From: Candidatus Altimarinota bacterium | GTDB taxonomy: Bacteria > Patescibacteriota > Gracilibacteria > UBA1369 > GCA-2718715 | NCBI GenBank assembly: GCA_041242255.1 | Contig: JBESAV010000001.1 | Coordinates: forward strand, 64,001-128,000 | Direction of reading: 5' to 3' | Length of the DNA stretch: 64,000 nt | Made by a program: the position numbers and the translations under genes | Shown: one piece after another, positions 1-64,000 of the stretch | Numbering within the stretch: position 1 is the first letter of the stretch | Layout: every line of letters begins with the position of its first letter | Notes under the pieces: model-generated | Database searches by the model: none | Seen by the model: the letters and a program-made list of their open reading frames with translations, nothing else | What the model was told of the DNA's origin: nothing

Positions 1-207
1 AGTCTCATCCACAAGTCTCATCTCTCCCTCACCAACATACTCTCCATTCCATTTTGAATATTTCTCAGCATATTCTTGATCTGCTTCAGGATCACAAACC
101 ATCCAAGGATCCCAACTCTTTGAGTGCTGAAAATCTTTCATAAATTTAAATACCTCAGAAACAGGCTTTTCAATCTTGATAGATTTGTGCACATGATACT
201 TTGCCAT
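1..207 (-). CDS. SRPBCC/polyketide cyclase-family protein (runs off the window edge, 3' end missing)
   Basis: Manual translation from ATG at 207: MAKYHVHKSIKIEKPVSEVFKFMKDFQHSKSWDPW..., a typical SRPBCC N-terminus. Confidence 0.7.
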   Translation of the reverse strand, partial: MAKYHVHKSIKIEKPVSEVFKFMKDFQHSKSWDPWMVCDPEADQEYAEKYSKWNGEYVGEGEMRLVDET

Positions 208-225
208 TTTCAATTGATTAATTTT

Positions 226-768
226 TTATAAAACAGGAGCAATCACTTCATTCAAATACTCCAAATCTTCCTCGTCCACAACCATACAATTTCTTTCTAA
301 AACAACATTTCCACCCACACCAATCAAATCAACCTTCGTTGTATCACAGAAACCATCATTCACAGTATAAACAACTGCATCAATATTAGAGATACTCACA
401 TAATACTGATCAACAAGACCTTCCTGATTCAAAATATCCTCCAAAGCCCTAGGCTCAGTCTCTCTAATTGAATACTTTCTCCATTGAGCAACCTCTCCTT
501 CCCCCATCTCAACCATTGGCCCAAATACCTTCAAACCATCTTCATTCTCATATACGTCTGCAATCATAATCCAAAACATTTCATAATCCATAGGACCAAC
601 CTCCTCACCCATAGCCTCATCATTCATATCTTGTGTATCATCACCAGCAACAACATCATCTTCCATCACTTGAGAGTCATCAATACTCATGTCTTCAGTC
701 GTTACACCACATCCAGCTAAAAACACTAACGTCAATACAGCAATCAAAATCGACCTCATAATTATCAA
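226..768 (-). CDS. Hypothetical acidic lipoprotein
   Basis: Lipobox FLAGC after a hydrophobic signal; D/E-rich linker. Confidence 0.7.
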   Translation of the reverse strand: MIIMRSILIAVLTLVFLAGCGVTTEDMSIDDSQVMEDDVVAGDDTQDMNDEAMGEEVGPMDYEMFWIMIADVYENEDGLKVFGPMVEMGEGEVAQWRKYSIRETEPRALEDILNQEGLVDQYYVSISNIDAVVYTVNDGFCDTTKVDLIGVGGNVVLERNCMVVDEEDLEYLNEVIAPVL

Positions 769-829
769 TTAAATATTTCCCAAATCATATCACATCTATG
801 CTAATATCAAATAAATTTAGAATTCACAT

Positions 830-1897
830 ATGAAAATCAAAAACTTAAACACCTACTTTTTCGTAGCTTGTTTCGTCCTAATAGGATACCTAACTTATCA
901 AATCTACGCACCATTTGTTGTCACAATATTTGTCGCCGCAGTTTTAGCAGTAGTATTCCAAAAACCATATCAAAAAATCTTAAAACTAACCAAAAACAGG
1001 GAAGCCATATCATCTGCCTTAACCTGTCTTTTAGTTTTCTTCGTAATTATCTTACCTCTCAGTTTCGTAGTCAGCTTAATCTCAGCTGAGGTCATCGACC
1101 TAAGCCAACAAGTCCGAAACACTGATTCAGAACTGTACCAGACTCTAGAACCAGCCCTTGCCCAATTAGAAAAGATACCGGTTGTCCAAAACTACATCGA
1201 CAATCCACAACAACTTCTCGAAGACGAAAGAATAACTTCAGCCGCATCCCAAGTAAGCCAATTCGCACTGAGGTACTTCACTAGTTTATCTCAAAGTATA
1301 GCCTCTATTTCTGGTCTAGTAGTAACTATGTTCTTCTCCTTATTCTACTTCTTTATAGATGGAAAAAAGGCAATCAAGAAAGTTATGAACATAAGCCCAT
1401 TGGCAGACAAACATGAAGAACAACTCATCAAAAAATTCACCTCAATGACCAGAGCAACTCTCAAAGGTACTCTTGCCTTAGGACTCATCCAAGGTCTTAT
1501 GGGTGGACTAGCTTTCCTCATAACTGGAGTTAACTCAGTAGCACTCTGGACAGTTATCATGATCGCTCTGTCAGTTATTCCTCTAGTCGGAGCTCCAGTT
1601 GTTATGCTTCCAGCCGCTATCATAATGTTTATCGTAGGGAATATATGGCAAGGTATCTTCCTTCTGATAGCCACAGGAGTAGTCTCAGCTGCAGATAATA
1701 TCTTAAGACCTCAATTAGTTGGAAAAGATGTAGAGATGCATTCTCTTCTAATCTTCTTCTCAACCATTGGAGGGATAGCCGCATTTGGAGTCTTAGGGTT
1801 TGTTATCGGTCCAATCATCATGGCTCTATTCCTAACATTCATAGAAATCTATCAACTCGAATTCAAAGAAGACCTCAAAAAATACAATCAAAAGTAA
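830..1897 (+). CDS. AI-2E family transporter
   Basis: 355 aa multi-TM; family-typical FFFIDG, DNILRPQLVG and GFVIGP segments. Confidence 0.9.
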   Translation: MKIKNLNTYFFVACFVLIGYLTYQIYAPFVVTIFVAAVLAVVFQKPYQKILKLTKNREAISSALTCLLVFFVIILPLSFVVSLISAEVIDLSQQVRNTDSELYQTLEPALAQLEKIPVVQNYIDNPQQLLEDERITSAASQVSQFALRYFTSLSQSIASISGLVVTMFFSLFYFFIDGKKAIKKVMNISPLADKHEEQLIKKFTSMTRATLKGTLALGLIQGLMGGLAFLITGVNSVALWTVIMIALSVIPLVGAPVVMLPAAIIMFIVGNIWQGIFLLIATGVVSAADNILRPQLVGKDVEMHSLLIFFSTIGGIAAFGVLGFVIGPIIMALFLTFIEIYQLEFKEDLKKYNQK

Positions 1898-1904
1898 AAC
1901 CCAT

Positions 1905-1937
1905 AAAAAGCTATCACTTAAATCTGATAGCTTTTTT
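1905..1937. terminator. Bidirectional intrinsic terminator
   Basis: AAAAAGCTATCA-loop-TGATAGCTTTTTT between convergent genes. Confidence 0.7.
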
Positions 1938-2033
1938 AATTATCAAAAATCAACAAAAAGGGTCCAGCCAAAGCTGGACCAAACTCCTCAAATTAAGTTG
2001 TGTTTTAAACTTCCAGAACTTCTTTTACTAAAA

Positions 2034-2417
2034 TTAAATATAAAATTCCTCATAAATCAAACGAAACATATCATGAATATTACTCACTTTATACACAAGG
2101 TATCTTTGAGAGTTAATCCAAAAGTCTACATTATACGAATGTTTCATATACGCATGGAAATTTGGATCGGTAAAATCAAAGTCAAGAACACCAGTACGGG
2201 GTCCATATGAAAAAAACAACCAATCCTGATAAACCTTAGAAATATTCAAAACTTCAAAACCGTCCATAACTTCATAACCAGAAGTTACCGGAACAAGAAT
2301 AAAATATTCAGAATTAACAAAGTTTAGAAAAAGATTAAACTTATTTACAATAGTCATTTGTGACTCCTTTGCTGCAAACAGCATTTTTTGATTTTGACAC
2401 GTAGTCAATCGATACAA
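2034..2417 (-). CDS. Hypothetical protein
   Basis: 127-aa ORF, no recognisable motif; start uncertain. Confidence 0.45.
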   Translation of the reverse strand: MYRLTTCQNQKMLFAAKESQMTIVNKFNLFLNFVNSEYFILVPVTSGYEVMDGFEVLNISKVYQDWLFFSYGPRTGVLDFDFTDPNFHAYMKHSYNVDFWINSQRYLVYKVSNIHDMFRLIYEEFYI

Positions 2418-2648
2418 GAAAAATTACTTCAAAAACTCATAAAACTTCAAAATAAAACACAACTTTTCAATGAACAGTTCTAGAAGCCAAGACACTCTCA
2501 GAAGAGATCTTTAACTTACAAACTAAATTATAAGCAAAAACCTAATCTCTTCAAGTAAAACACTAGACTTGCAACTGTATCCCCAAAATATTTCTCAATT
2601 CATTGATCATACATTAAAATCAAATAAACAATTTAACATTCAGTAAGC

Positions 2649-3278
2649 ATGAAGTTTTTCAAAAAACAAAAGGCTAGTCTTAGCCGGATAGGTGCAGAAT
2701 TAATTGGAACATTTTTCTTATCCAAAATGATTCTTCTAAGTGTAACCGGAAACATTGGACTAAGCGTCCCATTAGCTGCAGCCCTTACTTTAATGGTTTT
2801 CGTTTATACGGTTGGACCAATAAGCGGAGCCCACTTAAACCCAGCTATCACAATCGGGCTTTTAGCTACCAAGAAAATCAAAGTAAAAGAAGCTGCTTGG
2901 TACATCATAGCTCAAATTGTAGGAGCTACTTTAGCCATGTTAAGTATGTATTTAGTTTTCAGCCTACCTGAAGTTTCACCTGATGGGGTAGTATGGCAAA
3001 TCATTCTAGGAGAATTCGTAGGAACCTTTGCTCTAGCTTGGACAGTTTACGCAGTAGCCTCTAAAAAAACTACCGAAGCAGCCTCTGGAATAACAGTAGC
3101 TGGATCTCTTCTTATAGGTATACTTATAGCCAGTCCACTTTCAAACGCAGTCTTAAATCCAGTAGTAGCTCTCGCAATCGGATCAGTCTCAACACTTTAT
3201 CTTCTCACACCAATAGTTGCATCTATATGCGCTATGCTTCTATACAAACACCTAGAATCCTGCGAAATAGAAATATAG
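2649..3278 (+). CDS. MIP/aquaporin family channel
   Basis: SGAHLNPA signature; second motif is NPV; multiple TM segments. Confidence 0.9.
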   Translation: MKFFKKQKASLSRIGAELIGTFFLSKMILLSVTGNIGLSVPLAAALTLMVFVYTVGPISGAHLNPAITIGLLATKKIKVKEAAWYIIAQIVGATLAMLSMYLVFSLPEVSPDGVVWQIILGEFVGTFALAWTVYAVASKKTTEAASGITVAGSLLIGILIASPLSNAVLNPVVALAIGSVSTLYLLTPIVASICAMLLYKHLESCEIEI

Positions 3279-3289
3279 AATATCAGACT

Positions 3290-3320
3290 AAAAACACCTC
3301 CGATTCTAAGAGGTGTTTTT
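3290..3320. terminator. Bidirectional intrinsic terminator
   Basis: AAAAACACCTC...GAGGTGTTTTT between convergent genes. Confidence 0.7.
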
Positions 3321-3754
3321 TAAATATTAAATTTTCTAGCTAACCCTTTTTTAGTATGAACATAGTCAGCCTCTATAATTTTCTCTAAAACTTCCAAATC
3401 CACATCAGCCAACTTATTAATATATAGACAACCCACACCAGTCTTATGCTTACCAAGCTTAGCCAGCAGTTGATCTTTCTTATCAAAATCACTTAAAACA
3501 TATAACGAATGTTTAGTTTTACGAGGGGAGAAACCACAATAAAACCAATCACCCTTCTGAGAACTACGCTCATGCTCATAGTAATATTCACCAAAACCAA
3601 TAATACTATCACCCCATATATATGGTTTTTCGCCAGTTACTCTTTTAAACATCTCTAAAAGCTGAAAAGCTTCAGAACGTCGTCGTTCATGATCTATACT
3701 ATTCAAGTATTCCTCAACATTCTTATCAGTTTTCTTCGTTTTTAACTCTCCCAT
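3320..3754 (-). CDS. DUF1801 (YdhG-like) protein
   Basis: WGDSIIGFG, GFSPRK and LGKHKTGVGCLYINKLADVD motifs. Confidence 0.85.
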   Translation of the reverse strand: MGELKTKKTDKNVEEYLNSIDHERRRSEAFQLLEMFKRVTGEKPYIWGDSIIGFGEYYYEHERSSQKGDWFYCGFSPRKTKHSLYVLSDFDKKDQLLAKLGKHKTGVGCLYINKLADVDLEVLEKIIEADYVHTKKGLARKFNI

Positions 3755-3824
3755 GTTCTAAATTAGACTTAAATACATTGTGCGGTATAACTCAATCCTA
3801 CCTTTAGCTAATCCAATGAGTACT

Positions 3825-4292
3825 CTAATACTCAATTTTATCATCTTTATCCTCCCATTTCTTAAACAGATCAATAGTCTTATCCCTTCCCATTTGAATA
3901 AAAGGAATCTTCCTCTCCTCTATCGCTAAATCAATCTCATCATAAATAAACTTATCATCAAACCCAATCCTAGCTGCATCTTCCTTTTCGCTTCCATAGT
4001 AAACCTTCTCAGGCCTAGACCAATAGATCGCACCGATACACATCGGACAAGGCTCACAAGTAGTATAAAGTTCGCATCCATCCAACTGAAAACTCCCAAG
4101 TTTGGCACAAGCTCTTCTTATAGCCACGACCTCTGCATGAGCTGTCGGGTCATCAGAAGAAGTTACTTCATTTGTACCTTCTGCAACGATAACTCCATCT
4201 TTCACCACAACAGCACCAAACGGACCACCTTTTCCAGAATCCATACTCTGTAGAGCAATATCTATAGCTCTTTGCATAAATTTTTTATCCAT
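3825..4292 (-). CDS. Nucleoside/guanine deaminase (CDA fold, GuaD-like)
   Basis: GGPFGAVVV, HAE and PCPMC zinc motifs; GFDD. Confidence 0.9.
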   Translation of the reverse strand: MDKKFMQRAIDIALQSMDSGKGGPFGAVVVKDGVIVAEGTNEVTSSDDPTAHAEVVAIRRACAKLGSFQLDGCELYTTCEPCPMCIGAIYWSRPEKVYYGSEKEDAARIGFDDKFIYDEIDLAIEERKIPFIQMGRDKTIDLFKKWEDKDDKIEY

Positions 4293-4413
4293 CCTTTCTC
4301 TCTGTTTTATCGTCTTTAGTTATCTTATCCACAATCACATCAGCCACTTTAGTCATAACCGCAGTCACAACCAAGCTCATAATGTAATTCTTAACTTTTT
4401 TACTAAATCTCAT
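4285..4413 (-). CDS. Small 42-aa protein absent from the ORF track
   Basis: MRFSKKVKNYIMSLVVTAVMTKVADVIVDKITKDDKTERKDG*; fills the gap, starting just after the upstream stop and overlapping the deaminase ATG. Confidence 0.55.
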   Translation of the reverse strand: MRFSKKVKNYIMSLVVTAVMTKVADVIVDKITKDDKTERKDG

Positions 4414-4415
4414 AC

Positions 4416-4721
4416 TTATTTTACTCCTTTTAAATAAATCTTCTGATCAAACCCTCCTCTCCTCTCAGCTTTCTCAATTCTAACTTCTTCTAAGTATACC
4501 ATATCTTTACCCTTCATCTCTAATACTTTCCTAATCACTTCCATAACATCTGCTAACTCCTCAATCTCCCCGGACCCCAAAAACTCATCCACCTCCTCCT
4601 GTAGTTTCTTCAAAAGCTCATCATAAAACCTCTCATCTTCTAAAGTTTCAACCAAAGGCTCCTCTCCATTTTTCTCAATAATCTCAGGAATACGATCCCG
4701 AACAAGTTTATTATATTTCAT
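4416..4721 (-). CDS. MazG-like nucleoside triphosphate pyrophosphohydrolase
   Basis: YNKLVRDRIPEII, KLQEEVDE, EELADVMEV and RGGF motifs. Confidence 0.85.
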   Translation of the reverse strand: MKYNKLVRDRIPEIIEKNGEEPLVETLEDERFYDELLKKLQEEVDEFLGSGEIEELADVMEVIRKVLEMKGKDMVYLEEVRIEKAERRGGFDQKIYLKGVK

Positions 4722-5385
4722 TTAACAAATTTAAAACTTCCTCTCCAACTTTCTTAGCCGATGCTGGGTTTTGTCCTGTCACAAGTCTTTCATCTACCTC
4801 AACATGCTCTTGCCATAAATCAGATTTTTCAAATTTAGCACCTCTTTCTCTAAGTTTTGACTCAAGCAAAAAAGGTACAACATTCTCTAATCCTATCTTT
4901 TTCTCTTCAGCATCTGTAAATGAGTTCACTTTCTTACCATCTACTAAATAGTTACCATTACTCATCTTCAAATTAACCAAAGCCGCAGGACCATGACAAA
5001 CAGCACTAACCACACCTCCATTTTCGTAAATCTCTCGACCTATTTTTTGTAAATCTTCATTTTCAGGAAAATCCCACATAGTTCCATGACCACCCACAAA
5101 ATGAATCGCAGAATATTTTGACGAATCAACTTCACTTGGTTTCATCGTATTTTTAATCTTTAACTGATACTCATCGCTTTCCCAAAACTCTTTATTGGTT
5201 TCATCACTCAAGTCAAAAGCATCAATAGGAGCCACCCCTCCTTTCGGACTGACAAAATCAATCTCATATCCAGCCTCATGCAACACCTTCCAAGGATGCG
5301 AAGCTTCAGACATATGAAACCCAGTTGGAACACCAGCCCCTCCTCTCTCAGAATGACTAGTTAACACAAATAAAATCTTTTTCAT
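4711..5385 (-). CDS. DJ-1/PfpI (Hsp31-like, GATase1) protein
   Basis: GGHGTMWD, AVCHGP nucleophile and TGQNPAS. Confidence 0.9.
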   Translation of the reverse strand: MKKILFVLTSHSERGGAGVPTGFHMSEASHPWKVLHEAGYEIDFVSPKGGVAPIDAFDLSDETNKEFWESDEYQLKIKNTMKPSEVDSSKYSAIHFVGGHGTMWDFPENEDLQKIGREIYENGGVVSAVCHGPAALVNLKMSNGNYLVDGKKVNSFTDAEEKKIGLENVVPFLLESKLRERGAKFEKSDLWQEHVEVDERLVTGQNPASAKKVGEEVLNLLNEI

Positions 5386-5429
5386 CTCAAATTATTAAAT
5401 CTACTAACATACTATCACACAAGCCAAAA

Positions 5430-6899
5430 CTACCTCAGATGTTGATCAAAAAACTCAACATTAGAACTCATAAATTCAGGCCAATCTGCTATCAACTCAT
5501 GCGGCCCTCCTTCATAAACATTATAAGTAAGATCAGAACCAATACTCTCAGCTGCAACATTCAACTTATCAGCCCACTCAATAGGCGTAGAATCATCAGC
5601 ACTTCCCTGCTGCAACAGAACTGGAGCTTCTAACCTATCCAGATAATTTATAGGAGAAACACCATCCCAAAAAACAGGATTTTCCTCAAAATCACCATAC
5701 TTTTGGAGTATCAACTCCCCTATTCGATCTCCCCTAGTCCATTTATCAAAGTTATCTCTATAGTCAGCACTTACAGGAGCATAAAGGACTACTGCATCCA
5801 CCAAATCAGGCAAAGCAACCATTATATTACTGGTGATCCCACCCCCCATAGAGTGCCCAAGCATTCCTATATTTTCTTTATCCATAAATTCAAAATCAGA
5901 ACCTTCAATAGCCTTTACTAGATTTACAACATCTTCCGTATATCCAAATCTCAAATTAATCCCATTATTCCCAACCTCACTTGAAAAAGCATGGTTTCTA
6001 TAATCAGGATGAATCACAACATATCCCTCCCTTGCAAAATAATCCTGCTCTCTCTTTAAACCACGTCCAAGTGTATATATATCTGGATCAATATAACCAT
6101 GATTCAAAACTAATACTGGATGAGGCCCCTCAGATTTTGGCACATTCATAATCCCTGAAATATCCAAAACACCACTCTTATAATTTATCTGATATCTAGT
6201 ATAAGACTCATTCTCTGACAAAGTTTGAACAATCTCTAACTCCCTGCCATCAAAATTTCTTTCCGAAAAATCCATCAACGACACCTCCCTATCCTCAAAA
6301 AAACTCATTGGATCAATCCATTCCAAGAGTTCATCTTCACTAGCTACATAACCTCTCGTATCCAGATCAATACCTGGCTTAACTCCTAAATGCAAATGTT
6401 TTCTTTCTCCATCAGTCTCTTCACTAAAACCTTCCCCCAATACTCCGATCTCCTCTCCTTTCTCAACTCTATCCTCAAGAATCATCGAATCAGGATCAAG
6501 ATGACCGTATAAAAAAGAATAAACTTCGCCATCAATTTCATGACTCAAAATCAAAACTCCCCCATAGCCATCAACCACATCTCGAAACTCAACAACTCCA
6601 TCTTCTACAGCCAAAACAGGAGTATCACTCTCTTCCAAAGACTCAATATCCAAACCAGTATGATATCCAGTAAATCGCTCACCTTCCACAGGTGAATTAC
6701 TTGGTGATACATACAAACCATAATCTTTATACAAAATACCTTCTCTAAAATTCTCCACCGGTTCAACTATCCCCTCATCTCTTTCAACCTCAACATTCTC
6801 TTCAGTCTGCTCTATATCAGAAACCAAGCCAGTCAAATCACCTACATCAGCACATCCAAACAATCCAACTGACATCAAAACCAAACATAAAAAACGCAT
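5430..6899 (-). CDS. Lipoprotein fusing an M23 peptidase and an S9-type alpha/beta hydrolase
   Basis: Lipobox LFGC; M23 HTGLD, YGHL and HLH; hydrolase GHSMGG with downstream D and H. Confidence 0.8.
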   Translation of the reverse strand: MRFLCLVLMSVGLFGCADVGDLTGLVSDIEQTEENVEVERDEGIVEPVENFREGILYKDYGLYVSPSNSPVEGERFTGYHTGLDIESLEESDTPVLAVEDGVVEFRDVVDGYGGVLILSHEIDGEVYSFLYGHLDPDSMILEDRVEKGEEIGVLGEGFSEETDGERKHLHLGVKPGIDLDTRGYVASEDELLEWIDPMSFFEDREVSLMDFSERNFDGRELEIVQTLSENESYTRYQINYKSGVLDISGIMNVPKSEGPHPVLVLNHGYIDPDIYTLGRGLKREQDYFAREGYVVIHPDYRNHAFSSEVGNNGINLRFGYTEDVVNLVKAIEGSDFEFMDKENIGMLGHSMGGGITSNIMVALPDLVDAVVLYAPVSADYRDNFDKWTRGDRIGELILQKYGDFEENPVFWDGVSPINYLDRLEAPVLLQQGSADDSTPIEWADKLNVAAESIGSDLTYNVYEGGPHELIADWPEFMSSNVEFFDQHLR

Positions 6900-6949
6900 A
6901 CAAAAGTCTTAAATCTAAAACAATTCTATCACACACCAAAAATCACCTT

Positions 6950-7411
6950 TTAGAAGAATTCAGCTTGAAAATCCTCAAGGTCAATTCCAGTAACAGTCTC
7001 TCCTTCAACTACATCAACCATCAATAAAACATGATCTTCACAATCATTTGCATCACCACAAGCTGTATAGCCTCCGATTACATCAGGTGCTCCAGAAACT
7101 TCTGTTTTAGAGAAAACTTTATATGAACCAGCTGGGACCTCTATTCTATAACCAATACCATAAGTATACTCATCCCCCTCTAAAGTTTGATATATACCAC
7201 AAGAACTTCCTCTTTCATTTTCAGTACAAACCATCAAATTATCAGGAATCCCCTCACTCGGATACGCCAATGATCCTTCTATATAACCATTACCTTCCAT
7301 AGGCTCGTTCATTGATCCGCTATCAAATCCTGTTTCAGAATCATAAGAAACTTGATAACTACATCCACCCAAAGCCAACGCCATCAAAGATACAAACAAA
7401 AACTTTCTCAT
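6950..7411 (-). CDS. Hypothetical lipoprotein
   Basis: Lipobox LGGC. Confidence 0.7.
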   Translation of the reverse strand: MRKFLFVSLMALALGGCSYQVSYDSETGFDSGSMNEPMEGNGYIEGSLAYPSEGIPDNLMVCTENERGSSCGIYQTLEGDEYTYGIGYRIEVPAGSYKVFSKTEVSGAPDVIGGYTACGDANDCEDHVLLMVDVVEGETVTGIDLEDFQAEFF

Positions 7412-7486
7412 TTTCTCAAATTAAATTCTAAAAACATTTTACTACACCAAAAAAGACTAGCAAGTTACCCCACTAGTCAGTTTAGT

Positions 7487-8878
7487 TTATGCTTCTGCTA
7501 TTTTCTTATTTATTACTTTCCATATCCAGATAAATCCTAACAACGAAGCAACCACACTTCCTACCATCAATGACAACCAAACTCCGTTTATAGACATCTC
7601 CAAGCTATTCACAACCCAATAAGCACCAGCAATAATTAAAGCCACTCTTCCAAAAGTTATCCAAAATCCTGGCCATGACCTACCAAACCCCTGAAACAAA
7701 CTTGTCTCAATAAATGCCATGGCAAAGAAAGGATAACCTAAAGGCACAATCCTAAAGTAAGCCAAAGCATATTCAGTAACCACAGTATCATCCGTAAATA
7801 CACCAACAATCATCGGAGCCCCTAAGAATACCAGAACACTAAAAAGCAAAGCCGCTCCAGCTCCAAACTTCACTGCAGTCAGAATTATTTCTTTAAGTCT
7901 CTGAAAATCTTTCGCTCCAAGATTTTGCCCCATCATTGCCATCGCTCCAAAACCAAATCCAACTGCAGGAATAAAGGCAAAAAACTCAATCCTAAACCCT
8001 ATCGAAAAAGCTGCTGCTCCAGCCTCCAAAAATGCTCCTGAAACCAACGCTGTTAAAAACAAGAAAGACAACGGATTCAAAGTCTGAGTGAAAGAAGCCG
8101 GCAAACCAATATCAATCACCTTCTTCACTGATTTCCATTTCAGTCCTAGATTACTTAACTTCAACCTCACCAACATCTGCTCACTCATCAACATTTTCAA
8201 AGCCAAAACCAAAAAGACAAACTGAGCAATCAAAGTAGCATAAGCTGCTCCAGCTATCCCAAACCCTCCAAAACTACCAAACCCAAATATCAACAAAGGA
8301 TCCAAAACAACATTCACCAAAGTCGAAATAGCAAAGTATTTAGTAGCAGTAAGATTATCTCCCTGAGCATTAAAAGCAGTTGAGGCGTTCATCATCAAAA
8401 ACATCAAAACCGACCCCAAAGAAGTAATAGAAAAATAACTCAATGCCATCGGAAAAATATCTCCTATAGCTCCTGAAACTGTCAAAAACTGCTCCTTAAA
8501 GATCATTGCAATCACCGTAAAGAAAATAGCAGCAATAAAAGCCAAGCTAAACCCCTGCCCCATAACTTCCTCAGCTTGTTCCTTCTCACCAGCTCCCATC
8601 TTAATCCCCATCAAAACCGAAGAACCAACCGACAAACCCATTGAAAGAGAAATCATCACAAACAAAGACAACTGTGATATTGAAACAGCCGCTATAGCAG
8701 CAGGCGAAATCTTCGCCACCCAAAAAGCATCAACTAGATTGTAAAATGTATGAAAAAACATAGACAACATCATCGGCCAAGACAACTTCCACAGATGTTT
8801 ACCAATAGATCCTTTAGTTAAATCAACTCCGTGCATAAACTCAATTATATTTGCCCGGATTATATGCCTATTTGACAC
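7487..8878 (-). CDS. MATE family efflux transporter
   Basis: Multi-TM; YNLVDAFWV, NVVLDPLLIFG and GIAGAAYAT; true start may be the downstream Met (MHGVDLTKG). Confidence 0.9.
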   Translation of the reverse strand: MSNRHIIRANIIEFMHGVDLTKGSIGKHLWKLSWPMMLSMFFHTFYNLVDAFWVAKISPAAIAAVSISQLSLFVMISLSMGLSVGSSVLMGIKMGAGEKEQAEEVMGQGFSLAFIAAIFFTVIAMIFKEQFLTVSGAIGDIFPMALSYFSITSLGSVLMFLMMNASTAFNAQGDNLTATKYFAISTLVNVVLDPLLIFGFGSFGGFGIAGAAYATLIAQFVFLVLALKMLMSEQMLVRLKLSNLGLKWKSVKKVIDIGLPASFTQTLNPLSFLFLTALVSGAFLEAGAAAFSIGFRIEFFAFIPAVGFGFGAMAMMGQNLGAKDFQRLKEIILTAVKFGAGAALLFSVLVFLGAPMIVGVFTDDTVVTEYALAYFRIVPLGYPFFAMAFIETSLFQGFGRSWPGFWITFGRVALIIAGAYWVVNSLEMSINGVWLSLMVGSVVASLLGFIWIWKVINKKIAEA

Positions 8879-8890
8879 AAATACAATCCC

Positions 8891-9262
8891 TTATCTATTC
8901 CTTAAAATAGATTCCATTTTCTTTCCCCTAGCCAACTCATCCACCAGCTTATCCATATACCGACCTTTCCTCACTAACTCATCTTCAATCTCTTCCACTC
9001 TATATCCACAAATCACGCCAGTGATCAAATCTGCATTTTCATGAATCTTCGCCTTCTCAAAAAAACGTTCAAAATCCACATCACTCTCAGCCAACTCAGC
9101 AAGTTCATCAGCTGAAAAACCAGTCAGCCAACTCAAAACAGTATCCAGTTCATCTTTGGATCTGCCTTTCTTCTCAATCTTTGCCAAATAAAGCGGATAG
9201 ATATCAGCAAACTTCAGCTTAGCCATCCTATCTCTATGAGCCTGAGTAACTTTCATATCCAA
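8891..9262 (-). CDS. DUF2200 family protein
   Basis: YPLYLAKIEKKGRS, ITGVICGYRVEEIE and YMDKLVDELA. Confidence 0.85.
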   Translation of the reverse strand: MDMKVTQAHRDRMAKLKFADIYPLYLAKIEKKGRSKDELDTVLSWLTGFSADELAELAESDVDFERFFEKAKIHENADLITGVICGYRVEEIEDELVRKGRYMDKLVDELARGKKMESILRNR

Positions 9263-9274
9263 AATTTAATGTAA

Positions 9275-9364
9275 TGGCGGAGAGGAAGGGATTCGAACCC
9301 TCGATACGGTTACCCGCATACACGCTTTCCAAGCGTGCTCCTTCAGCCACTCGGACACCTCTCC
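9275..9364 (-). tRNA. tRNA-Ser(GGA)
   Basis: GGAGAGG...CACGC-TTGGAAA-GCGTG, long variable arm, GGTTCGAATCC T-loop, encoded CCA; 90 nt. Confidence 0.97.
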
Positions 9365-9447
9365 ACTACAAAGCCAAATATACAACAAACCACTAAACTA
9401 ACCAAACCAATTATGTTACAATATAGTGAGTTAATTAAAATTTAAAA

Positions 9448-10125
9448 ATGAACCTAGAAATGCAAAACCAATTCGACGAATTAGAAAACAATTCTCCAAA
9501 AGCAGATGAAAGCTTAGAAGTAAAAGCAATGACTTCAGCCGAACTCCTGCAAGGCGCACTCGCCTCTTCCGAACTAATGGAACAAATCACTGGTGAACTT
9601 TTAGAAAACCCAAAACTTGCCAAAAAACTTAATCTAGACACCACAGACCCAATCCAACTAGAACTTGAAGTAGGTCGAACCATCCAAAAGCTAGAATCAA
9701 TGTCAGGTCAGCTCACAGACATCATCGAGCTAATCGCTATCATCCTAGTAAACCCAAAAGGCCTTGTTAAAAAATATAAAACAGTCGGAAAAGTAATGAG
9801 CCAGAACGCAGCCGTTCTCGATGAGTTTGAAAACAGACTCGACAACCTAACTGCAGATGAAAACATGCTCAAAGTCGCTTTAGGATACCTAGGAAAACTA
9901 AATCTAAAAATGAACCCAACCTACACAGGATCCAAACTAGTAGCTTACCTCAGCCAACTCACTGGGATTGTCACAGAGGAAGAAACAGCTCAAATGCAAT
10001 CCAACACCGAGCTCCTCGACACTCCAGGCCTAAACATATACATCATCTGGACACTCCTCAAAGACAGTCCGGAACTAACCAAAGAAATCTACGAAACAGC
10101 CATGCAAATCAAAGAACAAGCCTAA
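9448..10125 (+). CDS. Hypothetical helical protein
   Basis: 225-aa ORF followed by a terminator. Confidence 0.65.
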   Translation: MNLEMQNQFDELENNSPKADESLEVKAMTSAELLQGALASSELMEQITGELLENPKLAKKLNLDTTDPIQLELEVGRTIQKLESMSGQLTDIIELIAIILVNPKGLVKKYKTVGKVMSQNAAVLDEFENRLDNLTADENMLKVALGYLGKLNLKMNPTYTGSKLVAYLSQLTGIVTEEETAQMQSNTELLDTPGLNIYIIWTLLKDSPELTKEIYETAMQIKEQA

Positions 10126-10128
10126 CAA

Positions 10129-10156
10129 AAAAGACCTCTCAGCCGAGAGGTCTTTT
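10129..10156. terminator. Bidirectional intrinsic terminator
   Basis: AAAAGACCTCTC-AGCC-GAGAGGTCTTTT. Confidence 0.8.
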
Positions 10157-10173
10157 CAGTAAATCAATCAAAA

Positions 10174-10458
10174 TTATCTTTGCATTTGTTTGATCATTTT
10201 GTTCACAACTCTTTTTTCATTGTTGAAAGCTTTCTTTCTCATTTTTCTAGCAAACCCAAGCATTTTTTGAGGGTTTTTAGTTAGAGTTTTAATAGCTTTT
10301 GCTGAAACTCTTGCGTAGAAAAAGTCTCCAGTTTCTGGATCCATAAATTTTTTCCAGAAAAGATTTGGTTTGAAAGTTCTTTTTGTTTTGCGTTGAGAGT
10401 GGCTGACATTTTGTCCGCTTGTAGTTCTCTTCCCGCTAAAATCACATACTCTAGCCAT
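10174..10458 (-). CDS. rpmB: 50S ribosomal protein L28
   Basis: [33 protein letters not shown]; C-terminal extension. Confidence 0.95.
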
Positions 10459-10589
10459 AATAACTTGTTTCTAAATTTTTATTTTTACGATACAATTCCT
10501 GATGTCATAGCCTCAAAACCGCTTGATCAATGACTAGACGGGGCAAAATATAACAACTTATCCTAAAATACACAAGTTAAATTTCCCAA

Positions 10590-11204
10590 ATGTTCAACCA
10601 AAACTTCCTATTATTCCTCATAGCAATCATTGCCGCACTCACAGTTCATGAAGCTGCTCACGCTTTAGTAGCATACAAATTAGGTGATTCTACAGCCAAA
10701 GATGAAGGCAGACTAACACTCAACCCACTCAAACATCTAGACCCTTGGGGTAGCCTTCTTTTCTTACTTGTACAATTTGGATGGGGTAAACCAATCCCAG
10801 TAAATCCTATCAACTTCAAAAATCCAAAGAGAGACCAAGCCCTCGTAGCATTAGCTGGCCCAGCTTCCAACCTTCTCTTAGCCCTTTTAGGAGGTATAAT
10901 CTTCACATACATCCCACAAGCTGAAACCTTCGGACTAATCTTCTTACAAATAAACATTGTCTTAGCTATCTTCAATCTTATCCCACTTCCACCATTAGAT
11001 GGATCAAAGATCTTAGGTATCTTCCTCAACGACAACCAATTCATCCGATACCAAAACTTCATCCAAAACTATAGTGGATACATAATTTTAGGAGTATTTG
11101 TTGATCTAGTAATCCTTCCAGAAATCATAAATTTCTCCGTAATAGGATTAATTGTTAACACCTTCACAGCTGTTATCCAAGCTTTCCTTTTAGCAGGAAT
11201 CTAG
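10590..11204 (+). CDS. Site-2 protease (M50)
   Basis: HEAAH, AGPASN and NLIPLPPLDG. Confidence 0.92.
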   Translation: MFNQNFLLFLIAIIAALTVHEAAHALVAYKLGDSTAKDEGRLTLNPLKHLDPWGSLLFLLVQFGWGKPIPVNPINFKNPKRDQALVALAGPASNLLLALLGGIIFTYIPQAETFGLIFLQINIVLAIFNLIPLPPLDGSKILGIFLNDNQFIRYQNFIQNYSGYIILGVFVDLVILPEIINFSVIGLIVNTFTAVIQAFLLAGI

Positions 11205-11283
11205 TTAACGCAAACAACATCACCAGCTTTCCGCAAAACCGCTTTCTTGCCAACATCTTCCAGAGCTACATATAATTATCTAC

Positions 11284-11437
11284 AGCTCTGTTCTTTCACG
11301 TTTGAGTTTAAATTACTTTCTCGTCTATCACCACTTCAAGGGAGGTCAACATTTCTCAGGTCCGAGGATTTGGGGTGCGATCACCCACTTCACTTATAAG
11401 GCGCAGGTGCCTTTAAGCGGACGGCTGGGATGGAGCT
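11284..11437 (+). ncRNA. ssrS: Probable 6S RNA
   Basis: TTGCCA-N18-TATAAT promoter (11247-11276); ends pair as a rod (AGCTCTGTTCT/GGGATGGAGCT); GGGAG...CCCAC...GCAGGT...ACGGC elements recalled from Firmicute-type 6S; followed by a terminator. Confidence 0.7.
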
Positions 11438-11440
11438 TTC

Positions 11441-11468
11441 AAAAGACCACGTAATCGTGGTCTTTTTT
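11441..11468. terminator. Intrinsic terminator
   Basis: AAAAGACCACG-TAAT-CGTGGTCTTTTTT. Confidence 0.8.
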
Positions 11469-11505
11469 AATAACTAAAATTTCATACACAAAAATATGAA
11501 TATAA

Positions 11506-12024
11506 TTATTTATTCCAAGGCATAACACCTAAAATTTTAGCCATACCACACCAACCAGTAACTCCGGCAAAAACTAACCCAACTCCCACAAACGCAGACA
11601 ACCAAATAGCATACCAATTCCAAAATAAAGCCAAAGCTACTCCGATCAAAACAAGACAACCTGCCGCAATCAAAACTTGCCTTATAATTGGCAAACCACC
11701 TCCCCCACTCTCAAGAGGCAATCCCTCAGCTTTCCACTGGAGCAAGCCACCATCTACATTAACCAATTCAGTATCAATCTCACCTAATTTTTCAATAGCC
11801 TTCATACTTCTACCACCACTTTTACAAGTCACATACACTTTCTCATACTTACAAAATTGATCGGCATATTTCTCAACTTTATCTAAAGGAATATTTTCAA
11901 AACCTTTAATGTGTTCTTCTTTAAACTCAACATCAGTACGAACATCAACAAAATGAACTAGATTTAAATCTTCATTTTGAAGAGCACTTCTCACCTCTCT
12001 TACTTTACAATGCAACATACACAA
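11506..12024 (-). CDS. Rhodanese domain + DUF2892 membrane protein (YgaP-like)
   Basis: VDVR, CKSGGRS active loop; C-terminal GLVFAGVTGWCGMA...MPWN. Confidence 0.9.
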   Translation of the reverse strand: MCMLHCKVREVRSALQNEDLNLVHFVDVRTDVEFKEEHIKGFENIPLDKVEKYADQFCKYEKVYVTCKSGGRSMKAIEKLGEIDTELVNVDGGLLQWKAEGLPLESGGGGLPIIRQVLIAAGCLVLIGVALALFWNWYAIWLSAFVGVGLVFAGVTGWCGMAKILGVMPWNK

Positions 12025-12097
12025 AAATTATTATCTCTATAAAATATATACCTTACAAAACCAAAACAAAATGTATCTTCAATCCTACATATCTTTA

Positions 12098-12667
12098 CTA
12101 ACCAATTTCATCATTCACCCCAAACCAAACTTGATCAGAAGTATACTCAACGTAACAATCTGAATCACAATAATTATCATTGTTTACCACAACAAACACC
12201 TCATATTCTCTAAAAAAATTATTCAAACATTCCAATAACTCAAGAGACTCCAATCTACAGATACGATTAACCGCAGAAATTTCATCACTGCTATCCATGT
12301 ACAGCACTCCAGCCGAGTAATTAACTCCAGTCCGAACAGACATCAATTCTACAGAATCACTCATATGCCTCATAGCTCTTAAAGCTAATAGAATCTTCAT
12401 CAAGTCAGACTTATCCGACCACAACAAGTTATAAAGTATAACCCACTCAGGCGAGACCAATAAATTAGAAACAGTCACAAAACTTATTCGATCAACAACC
12501 AAAGCAATATCAACTTCCACAAAACTCTCAAAACACACTGCCAAACTTGCTCTTACCTCCTCCACTAAATCATACAAATCATCACTCTGAAACTCAGGGT
12601 ATTTCTCCAAAAACCTATCTATATATCCTTTCTCTAACTCAATCATTATTTCCAAAATTAATATCAT
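12098..12667 (-). CDS. Hypothetical protein
   Basis: 189-aa ORF overlapping the upstream gene; start probably the second Met. Confidence 0.55.
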   Translation of the reverse strand: MILILEIMIELEKGYIDRFLEKYPEFQSDDLYDLVEEVRASLAVCFESFVEVDIALVVDRISFVTVSNLLVSPEWVILYNLLWSDKSDLMKILLALRAMRHMSDSVELMSVRTGVNYSAGVLYMDSSDEISAVNRICRLESLELLECLNNFFREYEVFVVVNNDNYCDSDCYVEYTSDQVWFGVNDEIG

Positions 12668-13826
12668 CCCTCAGACTCATGGCATATTCAAAGTCGTACT
12701 TAGGCAATTCGATCTCATTTTCATTATAAAAATCCCGAACTTCTTCTAACATACTCAAAGGAAATTTACCTCCCCACAACAAACTAATGTCTTCAGCTGA
12801 AGCAGTCTCCATAAAATCAACAACTCTCCGCAAACCAATTGAGTAAGCACATTCTTTATTAAAACGATTATAACTCAAGACCCTTATTGCATATCTATAC
12901 GCTTCCTTCATGATCACAACTTTACTCTTTGATGTATCCAAACCAAAAATACTTTCATACGTATCATATATTTTTTGAGCTGAAATTTCTGGTTCTTTCA
13001 GCATTCTTGCTGTTACCACTACATTTGCCGCCCGCTTCAAAGTCCATAAATTTTCTTTTATTTCTTCATGACTCATTCCCATACCTCTCATCTCAGTATA
13101 AACCGCAACCCCCTCTTCATCCGTATAGTAACAATCCACACCATTCATTAAAGGGTCAAAGCCAGTCAAATCACCATTATACTTTCTAAATGCATGCCCA
13201 CAAACTTCATGAAAAAACAATCCTTGCACCTTCGCTCTAGAACGTTTCCTTTTTCTCGGAACAAGGACTCGCCTAGATGAATGACTAAAACTCATCGAAG
13301 TGTATTTACTTGGACGAATCTCATAACCAGACTCTACAAAAAATTCTTGCCCAAATTCATAAAAAGCTCTTCTTATTTCAGACCCATTCATAAGTTGTTT
13401 CTCTCTTTTTTCAGATAAATTCTCAGAATCATAATTTTCAATATAACTCTCAGCTTCCAAAATCATCTTTCTATCAGGACAACCATAAACATCCATTGAT
13501 AGTTTGAGATTACTATCACCAAAGAAAAAATTATGAGTAAACTGAAAATCTGATAATTTCTTCCGATAGTACTCTCTCCACAAAACAGATTCACTAGTAT
13601 CTTCACTTTTAAGCTTCCTCAACATTTTATGAATCAAACGACTTCCATGAACTACCTCCCAAACTTCCATACCCCTTTTATAACTCGCCTTCTCCAAAAC
13701 CTCACCGATACTCAACTCCCCTTCTACAAAAGCTTTCTCTAACTTCTGAGGATCATTAAGCTTAGACGAAGAAATTGGACTAACACTTCTAACCGGCCGA
13801 TTTAAATCTTCAAAATCACGATACAT
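12639..13826 (-). CDS. DUF1704/MATCAP-like zinc metallopeptidase
   Basis: HEVCGH (HExxxH), EEGVA, K-x-x-x-Y-x-x-G and GK motifs. Confidence 0.65.
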   Translation of the reverse strand: MYRDFEDLNRPVRSVSPISSSKLNDPQKLEKAFVEGELSIGEVLEKASYKRGMEVWEVVHGSRLIHKMLRKLKSEDTSESVLWREYYRKKLSDFQFTHNFFFGDSNLKLSMDVYGCPDRKMILEAESYIENYDSENLSEKREKQLMNGSEIRRAFYEFGQEFFVESGYEIRPSKYTSMSFSHSSRRVLVPRKRKRSRAKVQGLFFHEVCGHAFRKYNGDLTGFDPLMNGVDCYYTDEEGVAVYTEMRGMGMSHEEIKENLWTLKRAANVVVTARMLKEPEISAQKIYDTYESIFGLDTSKSKVVIMKEAYRYAIRVLSYNRFNKECAYSIGLRRVVDFMETASAEDISLLWGGKFPLSMLEEVRDFYNENEIELPKYDFEYAMSLRDDINFGNND

Positions 13827-13934
13827 ATAAAAAATTTCATAGATATTATTAAATCACCAAAACACAAAAAGTCAACAACTCTTTACATCTAGCCATTTCC
13901 CCGTATACTCCAGCCAACAATAAACACCAATCAA

Positions 13935-15713
13935 ATGGAAATCAGAAATATAGCCATCATCGCCCACGTAGATCATGGTAAAACAACTCTAACCGACGCC
14001 CTCCTTTCCCAAACTGGGATGATCCAAGGTGGATCAATGGACAGCAACCAATTAGAGCAAGAAAGAGGAATCACAATTTACTCAAAACCAACAACTCTTT
14101 ACTACAAAGACACAAAGATCAACATCGTTGATACTCCAGGTCATGCCGATTTCGGATCAGAAGTAGAGCGTGTCCTAAGATCAATCGACTGTGTACTCTT
14201 AATAGTAGACGCCCAAGAAGGACCAATGCCACAGACAAAATTCGTACTTAAAAAGTCCCTTCAACTAGGTCTTAAACCAATCGTAGTTCTAAACAAGATC
14301 GACAAACCAGCCGCTCAACCAGACAGAGTACTTGAAGAAGTTCAAGAACTTTTCCTAGAACTAGATGCCAACGACGAACAATTTGATTTCCCATACATCT
14401 ACGCAATCGGTAAAGACGGTATCGCTAAAACTTCACTAGATGATAATTCACAAAACCTAGACCCACTTCTAGACATGATCCTAGAAAAAGTACCAGCAGC
14501 AGAAGCAGACACTTCTAAAGCCTTCCGCATGCAACCATTCAACCTTGGTTACGACGACTTCATCGGAAGACTTGGAATCGGAAGAATCTACGAAGGAACA
14601 GTAAAATCAGGTCAAAAAGTATTCATCAAAAACCACAACGGGGAAACAAGATCAGGAACTATCAGCAAACTCCAACAGTTCAAAGGATTTGAAACCATCG
14701 AAGTTAAAGAAGCCCACGCAGGTGACCTAGTAATGATCGCAGGTATCGCTGATCTAGACATCGGAGAAACAATTACTTCAGACGACAACGCAGAACTTCT
14801 CCCAGCTATCAACGTAGACGAACCAACTATCGCAATGGACTTCATCGTAAACGACTCTCCATTTGCAGGTAAAGAAGGGAAATTCGTAACAACTCGTCAG
14901 ATCAGAGACAGACTAGAAAAAGAACTAGAGATCAACGTAGGTCTACGTATCGAATTCCCAGAAAATTCAGACAGATTCAAAGTATACGGACGTGGAGAAC
15001 TTCACATCGCCATCCTACTTGAACAAATGGCCAGAGAAGGATTTGAGCTTCAAGTCAGCCAACCACAAGCCATCATCAAGGAAGTAGATGGACAACAAGT
15101 TGAACCATTTGAAGAAGTTACTATCGATTGTCCTTCAGAGTTCACAGGAACAGTTATCGAAAAACTTGGAAAAAGAAAAGGGTCAATGACCAACATGATC
15201 AACAAAGGAAACATCACCAGATTACTCTTCGAAATCCCTTCAAGAGGTCTACTCGGTTTCCGTGGTCAGTTCGTAGTTGATACCAAAGGTGAAGGAATCC
15301 TTTCAAGCCAAGGTCTTGGATTTAGACCATATGCTGGACCAATCGAAAAACACCAAACTGGATCAATGATCTCAATGGACACTGGTAAAGCTCTTGGTTA
15401 CGCCCTAGCCAACCTCCAACAAAGAGGAGTTCTATACATTGAACCAAACACTGAAGTTTACGAAGGTATGGTTATCGGAAACACAGCCAACGGAATGGAT
15501 CTAATAGTAAATCCACTCAAAGGTAAAAAACTAACCAACGTCCGAGCCTCAGGTTCAGACGACGCCCTCAATCTAACACCTCCAAAGAAAGTTACTCTTG
15601 AAACCGGAATGGAAATCATGAAAGAAGATGAATTCCTAGAAATCACTCCAGAAAATGTCCGCATCCGAAAACAACACCTCAAAGAGGCCGACCGAAAAAG
15701 AGCTTCTAAATAA
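13935..15713 (+). CDS. typA: Translational GTPase TypA/BipA
   Basis: IRNIAIIAHVDHGKTT, DTPGHADF, NKID, GRGELH and LTNVRASGSD. Confidence 0.98.
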   Translation: MEIRNIAIIAHVDHGKTTLTDALLSQTGMIQGGSMDSNQLEQERGITIYSKPTTLYYKDTKINIVDTPGHADFGSEVERVLRSIDCVLLIVDAQEGPMPQTKFVLKKSLQLGLKPIVVLNKIDKPAAQPDRVLEEVQELFLELDANDEQFDFPYIYAIGKDGIAKTSLDDNSQNLDPLLDMILEKVPAAEADTSKAFRMQPFNLGYDDFIGRLGIGRIYEGTVKSGQKVFIKNHNGETRSGTISKLQQFKGFETIEVKEAHAGDLVMIAGIADLDIGETITSDDNAELLPAINVDEPTIAMDFIVNDSPFAGKEGKFVTTRQIRDRLEKELEINVGLRIEFPENSDRFKVYGRGELHIAILLEQMAREGFELQVSQPQAIIKEVDGQQVEPFEEVTIDCPSEFTGTVIEKLGKRKGSMTNMINKGNITRLLFEIPSRGLLGFRGQFVVDTKGEGILSSQGLGFRPYAGPIEKHQTGSMISMDTGKALGYALANLQQRGVLYIEPNTEVYEGMVIGNTANGMDLIVNPLKGKKLTNVRASGSDDALNLTPPKKVTLETGMEIMKEDEFLEITPENVRIRKQHLKEADRKRASK

Positions 15714-15720
15714 ACAAACT

Positions 15721-15744
15721 AAACCAGGTGAAAACCTGGTTTTT
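15721..15744. terminator. Intrinsic terminator
   Basis: AAACCAGGT-GAAA-ACCTGGTTTTT. Confidence 0.75.
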
Positions 15745-15749
15745 ATTTA

Positions 15750-16655
15750 TCATCCTATCAACACATCCACCAAGGACTCATGAAAAGCTCTTACAGACGG
15801 ACTCCCAAAAGTTTTATCCAGACCCACTGAACCATTCACTTCCACCAACTTTATACCTTCCCTAGTATTCATGCAGTCATAAGCCAAAATCCGCTGCACT
15901 GGATTTTCACTAAACAATTTCTCTTCAAGTTTTTTTGCAAATTCAACAAACTCCACAGGTACATCATTTTTTTCAAAGACATGTCTAGTAGCACCCTGCG
16001 CAAAATTCGTCAGCAAACTTCCTTTCTTAGGAATACGTAAAACACCATACATAAGCTCTCCGTTCACCATTATCAATCTAAAATCATGAACTCCGTCCAC
16101 AATATCCTTAAACCCACAAGAGCTATCAATCAACTTCTGCACCACGTATTCATCATCAAAAAACTCAGCTTTCTCTAAGATATCTTCAACAGTTCCAATC
16201 AACACTTCCCTTCCACTAGAACCTTTGTTTGGCTTAAAAACAGCTACTTCATTTCTATCAAAATTTTGACTTACTACCTTCTCCAAATCATTTTGATTCC
16301 TAAGCAAAAAAGTTTTAGGACTAGCCTCACCAACCTTTTCAGCCAACATAAACTTATCCATCGTAAGCTGATCAATCCATGGATCAGTCACAACTCTAAT
16401 ATCATCAAACCCAAATCTTCCTTTATTATAAATCACCTTAACTTTCACTTCCCCAGCCTCAATAAAAGCACCATCATTCATCAACCATGATTCAGAAAAG
16501 TGACCATTACCCAAGTAGGTTTCACTTCCTCTCAAAATTCTATACTCATGACCTTTATCCAAAATCGCCTGTATCAACTCACTATATGCATCCACATAAT
16601 ATTTATCACCAAAAGGATAAATATCATACCTATCCTTAAAAAAGATCCCTATCAT
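15750..16655 (-). CDS. RimK-like ATP-grasp ligase
   Basis: KPNKGSSG, VVQKLI, HDFR, TNFAQG and VEVN. Confidence 0.85.
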   Translation of the reverse strand: MIGIFFKDRYDIYPFGDKYYVDAYSELIQAILDKGHEYRILRGSETYLGNGHFSESWLMNDGAFIEAGEVKVKVIYNKGRFGFDDIRVVTDPWIDQLTMDKFMLAEKVGEASPKTFLLRNQNDLEKVVSQNFDRNEVAVFKPNKGSSGREVLIGTVEDILEKAEFFDDEYVVQKLIDSSCGFKDIVDGVHDFRLIMVNGELMYGVLRIPKKGSLLTNFAQGATRHVFEKNDVPVEFVEFAKKLEEKLFSENPVQRILAYDCMNTREGIKLVEVNGSVGLDKTFGSPSVRAFHESLVDVLIG

Positions 16656-17899
16656 ATCGATTCTTTTACAACATAAGTACTAGCTGGATAATCCATCATA
16701 TTTTGCATAAAATCTCTAAAGCCTGATTCACGCATATGACCGCGCCCCATAAAACTCGTCCCTTTTATCAAACCATGCTTTTGGTTAAACCATTCAGTAG
16801 AAAAATCCGGATATAACTCAGTAACAACAAACTCTTCCTCCGTACAAATCGGTACAAAATCTGAATCAACCCAAGTCGCCACATTCCCTAATTCATGTAC
16901 TCCAAAAACTCTAACATCATCAGGCAAATAATTTCTTCTTACAGTTTTATAAGTCTTTCCTGTATGTATACGGTGCCATTGAGCTTCTTTTATAGGACTC
17001 CCACCAAGATACCTAGAAATAGCATTTGCTTCATATCTATTTAACATAGCTGGCCAAGCCAACGGTAACAACTCTAGTTGATTTGTTAAAGTCTTATAAT
17101 GATATTCCCCATTAACATTTATAAAATTAAAAGGCATACCTCTATCTCTTGTCCTATCCAGATGTCCTTCAAAATCAAAGACCCCTCTCCATAAACCATC
17201 ATCTTCATAACCACCATCCCTTATAAAATCAACTACTTGAGTATTTGTAATCGGATATTTCGAAACCTCAAATCCCTCTAAAATTTCTGAAGCTAAACCT
17301 TGTTCATTATCCCACATAAAAGCATCTACAGAATCGTTATATTGACCAGCACCATAATCAACCCTACCTCCACCCACTTCAACAAACTCCAACTCAACTC
17401 TTTCCATTTCATAAGAATTCAAATCCATTCTTTCTCTATGCTTCTTCATAGAATCAAGTTTGCATATATGAGGAAAAGTAGTTTGATGGTGTAGATTCTC
17501 GTGCTCAATTCCCATCATAATAGCAAAAGCAATTCTCTCATCATTCAAACCACCACTACATATAACTTGTAGAACATCATGATAAAAACGAACTCTATAC
17601 CTATTAAGTTCTTCTAAATCACATCTTTTAAAAGTATCTAAATCATCAATAGAATCAGGACTAACTCCACGCTCAAACAAAACATCAAATTCGTGGTGCT
17701 CTAAATCACAACCAACTTGCTGTAATTTACTTCTAGTAAATGCAGCAGTATGTCCCAAATAAAATAACAACTCTCTTCTTAAAGGATCAGGTTGCTCAGT
17801 CAAAAATTCAAGAAGAACTAAACTAAATAAATTATCATAATCCTTGTAAGATCTAGTGACCTCTGAATAAAACTTCGCCTCTAAACGTTTATTGTTCAT
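16652..17899 (-). CDS. OvoA/EgtB-like sulfoxide synthase homolog (DinB_2 + FGE-sulfatase), no methyltransferase domain
   Basis: LLFYLGHTAAF and MGIEHENLHHQT metal motifs, WDNE, SKYPITN. Confidence 0.75.
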   Translation of the reverse strand: MNNKRLEAKFYSEVTRSYKDYDNLFSLVLLEFLTEQPDPLRRELLFYLGHTAAFTRSKLQQVGCDLEHHEFDVLFERGVSPDSIDDLDTFKRCDLEELNRYRVRFYHDVLQVICSGGLNDERIAFAIMMGIEHENLHHQTTFPHICKLDSMKKHRERMDLNSYEMERVELEFVEVGGGRVDYGAGQYNDSVDAFMWDNEQGLASEILEGFEVSKYPITNTQVVDFIRDGGYEDDGLWRGVFDFEGHLDRTRDRGMPFNFINVNGEYHYKTLTNQLELLPLAWPAMLNRYEANAISRYLGGSPIKEAQWHRIHTGKTYKTVRRNYLPDDVRVFGVHELGNVATWVDSDFVPICTEEEFVVTELYPDFSTEWFNQKHGLIKGTSFMGRGHMRESGFRDFMQNMMDYPASTYVVKESI

Positions 17900-17952
17900 C
17901 CCATATATTTACTTGCAACAATTATCCCCTCGTCATAAAAATAATCAACAAA

Positions 17953-17982
17953 AAAGGCCCACTTATTCAAAAGTAGGCCTTT
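17953..17982 (-). terminator. Intrinsic terminator of the dienelactone hydrolase gene
   Basis: AAAGGCC.ACTT...AAGT.GGCCTTT hairpin with A-run on the + strand. Confidence 0.6.
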
Positions 17983-17995
17983 CAAAAACTAAAAA

Positions 17996-18892
17996 TTATT
18001 TCAAATTCTCACTTAGGAATTCAGTAGTTTTTTCCCATGCATCAAGTGTTTCCTCAGCTGCATAGTTTGATCCTGATGGATTTGCAAAAGCATGTCCAAC
18101 ACCATCATAGATATTAATATCATTTTCAACTCCTAACTCATCCAAAGATGATTCAAAAGCTCTAACTTCTTCTACAGGTATTCCACCATCTTCAGCTCCA
18201 AATATTCCAAGTACAGGACCAGAAATACTTTCAAGCTCTTCAGTTGATGTTACAAGATTACCATAGTAAATCACCGTAGCATCTAAGTCGCTAGCCAATG
18301 AAAGATTCAAGGACTGTTGTCCTCCGAAACACCACCCCATTGAAGCAACTCGTGTATAACCATATTCACTTTCAACCCAATCAATCGCTGATTGCATCTT
18401 AGTAACAGCTTCCTCAGGATTACTTCTTACAGAACCAGCCAATTCACCAGCCTGACTACTTTCTTCAGCAACCTCTCCATCATATAAATCTATTGCAAAC
18501 ACTCTGTACCCTTCATTTGCTAATAAATCAGCCATATATTCGATATTATCATTTAGCCCCCACCACTCATGAATCATTACAACCAAAGGTAATTCTTCCT
18601 CAACATTGGCTGCAGCCATGTATCCTTGAAAACCATCTTCCACAACGTCCATACTTACGATTTCATCTCCAAACTCCTGATCAAACAACATTCTATTGTT
18701 ATCTTCAGCAGTGATACATTCACCATTTTCATCGATTTCATCTTCCTGACATCCCATATGGTTCTCCATATCTTTCATGTCATCCATATTGGACATTTCG
18801 TCTGTATTTGGAGTCATCTGAGCACACCCAGCCAACACCAAAGCCAAAACAATCAAAGATAATTTTCTCATATTTTTTGTTAAATTATTCAA
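17996..18892 (-). CDS. Dienelactone hydrolase family lipoprotein
   Basis: Lipobox LAGC; HEWWGLN, GWCFGG and GHAFANPSG. Confidence 0.9.
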   Translation of the reverse strand: MNNLTKNMRKLSLIVLALVLAGCAQMTPNTDEMSNMDDMKDMENHMGCQEDEIDENGECITAEDNNRMLFDQEFGDEIVSMDVVEDGFQGYMAAANVEEELPLVVMIHEWWGLNDNIEYMADLLANEGYRVFAIDLYDGEVAEESSQAGELAGSVRSNPEEAVTKMQSAIDWVESEYGYTRVASMGWCFGGQQSLNLSLASDLDATVIYYGNLVTSTEELESISGPVLGIFGAEDGGIPVEEVRAFESSLDELGVENDINIYDGVGHAFANPSGSNYAAEETLDAWEKTTEFLSENLK

Positions 18893-18942
18893 TCCATATT
18901 ATGAAACCTCTCCAGCCTAAACTCAAGGTAAACTCAAAACAA

Positions 18943-18971
18943 TTGATCTCCCCCCAACAACTTGCTAATAT
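18943..18971 (+). promoter_or_regulatory. Sigma70-type promoter of the tRNA-Thr locus
   Basis: TTGATC-N17-TAATAT with extended TG, 46 nt upstream of the tRNA 5' end. Confidence 0.6.
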
Positions 18972-19017
18972 CCCCATACTTAAAAGAACAGCGTATCCAG
19001 GGATACGCCCATCAAAA

Positions 19018-19057
19018 GCCGCCGTAGCTCAGTTGGTAGAGCGCACCCATGGTAAGG
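19018..19057 (+). tRNA. 5' half of the disrupted host tRNA-Thr(GGT) (attL)
   Basis: GCCGCCG-TA-GCTC-AGTTGGTA-GAGC-G-CACCC-ATGGTAA-GG then unrelated sequence; its stems pair only with the fragment at 26496-26540. Confidence 0.93.
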
Positions 19058-19185
19058 ATACGGACGTCGGGACAATGCAAGGATTTGACTTTAAACTAAA
19101 GCATAACCTACAATCCCAACACGGTCAATAAACCACCCCTGAAAATATAGGGACATCGGCTTAGGTAAAAAAGTACACATATCAC

Positions 19186-19261
19186 GCCATCTTAGCTCAG
19201 TCGGTAGAGCGCCGCCATGGTAAGGCGGAGGTCGGCAGTTCAAATCTGCTAGATGGCTCCA
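19186..19261 (+). tRNA. Complete element-borne tRNA-Thr(GGT)
   Basis: GCCATCT/AGATGGC acceptor, CCGCC-ATGGTAA-GGCGG anticodon arm, GGCAG-TTCAAAT-CTGCT T arm, TCCA end; 76 nt. Confidence 0.96.
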
Positions 19262-19316
19262 TTTCCATTTCGAACCAGAGATACCTCGTGAATTAATATT
19301 CACTAAGCTCTTTAAA

Positions 19317-20213
19317 ATGGAAAACAATCAAGTATGGCATTACCTACTTCGATACTTAGAATACTCAAAGGTCATTAAAAATTACTCTCAAAACACAATC
19401 AGAAGCTACAAATGCACCATCAAAAGATTTCTCAGAGAAACCAATATAAACACTACCTCAGACCTTAATAAACAAACTATTGAAAGTTGGTTCTTTAAAG
19501 GCCGTTTAGAAAGACATTGGTCACCTAGCACCTTTCGCTCTCACCTCAAGCACATCAACTGCTTGTGTAAGTGGTTAGAGAAAGAAAATCTGATAGAACA
19601 CAATCCATGCCAAGGTATTGAAAAACCAAAACTCGAACACAAACTTCCAAGAACCCTTAGCAAGGAGGAGGCTAAACTTGTCCTAGATACAACATATCAT
19701 ATGAGATACACCTACAAGTTTGAAAGATATCGAAATACCGCTCTGATCGGGATTATGCTTTATGCAGGTTTAAGACGAGGTGAAACAATGAAGCTCAAAC
19801 TTCATGATGTAAAACTTTATGAGAAAACAATCTTCCTAAAGCAAGCTAAAGGCCACAAAGATAGACTAGTCCCAATCAATACAGCCTTAGCCTCAATCCT
19901 AGAACAGTACCTTGTAGAAAGAGGTAGACTCAAGAAAGACTCAATCTACTTCTTTGTAGGAACGAATAACAACCTACCCCTTGGAGAAAAAGTATTCACA
20001 CGGTTAATGAAACAACTCAGAAAGAAAACTAAACTAGATTTTTCAGCCCATACTCTCCGCCACGCATTCGCTCGACTTATGCTAGAGGGAGGTTGTGACA
20101 TCTACACCCTCTCAAAACTGATGGGACACTCCAAAATCACAACCACTACCATTTATCTTTCATGTTCCACCGAACAGATGAGTAAATCTATTGAGATGCA
20201 CAGATTAAATTAA
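19317..20213 (+). CDS. XerC/D-like tyrosine recombinase (integrase 1)
   Basis: AGLRRGE, KGHKDR, HTLRH, LMGHS and TTIY catalytic set; SAM-like N-terminus. Confidence 0.95.
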   Translation: MENNQVWHYLLRYLEYSKVIKNYSQNTIRSYKCTIKRFLRETNINTTSDLNKQTIESWFFKGRLERHWSPSTFRSHLKHINCLCKWLEKENLIEHNPCQGIEKPKLEHKLPRTLSKEEAKLVLDTTYHMRYTYKFERYRNTALIGIMLYAGLRRGETMKLKLHDVKLYEKTIFLKQAKGHKDRLVPINTALASILEQYLVERGRLKKDSIYFFVGTNNNLPLGEKVFTRLMKQLRKKTKLDFSAHTLRHAFARLMLEGGCDIYTLSKLMGHSKITTTTIYLSCSTEQMSKSIEMHRLN

Positions 20214-20225
20214 GTGTTTTAGGAG

Positions 20226-20705
20226 TTAGACTTTCATCCCAAGGAATCCCTTCAAAACACCCCAATAACCTAATGGATTACTTATTCTAATTTGTAGTGA
20301 ATCATCTCCATATGAGGCTGGAACCCATTCACATAACCACATTTTTTTGTAATTGTATCCTTTGTATCTATAAGTAGCTGCAAAACAGAATTTATATTTT
20401 TGTTTGGCTTTAGGTATCTCGACCCATATAGAATCATCACCAATATCTAGATCTGAAATTTTCGCCCTAAAAATTGAAACTGGTACTATATTCCTTATCT
20501 TTTCCTCTGAGCTTATTCGAATTTCTACCAAAACTTTTTCCGAGGTTTCCCCATATCTTTGATTTGATCTAAATTGATATTCAATATAAAGATCAAGGAA
20601 GGGTTCAAAAATTTGCTTGTTATTGTAATAGTTTAAACAATATCCAAGGATTACACCAATGATGGTAAAACCACCTCCAATTAGTGGTGAGAGTAAATCT
20701 GACAT
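20226..20705 (-). CDS. Hypothetical protein with N-terminal membrane anchor
   Basis: 159 aa; hydrophobic N-terminus. Confidence 0.65.
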   Translation of the reverse strand: MSDLLSPLIGGGFTIIGVILGYCLNYYNNKQIFEPFLDLYIEYQFRSNQRYGETSEKVLVEIRISSEEKIRNIVPVSIFRAKISDLDIGDDSIWVEIPKAKQKYKFCFAATYRYKGYNYKKMWLCEWVPASYGDDSLQIRISNPLGYWGVLKGFLGMKV

Positions 20706-20858
20706 GAAAATTAAATTAAATACTAGAATCTATCTTATCACCAAAAGTTAACACTCCTAATATTTCACCATCACTTTCCTTTCAGCAAAACATATCCATC
20801 TATACAGACCTCAAGAGCTCACACCTAATTTTCAAAGAACAAAAGTATCAAATTCAAT

Positions 20859-21866
20859 TTATACCTCTAAAGCAGCTACAAGAATATCTGTAGTATTTTT
20901 GGTCATAGAAGGCAGGCTCTGTATGTAAGTGTAAGTTGTAGACAGTTTTCTATGCCCTAAATGCTTCCTAATATCATCAGTGTCAGCACCCATATGAGCT
21001 AAATAAGTAGCTACATACCTCCTAATAGAGTAAACAGTGATATGAAAACCTAATGTTTTTGAAAGTCTCTGAAAATATTTTTGCATCCCTGACTTAGTCC
21101 ATCTCTTCCCCTTTTTTAATGATTCAAATAAATGATTACCTCGTCTTCCCAGTTTTTTTCTCTCAGCCAGATAATTATTAAGAATTGGCTCAATATACTC
21201 AGGAAGATAGAAAGATTGAACCCTACCTTTTTGCTTAGCTGTTTTATATTTCAGAACTAATCCTTCTTTTTCTTTTGTAATAGAACCTAGATTTAAAGAG
21301 GCTGCTTCACTTGTCCTCATACCCGTGATACACAAAATGTTCACAAATAATTCATTACGTGTCTTCTCCAACCTTGTCCTTTCTTCACTTTCTCTAACAA
21401 AGATTTTCAACTTGTTTACCTGATCATTAGTTAGGCAATCTTTTTCGGTAATTTCTTCTTTGATTTTCCCTACCTTCTTAAACTTATTTTCATCAATAAA
21501 CTCCAATTGCTTTAACCATTTAAAGTAAGTATTTAAATCTTTTCTATATGAATTATAGGTAGTACCAGACCAACCTCTCTTCTCATTAAAATGTCCTAAG
21601 AACCATTTAATGGTATGAATATCATTTACTTCCTCGATGGAAGTAATACCGACTTGGAACAACACAAACCTAAGCTTATCTTTAACGTTTTTTACAGTAG
21701 CCTTACTTCTACCACCTACTATTAGATAATCGTAAATAAAATAGTTCCAATACTCCCAAATAGGAGTTAAACCATCTTTGACAATAAGAGACCTTTTCTC
21801 AATATCACTGAGAAGTTCTTGTAGACTTTCTGGGGCTCGACTTACGTCATAATTTGTATAGCTCAA
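20859..21866 (-). CDS. Tyrosine recombinase (integrase 2)
   Basis: TGMRTSE, KQKG, YSIRR (H-to-Y variant of HxxR), LGHR and TYTY; TTG start. Confidence 0.92.
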   Translation of the reverse strand: MSYTNYDVSRAPESLQELLSDIEKRSLIVKDGLTPIWEYWNYFIYDYLIVGGRSKATVKNVKDKLRFVLFQVGITSIEEVNDIHTIKWFLGHFNEKRGWSGTTYNSYRKDLNTYFKWLKQLEFIDENKFKKVGKIKEEITEKDCLTNDQVNKLKIFVRESEERTRLEKTRNELFVNILCITGMRTSEAASLNLGSITKEKEGLVLKYKTAKQKGRVQSFYLPEYIEPILNNYLAERKKLGRRGNHLFESLKKGKRWTKSGMQKYFQRLSKTLGFHITVYSIRRYVATYLAHMGADTDDIRKHLGHRKLSTTYTYIQSLPSMTKNTTDILVAALEV

Positions 21867-21943
21867 AAACGATTATTTAAAGATAATTTACTTTTGCAAT
21901 CCTTAGCCTAACACGAAAGAAACGGCTTTACAAAGGGCAAAAA

Positions 21944-22510
21944 CTTACCTTGTTTAACAAGGTAAGCCTACACTATTTGACTTGGTTAAGGTCATCGAGA
22001 CTTGCTTGTATTCGTTTTGTGTTCAATAAAAAAATCCACAAAAACCGCTAAAGTTAAACAAAACAAAATTTTGCACTAAATCCAAAACTACAAATTCTGG
22101 GCGGAGAGCATATTTAGGATACATACTTTGAGATATAGATTTACTCTAAACACCTGGTCTAACAAGGTAAAAGCTTAATAAATCATACAAATTTAAAAGT
22201 ACAATCTCCGTCATTTCACGAAAAGCAAGAAAACTGAGAAAGCTCTTTAAACAAAGACAAACCTTACTTTTTAAAATTTCTAAAAGTGTGTTTTTCGGAC
22301 GGACTGCTCATTCTAACAAAAAATATTAAAGTATGATCTACATTTCAAAAGACCTTATCCAACAAGGTAATATATTACAAAAATTAAAAACTCTAAAAAC
22401 ACAATCTCCGCTTTTTTGCCAAAATTGGTAAAATCAAGAAACCTCTTATCATAGATCAAAATACCACTTTTCCAAAATCCAAAAAGTGCTTATTTAGTGC
22501 GGAGAGGTGC
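21944..22510 (+). repeat. Three ~200-bp degenerate tandem repeats with conserved predicted fold
   Basis: ACCT-N5-AACAAGGTAA at 21947, 22152 and 22352; ACAATCTCCG at 22201 and 22401; units 2 and 3 align without gaps at offset 200 (about 104/170 identities by hand count). Confidence 0.85.
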
Positions 22511-22566
22511 GAAGTTTCAACATCAAGTAGATTGTAATATTTGTTAATTTGCGATAATCTTTAAAC

Positions 22567-22685
22567 GAGCTCCAGTTAGTTTTCTTAACGCAAGGAACGT
22601 TCCATCGTTAACCAATTTGGTTAAAGGTGGGTACGTAGCCATATTGGTTTTCCTTGCGAATTCTAATTGGGGCTCCTACGTGCCC
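22567..22685 (+). ncRNA. Unidentified structured RNA / 5' leader
   Basis: Nested stems 22567-79/22663-75, 22589-97/22650-58 and 22608-14/22618-24, plus a crossing pair 22629-38/22676-85. Confidence 0.65.
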
Positions 22686-22703
22686 TCTTTTAATTTTATA
22701 AGC

Positions 22704-23702
22704 ATGAATAAAACACAAACAAAACCTTTCTATAAAAAAGACTGGTTTAAAATATTAATGATAATACTACTTGTAATAGTATTTCCTATATCCCTAATTC
22801 TAGTCATACCAGGACTATTATTCTATTTCATATGGAATCATAAAAAATATCCAAGACTCAGCAAAGTAAGTATTGGACTATCTACTTTAATGTTTATCTT
22901 AACAGTCATCGGATCAATCATGGTCAAACAAGAAGAAAACGAAATACTTGCATTAATCAATCAAGGTCAATTTGAGGAAGCTCAACAATACATAAATGAG
23001 AGCGATCAATCACACATGAAGCTAATGAAAGAATTAGATAAACTTAATGAAGAATTTATAGATGATAAGATAGACGAGTTAGCTACGTTAAAAATAACTG
23101 ATGTAGAAAAAGCAACCACTCTGAAAACATACTCGGATATACCTGTTTTAAATCAAGAAATTGTTGATAGAATCATAAGCAAGTCTGATCAAGTTGAGAT
23201 TAGAATTGCAGAAATTGAAAAGGAGAAGTTGGCAAATGAGCAACAAGAACTTGAAGACACAATTGCAAGAATACAAAGCAAAATTAGACAAATTAACAAT
23301 GGAAGAATACCGATACTAGATATACCCAACACCATTCAAGAATTTCCAGATACACCTGAATTATCTACATATAGAAATCAACTAATTCAAGCAGCACGAA
23401 ACCATCAAATCAAAACCTTACCTACTTTACGTAAAGACTATGCTGAAAGGATAGGTAAAGAGTTATGGGAAAACGATTATGAAATATACACCAAAGGAAA
23501 CGGCCATTCTACAATTGTTTTTGTACACTGGAGCTTTGCAAGCAACTCTAACATCAAAACAACTCATGAGCTATTTAGAGACAAGATTAGTGAGTTAAGA
23601 TTTGATAGAGCTGAATACAAATGGTCAGAATATGGGGAGTACACTTTCTATAACATGGAGTCAAAAGCAGACAGCTATATTGAAGGTATAGATAGTAATT
23701 AG
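22704..23702 (+). CDS. Hypothetical membrane protein (N-terminal TMs, coiled region)
   Basis: Likely ATG at 22704 (MNKTQTKPFYKKDWF...); the ORF-track TTG at 22617 lies inside the structured RNA. Confidence 0.75.
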   Translation: MNKTQTKPFYKKDWFKILMIILLVIVFPISLILVIPGLLFYFIWNHKKYPRLSKVSIGLSTLMFILTVIGSIMVKQEENEILALINQGQFEEAQQYINESDQSHMKLMKELDKLNEEFIDDKIDELATLKITDVEKATTLKTYSDIPVLNQEIVDRIISKSDQVEIRIAEIEKEKLANEQQELEDTIARIQSKIRQINNGRIPILDIPNTIQEFPDTPELSTYRNQLIQAARNHQIKTLPTLRKDYAERIGKELWENDYEIYTKGNGHSTIVFVHWSFASNSNIKTTHELFRDKISELRFDRAEYKWSEYGEYTFYNMESKADSYIEGIDSN

Positions 23703-23724
23703 AAAGTCACACACTCACATAAGA

Positions 23725-24153
23725 CTAAACGTCGCATCTCTTACAAATAGGGCTAGAGTTTCTTCTTACTAAGTCTTTAATATGAACTTCTTTTGTTCTT
23801 GATGTTATAACACTACCTCTGATCTTACTTTTATAATCTTTAGTTAAAAGCTTATCATCAGTCAAAAGAAGCATAGCTTTAGACTTTAAAGCAAGTAAAA
23901 TTATATGATAGTCGTTTGATTTTAAATCATCACATTCAGGCGGACTACTTGACTCATCAATATCATACCCAATTGCTCTTTGATTAATTCTTAAATTTTT
24001 AATAAACCGCATTCTCTTTTCGCCATATTCTTTCTTAAAAATAGAACTCTTTCCATAAACCAAAAGTATTTTTCCTACTTCATTTTGTTGTTCAACATAA
24101 TTACCATCAAGGAAGAAATTATCAAACATATTATTATCAAGGATAAAACACAT
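23725..24153 (-). CDS. PIN-domain (VapC-like) putative ribonuclease
   Basis: N-terminal ILDNN; C-terminal NDYHIILLA...LLLTDDKLL acidic pattern. Confidence 0.65.
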   Translation of the reverse strand: MCFILDNNMFDNFFLDGNYVEQQNEVGKILLVYGKSSIFKKEYGEKRMRFIKNLRINQRAIGYDIDESSSPPECDDLKSNDYHIILLALKSKAMLLLTDDKLLTKDYKSKIRGSVITSRTKEVHIKDLVRRNSSPICKRCDV

Positions 24154-24158
24154 ATTAG

Positions 24159-25391
24159 TTAAAGATTGTTAAATGCCTCATCCAAAAAGAATTCCCGGTA
24201 GGAATCTGGTGCATCAATATAATTACCATTCTTATCAATCTTGATATTATAGACTTGTGCGCCATTTTTATGATTTTCTATATAGACAATATTTATCATA
24301 GAAATCTTTTCAGGATTATCTGTCAAAAACTTCTTCACAGCCCGATCAATAATAAAATCGCTATGTGTTTCAATTACTATTTTTTTGTCTTCATTTAAGA
24401 CCATATCTGCAAAAAAATCACCCATGTGCGCCTGTGCCTTTGGATGTAAATGAACTTCCGGCTGCTGTACTAAATAGAGATCATTTTTTTTTGACATTAA
24501 TGCTCCTATAATAACTGGTAAAGATTGACTTACTCCATATCCGACATCGGCCAAATTACTGTTCACACCTGAGTGCATATCCAATCTTAATTCAAAAGGA
24601 CTCACATTAATTTTTTTGTACCACGAAACTTTTATATCTTTAAACAAACCACTTTTTTTACCATACTCATAAATTTTTTCAGAAATAGACCTATCCTTTA
24701 AAATTTTAGTTAACAGATATGGTGATTCATCATTTTTGTCTGAATTTCTCTTATACATTTCATAAATTCTCTCAGGCTCAGTTCTAATTGGTGAAACTAC
24801 GTGAACTTTACCGGGTAAAGCAAATATCAATTCTTGTATTTTTTTAACAATTGTCATTACTATTTTCTCATCAACATCACTCAACTCATTTTCACTCAAA
24901 ATCATACCAATGAAATAAGTAATGAACCTTAATTCAGTCATATGCTGATAATTCAAGGTATTTTCACTCTCATTTATATCTAGTTCAATATCTTCATGGT
25001 CAGGTATTTGAAACTTAATAAATACTTTGTTTTTTTCCTTTCTAATACTATAAAAATATCCATCACTCCAATCCAAAGAAAGCATATAAGGATGTGCTTT
25101 GCCTTCTTTTGATCTATAACTCAAGCTAATGTAAACACCACCAGCAATCATATTAAATTCAAAAGTTTCAGAATTAGAATTTTTATTTTTCAATTCATCA
25201 AAAGGACCCATTTTGCTCAACATTTCTTCAGATCCGAAGCCAGTTAAATTTGCTGCCATTAAGTTTATTCCAGACAAAATACTAGTTTTACCCGAACTAT
25301 TTTCTCCTACTAAAAAAGTTAATGGTGTGATTTTAATTGATTGTTTCTTTCCAAAGCTTTTAAAATCACTTAACATCATTTGCTTAATCAT
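24159..25391 (-). CDS. ABC-type (AAA_15/AAA_21, DUF3696-like) ATPase
   Basis: Walker A GENSSGKTS, signature ADVGYGVSQ, Walker B/D-loop QQPEVHLHP, H-loop IETHS. Confidence 0.88.
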   Translation of the reverse strand: MIKQMMLSDFKSFGKKQSIKITPLTFLVGENSSGKTSILSGINLMAANLTGFGSEEMLSKMGPFDELKNKNSNSETFEFNMIAGGVYISLSYRSKEGKAHPYMLSLDWSDGYFYSIRKEKNKVFIKFQIPDHEDIELDINESENTLNYQHMTELRFITYFIGMILSENELSDVDEKIVMTIVKKIQELIFALPGKVHVVSPIRTEPERIYEMYKRNSDKNDESPYLLTKILKDRSISEKIYEYGKKSGLFKDIKVSWYKKINVSPFELRLDMHSGVNSNLADVGYGVSQSLPVIIGALMSKKNDLYLVQQPEVHLHPKAQAHMGDFFADMVLNEDKKIVIETHSDFIIDRAVKKFLTDNPEKISMINIVYIENHKNGAQVYNIKIDKNGNYIDAPDSYREFFLDEAFNNL

Positions 25392-25579
25392 TCACGATTG
25401 TAATTAAGAACTTAAACCTATTATACATTAATTATTACATTCTTAAACTTAACATATATTAAACAATCCTATTATTTTCAATCAAATCTTTCAAAGCATC
25501 ACTATATAGAAGGTGATTTCAACCTGTTATGCCTAATAAAGGTAAACATTCTTTTAAATTAACTGATAAAAACAGAATT

Positions 25580-26245
25580 TTAAGTAAGCAAATACTTATT
25601 ATGGACTCCTACAGGTAAAGAACCCCTTTTAGATGGATCCAACTCTAAAATGACTAGATCATTATAAAAAAACTCTAATTCATTTGCTGGGAATTGAATC
25701 AATGACCTCAAATCAGAAGCACAGCTAGAACAAAAATAATAGTCTTGAACATTTTTTAATGAAGAAAACAGACCTGGCTTCTTGTTACACTTATTACACA
25801 CATGACTTCCCTTCTTTACATCAAACATATAGTTATCAATATCCTTAAATCTTTTTTCAAACATATCGTGTAAACTTTCTCTTTCCTCCAACAATCCTCC
25901 TGGTAAAATTGTCGACAAAATTGAATCAAATTCCTCTTTATCAATATCACCCTTAACATACCTCTTACCTAAATCTTCACCTGCCTTTTTTCCAAATATA
26001 ATTAGAGTCACATCTATATCATTCATTCTCTCCAGTAGTGTCTCATATTCAATTTGAGTAATTTTTCCTTTAGCCAACAATCCTTTCAGAGCATCTTCTA
26101 TCTTTGAAATTTTCTTATACACTAAATCAATTTGTTTCTGTAACTTACTCTGATATCGAGCCTTCTTATTTCTAGAAACTTCAGCTTGCCGATTCATTTT
26201 TGTAATACCTGCGTTGATTGATCTAAGTTTCGATTTATACCCCAC
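25580..26245 (-). CDS. Hypothetical protein with two SHOCT-like motifs and a Zn-ribbon
   Basis: LLAKGKITQIEYE and YVKGDIDKEEFD; CNKC...CSSC; GTG start. Confidence 0.65.
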   Translation of the reverse strand: MGYKSKLRSINAGITKMNRQAEVSRNKKARYQSKLQKQIDLVYKKISKIEDALKGLLAKGKITQIEYETLLERMNDIDVTLIIFGKKAGEDLGKRYVKGDIDKEEFDSILSTILPGGLLEERESLHDMFEKRFKDIDNYMFDVKKGSHVCNKCNKKPGLFSSLKNVQDYYFCSSCASDLRSLIQFPANELEFFYNDLVILELDPSKRGSLPVGVHNKYLLT

Positions 26246-26371
26246 GATACAACTTTTACATTTTTTATACTATATCATCATTAAATCACTTTGTAATTGA
26301 GAATCAGGCCATCTTGAAAATAAACATGAGAAAAAGGAAACAACACAAAACTAACACCTTATATTAATCCA

Positions 26372-26380
26372 TGCTATACT
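26372..26380 (+). promoter_or_regulatory. Extended -10 promoter near the element right end, facing attR
   Basis: TGCTATACT (TGnTATACT). Confidence 0.45.
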
Positions 26381-26495
26381 CTCATCACATTCACCAAGGA
26401 TACTCCCCTCGAAATGGGACACCGGCTTTTGAATCCAATCCTTGGATAATAGCTACAGATAGGCAAAATATTGTGCTACTACCTACCTTACATAT

Positions 26496-26540
26496 ATGGT
26501 AAGGGTGAGGTCACGGGTTCAACTCCCGTCGGTGGCTCCA
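26496..26540 (+). tRNA. 3' half of the disrupted host tRNA-Thr(GGT) (attR)
   Basis: ATGGTAA-GGGTG-AGGTC-ACGGG-TTCAACT-CCCGT-CGGTGGC-TCCA; GGGTG and CGGTGGC complement CACCC and GCCGCCG at 19018-19048. Confidence 0.93.
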
Positions 26541-26554
26541 TTTTAATCATATGA

Positions 26555-27121
26555 TCAGTTCTTTGAACCAAAATTCAGCATCTCCAAATAATCAATTCTA
26601 TCCAGAGTATTAGGATTCTCACTTTTCATATCCAACTTTTTCCAAAATCCCAAGAAAAAACCATGACTCACTCCAAATACTTTTTTCCCTTTATATCGAT
26701 CATTAAAAGTTTTAATTCTTTTCTTTATATCTTCATTTTGTTCACTCCCAGAATCTTCAATATTTAAGCTTCTAACAAAATTTTCCCTTATTGCTCTCAA
26801 CGGATTTTCACCATTTTCCACCAATCTCTTAGGACTAAAGCCAATTTCGTTGATCAAAGGTTCCACCACTACATCTTTATCTAAATCAAGTAATCCTAAG
26901 ATCAAATCTAAAGTCTCTCTAGACCTATTTGACTCTGAACAAAGTAGAATATCAGCATTTAAAACATCAGACGGATCAAAACCTTTTATGCCTTCAAGAT
27001 CAAAAACCTGTACAGATGGATCAACTAAACCACTTGCCAACTTCTCTAATTCATCCAAAGTTAACTTAGAGTAATCATCATAGGGTGGCTTCAACCTATT
27101 ATGTCTTATAAAAGTAAACAA
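26555..27121 (-). CDS. Histidine phosphatase (phosphoglycerate mutase-like) family protein
   Basis: FIRH, SxxxRSRET, LINE and VSHG. Confidence 0.7.
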   Translation of the reverse strand: MFTFIRHNRLKPPYDDYSKLTLDELEKLASGLVDPSVQVFDLEGIKGFDPSDVLNADILLCSESNRSRETLDLILGLLDLDKDVVVEPLINEIGFSPKRLVENGENPLRAIRENFVRSLNIEDSGSEQNEDIKKRIKTFNDRYKGKKVFGVSHGFFLGFWKKLDMKSENPNTLDRIDYLEMLNFGSKN

Positions 27122-27179
27122 AAATCCATATTACTTAGTTTAATAATATCAAATTTCACTCATAATTTAAGTAAACAAA

Positions 27180-28112
27180 TTATCTCTTAAATGAACTTAA
27201 AATAAATTCCGCATAGCATTGAGCATATTTCTTAACTTTCTCTTCATCTAAAGGATAATAGTCGGCTGCATTAAAACTAGCTGCTTTCTGATCCGTAGCT
27301 AAATAATCACGTCTAATTTCCAAAGCTATTGATTTTTTAACACTCGATAAAAGAAAAGTCGCAGTATGTTTATAATTTACAAAATAAGACCTATTCAAAC
27401 CTAACGGTATACCAAACTTCAAGTAACTTTGTCTCAGTCTCTTTTCAAGAAATCCTGACCTCAAAACTGTTCCATCTTTCATTTCCCCTAAAAGAATATT
27501 TTCACGCAAGTTATTACTTTTATTTGTTTGTGCGTCGATGTATTTCTGAAGATTCTCGAAATCTTTTACTCCTCGATCAGGATTATCTTCTTTAGGTTTA
27601 TTAGGTGAACCTTTATGCATACTATGGGGTATAAATAAAACACCATTATCCTTGAGCATATTCGGAATCTGCAAAACACTATTGGTTAACTCTAAATGTC
27701 TGCCAACCAACTTACTTAAAATAATTGGTTCTTCAGAATAATTTAAAATACTAGCTATCCCCTCTCCCACTGAAGGTTTTATTCTATTACAATCAATAAT
27801 ACCTCTGTGTTGTTGCACTCGGATCAAAGCACCTTTACCCTCAAAGTCACCCAATATATTGACTAACTCATCAGTAACTTCTTGAATACCAACGTCATTT
27901 TTCATCTTTAGATATTCATAAAAAGTTAATTCGTCGTTATATTTCTTAACAACTTCCAAAAATTCTTCTGTCAAAAGCTCATCACCCATAAAATTGTCAT
28001 CATGATAACCATGTTGATCCAAAATTATTAAATCATATTTAGAGTTATTACCTACTTTTTTTCCAAATTCCCACTTAAACATATAACTAGTTATATGTTT
28101 CATTTTAAACAT
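27180..28112 (-). CDS. N-formylglutamate amidohydrolase-like protein
   Basis: QHG, IDCNR, PHSM and LEIRRD resemble FGase motifs. Confidence 0.5.
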   Translation of the reverse strand: MFKMKHITSYMFKWEFGKKVGNNSKYDLIILDQHGYHDDNFMGDELLTEEFLEVVKKYNDELTFYEYLKMKNDVGIQEVTDELVNILGDFEGKGALIRVQQHRGIIDCNRIKPSVGEGIASILNYSEEPIILSKLVGRHLELTNSVLQIPNMLKDNGVLFIPHSMHKGSPNKPKEDNPDRGVKDFENLQKYIDAQTNKSNNLRENILLGEMKDGTVLRSGFLEKRLRQSYLKFGIPLGLNRSYFVNYKHTATFLLSSVKKSIALEIRRDYLATDQKAASFNAADYYPLDEEKVKKYAQCYAEFILSSFKR

Positions 28113-28140
28113 AAACTTTAAAAAGTCATTTTGAATCTAC

Positions 28141-29247
28141 TCACCCCCTCCACAAAATCAATCCTCCAGCCATAACCTTCATCGCAACCAAAACCAAAAC
28201 CCCATACACGATCCCTACATCAAGACTCACACCTACCAAAGGATTGATAAACAACCCAAACAAAGCCGCAGAAAAACTAACAGAAGAAATCACAGTTGTC
28301 CTCAACTTCTTTGGGGATGTTTTCAAGATCCAAGCATCCCGTATATTCCTGTAAACATTCTCTGAAAAAGAAAAAATCATCAAAGCCAACACACACAGTA
28401 TTGGCTCCAAAACTAAGAGCAATCCACAAGAAATCACCTGAAGCAACAACGTTAAAATCATAGATTTTTTTATACCTAGTCCTTCTTCAATCTTATGTGC
28501 ATAAAATGATCCAATAATCGAAAACACCTTTGCACATGCATACACAATACTAATTATAGCCAAACTAATACCTGAAAAAGACAGTGCTGATTGAAAAATC
28601 AGTTCACCTCGATATGACATAAATGAAAAAAACAAAACAATAGGAATCATTGAGTAAGCATATTTCTTAATATCCACTTTGCTATGTTCAACCTCTAATT
28701 CATCATCCTCCTCTTCAACATTTCCTACAAGAAGCATAGCAATCAAACCCAGCACTAACGAAATCAACCCAATCAAAAACCCAAACTTCAGATCACTAAT
28801 CATAAGAACTCCACTAACTGTCAACATACCAATAATTGTAGAGGATTCGTCTACTATACTGAGCCTCCCTAAACTCTTAGTCATATTCCCCTCCTCTCCA
28901 ACTAGATCATGTAAAAAACTTTCCTGAGTTCCAGAAAAGAAGGCCAGTCCTAGATTAAAAAGAAACTGACTTATAGCAAACAACCAAAAAGAATCAGCAA
29001 AATAAAGAACTCCAAAACTTACAATCGACAGGATAAACGCTAAACAAATTGTAAATTTCTTCCCAACTTTATCGGCCATATAAGAGCTTGGCACCTCAGA
29101 CAATAATATAGTCACAACACCTATAGTTTGAATCAAACCAATTTCAGCAAAACTCAATCCAACCTGATTTTGCCACAACAACAAAGTCGGAATAATCAAA
29201 CCATAAGCAAAATGCTGTAAAAATACTGAAGAATAAAATAATTTCAT
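28141..29247 (-). CDS. MFS transporter
   Basis: EVPSSYMADKVGKK motif A; multi-TM. Confidence 0.88.
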   Translation of the reverse strand: MKLFYSSVFLQHFAYGLIIPTLLLWQNQVGLSFAEIGLIQTIGVVTILLSEVPSSYMADKVGKKFTICLAFILSIVSFGVLYFADSFWLFAISQFLFNLGLAFFSGTQESFLHDLVGEEGNMTKSLGRLSIVDESSTIIGMLTVSGVLMISDLKFGFLIGLISLVLGLIAMLLVGNVEEEDDELEVEHSKVDIKKYAYSMIPIVLFFSFMSYRGELIFQSALSFSGISLAIISIVYACAKVFSIIGSFYAHKIEEGLGIKKSMILTLLLQVISCGLLLVLEPILCVLALMIFSFSENVYRNIRDAWILKTSPKKLRTTVISSVSFSAALFGLFINPLVGVSLDVGIVYGVLVLVAMKVMAGGLILWRG

Positions 29248-29256
29248 ATTTTCATC

Positions 29257-29685
29257 TTACAAGAACTTCACAAATATCAAACTATCCTGCCCCAAAATAT
29301 GTTTCTTCAACCTAGCCTCCACCTCAAAACCAATTCCCTTATAAAACTTCTCAGCTTCCCAACCAGCATTTGTCTCAAGCCAGATTTTCTTACAACTCTC
29401 CCTCTTGGCAACCTCCAAAACCTTATACATCAAAGCTCTCCCAACCCCTTGCCTCCTATACTTATGCCCAACCAATAAAGTCTCCACTTTCGCCAAATCA
29501 GCCTCGATCATCACCTCCACAATTCCCATAATACTACCTTCAGAATCCTCAGCTAAAAACCTATAAGTTCTCTTATCAAAATTTACCTTTCTCCCATAAT
29601 GTTCCAAATCAGCCAAAGGCCACTCCACACTTACAAAATCAGAAACCCTCTCATCATCTGGTTTAAATTCTATAATTCCAATCAT
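29257..29685 (-). CDS. GNAT acetyltransferase
   Basis: YRRQGVGRAL and FYKGIGF. Confidence 0.9.
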   Translation of the reverse strand: MIGIIEFKPDDERVSDFVSVEWPLADLEHYGRKVNFDKRTYRFLAEDSEGSIMGIVEVMIEADLAKVETLLVGHKYRRQGVGRALMYKVLEVAKRESCKKIWLETNAGWEAEKFYKGIGFEVEARLKKHILGQDSLIFVKFL

Positions 29686-29746
29686 ACACTTAACATATCA
29701 GATAAAAATATATAGTATTCAAGTTCACACAGTAAATAAATTAAAA

Positions 29747-30619
29747 TTACTTAACCTTCTTTTCCGATTCTTCACAAACTAAATCTAATTCTTGTTCTTC
29801 CTGCTCAAAATCCAAAACTATATTATTAGGATTCTCAGTACCTAATCTATCAAGATCTAATTCTACATTCGCTGCAGAATAAAATTCACTCCTGTAATCA
29901 TCTTCCTCTAAAAGAGATCCAGATTTATAAACAACATTTCGCCTTAGCATATGAACTAATCTCTCTTCATTTTCCAAATAACTGTTTAAGTTTTCCACTT
30001 CTAAACTGTAAGGCTCAATAGAATTATCACCTTTCATAACATCCAACAACTTTATTCTTTCATTTATACCATCTCTAACTAACGCCAAACTATCATTTAC
30101 CACCTCATCTAAAATTTCTAACTTTTCATCAAAAGGTAAATCATTCTGTAAAGCTTTATCAATTGAAATTTTATCTTTATATAACTCATTAACTGAAACC
30201 ATGAGTGGAATAAGAACACATGTTCCAAAAATAACACCTAGACCATACTCAATAGAAAACAGGCAAGTAGCAATAGAAAATATTAAACCTAAAAAGATTA
30301 CCATTTCCGCCTTACTATCTATTTCTGAATAAAAAACTTTCAATTCACTCGGCAAATATTTTAACACAAACTTCCAATCTGAATTTTCCATATTACCATC
30401 CCTAAAGTAATCACTATACCTTTTACTATAATTTCCGCCTTCAACACTCCTAAAAAACCCTCTATTATCAATCGTTCTACCATCTTTAGTTCTGAATATT
30501 TGATGAGCCTTTTCTATCTTTGCTAACCTTAACTGGTCTTTGTATTCTTCAGCTATCTCATCTGCAAATGTATCAAACAAAATATTGTAATCCTCCATAC
30601 TTAAAATTAAACTTCTCAA
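29747..30619 (-). CDS. Hypothetical membrane protein
   Basis: Central two-TM hairpin. Confidence 0.6.
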   Translation of the reverse strand: MRSLILSMEDYNILFDTFADEIAEEYKDQLRLAKIEKAHQIFRTKDGRTIDNRGFFRSVEGGNYSKRYSDYFRDGNMENSDWKFVLKYLPSELKVFYSEIDSKAEMVIFLGLIFSIATCLFSIEYGLGVIFGTCVLIPLMVSVNELYKDKISIDKALQNDLPFDEKLEILDEVVNDSLALVRDGINERIKLLDVMKGDNSIEPYSLEVENLNSYLENEERLVHMLRRNVVYKSGSLLEEDDYRSEFYSAANVELDLDRLGTENPNNIVLDFEQEEQELDLVCEESEKKVK

Positions 30620-30672
30620 AACATAAGCTCAAAAGAGAATTCTGTCAAGGTTACACATTCATGTGAATCTAT

Positions 30673-31560
30673 CTACCCCATCCCAACCAAAGTCTCAGCC
30701 AATACTCTATGACAATCCTTCACATGTGGTGCATCTTCTCTAATATCCAGCCCCACTGAATCATTCACCTCAATCAATCTTATTCCTTTAGGTGTATTCG
30801 CAAAATCAAAAGCCAGATTCCGATTCTCTGCCTTTTCGGCAAATATCTTCCGATCTATCTCCTTCGCCATATCCACAAATCTTTCAGGAGTATCATCAGG
30901 GTGCAAAACCTCCATATCTCCACCTAAAGCAAAATTAGCCACTAACTTTCCAGGCTTCGGAGTACGAAGCAAAGTCGAAACATGAATCCCATTATTCAAA
31001 GTTATCCTAAAATCATGAATACCATCCACGATTCCCTTAATCCCAACTGAACTATCCAAAAAGTCCTGAACAATATACCCCTTCTCAATATCTTCAGGCA
31101 CTTGCTCCATCAACTTATCTCTCTTCCTAATCACAACACCTCGACCACAAGCCCCAACATTAGGCTTCACCACAACCATTTCATCACTATTATATTTCTT
31201 CAAATTAGCCAAATAATCCTCCACAGTATCAACCACCACCGAATCCGGAGTAATCTCAGGCAAAGCCTCATATGTCTTCTTCTTTCCTTTCACAAATTCT
31301 TGCACAGACAAACTATTCAAAGCTGGCACATCATCGTACGGAAAAGCCCCTTTGTTATAGACTGCATCCGCCTTCACCTTCCCAACCTTAATCAAATCCA
31401 TATTCTCATTGAAAGTATAAGTATTCCTAAACCAACCATTACCAGCATAATTGGACTTATGACGCGCAATAAAGAAATTCGCCCCAGCATCCCAAACCTC
31501 CTCGCAAAGCTCTCTATACGCAGTCAAATAATACTTACTATGAAAAGGATAGCCAAACAC
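30673..31560 (-). CDS. RimK-like ATP-grasp ligase (paralog of 15750-16655)
   Basis: KPNVGACG, IVQDFLDSS, GIHDFR and IEVN; similarity extends upstream of the GTG. Confidence 0.85.
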   Translation of the reverse strand: MFGYPFHSKYYLTAYRELCEEVWDAGANFFIARHKSNYAGNGWFRNTYTFNENMDLIKVGKVKADAVYNKGAFPYDDVPALNSLSVQEFVKGKKKTYEALPEITPDSVVVDTVEDYLANLKKYNSDEMVVVKPNVGACGRGVVIRKRDKLMEQVPEDIEKGYIVQDFLDSSVGIKGIVDGIHDFRITLNNGIHVSTLLRTPKPGKLVANFALGGDMEVLHPDDTPERFVDMAKEIDRKIFAEKAENRNLAFDFANTPKGIRLIEVNDSVGLDIREDAPHVKDCHRVLAETLVGMG

Positions 31561-31713
31561 ACCTTTTCGCTTGAAAAAGACAACAACATTCTTCTTAAAT
31601 ATAATAAACTTGTTTAAATTTTTTCACACTATAACACATTTACCCATTTAATCAAAAATCATCAATAAAAGAATAATGTATATACTCAATTCTTTTATTT
31701 TAAAAACAATAAA

Positions 31714-32058
31714 TCACACCTCAGCTTTCTCACTTTTCTTAACAAAAGCCCAATAAAACCCATAACCTAAACTTCCATAAGTAAAAATCCCAAAAACAAA
31801 CATAGCACCTTCCCATGTCAAAAAATCTAGCAAATAAATCACTTCATTTCTTAAGTAAGCAAATGGATAATACGTATATAAACCATCAACCAGCGCCATC
31901 ATTGCAATCGGTGGATAACTCAAAATCTCAAACAAACCCTCCCCCGACGAAAATACCAATATAAACATACAGATAACCAAAGGCATATATATAAAAGTTG
32001 CTAGTAATTGCTTCCAAAACTTATTATCCATAATAATTATATTTATTAAACTTTTCAT
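31714..32058 (-). CDS. Hypothetical membrane protein
   Basis: Hydrophobic 114-aa ORF. Confidence 0.55.
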   Translation of the reverse strand: MKSLINIIIMDNKFWKQLLATFIYMPLVICMFILVFSSGEGLFEILSYPPIAMMALVDGLYTYYPFAYLRNEVIYLLDFLTWEGAMFVFGIFTYGSLGYGFYWAFVKKSEKAEV

Positions 32059-32117
32059 CTAACCCTATTGTTTGTAAGATTATAACAATATAGCCAAGAA
32101 TAGTTAAACCAAATCAC

Positions 32118-32483
32118 ATGTCTTCACTTAAGAAACCTCACAAACAAACCATTTTTATTGCCACAACAATCTTCCTTTTCTTCTTCTTCGCACCATTCTA
32201 CCACACCCCTGGAGGAAGAGAAGATCTACTGGAAACAGGTTATTCCGAATTCACTTACCCTGATGGTACCGAAATTTCAGTTTGGGAATATCATGAAGAC
32301 GCCACTTGGCCTTGTGATGGCTCATGCATTTATTACGACACAACCTGGGCACCATTCGGAGCCTTAGTCCGCAACCATAGTAAAAACGCCTTTTACGTAA
32401 CCCCACTTTGGAAGATAGAGATCGAAGACACAAGCAAACTAGGCTTCATCGCCCCACCTCTAAGCACACAAAGCCCTAGGTAA
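32118..32483 (+). CDS. Hypothetical exported protein
   Basis: N-terminal TM/signal; 121 aa. Confidence 0.55.
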   Translation: MSSLKKPHKQTIFIATTIFLFFFFAPFYHTPGGREDLLETGYSEFTYPDGTEISVWEYHEDATWPCDGSCIYYDTTWAPFGALVRNHSKNAFYVTPLWKIEIEDTSKLGFIAPPLSTQSPR

Positions 32484-32647
32484 TAACATTATTATTCTCA
32501 AAAATCAGAGCACAACCTTAAAAATTCAAGAGTATTAGATATCGAGCTAACTAAACATAACTCTAAAGAAACTCACAAACCAAACTAGAAGCTCACCCAA
32601 AGGATGAGCCTCTAAATCCAGAATTCCAAATTTAAAATTAATACAAA

Positions 32648-33751
32648 CTATTCAACAATAAACCCCTCACTCTTATCGGTTTCAAAACCTTCTTCTTCAA
32701 CATCTTCAGAATTATAAAAGAAATTTGGTCCCACCCCAGAGTATAAACCTGTAACCTCAACATCAGAAATACTAACCTGAATTCTTTCATCATATGATTC
32801 ATTAAAGTAAACCTTTACCTTAAAGTTATATGCATTATTAGGTGTAAAAATAGAGTCCAATTGGTCCATATAAAACCCAAAATTAATATAACTCTGTAGA
32901 CCATTCCTAGAAGAATAATCTCCCTGATCTACGTCAAAATCTCCAACCATAGTCTCAATCTTAACACCAGAAATCAAATCTTCAGGAATCTCCCTACCTG
33001 ATTCACTTACAAAGTTTACAACTAAACTATCTACGTCCATATTTTCACCATATGGAGCAAAACTAAATTCATATACAATTCCTTCTCTACCCTCAACCTC
33101 AATCAAATTTCTAGAACTACCAACTATAATATCCAAGTGCCCTTGATCATCAAGCTCTAAATTCTGGAAAGATTCAGCATCTTGCAAACATTCATTCACT
33201 TTAGTCACAGATGTAATAATTTCCTCACCAATCAAATCTACACCTTCATCATTGACCAATTCATCTCCCATATCAAACAAGACACTAAAGCTTTTATAAT
33301 CACCCTCAACCAGCTCAATATCCAAACCTTCAAAAACCAACGCATCTTCACCCTGATAATCCAACTCCCCCAATAACTCTAGGTTATCATCTCTATACAA
33401 ATATATTTTTTTAACTAGAGAAGTGGGTAGATCCTTCCCAGCGACAGCCATAGAAACAGTCAACTTTTCAACTTTTGTATCAGCTGAAGCTTCAAGAGTA
33501 AATTCATGCCCAAGTACATTCTCCTTCCCAGGTAAACCAACTTTCTTTCCAACTACTCCATACGAAACAAACACATTACACATCTCTTCTTTCATTTCTG
33601 GTGTAGTCGTTCCGAGATCGTTCTTTGAGAAATTCTCTTCCAAATTCCATATATCTCCCTGAGAAACTCTATCCTCACCACAAGCACTCATAGCCACCAA
33701 ACTTATTAAACCAGCCTTAACTACTTTTTCTCTATTAAAAATACCTTCCAT
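32648..33751 (-). CDS. Acidic beta-rich lipoprotein (surface/Ig-like)
   Basis: MSAC lipobox; beta-strand pattern. Confidence 0.6.
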   Translation of the reverse strand: MEGIFNREKVVKAGLISLVAMSACGEDRVSQGDIWNLEENFSKNDLGTTTPEMKEEMCNVFVSYGVVGKKVGLPGKENVLGHEFTLEASADTKVEKLTVSMAVAGKDLPTSLVKKIYLYRDDNLELLGELDYQGEDALVFEGLDIELVEGDYKSFSVLFDMGDELVNDEGVDLIGEEIITSVTKVNECLQDAESFQNLELDDQGHLDIIVGSSRNLIEVEGREGIVYEFSFAPYGENMDVDSLVVNFVSESGREIPEDLISGVKIETMVGDFDVDQGDYSSRNGLQSYINFGFYMDQLDSIFTPNNAYNFKVKVYFNESYDERIQVSISDVEVTGLYSGVGPNFFYNSEDVEEEGFETDKSEGFIVE

Positions 33752-33929
33752 AACTTAAACTTATATTAACTTAACGTACCGTAACACATACTGCAGATTC
33801 ATCAACTAATGACTTATAAAAACAGCAAATTCCTAAACATAATTTCCTAAAAACACACTTTTATATTACAATTAAAAAAACCCCTTTTTTTCGTTGTGGG
33901 GATATAATTCAACGTGAGCAAAATCGCTC

Positions 33930-34388
33930 TTATGCTACTTCATACACTTTCAACAGTGTTGCAATCTTAGCCTCTCCCTGAACGCTACGCTTGTAATCAC
34001 GGCGTTGACGGGGAGTTAACTTACGACCTGGTCGAGACAAACAGGCTTTGCATAACGAGTCATCATCCTCGTCAAGCTGACCTTCCACAACGGCTAGGGC
34101 CAACAACCCTTGCAACATTTCACTGTATTTATCTTCAGGTACACGACTTGCTATCGCCTTCTCAAGGCTAGCACGATCATTCGGAACTCCCATAAAATCT
34201 GCCAGACTTTTAAAATCTGACTTTTGAATTTCCTCAATAAATTTTTCGTCAAACAGTGAAAACATCCAGTTACTACATTCGGGGCTGCACTCCATTTCAA
34301 AGAGCATACTAATATGCCCAAATGTTCTGTCATACTCCCGATCACTTGTGATGATCGCAAAGTCTCGAGCCACATCAACCATGTCCAT
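33930..34388 (-). CDS. Hypothetical protein, compositionally atypical
   Basis: Strong AAGGAGGT Shine-Dalgarno; visibly higher GC and CG-rich codons than neighbours. Confidence 0.7.
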   Translation of the reverse strand: MDMVDVARDFAIITSDREYDRTFGHISMLFEMECSPECSNWMFSLFDEKFIEEIQKSDFKSLADFMGVPNDRASLEKAIASRVPEDKYSEMLQGLLALAVVEGQLDEDDDSLCKACLSRPGRKLTPRQRRDYKRSVQGEAKIATLLKVYEVA

Positions 34389-34796
34389 CGTTTACCTCCT
34401 TTTTGTTTCCTAGCCATAGAAATAATTGCATAGAATTATGCAAGTTTTTGATGACTAGACTTAGCAAGTAGCATATCTGAATTTAAACTTATTATAATTT
34501 ACAACAGTAGATTAACTACATTGCAAATTAATATTTATGTTAAATACAGACAAATACTTGCTAAAACTTTATGTAAATGATCTAAGCTCACACAGAGTAG
34601 CATCAAAACTAAGTTTGTCAATAATTAATGCTTAAGCTATCACTTTATAAAAATTGAAATTTACATATTCATAAAAAACTATAAATAAAACATTACTAAA
34701 TTCTCTAATAAATTTAACCCTCATACATTTGACTATTTTATGCTCTTTTATGAGTATTTGTATGTATAAAGACGATGCAAACATTCATCCAATCAC

Positions 34797-35126
34797 TTAT
34801 ACAAACGGGCTAAAACCAATAAAACTAACCACACCAAACAAAAATGGAACCCCAATATTCAAAAGATAATACATCACCTTATAAACTTCTCCGGATAAAC
34901 CTCTTTTCATAGAAATTTTCTCAATAAAATACAAAACCAAAAAAGAAAACATACTATATCCCAGGACCAAACCTAACATTATATACCATAAGTAAGTAAT
35001 CCATCCTAAAACCATTGGAACTCCTGCAAAAACATTCCACATTCCCGCATCAAAAGCTATACCTAACGATCCTCCCATCACAAAAGCAACCAAAACTAAT
35101 CCAAACATTTTCAAAAACTTTTTCAT
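34797..35126 (-). CDS. Hypothetical membrane protein
   Basis: Three hydrophobic segments. Confidence 0.6.
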   Translation of the reverse strand: MKKFLKMFGLVLVAFVMGGSLGIAFDAGMWNVFAGVPMVLGWITYLWYIMLGLVLGYSMFSFLVLYFIEKISMKRGLSGEVYKVMYYLLNIGVPFLFGVVSFIGFSPFV

Positions 35127-35243
35127 GTAAATTATTAAACAACTAAATTTAATTTACACATACCACCCAACATCTCCAAAATATTCACCTCGCCAAACCC
35201 CCACCCAAACCTATAAAATAAACTAAATCAATAAATCAACAAA

Positions 35244-36404
35244 ATGCCCCACCTAAAAACTACCTCCATCCTCCTAGCAACACTCTTCCTCACCGCCTGC
35301 TCCACCCTCCCTTCAGAACTTCCCCAAAGCACCCCAAGCGAACAACCACCAAAAGAAATCACTTCCCAAGAAGACATCCTCACAGATCTTTCTAACCCAT
35401 GGGGCCTAACCTGGCTAAACGATGGCCAAATGCTCATCACCGAACGTGCAGGAACACTCTGGCTTTTCAACCCAACCGATAATTCTAAAACCCAAGTCCA
35501 AAACCTACCTCAAGTCTTTGCTCAAGGACAAGGCGGACTACTCGACATAAGCACCGACCCTATAAACCCAGAGGAAGGTTGGATCTACATAACCTACTCA
35601 GCTGGAACTCAAGACGCTAACCGTACTCAAGTCGCAAGATATAAACTCAACCAACTCTCCAACCCACCCACTCTTCAAGATGAAGAAGTTATCTTCACCA
35701 ACAACGAATTCAAATCCGGAACCCAACATTTCGGATCAAGACTAGCTTGGCTTCCAGACGGAACCTTATTAGTTTCAGTTGGAGACGGAGGAAACCCACC
35801 ACTTAGATTCAACGGCAAACTCCAAAGACTCCAAGCTCAAGAACCAACTACCCTTTTCGGAAACATAGTTCGCATTAACCCAGACGGTTCAATCCCAGAA
35901 GACAACCCATTCCTTGATCAAGAAGATTACCAACCTGAGCTTTTCACAATAGGACACAGAAACATCCAAGGGCTTGCTATAGACTCAGCTACAGGACAAA
36001 TCTGGTCTTCCGAACACGGATCCCGAGGCGGAGACGAGCTAAACCTCATTCAAGCTGGAGAAAACTTTGGTTGGCCACTCGTAACTCATAGTCGAGAATA
36101 CGTAAGCCTCCAACCTATCTCAGAATTCCAAACCCTAGAAGGCTATACCGACCCAAAACTAGTTTGGTCAGAAACAGTAGCTCCATCTGGACTTGCTGCG
36201 CTAAACAACACTATTTACGCTGGGGGCCTAGTCACACAATCTCTTCACGTCATAACCGTAAATGAAAATTACGAATTCCAAACCGAAGAAATCACCCCAA
36301 TCAACCAAAGAGTTCGTGAAGTAGAGATCGGACCAGAAGGAGACCTTTGGTTGCTAACCGACGAATCACCAGATGGAAAACTCATTAAACTCACACTCAA
36401 CTAA
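35244..36404 (+). CDS. PQQ-dependent sugar dehydrogenase (GSDH/YliI-like) lipoprotein
   Basis: LTAC lipobox; GQGGLLD, HFGSRL, GHRNIQG, EHGSRGGDELN and NFGWP. Confidence 0.92.
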   Translation: MPHLKTTSILLATLFLTACSTLPSELPQSTPSEQPPKEITSQEDILTDLSNPWGLTWLNDGQMLITERAGTLWLFNPTDNSKTQVQNLPQVFAQGQGGLLDISTDPINPEEGWIYITYSAGTQDANRTQVARYKLNQLSNPPTLQDEEVIFTNNEFKSGTQHFGSRLAWLPDGTLLVSVGDGGNPPLRFNGKLQRLQAQEPTTLFGNIVRINPDGSIPEDNPFLDQEDYQPELFTIGHRNIQGLAIDSATGQIWSSEHGSRGGDELNLIQAGENFGWPLVTHSREYVSLQPISEFQTLEGYTDPKLVWSETVAPSGLAALNNTIYAGGLVTQSLHVITVNENYEFQTEEITPINQRVREVEIGPEGDLWLLTDESPDGKLIKLTLN

Positions 36405-36445
36405 ACACATATCTCGCAAATCTAATCACAAAAATTAATCCCAAC

Positions 36446-37681
36446 ATGTACTACATAGCAAACCTACTGATACTAAGCACTATATTCTTTCTATTCCCAT
36501 GGATAGAAAGAATTTCACATAGACTAAAGATATCTTACTCAATCCCACTTATAATCATAAGCACCCTAGCCTTCTTCCTAACCTCAAACTTCCACATTTT
36601 TGATCCAATCCAAAACAAAGCCATCCTAACCCATTTCACTGAGCTAATTGTCATAATATCTTTAATGAATGCAGGCTTAAGCATAGACAAAAATTTCTCA
36701 CTCAAAAGATGGAAAATCCCATTCATCCTAGTAACATTTGGAATGGGATTATTCATGATAGGAACATTCTTCTTTAGCCAAAGTTATTTAGAAATACCGA
36801 TTGCCTCAGCTCTCCTACTCATGAGTGTTTTAGCACCAACAGATCCAGTTTTGGCTTCAGACGTACAGGTTGGACCACCTAATGACGATGCCGAAACAAG
36901 TAAAACCAAATTAAACTTATCTTTAGAAGCTGGTTTAAACGATGGACTAGCCTTCCCTTTTGTATGGCTTGCCACAAACTACGCCAATCACTCTCATAAA
37001 GTTGGTTGGTTATCTGATTGGGTAATAAACGACCTATTCTACAAACTACTCATAGGAGTAATTGCGGGAATAGTTATAGGAAAACTAACCTCATTTTTAT
37101 TCTTCAAACTTCCAGGGGTAATGGACGCCAGAGAAGTCAGATACGGCTTTGTAGCACTTTCAGCAACCTTACTCACATATGCCTTCACTGAGTTAATTGG
37201 TGGGTATGGGTTCATAGCAGTCTTCATCGCAGCTATCGCCATAAGGAATTACGAACTTAAACACAACTACCATAGAAGACTTCATGAGTTCAACAGCCAA
37301 GTCGAACACACCCTTCTCATAATAGCCCTAGTCTTCCTAACAGGAACAGCCATCACATATTTCCAAAATGGATTTGACTACAAGTACATAATCTTCGCTT
37401 TAGTTCTAATATTCATCATAAGACCTATTTCAGCCTTTTTATTCCTACCCAAAAACAAAAAAGCACTCAAAAGCAACCTCCTAATATCATTCTTTGGAAT
37501 AAAAGGAATAGGCTCCCTATTCTACTTATCCTACGCCTCCAACAAAGCCAACTTCCAAGGTTTATCAGAACTCTGGACAATAACTTTCACAGTCATGATT
37601 GTATCAATAATAGTCCACGGCCTAACCGCTCCATCATTTTTCCACGAAAAAATTCACGAAAATAGTAAAACAGAAAATTAA
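36446..37681 (+). CDS. Cation:proton antiporter (CPA1/NhaP-like)
   Basis: LAPTDPVLA, EAGLNDG, FFGIKGIGS and SIIVHG. Confidence 0.9.
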   Translation: MYYIANLLILSTIFFLFPWIERISHRLKISYSIPLIIISTLAFFLTSNFHIFDPIQNKAILTHFTELIVIISLMNAGLSIDKNFSLKRWKIPFILVTFGMGLFMIGTFFFSQSYLEIPIASALLLMSVLAPTDPVLASDVQVGPPNDDAETSKTKLNLSLEAGLNDGLAFPFVWLATNYANHSHKVGWLSDWVINDLFYKLLIGVIAGIVIGKLTSFLFFKLPGVMDAREVRYGFVALSATLLTYAFTELIGGYGFIAVFIAAIAIRNYELKHNYHRRLHEFNSQVEHTLLIIALVFLTGTAITYFQNGFDYKYIIFALVLIFIIRPISAFLFLPKNKKALKSNLLISFFGIKGIGSLFYLSYASNKANFQGLSELWTITFTVMIVSIIVHGLTAPSFFHEKIHENSKTEN

Positions 37682-38391
37682 CTACAAAACTTCTCAAAAT
37701 ATTCCTCAAACACATCCATAGTTCTCCCATAAACTTTTTCAATCCTTTCCAAAAGATTCTCATCCTCTCTCATTTTATGAACCATCTTTTCTATCTTTTT
37801 TGAATTCTCATCTGAAACATTCCACTCATCCCACAAAGCCTCAATATCCTTAACAGTTACATTCGGGACTTTCATATAAAAGTTCTTATAACTCAAATTA
37901 TATCGCCGCATAATATCCGGATCTTCACCATTCGGAGTCTCCACATAATCCAACCCATCTAAGTATTTGTGAATATCAAAACTAACCACATCAAATTTAT
38001 CCTGAATAATCTTCAATGCACTCCTAACTATCCAATCCTCCTCCCAGGTCATCTCTGGGTTACCATTTTTCAAAATATCCTCAAACATTTCTGTATGAAC
38101 ATCCTGCTGAACTTTGTCATACAACACGTGGGTGGCCCAACCTTTCTTGAAATCATCATCCCACCAAAAAATCCTCTCCATCTGAGATTCATCATGGGTT
38201 AAACCTCTATCAACTCCAGTCACATATCTGCTATCTGGATAAATACACCCAGCCACATACTCCTTATAGTCTTTTACCCTAAAACTATCCCTAACCTCCA
38301 TTGCAAATCTAATATGTGTTCCTTCCAAAGCCATAACAAACCATAAATAAGTGCATATATTAAAACATATTCCCACCACAAAGCAAACCAC
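37678..38391 (-). CDS. Hypothetical protein, possibly zinc-dependent phospholipase C-like
   Basis: MALEGTH, GCIYPDSR and GWATHVLYD; probable start at MALEG. Confidence 0.5.
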   Translation of the reverse strand: MVCFVVGICFNICTYLWFVMALEGTHIRFAMEVRDSFRVKDYKEYVAGCIYPDSRYVTGVDRGLTHDESQMERIFWWDDDFKKGWATHVLYDKVQQDVHTEMFEDILKNGNPEMTWEEDWIVRSALKIIQDKFDVVSFDIHKYLDGLDYVETPNGEDPDIMRRYNLSYKNFYMKVPNVTVKDIEALWDEWNVSDENSKKIEKMVHKMREDENLLERIEKVYGRTMDVFEEYFEKFCS

Positions 38392-38425
38392 AAATAGTTA
38401 TCATAACTTAAAACAGAAAGTAGCT

Positions 38426-39139
38426 CTACAAAACTCTTATCTCACTATTCATCAAATCATACCAATCTTTATAACCAGCACTAGATGGATGAAAATAATC
38501 ATCTGCATAAAACTTATCTGGCTCTAGATAAAACGGGTCATTCTCCAACTCCCGAAACATATCAACATATTTAACATTTTCAAAACCTTGAACAACATCT
38601 AAATACATCGATCTAAACTTTTTAGTCCTATGAGTATAGTAAGGCCTCACAAACCATGGAAATAATTTACTCGTACCAACATTACCCCCATGAAAAACAA
38701 TAACTTCAGGAGCCACCACACTTATCTCCCTCAAAATATTAACTAAATTCTCTTCAACCTGTTCAATATCAATCAATCTCACAATATCATTACCACCTAT
38801 TTGCAACACCACCAAACTATACTCATCCAAATTTTTCTCTCCTAATAAACTCAAAACATCTTCAGTCTTGTAACCATTTACTGCCAAATTCTCTATCATA
38901 ACATCCGGATACTCAGCACCCAAATACCCTGCCACACTCTCTGCAGGGACAGAGGCACCTGTCCCAACAGCTGAACTATCTCCTAAAAACAATACCTTCT
39001 TCCCATCACCATCTTGCTCATATGCATTTGCTTTCTCTGCAATCCCAACTCCTATTTCAATAAACCTTACTGTCCTTTTGTACTCATAAAATCCATACAG
39101 TAAAACCAACAACAAAGTGACAATTAAAACCTTATACAT
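38426..39139 (-). CDS. SGNH/GDSL hydrolase
   Basis: GDSS, IGGND and DYFHP. Confidence 0.9.
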   Translation of the reverse strand: MYKVLIVTLLLVLLYGFYEYKRTVRFIEIGVGIAEKANAYEQDGDGKKVLFLGDSSAVGTGASVPAESVAGYLGAEYPDVMIENLAVNGYKTEDVLSLLGEKNLDEYSLVVLQIGGNDIVRLIDIEQVEENLVNILREISVVAPEVIVFHGGNVGTSKLFPWFVRPYYTHRTKKFRSMYLDVVQGFENVKYVDMFRELENDPFYLEPDKFYADDYFHPSSAGYKDWYDLMNSEIRVL

Positions 39140-39187
39140 ACAATTTCTTTATTCTAAGTTTCATATTTACAATTTAAGCAACAACTA

Positions 39188-39775
39188 CTACAACCTCTCA
39201 AAAGTAAGATCCACTTCAAAATCATCTCCAGCCATCCACACTAAGCTATCTCCATTACAATCATAATCAACAGCTCTTGAAGTTAAACTATCCAGATCAA
39301 TTCTGTATCCAGCCGCACCTCCTGCTCTACCTTCAACATCAACACTCGCTCCTTTATTAACAATTTGACCATCAGACAATTCATAACCAGCCTCACCAGA
39401 AGCATCAATCTCAACAGGCACAGTTATTCCCATCATAGTAGCAGTTACTTCAAAGTCATTATCTGACATGCTCATAGTTTCTTCATCAAAACTAATAATC
39501 AGATCTCCAGAATCAGTAGAAGTTATCTCACCACCAACCGGACTTCCTTCCATTGCTCCAGCCACCATAGCCTCCAAATATTCACTGAAATTAGTCATCT
39601 TCCAGTCCCCGATCACACAGCTATCTTCTGATACCTCACCTACTTCAGACCCATCTCCACCATCAGTCACAGTCCCAGAAGTCACAACTGTATCACCTTC
39701 AACTGTTGTCTCTAAATCATTTCCACATCCAACAAGAAACAAAGCAATAAGCCCAAAAGCTAAAACCTTTTTCAT
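39188..39775 (-). CDS. Hypothetical lipoprotein
   Basis: LVGC lipobox. Confidence 0.7.
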   Translation of the reverse strand: MKKVLAFGLIALFLVGCGNDLETTVEGDTVVTSGTVTDGGDGSEVGEVSEDSCVIGDWKMTNFSEYLEAMVAGAMEGSPVGGEITSTDSGDLIISFDEETMSMSDNDFEVTATMMGITVPVEIDASGEAGYELSDGQIVNKGASVDVEGRAGGAAGYRIDLDSLTSRAVDYDCNGDSLVWMAGDDFEVDLTFERL

Positions 39776-39841
39776 AATTTAAAAATTAAATACCTTAAAG
39801 GCATTATACACATTAACACTTAAGACAAAAGCCATACCCAA

Positions 39842-40729
39842 TCAAAACTTTAGTACATCATGCACACACAAAGCCTCAGGCTTGTTCCATTTTGAAATAC
39901 CCAACAACCTCGAAGATCTCTGCGTAGTATGAGGAGAAGGGATAGCAATTATCCTTTGATCAACCAAAGCTCTTTCAAAAACTGGAATATCATTTGAACC
40001 ATCTCCAAAGAAAATTAACCTCTCAAAATCACCCTCAATTTCCATTTTCTTATCAATCGCTTTCATTTTATTTACATTCCTTGGGTTAATTGAAACACAA
40101 TGATGACCTTGAAAAGAAAAGAAATAATGACAATCAATTTTATCAGTCATACCCATCATTTTTTCTATAAGTTCCAAAGCTTCATCCTCAGATTCCAAAC
40201 ATGAAAGATATCCCACAAAACATTGTTCAGATCCAACCTTATCAATTCCATAATAATCCTTCGCCATAAAGTAAACCTTTTCACTATTCAAAGACATATA
40301 GTGAGCATCTCTAGTATCAAAAGAATACTTCACATCTAATTCATCCAACAACTCGCATACTAATTTCCTAAACTCACTACACAAACTTCTCTCATAAATA
40401 GCATTCCCATACAAATCTGAAATTATCGCCCCATCAAACATCACATGCCTAGTATTCATAAAGCGTTCTAGTAAAGACTTTTCACCTCTTCCATCAAATG
40501 AATTAACCACCCAATCAACAACAGACCAAGGAGGTCTACCAGTAGCCAAAAAAACTTCCTCCACCCCGCTATCATATAGAAATTTTATAAACTCAACCAA
40601 ATCACCAAAATTATTTTCAGCAGAATGCCCCAACCCTTCAGTCAAAGTACCATCCACATCCAACGCCACTTTCGATCCATTCAATAAATCCACATGACTT
40701 TGAAAGTCTTCTTTTAAACTATTATTCAT
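39842..40729 (-). CDS. HAD (Cof-type) hydrolase
   Basis: DVDGT, ATGR, NK and GDGSND. Confidence 0.88.
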   Translation of the reverse strand: MNNSLKEDFQSHVDLLNGSKVALDVDGTLTEGLGHSAENNFGDLVEFIKFLYDSGVEEVFLATGRPPWSVVDWVVNSFDGRGEKSLLERFMNTRHVMFDGAIISDLYGNAIYERSLCSEFRKLVCELLDELDVKYSFDTRDAHYMSLNSEKVYFMAKDYYGIDKVGSEQCFVGYLSCLESEDEALELIEKMMGMTDKIDCHYFFSFQGHHCVSINPRNVNKMKAIDKKMEIEGDFERLIFFGDGSNDIPVFERALVDQRIIAIPSPHTTQRSSRLLGISKWNKPEALCVHDVLKF

Positions 40730-40738
40730 ATTTTCAAA

Positions 40739-41395
40739 TTAAACTTTCTCAGTAAACAAAACCCTCTTCCTTCCAGCATCATAATCTTCCTGATTCAGAT
40801 CATGTATCGCTCTCATGATAGTTTCATAAGAAAACTCCAAATCCTCCCCAAATTGAGTCCCAGGATCATTTACTACAAACATATCAGTTTCAGGATCATA
40901 ACCTTTCACCACCATCACATGATAATCCGGACCACCTCCAGTGTAATAGGGGTTATTTAACTCTGGTGCGTAAACCGGAATAATAATCGGCCTCATATTT
41001 TCAATCTCTACTTTCATCGCATTCAAACTAGGTGCATCCACAATCTTCCCCCTCCATCCGACATCAAGCTCATCAATAAGCTCAACCATAGTTTCCAAAC
41101 TCTCATCTAAACTCTGATCAATCTCCCGCTCTTTCACATTCAAAATATCTAAAATCTCACTTTTAGCCTCCTCCACATCAATCTCATCATCTCCCTCATA
41201 AAAAGCATCAACCATCAAAATCGATGTTTCTTCACATGCATTCAACCATGGTTCATACCAATTCTTTTCAGGTGCCTGACTAGTAAAAGGAACAGCCAAT
41301 TCCTCCCCATCTAAATCCTTAACACCTTTCTCATATCCTAACACACCCATAACTCCAACTAAACATACAAATCCCAACCGCAAAATATTAACCAT
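40739..41395 (-). CDS. C39-like cysteine peptidase
   Basis: VPFTSQAP, NACEE, YHVMVVKGYD and VNDP. Confidence 0.8.
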   Translation of the reverse strand: MVNILRLGFVCLVGVMGVLGYEKGVKDLDGEELAVPFTSQAPEKNWYEPWLNACEETSILMVDAFYEGDDEIDVEEAKSEILDILNVKEREIDQSLDESLETMVELIDELDVGWRGKIVDAPSLNAMKVEIENMRPIIIPVYAPELNNPYYTGGGPDYHVMVVKGYDPETDMFVVNDPGTQFGEDLEFSYETIMRAIHDLNQEDYDAGRKRVLFTEKV

Positions 41396-41481
41396 ATAAG
41401 TTTTTACTATTTCCTTAAATATAACCTAAAAACAAAGCAACCACAAAGCTTGTAGTTGCTTATTCTAAAATCAAACTAAAT

Positions 41482-41970
41482 TTATCCGCAATTTATACAA
41501 TCAGAAAAATCAATCACACTTAACGCTTCAGAATCAATCAAAGCCTCAAGTTCAATTGGCATAAAAGCTTCAGATCTCTCACAACTATTTTCTTCACAAA
41601 CAAAACCAAGTTCTTCAAGCTCCATTACTGCACCAGCATTTTCACCTTCCATTAAGACAACTCTTAAACCTCCTTCATATGATTGATCAAATCCAGTCTC
41701 AGCCAACCTATCTTCCCCACAATCAATAGCAGTCAACATTTGACCAAGCCTATCACCTTCAACACCAAACCTAGGATTAACCGGATAAATCTCAGATCCC
41801 ATTTCAGACATTTCTGAACCCTGACAATAATCTTTACCATTATCACCCACTACTATCATCTCCTCATCAACTCCTGCTGAACAACCAACCAAAAACATCA
41901 CCACCAAAATCAAAGAAAATTTCTTCATACCAATTATTAAATTAATCAAATCTAGATTACCACAAACCAA
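41482..41970 (-). CDS. Hypothetical lipoprotein
   Basis: MKKFSLILVVMFLVGC; true start likely at this Met. Confidence 0.65.
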   Translation of the reverse strand: MVCGNLDLINLIIGMKKFSLILVVMFLVGCSAGVDEEMIVVGDNGKDYCQGSEMSEMGSEIYPVNPRFGVEGDRLGQMLTAIDCGEDRLAETGFDQSYEGGLRVVLMEGENAGAVMELEELGFVCEENSCERSEAFMPIELEALIDSEALSVIDFSDCINCG

Positions 41971-41989
41971 AACTGAAACTAACCCAACT

Positions 41990-43762
41990 TTACATCACCC
42001 CCTCCAACTCCTCAAATTTCCGGTCAATCTCATCACCCATCTCTTTCACCTTCACCCCAAGCCTCTCTATCTCCTCCACATCCTGATCGGCACAAGCTTT
42101 CGCAAGTTCATCCTCTAGCCGACCCTTCCTTTTCTCAAGTTTATCAATTTCCAACATAATCCTCCTTTGATCTTTCTTTCGAGCTTTCTCCAGTTCAAAC
42201 AATTCCCTCTTACTCAACCCTTCCTCTTCCACCTCTTCTTCCCCAACCTCTTCAATCTCTCCAAGACCCTCGATCAGCTCTCCAGACCACCCGCCTTTCT
42301 CTAAAAACAAATCATAACTACCCTCAAAAACCTCAGCCCCATTCCTATATTGTCTATCAAAAACAACCATCCTATTCACCAACTCTCCAAGCATAGTCTC
42401 ATCATGCGTCACCACAACCACTACACCATCAAAATTCTGCAAGGCCTTACTCAACTCAATACAAGACTCCATATCCAAGTGATTCGTCGGCTCGTCCAAA
42501 AATAGTAAATTACACTTCTGAAGCATAACTTTTGCCATACAAACCCTACTTTTCTCTCCACCAGATAAAACCCTTATCTTCTTATAAACATCATCTCCAC
42601 TAAAAAGCAAAGCCCCACAAACCCTCCGCACCTCTTGCTCAACCACTCCTGGAATATCATGTAACTCCTTCAAAATCGTATTCTCAAAATTCAGACTTTC
42701 AAAAGATTTATTCCCAAAATACCCCATCTTCACACCCTCACTCTTGAATATCTCCCCATCATCAGCCTTCAAAAATCCAGCCATAAGATTCAGCAAAGTC
42801 GACTTCCCCGCTCCATTCCGACCGACAATCCCAATTTTATCACCTAAAACTACATTTAAATTCAAATTCTTAAAAAGCTTATCCTCATACCCAAAACCTA
42901 TACCTTCAAGGTCAAAAATAAAATTCCCATCAATCTCCTCTAAATCAAACCTAAACCTAACATCAGCAATTTTTTTCATTTTCTCTCCAAGATCTTGCTT
43001 TTCCAAAGACTTTATCCTCGACTGAACCAAACCAGCCGACCGAGCTCCAGCCCTAAACTTCCTTATGAACTCCTCAGTTTTCTCCCTCTTTTTCAACATA
43101 TTCTGCCGAGTCCTCTCATAAATCTCCTCATCCATCTTAACTCTCTCCAAAAGCTTCAAAGGACCACCTTCAAGCTTCTTCAACTCCCCTCTCCTGATAA
43201 GCATAGTATGACTCACAACCTTCTCCATAAAAGTACGATCATGAGTAACCAAGACAAATGCCCCTTTCCAATCTTTCAAAAACTCTTCCAACCATTTTAA
43301 AGAAACAATATCCAAATAATTCGTCGGCTCATCCAAAATCAACAAATCCGCCTGACTCACCAAAACCTCAGCCAACCTCAATCTAACCTTATACCCACTC
43401 GACAAAAGGTTTGGATCCATCTCTTTCTGATCAGGCGAAAACCCCAATCCATCCAGTATAGTATGAACCTTCCAAGTATGCCCTTTCTCTATTAAATTCA
43501 AAGACTTTTCGCATTGCTCTAGAGCATTTTCACTCGAAAACTCCAAATTCTGCTCCAAAGACTTAATTATGTAGTTGTCAGGATACTCAACTTTTCCTTC
43601 ATCATACTTCTCTCTACCCAGAATAAGATTCAACAAAGTAGACTTCCCCACCCCATTTCTACCAATCAAACCAACTTTCTCATTTTTACCTACAACAAAA
43701 TCAATACTTTCAAACAAAACTCTCCCTCGATATGACTTTTTCAATCCTGAAACCTTTAACAC
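41990..43762 (-). CDS. ABC-F family ATPase
   Basis: Two Walker A motifs (GRNGVGKS, GRNGAGKS), two LDEPTN motifs, coiled C-terminus, no TM. Confidence 0.93.
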   Translation of the reverse strand: MLKVSGLKKSYRGRVLFESIDFVVGKNEKVGLIGRNGVGKSTLLNLILGREKYDEGKVEYPDNYIIKSLEQNLEFSSENALEQCEKSLNLIEKGHTWKVHTILDGLGFSPDQKEMDPNLLSSGYKVRLRLAEVLVSQADLLILDEPTNYLDIVSLKWLEEFLKDWKGAFVLVTHDRTFMEKVVSHTMLIRRGELKKLEGGPLKLLERVKMDEEIYERTRQNMLKKREKTEEFIRKFRAGARSAGLVQSRIKSLEKQDLGEKMKKIADVRFRFDLEEIDGNFIFDLEGIGFGYEDKLFKNLNLNVVLGDKIGIVGRNGAGKSTLLNLMAGFLKADDGEIFKSEGVKMGYFGNKSFESLNFENTILKELHDIPGVVEQEVRRVCGALLFSGDDVYKKIRVLSGGEKSRVCMAKVMLQKCNLLFLDEPTNHLDMESCIELSKALQNFDGVVVVVTHDETMLGELVNRMVVFDRQYRNGAEVFEGSYDLFLEKGGWSGELIEGLGEIEEVGEEEVEEEGLSKRELFELEKARKKDQRRIMLEIDKLEKRKGRLEDELAKACADQDVEEIERLGVKVKEMGDEIDRKFEELEGVM

Positions 43763-43869
43763 TTGTAATTTTAGATGACAAAATTATAAACCTATTCACC
43801 ACTATTTCCAGCCTAAATGTGTGAACTTAAAGCCAAAAAAAACTAATATACAACAAATAAACCATACAA

Positions 43870-45408
43870 ATGAAAAAGCTATTCCTCAAAAAACAACTCC
43901 AATACATTCTAGTTCTAGCCGCTCTTCCACTTTTGTTTCTCGCACCAAATATGACCCGATTCAGTGGATCAAGCACAATTCACACAGACCTAGAAATAAT
44001 TTCTTCCTTACTTGGATTCTTTATTGGTACACTCGCCCTCATAAGATATTACAGTAAAAAAGACCTCATTTTTCTTTTCGTTGGAAGCGCGTTTCTAGGA
44101 GTTGCAACTTTAGACACATACCACACCATAATGACATCAGGGTATATAGCTCAACTAGAATTCTTTGATCAAGAAGACGTACTTCCTTGGAGCTGGTTTG
44201 CTTCTAGACTGCTTCTATCAGTTATGCTGTACAGTGCCTACAAATACATTGAAAGTAAAAGAAAAGATATATCTGAAAAAAATATTCTTACAACAGTAGC
44301 CCTTTTCACGCTCATATGTTTCACAAGCTTTACTTTTTTACCTTTACCACCAGCATACTTTGACTTAAGCATTGGTAGACCTGAAGAACTCATCCCAGCC
44401 TTTTTCTTCCTTCTAGCGAGTATAGGTTTTTACAGACTCAAAAACTGGCAATATAGTACCTTCCACCATTTCTTAATACTTGGACTCATCACAAGTCTTG
44501 TTTCTCAATCAGTTTTCATGGCAACTTCACAACAACTTTATGATTACCCTTTCCAAGTAGCTCATCTTTTCAAAATATTTAGTTATCTCTTTATCCTCAC
44601 TGGCTTACTTATAAACACATTTAGCCTCTTCACTATAGGAGAATCAAACCGAATCTCCTCTGAAAGAAGTCAAAAAGACAACATTAACAAAGGTAATAAA
44701 ATCAAACACCTAAAAGAAGAATTCATTTTCATAGCCGCACACGAGATTAAAGGACCAGTCACAGCAATCCAATGGAACTTAGACACACTCAAAGAAAACC
44801 TAATCAAAGACAAATCAAGACCAGACAACCTAAAACTCATCAAAGAAATAGAAAGCTCCAATTCAAACTTAATAAATCTAGTCAACAACCTACTAAACAT
44901 CACCAACCTTGAATTTCAAAAGCTCAACATGAAACTCGAACCACAAGAAACACATAAACTCATAAAAGAAGCCATCAAAAGAAACCAACACCATCAAGAC
45001 AACTACAAAGTAAATGTAATAAACCTAACCAACATCAAAACACCATCAGTACTTGCCGACCAACATAAACTTAAAGATATTCTATACAATGTCATTGGTA
45101 ACGGTATCAAGTACAACAAAAAGAATGGTGAACTTCTCATAAGTGCTGAACAAGACGGTGACTTCCTTCATTTATTCTTCAAAGACACTGGAATGGGTAT
45201 TGCAGAAAATGAATTAGAAAAAATTTTCCAAAAGTTCTATCGATCAGAAAGAGCCAAAGAAAAGAAAGTTAAAGGAACAGGCCTTGGACTCTTCATATCA
45301 CAAAAAATCATAGAAAAAATGAATGGTAGCATGTGGGCCGAAAGCGAAGGACCAAACAAAGGATCTACCATTCATATAAAACTACCTTTAGCAAAAACTA
45401 GCGAGTAA
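43870..45408 (+). CDS. Membrane (MASE3-like) sensor histidine kinase
   Basis: Multi-TM N-terminus; AHEIKGP H-box, NGIKY, DTGMG and GTGLGL. Confidence 0.9.
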   Translation: MKKLFLKKQLQYILVLAALPLLFLAPNMTRFSGSSTIHTDLEIISSLLGFFIGTLALIRYYSKKDLIFLFVGSAFLGVATLDTYHTIMTSGYIAQLEFFDQEDVLPWSWFASRLLLSVMLYSAYKYIESKRKDISEKNILTTVALFTLICFTSFTFLPLPPAYFDLSIGRPEELIPAFFFLLASIGFYRLKNWQYSTFHHFLILGLITSLVSQSVFMATSQQLYDYPFQVAHLFKIFSYLFILTGLLINTFSLFTIGESNRISSERSQKDNINKGNKIKHLKEEFIFIAAHEIKGPVTAIQWNLDTLKENLIKDKSRPDNLKLIKEIESSNSNLINLVNNLLNITNLEFQKLNMKLEPQETHKLIKEAIKRNQHHQDNYKVNVINLTNIKTPSVLADQHKLKDILYNVIGNGIKYNKKNGELLISAEQDGDFLHLFFKDTGMGIAENELEKIFQKFYRSERAKEKKVKGTGLGLFISQKIIEKMNGSMWAESEGPNKGSTIHIKLPLAKTSE

Positions 45409-45844
45409 CACTTATATCTGCAAAAAGTTGAGCATTCGGAGCCTCTACAGTAACTCTATCATCACTATCTATTGAGATATTATATTGAAGGTTATAATCA
45501 TTACATGAAGTAAAGTATGCATCAGGGTCACTACTATCAAACGGCAAGGCCGCAATAAAATCTGGAACCAAATCATCACAAATATCTACATCATTAGAAG
45601 TAACTCCCATATTTTTTGGGATAGTATTGAAATTAGACTCCTCAGATACAGGAATTGCACCTTCGTTCTCAATTATATACTCACTCACAGCATTCAAAAT
45701 ACTATTCACATGAGCGCTTCTGCGAGTGTTATTTGTAAGTGCAACTTGTCTAGCTGGATTGATAGCAACCAATACAATAGTAGTAAGAATAGCAATAATA
45801 ATCACAACCAAAAGCATTTCCACCAAGGTAAAACCCTTTTTCAT
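45398..45844 (-). CDS. Type IV pilin (paralog 2)
   Basis: MKKG|FTLVEMLLVV class III signal. Confidence 0.9.
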   Translation of the reverse strand: MKKGFTLVEMLLVVIIIAILTTIVLVAINPARQVALTNNTRRSAHVNSILNAVSEYIIENEGAIPVSEESNFNTIPKNMGVTSNDVDICDDLVPDFIAALPFDSSDPDAYFTSCNDYNLQYNISIDSDDRVTVEAPNAQLFADISVTR

Positions 45845-45967
45845 AATGAATAAATTAAATTTAACAAAAAAATCATATCAAAATAGCCTCTCAAACACAC
45901 CAATTCAACTTGCCAAAACAAAAAGGCTCCATCTTAAAATGAAGCCTTCCAAAATATCCAATAAGTA

Positions 45968-46414
45968 CTATCGACTTACAGAAATAGTCTCACTAAGTTG
46001 CGCATTTGGAGCAGAAACAGTCACACGACCATTCGCATCAACTGCAACATTATACTGTAAATCATAGTCAGTACAGTCCGTATAAGCCGCACCAGTTGCA
46101 GAAGGATCGAAAGGTAAAGCCGCAAGATAAGTTGGTACTAAATCAGTACAAATCTCAACATCAGTAGCCGCAGAACCCATATTTGTTGCAGTAGTACTCA
46201 ACGCTACCTCAGTAGAAGTAGGTAAGTTACCTCCATTATCCACAGAGTACTCACTTATTGCATTCAAGATAGTAGTCACATCAGCTCTTCTTTGAGTGTT
46301 GTTAGCTTGTGCAACCTGTCTAGCTGGATTAATAGCAACTAAAACAATCGCAGTAAGTACCGCAATAATCACAATCACCAATAAAACCTCAACTAAAGTA
46401 AAACCTTTTTTCAT
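45968..46414 (-). CDS. Type IV pilin (paralog 1, probably the major pilin)
   Basis: MKKG|FTLVEVLLVI; own downstream hairpin near 45922-45947. Confidence 0.9.
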   Translation of the reverse strand: MKKGFTLVEVLLVIVIIAVLTAIVLVAINPARQVAQANNTQRRADVTTILNAISEYSVDNGGNLPTSTEVALSTTATNMGSAATDVEICTDLVPTYLAALPFDPSATGAAYTDCTDYDLQYNVAVDANGRVTVSAPNAQLSETISVSR

Positions 46415-46480
46415 ATTTAATTGTTATTTATAAAAACCGCCACAATAGTATCAAAATACACTTAAATCCAAAGCCAAGAG

Positions 46481-46870
46481 CTAATTTACTTCTTGCCAAG
46501 AACTTACATTTATAGTTGGCGTAACCTGATCCACCTGAATATCTAACCTAGAGTAGTACTCATTCACATGTGCCTCTACATCAATATCCCTTCCTAATCC
46601 ATCAATACTAACAGTATACTGACAAGTCCCATCTCCAATATTCTCAACCGTCGTTCCGGTGTACAAAACACTATCTTTTATCTCTTGCAGGGCTAATTCT
46701 CCACAAGCATTAGCTAAGCTTCTAGACTTGGCAGAGAAAATCAACGCATCATTATTCTGAACTGACATGATTCCCATGGTCATAGTTGCCAAAGCAATCA
46801 CCCCACCAACAACTGTAAAGACCAACACACTGATCAACATCACATAACCTCTTTTATTTTTCATAATCAA
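46481..46870 (-). CDS. PilX-like minor pilin
   Basis: KRG|YVMLISVL lacking Glu5; ends SWQEV. Confidence 0.7.
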   Translation of the reverse strand: MIMKNKRGYVMLISVLVFTVVGGVIALATMTMGIMSVQNNDALIFSAKSRSLANACGELALQEIKDSVLYTGTTVENIGDGTCQYTVSIDGLGRDIDVEAHVNEYYSRLDIQVDQVTPTINVSSWQEVN

Positions 46871-47373
46871 CTTTTCTTAATTACTGCTGTCATATAGAAA
46901 TCCTGCACATAGTCAAAACTAGCTCTGCCAGATTGATTATCATACTCTAAAGTAAATTCTACCCTAACAGCACCAGGAGTATCAGCTTTAGTTACATTTC
47001 TAAAATTCAAACTTGTAACATTAACCCTATCATTCAGAAGCTGAACTACAGCACTAGCCCCACGAGTAACCTCTACATTTGTCCCACTTAAGCTTACAAT
47101 TGTAGGGTCATCTACTCCACTTAAAACATCTAAACTAAGGCTTGTTCCAGAAGAACCAACCCCAGGGGAATTAATCCCATCTGCATTTCTAATTTCTCTT
47201 CCCAAAAAACCAGTCAAAAAACGAGCCTGCTCTTCAACTTCCAAAATTATCTGATTCTGAAGCCTTGCCTCTAAAACATAAGGAACTACACCACCAATAC
47301 CAACCAAAATAATTGATGTCAAAGTCACATAAAGAATCAATTCTATAAGTGTAAAAGCTTTTTTATTCATCAT
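46867..47373 (-). CDS. PilW-like minor pilin
   Basis: KKA|FTLIELILY. Confidence 0.8.
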   Translation of the reverse strand: MMNKKAFTLIELILYVTLTSIILVGIGGVVPYVLEARLQNQIILEVEEQARFLTGFLGREIRNADGINSPGVGSSGTSLSLDVLSGVDDPTIVSLSGTNVEVTRGASAVVQLLNDRVNVTSLNFRNVTKADTPGAVRVEFTLEYDNQSGRASFDYVQDFYMTAVIKKS

Positions 47374-48758
47374 GATGGCTGAAGGATTATTAATTCTAAA
47401 GAGTTATCCTCAGTAATCGCATAAAACCTATCCGTAGTCGGATCGTAGTATACACCATTTACATCACTAGACGCATCATATGTTCCTAAGATTGAAGGAC
47501 TAGATAAGTTACTAATATCAAGAATATATAACTCAGAGTCATTTTGATCAGTTCCTACAAACAAGTAAGTATTATTATTTCCTGCATCCATATCATTAAT
47601 ATCATCTCCGATATTTATAACACTCAAAAGAATAGGGTTATTAAAATCACTATAATCACTAATCCAAACATCTCCATCAGCTCTACCAACAATCACAATA
47701 TTATCAAAAACTTCAACTACATGCCCATCCTCGTTACCCGTGTAGTTGTACTCATCAACCTCACTTATGTTACTAGGGTCAGTAACATCCAAAATAGTAA
47801 GCTCAGCCGAATTAGAATTAGACGTAATGTAAGCATATCCAACTAAAACCTCTACATCATCAGAGCTACCACTCAAATTAAAAGCATCAAGCTCAGTGAT
47901 ATTTGTGGGGTCAGATATATCCACCGCTACAAACTGATCAGATCCACCATCTCTAACAACATAAAGCACATCTCCAACTAAATCTAAAGCTACTGCATTG
48001 TCATTCCCTGATAAATTTAATGAGTCCACCAATATAGGTAAAAGCGGATTAGATATATTGTAGACAGCAACCTCTGCATTATTGGTACTTGAAGCAATAT
48101 ACGCATAATTACCTGAAACTCTAATATCGCGTAAACTACCACTAACTGCAGTATTAGAAACAATCAGAGGAACAGAAGTAGTACTTACATCAACTATCAC
48201 AAAATCAGGACTACCATTTTGCCTAACTATATATGCATAACCACCAGAGACTTGGATCTTCCATCCACTTCCTGACCCAGCAAGATTAAGGTTCGATTCA
48301 ACCAAAGGATTTGACCAATCTCCAACTAAAGACTCTACCATCCAATTCGTAAGAACCGTAAACAACTGTACCTCACCATTTCTTTGTAAATTCTGACTCC
48401 AGGTAACAGTTGAGGTTGCTTCAAAAGTACTTCCATTCAACTGAAGTAAGCTTATTTCTCTCTGAAACCCATCTGTTGTATCACTAGAACCTAAGAAAAC
48501 CCACTCACCAGTCGTTTCATCTAAACCATAAGTTCCATCTACCAATGAAGCAAAATCATTATCTCTTATGTTCCTTAAGGCTTCTAAACCTTCTTCAGCT
48601 AAAAGAGTAGCTCTTATACGCTGCCCAGATAAGGAAATACTTTCAAGACCATAAAACAATGAAGTCGAAATACTAAAAACAACAATGGAAAAAACAGTCA
48701 TAGCCAAAATCAACTCTACCAAACTTGCTCCTGATCTATGTACTATTTTCTTATACAT
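47370..48758 (-). CDS. PilV-like minor pilin with C-terminal LVIVD-repeat beta-propeller
   Basis: SG|ASLVELIL; repeated YAYI and xVDxSxP units. Confidence 0.8.
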   Translation of the reverse strand: MYKKIVHRSGASLVELILAMTVFSIVVFSISTSLFYGLESISLSGQRIRATLLAEEGLEALRNIRDNDFASLVDGTYGLDETTGEWVFLGSSDTTDGFQREISLLQLNGSTFEATSTVTWSQNLQRNGEVQLFTVLTNWMVESLVGDWSNPLVESNLNLAGSGSGWKIQVSGGYAYIVRQNGSPDFVIVDVSTTSVPLIVSNTAVSGSLRDIRVSGNYAYIASSTNNAEVAVYNISNPLLPILVDSLNLSGNDNAVALDLVGDVLYVVRDGGSDQFVAVDISDPTNITELDAFNLSGSSDDVEVLVGYAYITSNSNSAELTILDVTDPSNISEVDEYNYTGNEDGHVVEVFDNIVIVGRADGDVWISDYSDFNNPILLSVINIGDDINDMDAGNNNTYLFVGTDQNDSELYILDISNLSSPSILGTYDASSDVNGVYYDPTTDRFYAITEDNSLELIILQPS

Positions 48759-48759
48759 A

Positions 48760-49191
48760 TTAATATATTACTGCTCCTTCAGAATTCAAACTGATAGTCT
48801 CACTACCGAAAGTATTGGCTAAGTTTATTGTTCCTGTCACATCAGGCTCACCAGATAATTCTGAAAAAACAACCTCAGTCAAACCTGAAACATTTATTTG
48901 TTCATTAAACATATATTCCTCATCCAGACTAACATCACGAGTCACATAATCAGAACCAGCAAACACCACAACTTTATCGGTATCTATATATACTCCCCAA
49001 GCTGAATCCTCTGACTTACTTTCAGCAAGTAACTGAGCTCTTCTTAAGCTATGAGCAACCTTATCAACTGATTCATTCAATTCAGTTGAGCCAACCAAAG
49101 AACTAAATACTGGCACAGAAAAAGCAGTAATAACCGATATCAAAACAACCACCAAAAGTATCTCTATAAGAGTAAAACCTTTTTTAATCAT
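48760..49191 (-). CDS. FimT/GspH-like minor pilin
   Basis: KKG|FTLIEILLV; LRRAQ; FSELSG. Confidence 0.8.
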   Translation of the reverse strand: MIKKGFTLIEILLVVVLISVITAFSVPVFSSLVGSTELNESVDKVAHSLRRAQLLAESKSEDSAWGVYIDTDKVVVFAGSDYVTRDVSLDEEYMFNEQINVSGLTEVVFSELSGEPDVTGTINLANTFGSETISLNSEGAVIY

Positions 49192-50641
49192 CTAGTTCAG
49201 TTATATAAACTCCATACACCCATGCCTCCTCCACACCTTGAACAACAATCTTATACCAACCGTCAACCTCTTCAATCCCTTCAACAATACTACCAGGCTC
49301 TACTTCTGCCACAATTGGGTTATTTGTACTAGGGCCTGACCTGACATTTAAGTTAATATCTAAAGACTCATCAACTAAAAGACTATAAGCATACTCACCA
49401 TTCACTTCAATTTCAGGCTCAACCACCGTATCAATATCTTGTTCAGGAGGTGCACCATTCAATTCCTCTGCCTCTAGCTCTGATACAATTTCTTGTTCTC
49501 CACCAGCAACTGAATATTCATTCTGACCAAAATTTCCAATCAAACTATAAATAGGAATAATAATCGACATTGCTATACCAGCCACACCTATCCAAACCGT
49601 AAATAAAAGTAAAGGCTCCAGCAAAGTAATCAAAGCCTTAGTAGTATTATCAGTCTTTCTTTCAAATATCTCTCCAATCCTATCAAAACTCAAACTCAAA
49701 CTAGCTGACTGCTCACCTGCCTCAATAATCTGCTGTACAGGTGCAGGCACTAGTCGATCAATTTTATTATACTCGTTAAACGTCTGCACAAATGTTTTAC
49801 CATTATGAATCTGATGAGAGATAAACTTGTACAATTTTTTATAAACCCTAATCTCCGTTAAATTCTGTAAGGAACTTACAGCCCTATCAACTGGTATACC
49901 AGCTTTCAAAAGAGTTCCCAAATTAAAACCAAGCCTTGCTAACTCTATCTGTTTAATCAATCTACCAATTACAGGCATCCTCAGTAAAAAGAACTGACCA
50001 ATAAATTTAGTAGGCTTAAAGAAAAACATAAAGTAAAACATAAATAACCCACCAAAAACCATTGAAGGTATAAATATCAAACCATATTCATCAAGAAAAC
50101 CTCCGAACTGTATTATCTTTTGAGTAATCCATGGTAGTTCTATGTTTAACTGAGCAAAAACTCTAGTTACTCTTGGCAATACAAAACCAAAAATAGCAAT
50201 ACCAGCCAAAGCACCAATACATAGTACAAAAATTGGATACACCATAGCTGAAATAATCTTTCCTTTAACTGCTCTTTCTTTAACTCTCTGTTCTACTACA
50301 AGCTGAAGATTATGAAGTAACTTTCCTGAACTTTCTCCTGATTCAATCAGCTCAATCGTATAATCCTTAAAAACACGAGTCTTTTTCATAGCCTGAGATA
50401 AACTCATACCAGCATTAACTCCATCAGCAATCTCATCAATTACCTTTCTAAAAGTTTTATTATTAGTCTCTTTTGCAATCGACTTCAGAACCTTAGTCAG
50501 TGCAACATTTACAGATAGCATCAATGTCAAATTCTCCAAAAAACTTTCTATATCATCACTACCAATAAAAATAACTCTCCAGAAACTTCTTGAGTAATTT
50601 TCCTCCTTCCTTGACTCTTTTCGAACAATTTTCTTACTCAT
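49184..50641 (-). CDS. pilC: PilC/GspF platform protein with C-terminal SH3b domain
   Basis: GESSGKL, AMVYP, GEQS and LEP; C-terminal LNVRSGPS...GWYKI...WVYG. Confidence 0.88.
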   Translation of the reverse strand: MSKKIVRKESRKEENYSRSFWRVIFIGSDDIESFLENLTLMLSVNVALTKVLKSIAKETNNKTFRKVIDEIADGVNAGMSLSQAMKKTRVFKDYTIELIESGESSGKLLHNLQLVVEQRVKERAVKGKIISAMVYPIFVLCIGALAGIAIFGFVLPRVTRVFAQLNIELPWITQKIIQFGGFLDEYGLIFIPSMVFGGLFMFYFMFFFKPTKFIGQFFLLRMPVIGRLIKQIELARLGFNLGTLLKAGIPVDRAVSSLQNLTEIRVYKKLYKFISHQIHNGKTFVQTFNEYNKIDRLVPAPVQQIIEAGEQSASLSLSFDRIGEIFERKTDNTTKALITLLEPLLLFTVWIGVAGIAMSIIIPIYSLIGNFGQNEYSVAGGEQEIVSELEAEELNGAPPEQDIDTVVEPEIEVNGEYAYSLLVDESLDINLNVRSGPSTNNPIVAEVEPGSIVEGIEEVDGWYKIVVQGVEEAWVYGVYITELDD

Positions 50642-52298
50642 ACTTTGGTGGTTCAGTTACTCTTAAAATTTCTTCAATTGTAGTTATTCCAGATTTTGCT
50701 TTTTCAATTCCATCTTCAAACATACTTCGTGCTCCCTGCTTTCTAGCCAACTTCCATATATCCGAAGTGGATGGATTATCCAAAATAAGTTCAGTTATCT
50801 CTGGCGTAATTTCAATAAACTCAAATATTGCAGTCCTACCATCATACCCAGTATGATCGCATGCCTCACAACCTTTACCTTTAAACAAAGTCACAGAACT
50901 TCCGTCAAAAAACTTCTTCATGTCGTGATTATGCTTATCTTTCAATTCTTTAATCTTCACACTATCACTAACCTTACAAACATTACATATCTTTCTAACC
51001 AATCTCTGACCAACCACAACTTCCAAAATAGACGCTAACAGAAAAGGTTCAACTCCCATATCTACCATACGTGGTATAGAGGTAGCTGCATCATTTGCAT
51101 GGAAAGTAGAAAGCAAAAGATGCCCCGTCATAGCAGCATTAATACCTATCTCAGCAGTTTCTTTATCACGTATCTCCCCTACCAAAATAATATCCGGATC
51201 CTGACGCACAATCGATCTTAAACCTTGAGCAAACGTCAAATCAGTTTGCTTGTTTACCTGAATCTGATTAATCCCAACCACCTTATACTCAACTGGATCT
51301 TCAATCGTAGTAATGTTTACCTCTGGTTTATTCAAAACCCTAATCACCGAATAAAGTGTAGTAGTCTTACCAGAACCAGTAGGCCCGGTTACAATAATCA
51401 TTCCAAAGGGCTTCTTCGAAGCCCTCTCCAGTAAATCTTTATTATAATCACTTAACCCAAGATTATCCATACTCAGGTTCTCTACATAGGCTGTCAACAA
51501 ACGTATTACTACTTTTTCCCCATCCAAAGTGGGAACAATAGAAATACGCATATCCACATCCAAATTATCTTTACTGTAATGCAATGCACCATCTTGCGAT
51601 GAAAAATGTTCATCAATCCTCATTCCAGATAAAACCTTGATCCTATTCAAAACATTTGAAAAATGACCTTGTTCAAGATCTAAAACTTTATTCAAAACTC
51701 CATCTATCCTAAAACGCACAAACACCTTCTCAGGTGTAGGCTCAAAATGAACATCAGAAGCATTCATTTTTAAAGCTTCATCAAAGATTATATCTAAAAG
51801 TCTAGGTGCAATATCATAGTCCTCTTCAATCACCTCTTTCACCTGCTCTTTTATAGAGGGACGATAATATAAAAGAACCTTATCAATTTCTGATGGCAAC
51901 GAGTAACCTACCTCAATTTTCTTACCTTTAAATGTAGTTTTTAAATCCTTTTGAATCTTCTTAGCATCTGGGTCATCACTAGTTACTAAAACTTTCTTAT
52001 CACTTTTTTCAACAAGCACAACTCTTCCATCTACAGCCTTACCCTTAGGTATCTCTTTAACAGTTTCTACAGCAGGCCTACGTATATCTAAATCCACATA
52101 TTCAACCTTATAATACTCAGCCATAGCCTGCCCAAGTACATCATCATTTAAGATATCGATATCATACAAAACCTTCAATAAACTATTTTGCGAAGACTCA
52201 GCAATCTTAGTTGCTTCCGCAAGATCATCTTCAGAGATATAACTCTCCTTCAACAATAGTTTACCTAACTCTTTGTCATCCTTAAGAATCTTTCCCAT
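50634..52298 (-). CDS. pilB: PilB/GspE assembly ATPase
   Basis: ASDVHFEP, GPTGSGKTT, TIEDPVE, RQDPD, TGHL and CxxC...CxxC. Confidence 0.95.
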   Translation of the reverse strand: MGKILKDDKELGKLLLKESYISEDDLAEATKIAESSQNSLLKVLYDIDILNDDVLGQAMAEYYKVEYVDLDIRRPAVETVKEIPKGKAVDGRVVLVEKSDKKVLVTSDDPDAKKIQKDLKTTFKGKKIEVGYSLPSEIDKVLLYYRPSIKEQVKEVIEEDYDIAPRLLDIIFDEALKMNASDVHFEPTPEKVFVRFRIDGVLNKVLDLEQGHFSNVLNRIKVLSGMRIDEHFSSQDGALHYSKDNLDVDMRISIVPTLDGEKVVIRLLTAYVENLSMDNLGLSDYNKDLLERASKKPFGMIIVTGPTGSGKTTTLYSVIRVLNKPEVNITTIEDPVEYKVVGINQIQVNKQTDLTFAQGLRSIVRQDPDIILVGEIRDKETAEIGINAAMTGHLLLSTFHANDAATSIPRMVDMGVEPFLLASILEVVVGQRLVRKICNVCKVSDSVKIKELKDKHNHDMKKFFDGSSVTLFKGKGCEACDHTGYDGRTAIFEFIEITPEITELILDNPSTSDIWKLARKQGARSMFEDGIEKAKSGITTIEEILRVTEPPKYE

Positions 52299-52659
52299 TC
52301 AAAGTATTATCTATTGTTTTAATCACATCATCTAAAGCAATATTAGATTTCACTACATATCCTTGTACATTTTTATACTCCTGAGTTTTCTCACGATCCT
52401 CATTCTGTCCAAGATTAGAAAGAATCAAAATAGGAGTAGCAATCCCATTTTTATCCACAAACTCCAGTACATCAAAACCTGTCATTTTAGGCATAATAAG
52501 ATCCAATAAAGCCAAATCATATCCACCTCCATCAAGCTTTTGAGAACCTTCTTCACCATTAGACGCTACGTCAACTTCATAACCAGAATTTTTCAACTTC
52601 AACTTCAAAACTCTTGAAAGTGACTTATCATCTTCTATTATTAAAATTTTTTTACTCAT
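52282..52659 (-). CDS. Single-domain response regulator
   Basis: IEDD, LDLIMP, LSN and VKS. Confidence 0.92.
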   Translation of the reverse strand: MSKKILIIEDDKSLSRVLKLKLKNSGYEVDVASNGEEGSQKLDGGGYDLALLDLIMPKMTGFDVLEFVDKNGIATPILILSNLGQNEDREKTQEYKNVQGYVVKSNIALDDVIKTIDNTLNGKDS

Positions 52660-52694
52660 ATTTTTTATTTAATCTTTATATTATACCAAAAACC

Positions 52695-53066
52695 TTACCC
52701 AGCAACAAGCTCCATAACCACATCTACAAGCTCATTCAATGAGTAATTTGTTTTCACATAATACCTATCTGCACCTAACTTCAAATATGAATATTTTTCA
52801 TTAGAAGAAGCAGTATTTGTTACTACAAAAACCGGCAAATCAGGATTCTTTGACTTAACATAAGCAATAAAATCCAATCCAGTCTCCATACCTCTCAAAT
52901 AATGATCTAACCAAACCAAACTAACTTGATTCTCATCAAACAGTTCTTTAGCTTCAAGAACACTCTCAGCTCTTAAAACATTAAACCCTTCATTCTCAAG
53001 CTTAATTTTTACTGCACCTGAGATCCCATGTTCGTCTTCTACGACTAGTATAGTTTTTTTATCCAT
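52695..53066 (-). CDS. Single-domain response regulator
   Basis: VEDE, WLDHYL, VTN and VKT. Confidence 0.9.
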   Translation of the reverse strand: MDKKTILVVEDEHGISGAVKIKLENEGFNVLRAESVLEAKELFDENQVSLVWLDHYLRGMETGLDFIAYVKSKNPDLPVFVVTNTASSNEKYSYLKLGADRYYVKTNYSLNELVDVVMELVAG

Positions 53067-53075
53067 AATATATTA

Positions 53076-55109
53076 TTAATTTTTATTTCTTGTAATAGTT
53101 TTCTCACCTTGCTTTGGTTTCATACCGTCTTTAGGAAGTAAGATATAAAAAGTTGTTCCCTCATTCTCAATAGAGTCAAACCAAATCTTACCTCCAATAT
53201 AGTCAACAACTGACTTAACCAAATACAACCCAAGACCAGTTCCATCCGTGTCTTTAGCCTTAACATTATCTGCTCTAAACAATTTACTAAAGATCTTAGT
53301 CTTTTGATCCTCAGGAATTCCATAACCAGTATCAGAAACTTTTATTAGTAATCCATCTCTACTTTTCTCTAATTCTAATGTAACACTCCCTTCAACTTCA
53401 GTATATTTAATCGCATTAGTAAGCAGATTCTCAACCATAATATGATACAATTTTTTATCCAACGGCATTTTTCCAACTTTATCATATACCGTTTTTAACT
53501 TAATTTTTCTCTCTTCAAAATTCTGATCAAGCTCCTCTACGATCTCTTTTGTAAAATTAACAACATCTACTTCTTCAGGTTCCACAACAAAGTTTCCAAG
53601 ATCTATCCTAGATGTATTTAGAAGTGAATTCACAAGATTAATCATCCTCTTACTACCATAATAAATCTCTTCCAAATACTCTTTCTGATCATCTTCAACA
53701 TCACCAACTTCACCATTCAAGAGCATCTCGGTATTCCAACTAATACTTGTAAGCGGTGTTCTTAATTGATGTGATGCCAATGATACAAATTCAGTTTTAG
53801 CCTTATCAACCTCTTTTTCTTTAGTTACATCTTTAAATACCAAAATCAAACCAATAACCTCTCCTTCATGCACTACTTTAGAGGCAATAACACTGACAGG
53901 AAGCAAAGTTCCATCTTTCTTCTTATAATAATGATCATCAGACAAAGTCACATCAGCCATAGCCCCTATCTCAATATCTATCAGCCTATTCAAACTAAGC
54001 TCCTCGTATGGAATAATTTTACCATTCTCATGCCTAGGCTCGACCAGCTTATACCATTTCTTACCAACATAATCTCCACTTGAATACCCAAGTAGATCAG
54101 TCACTGCTTTATTCCCAAAAACAATCTTTGTATCTTTATCCATAAACACCAATCCCTCACCTAGATTGTATAAAATCGCCTCAAACCTAGTCTTTTGTTT
54201 TTCAATGTTCTTTTGCTTCTCCTCCACCATCTGCAAAGTACTAATCAAAGATTCTTTGGTACCATTCAACTCTCTCACAGCTTCGTTCAATTTCTTTGTT
54301 CTAGCTTTAACCTTTTGTTCCATACTTGAATAGAGATCATTCAACCTAAGTCTCATTGACTCAAAACTCCGTGCCAATGTACCAATTTCATCATTCGAAC
54401 TGATGTCCAATTCATATTCAAAATTCCCCTTAGCAATCTCCTCCGAAGCAATAATCATCCTTCTCAAAGGATTTGAAATTGAGTTTATAAGTATATATGA
54501 AACGACAACTAAGAATAAGGTTACAATGAACAATAAACCTAGTGATGTAACTCTATTAAGATAAAAATTTGTATCCAACAACTCTATCTGTTGAATTCTA
54601 TCAACAAAAGCAACTTCATTAATCCTATCTAAGTCATAAGCTAGTGAATTACTTAAATTATCAATCTGAGCTAATAAAACAAAAAAATCATCTTCTACAG
54701 CTTCAGGATTACTAAAATTATCAATAATTGTATTAATTAAAGCAGAACGTTGCCTAAACAACTCAGTTATATCAGCTAAATTATTCAAGATGATGGGATT
54801 TCCTCCTAAAACTCTAATCTCTTCTAAATTCGCTCTGATTCTTTCTTGTCTAACTTCAATCTGCTCTAAAAATAAAGGATTCCTATCAATCAAATACCTT
54901 TTCAGTAAATCAACTTTTGCAAGGTTATCCACCTGAATCTCTTGAACAGTAATGTTATACTCAGTTGCTTCCTGTATCTCAGATACAAACCGCTCATAAT
55001 TACTAATAGAAATTAATAAATAAATAGCTAAACAACCCAATAAAAATATCAAAAGACCTAACCCAATTTGCAACTTCCTTCTAATTGTAAAATCTCTGTA
55101 TATACTCAT
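53076..55109 (-). CDS. HAMP-PAS sensor histidine kinase
   Basis: Two TM, HAMP (DEIGTLA), PAS, SHQLRTP, NAIKY, DTGYG and GTGLGL. Confidence 0.93.
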   Translation of the reverse strand: MSIYRDFTIRRKLQIGLGLLIFLLGCLAIYLLISISNYERFVSEIQEATEYNITVQEIQVDNLAKVDLLKRYLIDRNPLFLEQIEVRQERIRANLEEIRVLGGNPIILNNLADITELFRQRSALINTIIDNFSNPEAVEDDFFVLLAQIDNLSNSLAYDLDRINEVAFVDRIQQIELLDTNFYLNRVTSLGLLFIVTLFLVVVSYILINSISNPLRRMIIASEEIAKGNFEYELDISSNDEIGTLARSFESMRLRLNDLYSSMEQKVKARTKKLNEAVRELNGTKESLISTLQMVEEKQKNIEKQKTRFEAILYNLGEGLVFMDKDTKIVFGNKAVTDLLGYSSGDYVGKKWYKLVEPRHENGKIIPYEELSLNRLIDIEIGAMADVTLSDDHYYKKKDGTLLPVSVIASKVVHEGEVIGLILVFKDVTKEKEVDKAKTEFVSLASHQLRTPLTSISWNTEMLLNGEVGDVEDDQKEYLEEIYYGSKRMINLVNSLLNTSRIDLGNFVVEPEEVDVVNFTKEIVEELDQNFEERKIKLKTVYDKVGKMPLDKKLYHIMVENLLTNAIKYTEVEGSVTLELEKSRDGLLIKVSDTGYGIPEDQKTKIFSKLFRADNVKAKDTDGTGLGLYLVKSVVDYIGGKIWFDSIENEGTTFYILLPKDGMKPKQGEKTITRNKN

Positions 55110-55110
55110 A

Positions 55111-57009
55111 TTAATTAGGATAAGTTACAAAATTCGTAAATTCTTCCAAAGGTATTACAATCCCAAGTTTCTCAGCAGTTTCCAAATTAATATTTTCCTT
55201 GTGTCTTTGAGGTTGCTCTGTCCTCAACCAATCAGGCTGACTACCCATAAGTATCAAGCTTGATTTATCAGCAGCAATCTCACCAATCTCAACCCAATCT
55301 ACAGATCTACTAAATAAAGCCCCTCTTCTAACTAAATCAGCAATACATGAAGTAACAACCACACTTTTCTCCAATCCATATTCAACCAAAAAATCTCCAC
55401 CTTCATTCTGCATAAAAATATCACAACCAGCATAAAATATATCACTTGAATCATAAGCAGCTAATTGCCTCTCAAGATCCTCTAAGTCATCGGCAACAAG
55501 TCTCTCCACCTCATATTGAGTATTAGCAAAATACGCATTCAACTCTTCAAATTGCCTTTCTGTAGTGTTATATCCTCTCCCACTCACATAAACAATTCTA
55601 TCAAAACTTAAATCCTCATTTGCACTTAATATCTTATTAAACTCATACCACTGCCCAGAAACTGGCACAATATGCCTCACCCCAACTATATTATTCTTAG
55701 AACTCTCATAAGAGTCTATTATTCCCTCCTCCACAGGATAGGTCACAACATTAAATACCAAAGGAGTTTCTTCAACTTCCTCCCGAGCAATATTCACAGC
55801 CTGTGTAGTAAAAGTATAAATCAGGTCCACATCCTCACGTTCATATTTACGAATGATATCAATATATTTATTTCTATCTCCATTAGCTGTCTCTCTAAGT
55901 ACTGTCAAATTTTCACCTTCTATAAAGCCGTTTAGATTAAGTCTATTCAAGTAAGCTTCAATAGTCTCACTAAAGTTGTCCGACTCTACCAATACAACTA
56001 TTCCAATCTTAAATTCCGTATCATAGTCATAATTTAATTCTTGATACTGAATTATCAAAGTTGTCACTAAAACCAAAGAAATCAAAATAAAACCATAAAT
56101 CAACGACTTACCTCTAATCACATTTAAATCATAAAGGGACAAATCCCCAAAAAATATAGTTTTCAAATGAAGTAAAATTAAAGCTAAAGCTAAAGTAAAT
56201 ACAAAGAAAGGAACAATATAATCAATTACATAATACTTCCACTTAAGTAAAACGGCCTCTTCAACCTTATTTTCAGTACTACTCTCTGTAAATTCATTTG
56301 AAAAGCTATTCCATGGATTCAACCTATCACCAGATTCTATATCATAATAATAAGCCTCAGCTTTATCCTCAAATTGGACCATATAACCAGAAACAGGCTC
56401 AATCCAAATTTGAAAATAAGGAACAACCTCAACTCCCCTCTCCTCTGGAACACCCGGCAAATTAGTTAAAAAATCAGTTTGATCTACAACATATTTATCT
56501 CTTTCAGTTTCATATTTATTAACTATTAAACCATCTATCTCCTCCTGAGCTACAAAATTCATCTCAAAAGGCACATCATAGTTTACATGCCAGTATGTAA
56601 AACTTTCACCAGGCTTATGGCCTATTGGAGCAAACAAAGATCCCTCCCTAGCCTTGTCACCAAGATCAGAAACATATTCTCCAGTTTTTTTATCAACCCC
56701 AAGTATACGACTTAAACTGATAATTTTCTCACCAGCTAAAGTAAATACTTCAAAAGAATTATTAATCAAAAGCGAATCCTCTCTCACATCAACTGTCTCA
56801 TATAAAAATTCACTCCTAGAGATTTGCTCTCCATCATAAGAATTTCTTTCTTCATTGAAAAAATTATCAATAGAAAGCAAATCAACCTCATAACTAAAGT
56901 CATCCGGCAGACTCTCAAACTTTGGAGCAAAGTATATATTCCATATCGGTATAAACACCAAAAGCAACACAATCCCGACATAAAGTTTCCAATTCAACTT
57001 CACACTCAA
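55111..57009 (-). CDS. Membrane protein with DUF3068/PorA-like and ABC substrate-binding-like domains
   Basis: N-terminal IWIEPVSG DUF3068-like region, two internal TMs, C-terminal ABC_sub_bind-like region (NIVGV, INLETAEKLGI). Confidence 0.7.
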   Translation of the reverse strand: MSVKLNWKLYVGIVLLLVFIPIWNIYFAPKFESLPDDFSYEVDLLSIDNFFNEERNSYDGEQISRSEFLYETVDVREDSLLINNSFEVFTLAGEKIISLSRILGVDKKTGEYVSDLGDKAREGSLFAPIGHKPGESFTYWHVNYDVPFEMNFVAQEEIDGLIVNKYETERDKYVVDQTDFLTNLPGVPEERGVEVVPYFQIWIEPVSGYMVQFEDKAEAYYYDIESGDRLNPWNSFSNEFTESSTENKVEEAVLLKWKYYVIDYIVPFFVFTLALALILLHLKTIFFGDLSLYDLNVIRGKSLIYGFILISLVLVTTLIIQYQELNYDYDTEFKIGIVVLVESDNFSETIEAYLNRLNLNGFIEGENLTVLRETANGDRNKYIDIIRKYEREDVDLIYTFTTQAVNIAREEVEETPLVFNVVTYPVEEGIIDSYESSKNNIVGVRHIVPVSGQWYEFNKILSANEDLSFDRIVYVSGRGYNTTERQFEELNAYFANTQYEVERLVADDLEDLERQLAAYDSSDIFYAGCDIFMQNEGGDFLVEYGLEKSVVVTSCIADLVRRGALFSRSVDWVEIGEIAADKSSLILMGSQPDWLRTEQPQRHKENINLETAEKLGIVIPLEEFTNFVTYPN

Positions 57010-57140
57010 ATATTACATCTAACCATTATAACATATATTTAAAACTAAATCACCCCAACAAGCCAACACAAACAACTCACTGTCAAATAAAAAGCCACTC
57101 CCATAAGAAGTGACTTTTGAGCTTCAAATTTCCTCTAAAA

Positions 57141-57866
57141 TTACGGCATTAAAACGCTATCAATAACGTGAATCACACCATTAGAAGCCATAATATCAGT
57201 TTGTAATACAGTAGCTTCATCAACCATAACCATTTCACCATCTACAGAGATAGTAAGGTCAGAACCTTCTAAAGTAGTAGCAGAATCCATTTCAATTACA
57301 GAACTTGCCATTACAGATCCAGGTACAACATGGTATTGAAGTACTCTAGTTAGTTCTTCTTGGTCAGCAAGTAATGCTTCAAGAGCTCCTTCTTCTAGAG
57401 CTTCAAAAGCAGCATCATTAGGAGCAAAAACAGTGTATTCTGTTTCTCCAGCAAACATTTCATCCAACCCAGCAGCTTCTAAAGCAGCCAAAAGAGTTTC
57501 AAAATCTTCATCAGCCATAACTATTCCAGCAATTGACATCATCTCCTCCATCATTTCTTCTTCCATCATTTGCTCTTCTTCTTCAGTCATCATTTCACCT
57601 TCCATTTTAGCATTTAGCTTTGCATCAATGTAAGCGTCGTATCTTTCCAATACAACTGCTAATTGAGCTCTATTAACGCTTCCAGAAGGATCAAAGTTTC
57701 CAGTTTCACCTTGTCCAGTCATTAGACCAGATTCTGCTGAGAACATAACCCCTCCAGCAAACCAATCGTCTGCAGAAACGTCAGCAAACATAGAAGTGTT
57801 CGCCATAACTCCAGCAGAAAAAGCCATAGTAGCTAGAGCAACTCCAGCAATAACTTTTTTAAACAT
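57141..57866 (-). CDS. SLH + fasciclin (FAS1) exported protein
   Basis: FADV..DWF and VNRAQLA SLH; YTVFAPNDAAF and NGVIHVIDSVL. Confidence 0.9.
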   Translation of the reverse strand: MFKKVIAGVALATMAFSAGVMANTSMFADVSADDWFAGGVMFSAESGLMTGQGETGNFDPSGSVNRAQLAVVLERYDAYIDAKLNAKMEGEMMTEEEEQMMEEEMMEEMMSIAGIVMADEDFETLLAALEAAGLDEMFAGETEYTVFAPNDAAFEALEEGALEALLADQEELTRVLQYHVVPGSVMASSVIEMDSATTLEGSDLTISVDGEMVMVDEATVLQTDIMASNGVIHVIDSVLMP

Positions 57867-57968
57867 GTGTTTGTTTAATTAAATATTTACTAGCACATCT
57901 TAAAAAAGCCCAATGGGCTTTTCAAGAACAAAACTCGACCACACCACATCAATCTAATTCATCAAGAT

Positions 57969-58853
57969 CTAAAAATAGTCTCTAGGCACATCCATTCCCA
58001 GGGTAATAGCCATATCCTCAAGATTCACAAAACCTTTATCCAATGACTCCTTATATTCAGCTGCCATAGCCAAAAGATCATTTACCTTTTTCAAATCTTC
58101 CTTATATTTCTTGGCAACTTCAGGCTTTGTACCATTAGCTTTAATTTCTAAATCTCCTTTCATTTTCTTCAGCTTTGCAACACTTCTTGCCGTTGAACGC
58201 CTATTCTCTATCTTTTGCATTTCTTTCCTAATCTCTTTTGTAGACAAACCTCTTAACTCTCCCAAACTAACATTTGCACTTTCTGCTATTTCTGTAAGTT
58301 TTGACTTTGTTAATTCTCCAATACCGACAGTCTGTCCAACTTTTGGTTTTTCAGGCTTAGTAATTCCAAGTTTCTTCATTTCAGCTTCAATCTCTTGATC
58401 TAATTCATCAAGATCCACTCCAGCCTCTGCAACCATCTCACCACGTTTTAAAACAGCCGCCACTCTTACTTTATTCTCTTTTAAAGCAGCTCCATAAGTT
58501 TCTGGACCAAGTATACCGTCAACTTTATCTAATCCTTTAATATCTTGATAATATGCAACATATGCTAAAGCTTCATCTTTTGACATTTTAGTAATATCAA
58601 AATTAACCCCAACTTCAAAATTAGGATTCATCTTAGCAATAGTTCTCAAAACTTCACTTGTCAAAACGCTTAAAGGCATATCCTTATAAGTTTCTGACCC
58701 GAGATTAATTGAAACTTTATCTAAAGCCTTCTCAGCAACGTCTTTCTTCTTAATTTTACTTGAGTATTTATCAACAATCTCCTGATTGCTTAAAGTTAAA
58801 TCAACACTCTCTTTTGACTCAACATTTGACATTCGTTCTTTATTTCCTGCCAT
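57969..58853 (-). CDS. Hypothetical protein with peptidoglycan-binding-like motif
   Basis: YQ...VDGILGPET resembles PG_binding_1. Confidence 0.55.
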   Translation of the reverse strand: MAGNKERMSNVESKESVDLTLSNQEIVDKYSSKIKKKDVAEKALDKVSINLGSETYKDMPLSVLTSEVLRTIAKMNPNFEVGVNFDITKMSKDEALAYVAYYQDIKGLDKVDGILGPETYGAALKENKVRVAAVLKRGEMVAEAGVDLDELDQEIEAEMKKLGITKPEKPKVGQTVGIGELTKSKLTEIAESANVSLGELRGLSTKEIRKEMQKIENRRSTARSVAKLKKMKGDLEIKANGTKPEVAKKYKEDLKKVNDLLAMAAEYKESLDKGFVNLEDMAITLGMDVPRDYF

Positions 58854-58898
58854 ATTACTAAATTTAAATCATTTAATAATACCACAAAACACAAAACC

Positions 58899-59387
58899 TT
58901 ACAACCTCCCCGTAATCAAATACTCCAAAGTATAGAAATAAACAAACAGATTCATAGGACCTCCAGTCTCAATATTTGGCTCGAAATTACGCAAAATACT
59001 AAAGCAAGACAGCTCAAGGCATTCTGATTCTGAACCTCCACCTCGAGAAGTGCACTGCTCTGTATATGCCAAGATAGTACTCAAAACAGTTAATCTAAGC
59101 TGATCAATCTCGTTCGACTCCATATCCTGAGAAACATTATCTAAATCATCCTTCCAGTCCTGTATCTCTGGTATGTAATAATTCGATACATCTAGATCTT
59201 GTTTCTTTGAACGCACACAAACCTCTTGCTCAAAAAACTTATCATAATACTCCCTACACTGCTGAACATGACTCAAGTAAAACTCTTCAGCAGTATTCAA
59301 CTTCTTATCTTCAACTCGATTTACTTCAGGCTTACACCCAAGCACAGCTACCGAAGCTAATATAGGAACCAGTTTATTCATTTCCAA
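58899..59387 (-). CDS. Hypothetical lipoprotein
   Basis: VLGC lipobox. Confidence 0.6.
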   Translation of the reverse strand: MEMNKLVPILASVAVLGCKPEVNRVEDKKLNTAEEFYLSHVQQCREYYDKFFEQEVCVRSKKQDLDVSNYYIPEIQDWKDDLDNVSQDMESNEIDQLRLTVLSTILAYTEQCTSRGGGSESECLELSCFSILRNFEPNIETGGPMNLFVYFYTLEYLITGRL

Positions 59388-60687
59388 AAAACAAATTACT
59401 AAACTTTAATGCTTTCTCTAAAACAACCTTATCAAAATTCTCATTAGCCGCATGCATTCCACAATCATAGTTAGCAAATGGAACCAAGAATATCGGCATA
59501 TCAAACATCCTATCTAGATCAGTCACAATAGGTACAGTTCCACCACAATATTTATAAACAGGTTCTTCACCATAAGCTTTTTCCAAAAACTCAGCCACTT
59601 TGAATCCTTCATCTCTATAATCAATCAAAACACCTCTCGCCCCATGATCATATTCAAATTCAAAATCCACATAATCAGGTAACTTCTCTGCAAAATAATC
59701 TTTCAAAAGTTCATACATCTTATCAGGATCCTGAACCGGAGATGTACGCACATTAAACTTAACTTCAGTCTTATGCGGAATAATATTTTTAAAACCTACT
59801 CCAGTATAACCACTCTCAAAACCAGTAACCTCAAATGATGGGTACAATCCTGTCTGTTCCAAGAAAGTCTTCCCCTCAAGTTTTACAACTCCTTTACAAC
59901 CAGATGCAGTTCTATATTCCTCCTCAGAAATATCAACTTGTTTAGCTCTTTCAATATGCTCCTCAGACAAAGTATCTAACCCCTCATAAAACCCATCCAC
60001 CAATATCTTTCCATTATCATCCTTCATTCCAGCCAGAACTCGAATCACCTCATTGTTACTACTTGGTGCATATCCACCATACAACCCAGAGTGAAGATCT
60101 GAATGAGAAGAAGTAACAATCATCTTGAAATTAAACACCCCTCTAAAGCTAAGCTCAATTGTAGGTTTATTTTTATACAATTCACCATCAGAAAGCATCA
60201 AAGCATCAGCCTCAAGCATATCTTTATTTTGCTTCACAAAAGAAACCAAATCCCCTGACCCAGTCTCCTCATCACCTTCCAAAAGAAACTTTACATTATA
60301 TTTTAGTTTACCAGCCTCCATAAGATCAAAAACAGTTGCAACATGCACCATAAACTGACCCTTATTATCAATAGCTCCTCTTCCATAAAATCTCCCATCT
60401 CTCTCAACAAATTCAAAAGGATCACTCTTCCATCCATCACTCATCTCAGCTGGTTGAACATCATAATGACCATAAACTAAAACTGTTGGTAAAGCCTCAT
60501 CAACAACTAAACTTGCAAATACAATCGGATTACCAAATCCATCATAACTACCTACTTCAAAACCTCTATCTTTAAACATTTTCACCAAAAATTCCGAAGT
60601 AGCTCTTACCTCATCTTTAAACTTTTCATCTGTGGAAACAGACTTAAATTTCATAATCTCTTTAGTCAATTTTAAGTAAGTCTCCAT
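59374..60687 (-). CDS. M20 family dipeptidase
   Basis: YGHYDVQP, GRGAIDNKG, EGDEETGS, DLHSG and HAANE. Confidence 0.93.
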   Translation of the reverse strand: METYLKLTKEIMKFKSVSTDEKFKDEVRATSEFLVKMFKDRGFEVGSYDGFGNPIVFASLVVDEALPTVLVYGHYDVQPAEMSDGWKSDPFEFVERDGRFYGRGAIDNKGQFMVHVATVFDLMEAGKLKYNVKFLLEGDEETGSGDLVSFVKQNKDMLEADALMLSDGELYKNKPTIELSFRGVFNFKMIVTSSHSDLHSGLYGGYAPSSNNEVIRVLAGMKDDNGKILVDGFYEGLDTLSEEHIERAKQVDISEEEYRTASGCKGVVKLEGKTFLEQTGLYPSFEVTGFESGYTGVGFKNIIPHKTEVKFNVRTSPVQDPDKMYELLKDYFAEKLPDYVDFEFEYDHGARGVLIDYRDEGFKVAEFLEKAYGEEPVYKYCGGTVPIVTDLDRMFDMPIFLVPFANYDCGMHAANENFDKVVLEKALKFSNLFFGNE

Positions 60688-60756
60688 AAATAATCATTAA
60701 ATTGTAAACAAAAAATACCTCATCAACCAAAAACTTACAATTCAATTACTAGATCT

Positions 60757-63546
60757 TTAAGCCAGACTAACCAAAATATTCTCAATATTTTTCTTTACGC
60801 CTTCACATTTCTCATCCTTCAATCTACTCAAAACATCCTCCAAAACCTCCACAACATTTTCTTTCAAAACATCTCGCATATTTACAACTTGCCCAAGCCC
60901 ACCTAAAATTCTAAAGGTCGTATACTCATTCACTTTCGCCAACTTCACTATCACATCTTTCAAGAAATCTAAACCTTCCTCAGTTTCCAAAGAAACCTTT
61001 CTATTCCCAGCAAATCCAACCAACAAAGCTCTCTGCTGAGATGATTGATTTATATCAAACCAGTCTGCCTTCAAAACACTCTTTATCGCCCCAATCAAAA
61101 GCTTAGGATCACTTATTCCAGATAACACAGAAAGGTAAGATTCCAACCTAACCAGATTCTCAGAAGCCCAATCTTTCTGATCTAACAAATAATCAATCTC
61201 ATCTTCATTTCCTGACCTAGCCATAAGGTTTAAAGCCACAATCCTATCACTTGCAGAGAAACTCTCTTCAAACTGCTTTCTAACTATCTCCCAAACCTTC
61301 TGACTTTTCTCACTAGCTTCCACTTCAACCAAAAGACTCAAAAGCGAATTTTTAACTTCCCTTCTTTTAATCATTTCTATTTCATTCAAGTACCCTCCAA
61401 AACCTTCAACCTCAATACTCTCCCACATACCTAAAAGATCGTCAAAATACTTTTCTACCAATCCAGACTTTATCTTTTTATTCAAATCAAATAGATCCTT
61501 ATACCTATCAGCAAATCCATACTCTCTAACCCCTTTAAACAAAGTCCAAGGCATTGCCCCCTTACTAAAATCGGACACACTATATTGAATCAACTCAAAC
61601 ATAAGCTCCAAAAACTTTTCAGGAACCTCTTCGATATTTCCTCTTAACATATCAACTTTCACACTTTCTTGTATCTCATCCCAAGCCATAAACCGCCCTA
61701 CTACATCATCATCTAGATAAACCTTCTTATATAATTCCTCTTCACTCATTTCAAATTCATAATCTACAAAAGCACTAAAACCAGAGTTAATCGAAACAAA
61801 ATTAACATGATCTAAATCCTCAATATCTACCTCAACTACTTTATCTCTAACCCAGACCAACACACCTCTAGATATCTGCCCCTCATTATCATAAACATCA
61901 ATTTTTAAAGGAAACTCCCAAGGCTCGTCTTCACAATTCAACTGACTTATCTTCAGACTCAAAGTCTTATCTTCAAAACTTTTACTAATCTTTAGCTCAG
62001 GATATCTCAACTTCTTCAACCAGCTATGTGCCATTCCTGAGAGATCATAACCAGAAACCTCCTCCATCGCCTTCACCCAATCCTCTCTTGAAGCATTTCC
62101 ATGTTTAAACCTCGTATGATACCTATCCAATCCCTTCACAAATTTCTCTTTTCCAATCAAAGTTTCAATCATCCTTACAAATTCAGGAGCCTTTACATAA
62201 GTCACACCAGTAATAAGCTCATTTGTATCATTAAAACCATCTGGCTCAATCGGCATTGCAATTGCACTCTTATCTCTAGCCATTACACCAACATCTGGAG
62301 CTACCACTCCTATATATTCTTCTAATCTACAATAATCTTCACCCCACAAAAACCTTGCATACTGCTGCTCTACAAACACTGTAACAGCCTCATTCAACCA
62401 TATCTCAAAAGGACTTCTTCCAGTCACTTCACTACCATTTAAATTATGATAATACTCATGCACTTTTACCGAAATCATATAACTAAAACCTCCATCAGTC
62501 ATATCTTCAAAAGGCATTATCCGATTAGTCACAATAGTTGTATTACCAACATTCTCCATCCCACCAAAATCACTATTTTGCATTCCTATTTCCCTATACA
62601 CAGAACCAGTATACTTGTATCCAAAGTTCAACCCTTTAGCCTCAACCATAAATTTATCGTGCATTTCTTTCCATTTCTTCGAACCATAATCTTCAGTCTC
62701 ACGCTTTTTATAGAGCTTCCAAAGCCTATCCGCTTCCTTTAAATTTTTATATCTATCTTTACCAGTAAATAAATAAACCCACATCACTGCATCAGACAAA
62801 ACCTCAAGCGCTACATTTGCTCTATCTTCATCACTTCCCGGTGGCACCAATAATTCTAATTCAAAATTATCACCGTTCGGATACACAAATTTCTTCTTAA
62901 AAGTATCATAAGTTCCAACCCCTAAGAAAAACAAATATGTTGCCATTGGGGTAACTGAATTATCATATACAATCTTACTCCTTCCATCACCTACTTCACT
63001 TATTGACTGAATCACATCTCCATTCGTAAGCATATTAGTATACCTACTATCTGCAATGATAGTAGTTTTATATGTACATTTTGCTGTCATATCATCAATA
63101 CAAGGCACAATTCTTTGAAACCCCCACTGCTGACATTGAGTAATCTGAGTTTTAGGACAATTTGAAGGAGTCACATCATAATAAAGTCCCTCTAAGATAT
63201 TTTCTGTAGGCCTACATATAGTTTTTGTATAAATCCTTAATTTTTCACCCTCATCATATTCTCTATCCAATACCACCTCCAACAAATCATCATCAGTATA
63301 AACCTTATACTCAGCATCCACACCCTCGACTTTCACACTAAGTATCTCAAGACCTTTTGAGTTAAGATCCAAGCTTTCAATCACCTCTTTTGTTCGTACA
63401 TGCAAAACACTATCTACAACAGTATGATCTTCAAATACATCAAAAATCAAATCCATATGAAGAACATCAACCGTCAAATCACCAAAATCTTCTGGGTAAT
63501 ATTTATAACTTTTTTCTGAACTGTGCTTATCACACATAACAAACAT
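60757..63546 (-). CDS. pepN: Aminopeptidase N (M1 family)
   Basis: GGMEN, HEYYH-x18-E and TQCQQWGF. Confidence 0.9.
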   Translation of the reverse strand: MFVMCDKHSSEKSYKYYPEDFGDLTVDVLHMDLIFDVFEDHTVVDSVLHVRTKEVIESLDLNSKGLEILSVKVEGVDAEYKVYTDDDLLEVVLDREYDEGEKLRIYTKTICRPTENILEGLYYDVTPSNCPKTQITQCQQWGFQRIVPCIDDMTAKCTYKTTIIADSRYTNMLTNGDVIQSISEVGDGRSKIVYDNSVTPMATYLFFLGVGTYDTFKKKFVYPNGDNFELELLVPPGSDEDRANVALEVLSDAVMWVYLFTGKDRYKNLKEADRLWKLYKKRETEDYGSKKWKEMHDKFMVEAKGLNFGYKYTGSVYREIGMQNSDFGGMENVGNTTIVTNRIMPFEDMTDGGFSYMISVKVHEYYHNLNGSEVTGRSPFEIWLNEAVTVFVEQQYARFLWGEDYCRLEEYIGVVAPDVGVMARDKSAIAMPIEPDGFNDTNELITGVTYVKAPEFVRMIETLIGKEKFVKGLDRYHTRFKHGNASREDWVKAMEEVSGYDLSGMAHSWLKKLRYPELKISKSFEDKTLSLKISQLNCEDEPWEFPLKIDVYDNEGQISRGVLVWVRDKVVEVDIEDLDHVNFVSINSGFSAFVDYEFEMSEEELYKKVYLDDDVVGRFMAWDEIQESVKVDMLRGNIEEVPEKFLELMFELIQYSVSDFSKGAMPWTLFKGVREYGFADRYKDLFDLNKKIKSGLVEKYFDDLLGMWESIEVEGFGGYLNEIEMIKRREVKNSLLSLLVEVEASEKSQKVWEIVRKQFEESFSASDRIVALNLMARSGNEDEIDYLLDQKDWASENLVRLESYLSVLSGISDPKLLIGAIKSVLKADWFDINQSSQQRALLVGFAGNRKVSLETEEGLDFLKDVIVKLAKVNEYTTFRILGGLGQVVNMRDVLKENVVEVLEDVLSRLKDEKCEGVKKNIENILVSLA

Positions 63547-63600
63547 TAATTCAGCAAAATAATATCAAAAAAGAAAATTCTTTAAACCAAAGACACTAGA

Positions 63601-64000
63601 CTAAAACAACGTATCTTGTGCTGGCTCATCAATCTCCAAAACTCCCCTCTTTATCAACTCCTGCAAACAGTTTCCAGTAGCCACAACGTCAGCTAAAGCA
63701 TTATGAGCATTCTCAAATCCTTCATTAAAAAGAAACATATGCAATTCAGCTAATTTAGGAGCCTTATATCCACCCAAGCGCCCAGGCAGTCTACACATAT
63801 CTTTAGTACTCATCATAGTATCAAAAACATTTTCCGGTAAAAACTCTTTTGAATAACCAGAACGAATCAATTCATTTGCAATAACATCCCTATCAAAACT
63901 AATATTGTGAGCTACCGCCATATCACACCTCCCAAAAATCTCTAACAACCTAGGAGCATACTCTTGAAAAGTTGGGGCATCCTGTACCATCTCAGAAGTA
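63601..64000 (-). CDS. DEDDh 3'-5' exonuclease (5' end outside the window)
   Basis: AHNISFD, DTM and AHNALAD. Confidence 0.88.
   Translation of the reverse strand, partial: TSEMVQDAPTFQEYAPRLLEIFGRCDMAVAHNISFDRDVIANELIRSGYSKEFLPENVFDTMMSTKDMCRLPGRLGGYKAPKLAELHMFLFNEGFENAHNALADVVATGNCLQELIKRGVLEIDEPAQDTLF

What the first reader, a model, noticed from the sequence alone, without database searches (positions are those of the whole stretch)
19018..26540. Integrative element that splits the host tRNA-Thr(GGT) and supplies its own complete replacement tRNA
Seen: the host tRNA 5' half (19018-19057) and 3' half (26496-26540) are 7.4 kb apart and share ATGGTAAGG. Their acceptor stems (GCCGCCG/CGGTGGC) and anticodon stems (CACCC/GGGTG) match each other. 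The sequence after attL does not rebuild a tRNA 3' half. Instead, 128 bp inside the element lies a full 76-nt tRNA-Thr(GGT) with different stems, followed by the integrase. Established: tRNA-targeting tyrosine integrases normally carry the displaced tRNA fragment in attP so the target gene is restored. Inference: this element breaks and replaces the gene, needing only a ~9-bp anticodon-loop target. That could let it use almost any host's tRNA-Thr(GGT), and the host tRNA promoter (18943-18971) could drive half-tRNA, replacement tRNA and integrase in one transcript. If this is the host's only Thr(GGT), the element's left end becomes essential unless excision is precise.
Basis: partly seen in the sequence, partly recalled or inferred. 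Interest (0 to 1): 0.93.

Follow-up and report, generated by a model that had tools for sequence, protein, structure and literature searches.

The report
Island that breaks and replaces tRNA-Thr
A 7.4-kb mobile island in a tiny candidate-phyla bacterium has cut the cell's only tRNA-Thr(GGT) gene in two without repairing it and supplies its own copy instead, a strategy so far described only for some phages of actinobacteria.

Summary
Window 19018-19057 and 26496-26540 are the two halves of one tRNA-Thr(GGT) gene: 12 of 12 inter-half stem pairs form. They are separated by 7,447 bp and share only ATGGTAAGG. Neither junction rebuilds a tRNA. A complete, different tRNA-Thr(GGT) lies 128 bp inside the left end, followed by a Xer-like tyrosine recombinase and a second, convergent one.

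The same layout occurs in all 21 assessable loci of the same order whose recombinase is at least 52% identical. The layout is 5' half, 110-128 bp spacer, full tRNA-Thr(GGT), int1, int2.

Genus-mates of one carrier have the intact gene at the syntenic site, without an integrase in the fetched ~1.5-kb flanks. Independent contigs bridge both junctions.

The principle is not new, however. It was published in 2024 as "tRNA-dependent lysogeny" of actinobacteriophages (PMC10865867).

What is new here:
- the host group (Peregrinibacteria-like CPR)
- a small non-phage island with defence-like cargo
- a pair of Xer-like recombinases
- a compact attP-tRNA-int cassette
- the same layout at Thr(CGT) and Lys(CTT) genes, beside classical relatives that do rebuild their tRNA

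Integration activity, expression of the replacement tRNA and dependence on it are inferred, not shown.

The parts
18943..18971 (+).
   Evidence: Sequence only. It is an 8-of-12 match and was not listed by the scan. A similar TGcTTATAT motif lies upstream of the intact gene in genus g52. Untested.
19018..19057 (+). A5: 5' half of the broken host tRNA-Thr(GGT), ending in the core
   Evidence: Pairs 12 of 12 with 26496-26540.
19049..19057 (+). attL copy of the 9-bp common core ATGGTAAGG
19058..19185 (+). Spacer S (128 bp): element side of attP, with recombinase-site-like motifs and a hairpin at 19134-19155
   Evidence: No Rfam family.
19085..19114 (+). Promoter-like site TTGACT-18-TACAAT upstream of the replacement tRNA
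   Evidence: 10 of 12. Such sites occur in only 4 of 21 spacers.
19186..19261 (+). B: complete element-borne tRNA-Thr(GGT), the only one in the genome
19288..19303 (.). Palindrome GTGAAT-TAAT-ATTCAC between B and int1
   Evidence: Sequence only. Not followed up.
19317..20213 (+). int1, Xer-like tyrosine recombinase (298 aa)
   Evidence: The catalytic R, K, H-x-x-R, H and Y are invariant in 20 homologs.
20226..20705 (-). ORF of 159 aa, no family
20859..21866 (-). int2, second Xer-like tyrosine recombinase (335 aa), convergent with int1
   Evidence: Present in 10 of 10 complete elements.
22617..23702 (+). Cargo ORF of 361 aa, no family; one homolog in the G045 element
23725..24153 (-). Cargo ORF of 142 aa, no family
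24159..25391 (-). Cargo AAA_15/AAA_21 ATPase (410 aa); best PADLOC match NsnB, then AriA-like models
25580..26245 (-). Cargo ORF of 221 aa with a SHOCT domain and a zinc-ribbon-like C-terminus
26451..26495 (+). X: right end of the element, the other arm of attP
   Evidence: In relatives it carries a GGCTT-N4-AAGCC hairpin and CTATWC next to the core. The G000 copy is divergent.
26496..26540 (+). A3: core copy (26496-26504) plus the displaced 3' half of the host tRNA-Thr(GGT) with CCA

Best explanation
A 7,447-bp integrative island occupies window 19058-26495 plus one copy of the core. It inserted by tyrosine-recombinase site-specific recombination into the anticodon loop of the host's single tRNA-Thr(GGT) gene. 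Its attP shares only ATGGTAAGG with the target, so neither junction carries a tRNA and the two host halves are left 7.4 kb apart.

The element compensates with its own complete tRNA-Thr(GGT). This gene sits in a fixed cassette: attP core, ~120-bp spacer, tRNA, int1, int2. After integration it lies 128 bp downstream of the broken 5' half.

The two Xer-like recombinases presumably act together on a simple core site formed by the anticodon loop and its flanks. The rest of the island is variable cargo that looks like anti-phage defence.

Shown here:
- the anatomy
- that the two halves belong together
- recurrence in relatives, and empty sites
- purifying selection on the replacement tRNA
- soundness of the assembly

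Inferred:
- that int1/int2 catalyse the event
- that the replacement tRNA is expressed and needed
- that excision restores the host gene
For: Stems: host halves pair 12 of 12, the internal tRNA 12 of 12, the mixed combinations have 3-4 mismatches.

Across 10 genomes with both ends, 5' half + 3' half has 0 mismatches in 8 and 1 mismatch in 2. Internal 5' half + displaced 3' half has 2 or more mismatches in 7.

The same architecture is present in 21 of 21 assessable loci with int1 at 52% identity or more. Both recombinases are present in 10 of 10 complete elements.

Empty site: genus-mates G061, G065 and G067 of carrier G068 hold an intact tRNA-Thr(GGT) whose 5' half equals the G068 remnant. Homology to G068 stops at the core, and there is no integrase in the fetched ~1.5-kb flanks. 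The G068 3' half sits on another contig and matches the printed 3' half of G061 and G065.

Replacement tRNAs: 99.5% of cells are paired, and 14 of 21 pairs show compensatory change.

There is only one Thr(GGT) gene in the genome. ACT and ACC make up 62% of Thr codons.

Common cores are 9-13 bp.

Contigs of three runs bridge attL, and two bridge attR.

The published precedent has the same logic (PMC10865867; abstract and sections 5, 6, 10, 11 read).
Against: No free circular form or attP junction was found. None of the 90 metagenome and viral loci checked (fetched stretches, many of them only part of their contig) has terminal repeats, and there is no close hit in viral contigs.

The one contig joining the two halves (run X5) has only 21 letters on its shorter side and may come from another organism's tRNA.

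In G056 the internal tRNA equals the host halves. In G003 the two 3' halves are identical. In those two genomes a classical reading cannot be excluded.

Close relatives L107, L108 and L112 have no upstream 5' half; L107 also carries an identical 3' half downstream, the classical mark.

A related strain in run X5 carries the insertion at the same site with different cargo. This copy may therefore be an old resident rather than recently mobile.

No expression data exist. A Thr(TGT) tRNA is present and could in principle read all four ACN codons.
Confidence: 0.85

Rival explanations
1. Classical integration into the internal tRNA. The host already carried '5' half, spacer, full tRNA'. The full gene was internal 5' half plus 26505-26540. 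The element runs only from the core at 19217 to 26495 and restored the gene with its own 3' half.
For: The core also occurs inside the internal tRNA. G056 and G003 are ambiguous. Of the close relatives L107, L108 and L112, none has an upstream 5' half and L107 also shows an identical downstream 3' half. More distant relatives are classical in 5 of 6 loci examined.
Against: In the window, internal 5' half + displaced 3' half has 3 mismatches, while the outer halves have none. The same holds, with 2 or more mismatches, in 7 of 10 genomes. Genus-mates of G068 have a plain intact gene with no upstream half and no spacer. Even under this rival, an upstream 5' half can only have arisen from an earlier non-restoring insertion.
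Confidence: 0.05
2. The architecture is as described, but this copy is a fixed, no longer mobile remnant. The replacement tRNA has permanently displaced the host gene and the recombinases are idle or decaying.
For: A ~95%-identical strain in another study (run X5) carries the same junctions with different cargo. G013 and G022 retain 5' half, spacer and tRNA with no integrase in the sequence fetched and no 3' half found by pattern. Metagenome contig L105 has an internally deleted 5' half.
Against: Both recombinase frames are open and the catalytic residues of int1 are conserved. Both host halves are undamaged and still pair perfectly. Distribution is patchy: 1 of 8 genomes of genus g52, and 32 of 205 genomes of the order at E<=1e-50. 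The quick int1 tree does not follow host families.
Confidence: 0.25
3. Assembly or binning artefact at a repeated tRNA sequence.
For: tRNA repeats often break assemblies. Several relatives' contigs start or end at the tRNA.
Against: Logan contigs bridge attL in X1 (17500-24260, 0 differences) and X3 (18228-20881), and X4 bridges it by a short margin. X3 (26058-27176) and X5 (26384-26525) bridge attR. X1, X3 and possibly others may be the source samples. The pattern recurs in more than 20 other assemblies.
Confidence: 0.01
4. A transposon that made a 9-bp target-site duplication.
For: A 9-bp direct repeat flanks the insert.
Against: There is no transposase and no terminal inverted repeats. The repeat is always the same anticodon-loop sequence, and the shared segment varies from 9 to 13 bp. 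Two tyrosine recombinases are the only conserved proteins.
Confidence: 0.01

Closest known systems
tRNA-dependent lysogeny of actinobacteriophages (Fionnbharth, LeBron, Gaia and others; Guerrero-Bustamante and Hatfull, mBio 2024, PMC10865867; abstract and sections 5, 6, 10, 11 read)
   Same: A tyrosine integrase acts at an attB inside a single-copy host tRNA gene. The common core is only 8-17 bp (9-13 bp here), so the tRNA is not rebuilt. [quoted passage not shown] Closely related integrases include classical, restoring members, and the trait arose more than once.
   Different: Here the element is a 6.5-10.4-kb island without recognisable phage genes. The host is a ~1-Mb CPR bacterium. There are two Xer-like recombinases without an arm-binding domain, instead of one lambda-like Int with arm-type sites. 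The tRNA is built into the attP-int cassette ~120 bp from the core; in Fionnbharth it overlaps gene 37, not described there as adjoining attP-int. Targets are Thr(GGT), Thr(CGT) and Lys(CTT). Nothing here is experimentally tested.
Classical tRNA-targeting genomic islands and prophages (Islander database paper PMC4383910, abstract start seen in a search listing only; sublocation classes recalled from Williams 2002)
   Same: Tyrosine recombinase next to the target. Crossover in the anticodon loop. The displaced 3' fragment marks the far end.
   Different: attP carries no tRNA 3' half, so attL holds no gene. A 5' half remnant is left instead.
Prophage Lj965 of Lactobacillus johnsonii (known to me only from the discussion of PMC10865867)
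   Same: Reported not to rebuild the tRNA and to encode a cognate tRNA.
   Different: It is a prophage of a Firmicute. I checked no details.
Xer recombinases and elements that exploit them (IMEX; recalled)
   Same: int1 and int2 score best against the XerD, XerC and XerA models and come as a pair.
   Different: Scores are far below the curated cut-offs (176.7 against 329.6 bits). The genes are element-borne and present in only about a tenth of the order's genomes. The target is a tRNA loop, not dif.

Membership tests
tRNA-dependent lysogeny / integration | attB overlaps a host tRNA gene and a tyrosine integrase is encoded next to attP | tested here: met
   The host halves flank the island. Pfam Phage_integrase: int1 1.4e-30, int2 4.1e-22. 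Catalysis itself was not tested.
tRNA-dependent lysogeny / integration | Short common core, so that no functional tRNA is rebuilt at attL or attR | tested here: met
   The core is 9 bp in the window and 9-13 bp in 10 genomes. ARAGORN finds no tRNA at either junction in 4 of 4 genomes tested.
tRNA-dependent lysogeny / integration | Element encodes a tRNA with the same anticodon as the broken gene | tested here: met
   tRNA-Thr(GGT) at 19186-19261. Present in 21 of 21 loci. Compensatory changes preserve its stems.
tRNA-dependent lysogeny / integration | The broken host tRNA is single-copy and needed, so the element's tRNA is required for survival | tested here: inconclusive
   Single copy is shown, and 62% of Thr codons are ACT or ACC. 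Requirement is not testable here, and a Thr(TGT) tRNA exists.
tRNA-dependent lysogeny / integration | The element is a temperate phage | tested here: not met
   Only Pfam was run on the relatives' cargo, plus PADLOC and NCBIfam on G000's; PHROGs was not used. Named hits were ATPases, a KAP NTPase, a restriction-modification enzyme and a nuclease; many ORFs had none. Size is 6.5-10.4 kb. Viral-contig hits are at most 31% identical. It works like the family but is not a lysogen.
Classical restoring tRNA island | attP carries the tRNA 3' part, so that attL is an intact gene | tested here: not met
   The sequence after the core pairs poorly with the 5' half: 4 acceptor and 2 anticodon-stem mismatches. 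No tRNA is called there.
XerC/XerD orthologs | Score above the NCBIfam equivalog cut-off | tested here: not met
   int1: 176.7 bits against 329.6 (XerD). int2: 80 bits against 335 (XerC).
Tyrosine recombinase superfamily | Catalytic R, K, H-x-x-R, H/W and Y | tested here: met
   R153, K178/K181, H245, R248, H271 and Y280 are invariant in 20 int1 homologs. Assigning these residues to catalytic roles is from recall.

The most novel reading that the evidence does not exclude
A widespread family of small islands with two recombinases, in candidate-phyla bacteria and related uncultured hosts, uses a portable 'attP core, spacer, tRNA, int' cassette. With it they can enter any host that shares a 7-9-bp anticodon loop, whatever the rest of the tRNA looks like.

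Because these hosts have one gene per tRNA, the island becomes addictive: losing its left end is lethal unless excision is exact. When the island decays, the foreign tRNA stays behind as the cell's only copy. These islands would then be a main route of horizontal tRNA-gene displacement in reduced genomes.

Remnants are seen in G013 and G022, which keep 5' half, spacer and tRNA with no integrase in the sequence fetched. Metagenome contig L105 shows a decaying 5' half.
Probability: 0.45. Interest if true: 0.7.

Novelty: new variant of a known kind. Interest (0 to 1): 0.55.

Why it matters
It extends tRNA-dependent integration beyond actinobacteriophages. The new setting is a non-viral island, a different recombinase type (a Xer-like pair) and the candidate phyla radiation, where every tRNA gene is single-copy. 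Breaking one there should be lethal without compensation.

It gives a natural example of how a mobile element can drop the need for long homology with its target. In doing so it makes itself hard to lose and leaves foreign tRNA genes behind.

The compact attP-tRNA-int cassette is also a candidate integration tool for organisms that currently have almost no genetics.

Tried and rejected
Rfam on 18800-19400 found nothing for the spacer. There was only the tRNA and a sub-threshold antisense hit that overlaps it.

RNAalifold on 21 spacers gave no consensus structure. A fixed-column hairpin gave 60.3% paired cells against 56.6% in shuffles, with 13 of 500 shuffles reaching it. That is not convincing. 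Per-sequence folding of the 3' part of the spacer gave a mean z of -1.72, with 10 of 21 below -2. This is suggestive only.

A conserved sigma-70 promoter in the spacer is not supported: 4 of 21 spacers have a site, against a shuffle mean of 1.2 and a maximum of 5.

Synteny of G000's own flanks with family relatives found no matches in the fetched loci. There is therefore no empty site for G000 itself. The empty-site test was done on carrier G068 instead. The right flank of G068's 3' half showed no blastn similarity to its genus-mates' right flanks.

The search for a circular form found nothing: none of the 90 loci checked, which are fetched stretches and often only part of a contig, has terminal repeats. 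Viral contigs gave no relative with the single protein and only hits at 31% identity or less with the alignment.

Run X5 has a contig joining 19048 to 26496. Its shorter side is only 21 letters, so it may be another organism's tRNA. I do not count it as evidence of excision.

In runs X4 and X5 parts of the island have no cover; this is reported only here.

ARAGORN accepted all chimeric joins, so it could not discriminate between models. Stem counts were used instead.

The careful tree search did not finish within the time limit. The tree cited is the quick one.

No complex prediction of int1 with int2 was sent, because the report does not rest on their binding.

Supplementary files of PMC10865867 (arm-type site figures) were not seen.

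Full report
OBSERVATION. Window 19018-19057 reads as the first 40 nt of a tRNA-Thr(GGT): acceptor strand GCCGCCG, D arm, anticodon-stem strand CACCC, and the loop ATGGTAA plus GG. Window 26496-26540 starts with the same ATGGTAAGG and continues with GTG, a T arm, CGGTGGC and TCCA. The 9-mer occurs three times in the window, at 19049, 19217 and 26496, all on the + strand. ARAGORN calls only one tRNA-Thr(GGT), at 19186-19261, and Rfam scores it 67.2 bits.

The outer halves pair 12 of 12 in the acceptor and anticodon stems, the two stems that span both halves. The internal gene also pairs 12 of 12 with itself. The mixed combinations have 3 and 4 mismatches. The sequence after the left core is not a tRNA 3' half, and ARAGORN finds nothing at either junction.

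ANATOMY. Between the two core copies lie 7,447 bp at 32.6% G+C, against 36.4% for the genome. In order they hold:
- a 128-bp spacer
- the complete tRNA
- int1 (19317-20213, +)
- a 159-aa ORF
- int2 (20859-21866, -)
- four cargo ORFs

The cargo includes an AAA_15/AAA_21 ATPase whose best PADLOC match is NsnB, and a SHOCT-domain protein. Both recombinases score best against the XerD, XerC and XerA models but fall far below the curated cut-offs. They have the short SAM-like N-terminus, and no further N-terminal (arm-binding-type) family was listed by Pfam.

The flanks are a dienelactone hydrolase gene on the left and a weak histidine-phosphatase-like gene on the right.

The genome is one 1.0-Mb contig with 30 tRNA genes. 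The internal gene is its only Thr(GGT), and a Thr(TGT) gene exists elsewhere. ACT and ACC are 62% of Thr codons in ORFs of 200 aa or more.

RECURRENCE. A search of 205 genomes of the same order with int1 found 32 genomes with a match at E<=1e-50. Of 22 fetched loci with 52% identity or more, one is cut off upstream. All other 21 show the same order: a 5' half ending in [A/T]TGGTAAGG, a 110-128-bp spacer, a full tRNA-Thr(GGT), then int1. My first pattern found 20 of them and the 21st was seen on inspection.

Displaced 3' halves were found by pattern in 10 of 16 longer stretches. Several of the other stretches end at a contig end.
- 5' half + displaced 3' half has 0 stem mismatches in 8 of those 10 genomes and 1 mismatch in 2.
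- Internal 5' half + displaced 3' half has 2 or more mismatches in 7.
- The clearest case is G134: host stems GCTGCGG/CCGCAGC against internal stems GCCACCA/TGGTGGC.
- G056 (all halves identical) and G003 (identical 3' halves) are uninformative.

The shared core is 9-13 bp. The broken hosts show ten different anticodon-stem sequences among 21. Recognition therefore seems to need little beyond the loop.

EMPTY SITE. G068 is the only one of eight genomes of its genus with the close int1. Its left flank aligns to five genus-mates up to the end of the core and no further. G061, G065 and G067 have an intact tRNA-Thr(GGT) there. Its 5' half is identical to the G068 remnant, and no integrase lies in the fetched flanks. 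The G068 3' half sits on another contig behind a typical right end, and reads the same as the 3' half printed for G061 and G065. G068's internal tRNA is different. No such test was possible for G000, which has no genus-mate and no flank synteny in the fetched family loci.

ASSEMBLY. Logan contigs bridge the junctions without differences:
- X1 (17500-24260) and X3 (18228-20881) bridge the left junction.
- X3 (26058-27176) bridges the right junction.

X1 and X3 may be the source samples. X5, from another study and about 95% identical, has the same left-flank end at 19057, the spacer-tRNA-int1 stretch, and the right end with the 3' half. It has no cover over 22.6-26.1 kb, where its contig carries other sequence.

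THE REPLACEMENT tRNA IS UNDER SELECTION. In 21 internal tRNAs, 99.5% of stem cells pair. Fourteen of 21 pairs show changes on both sides, and no shuffle or slid control comes near. G1-C72 and C2-G71 are invariant.

attP. Joining right ends to spacers on paper shows a loosely symmetric site:
- a GGCTT-N4-AAGCC hairpin about 45 bp left of the core
- CTATWC next to the core
- GG(A/G)TG TAC YCCTC on the right of the core
- GGCTA about 35 bp further right
- an imperfect palindrome 30-60 bp upstream of the tRNA, whose arms resemble the core-flanking motif

The G000 copy is the most divergent. I read these as recombinase-binding sites, which is inference. The structure tests were weak. A sigma-70-like promoter lies in the G000 spacer, but such sites occur in only 4 of 21 spacers.

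WHAT KIND OF ELEMENT. In 10 of 10 complete copies the only conserved proteins are int1 and int2. A roughly 200-250-aa ORF beyond int2 is shared by three copies and has no Pfam family. Cargo differs from copy to copy and includes:
- a KAP NTPase
- an SMC-like ATPase
- an MmeI/Eco57I-type restriction-modification enzyme
- an AAA_14/DUF4143 protein
- a secreted nuclease

No match named a phage or conjugation function, though many ORFs matched nothing and PHROGs was not searched, and viral contigs hold no close relative. Record titles of relatives name Candidatus Peregrinibacteria, Peribacteria or Patescibacteria.

WIDER FAMILY. Integrases 38-45% identical sit next to other tRNAs.
- Five of six examined are classical: a full gene, plus a 45-48-nt copy of its 3' part (92-100% identical) starting at position 29-32, 7-13 kb downstream. 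The genes are Arg(TCT), Thr(TGT), Thr(CGT) and Lys(TTT).
- G021 has a 5' half of tRNA-Lys(CTT) 146 bp upstream of the full gene.

In metagenome contigs, 421 relatives were found and 80 fetched. Of those, 36 have a tRNA within 400 bp upstream of the integrase, and 30 of these have enough upstream sequence to judge. Twenty of the 30 show an upstream 5' half:
- 11 are close Thr(GGT) loci. At least seven of them duplicate genomes already counted.
- 5 are distant Thr(GGT) loci.
- 4 are Thr(CGT) loci.

Ten of the 30 do not show it. Among these are L107, L108 and L112, which are 57-59% identical to int1; none has a 5' half, and L107 also has an identical 3' half downstream, the classical mark.

A quick tree needs at least 5 changes of the break-and-replace label, places L107 (classical) and L112 (no 5' half) inside the break-and-replace clade, and does not follow host families. 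The careful search was unfinished.

DECAY AND TURNOVER. G013 and G022 keep 5' half, spacer and tRNA, but no integrase appears in the sequence fetched and no 3' half was found by pattern. L105 has an internally deleted 5' half. G083 and G139 carry two 3' halves in tandem. These fit repeated insertion, partial loss, and retention of the foreign tRNA.

LITERATURE. Searches found Guerrero-Bustamante and Hatfull 2024 (PMC10865867). That paper shows by experiment that some actinobacteriophages integrate at 8-17-bp cores in single-copy tRNA genes without rebuilding them, and need their own cognate tRNA. It also reports that the trait arose more than once among integrases that include restoring members, and it cites prophage Lj965. 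A 2025 paper mentions a similar case for Mesorhizobium-phage-like prophages (PMC12429752, passages only). The two searches that included Patescibacteria or Peregrinibacteria with integrase and tRNA returned nothing on such elements in these bacteria. This covers only the held library.

VERDICT. The claim of an unprecedented strategy is not. This is a new variant of a known kind: tRNA-dependent integration by a small, non-viral, two-recombinase island family in CPR bacteria, with the tRNA built into the attP-int cassette. Activity, expression and dependence remain to be shown.

Noticed in passing
L036 (G004:C11) 4830-4905 and 10940-11015: Two complete tRNA-Thr(GGT) genes lie 6.1 kb apart and differ only in the T arm. 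They flank three ORFs (199, 387 and 1009 aa). No int1 or int2 homolog lies between them.
   Followed up: partly
L071 (G083) and L074 (G139), oriented positions 9966/12601 and 10397/10961: Two displaced 3' halves sit in tandem behind one element, each preceded by a similar right-end sequence. This suggests serial insertions or a leftover of an earlier element.
   Followed up: partly
L105, about 130 bp upstream of the tRNA at 9816-9890: The 5' half remnant has lost most of its D arm (GCCACCATAGCT joined to GCGTTC and the loop). This fits a pseudogene that is no longer under selection.
   Followed up: no
window 22660-26100 compared with run X5: A ~95%-identical strain from another study has the same element ends at the same tRNA but different sequence in place of the ATPase cargo region. 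It also shows a 610-bp skip at 20213-20824.
   Followed up: no
L079 (G063:C27), contig end: The contig stops exactly at ATGGTAAGG of the tRNA-Thr(GGT). Several carriers' contigs start within a few tens of bases of the 5' half. The site is an assembly break-point, perhaps because populations mix occupied and empty sites.
   Followed up: no
L162, 3033-3106: ARAGORN calls a tRNA with anticodon TTA ('Stop') 140 bp upstream of an integrase 44% identical to int1. It may be a Lys(TTT) gene read one base out of register.
   Followed up: no
window 9275-9364 (-): tRNA-Ser(GGA) lies upstream of the Thr(GGT) locus on the opposite strand. The same pairing is seen 1.5-3 kb upstream in family f6 genomes (G068, G080, G082, G083, G061, G064).
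   Followed up: no
L096-L100 (G166, G012, G064, G103, G025): The classical relatives also carry a second recombinase. Here it is an int1-like paralog (32-35% identical) on the same strand, 6-10 kb downstream, rather than a convergent int2.
   Followed up: no
window 18990-19009: A hairpin AGCGTATCC-AGG-GATACGC lies between the putative host promoter and the broken tRNA 5' half.
   Followed up: no
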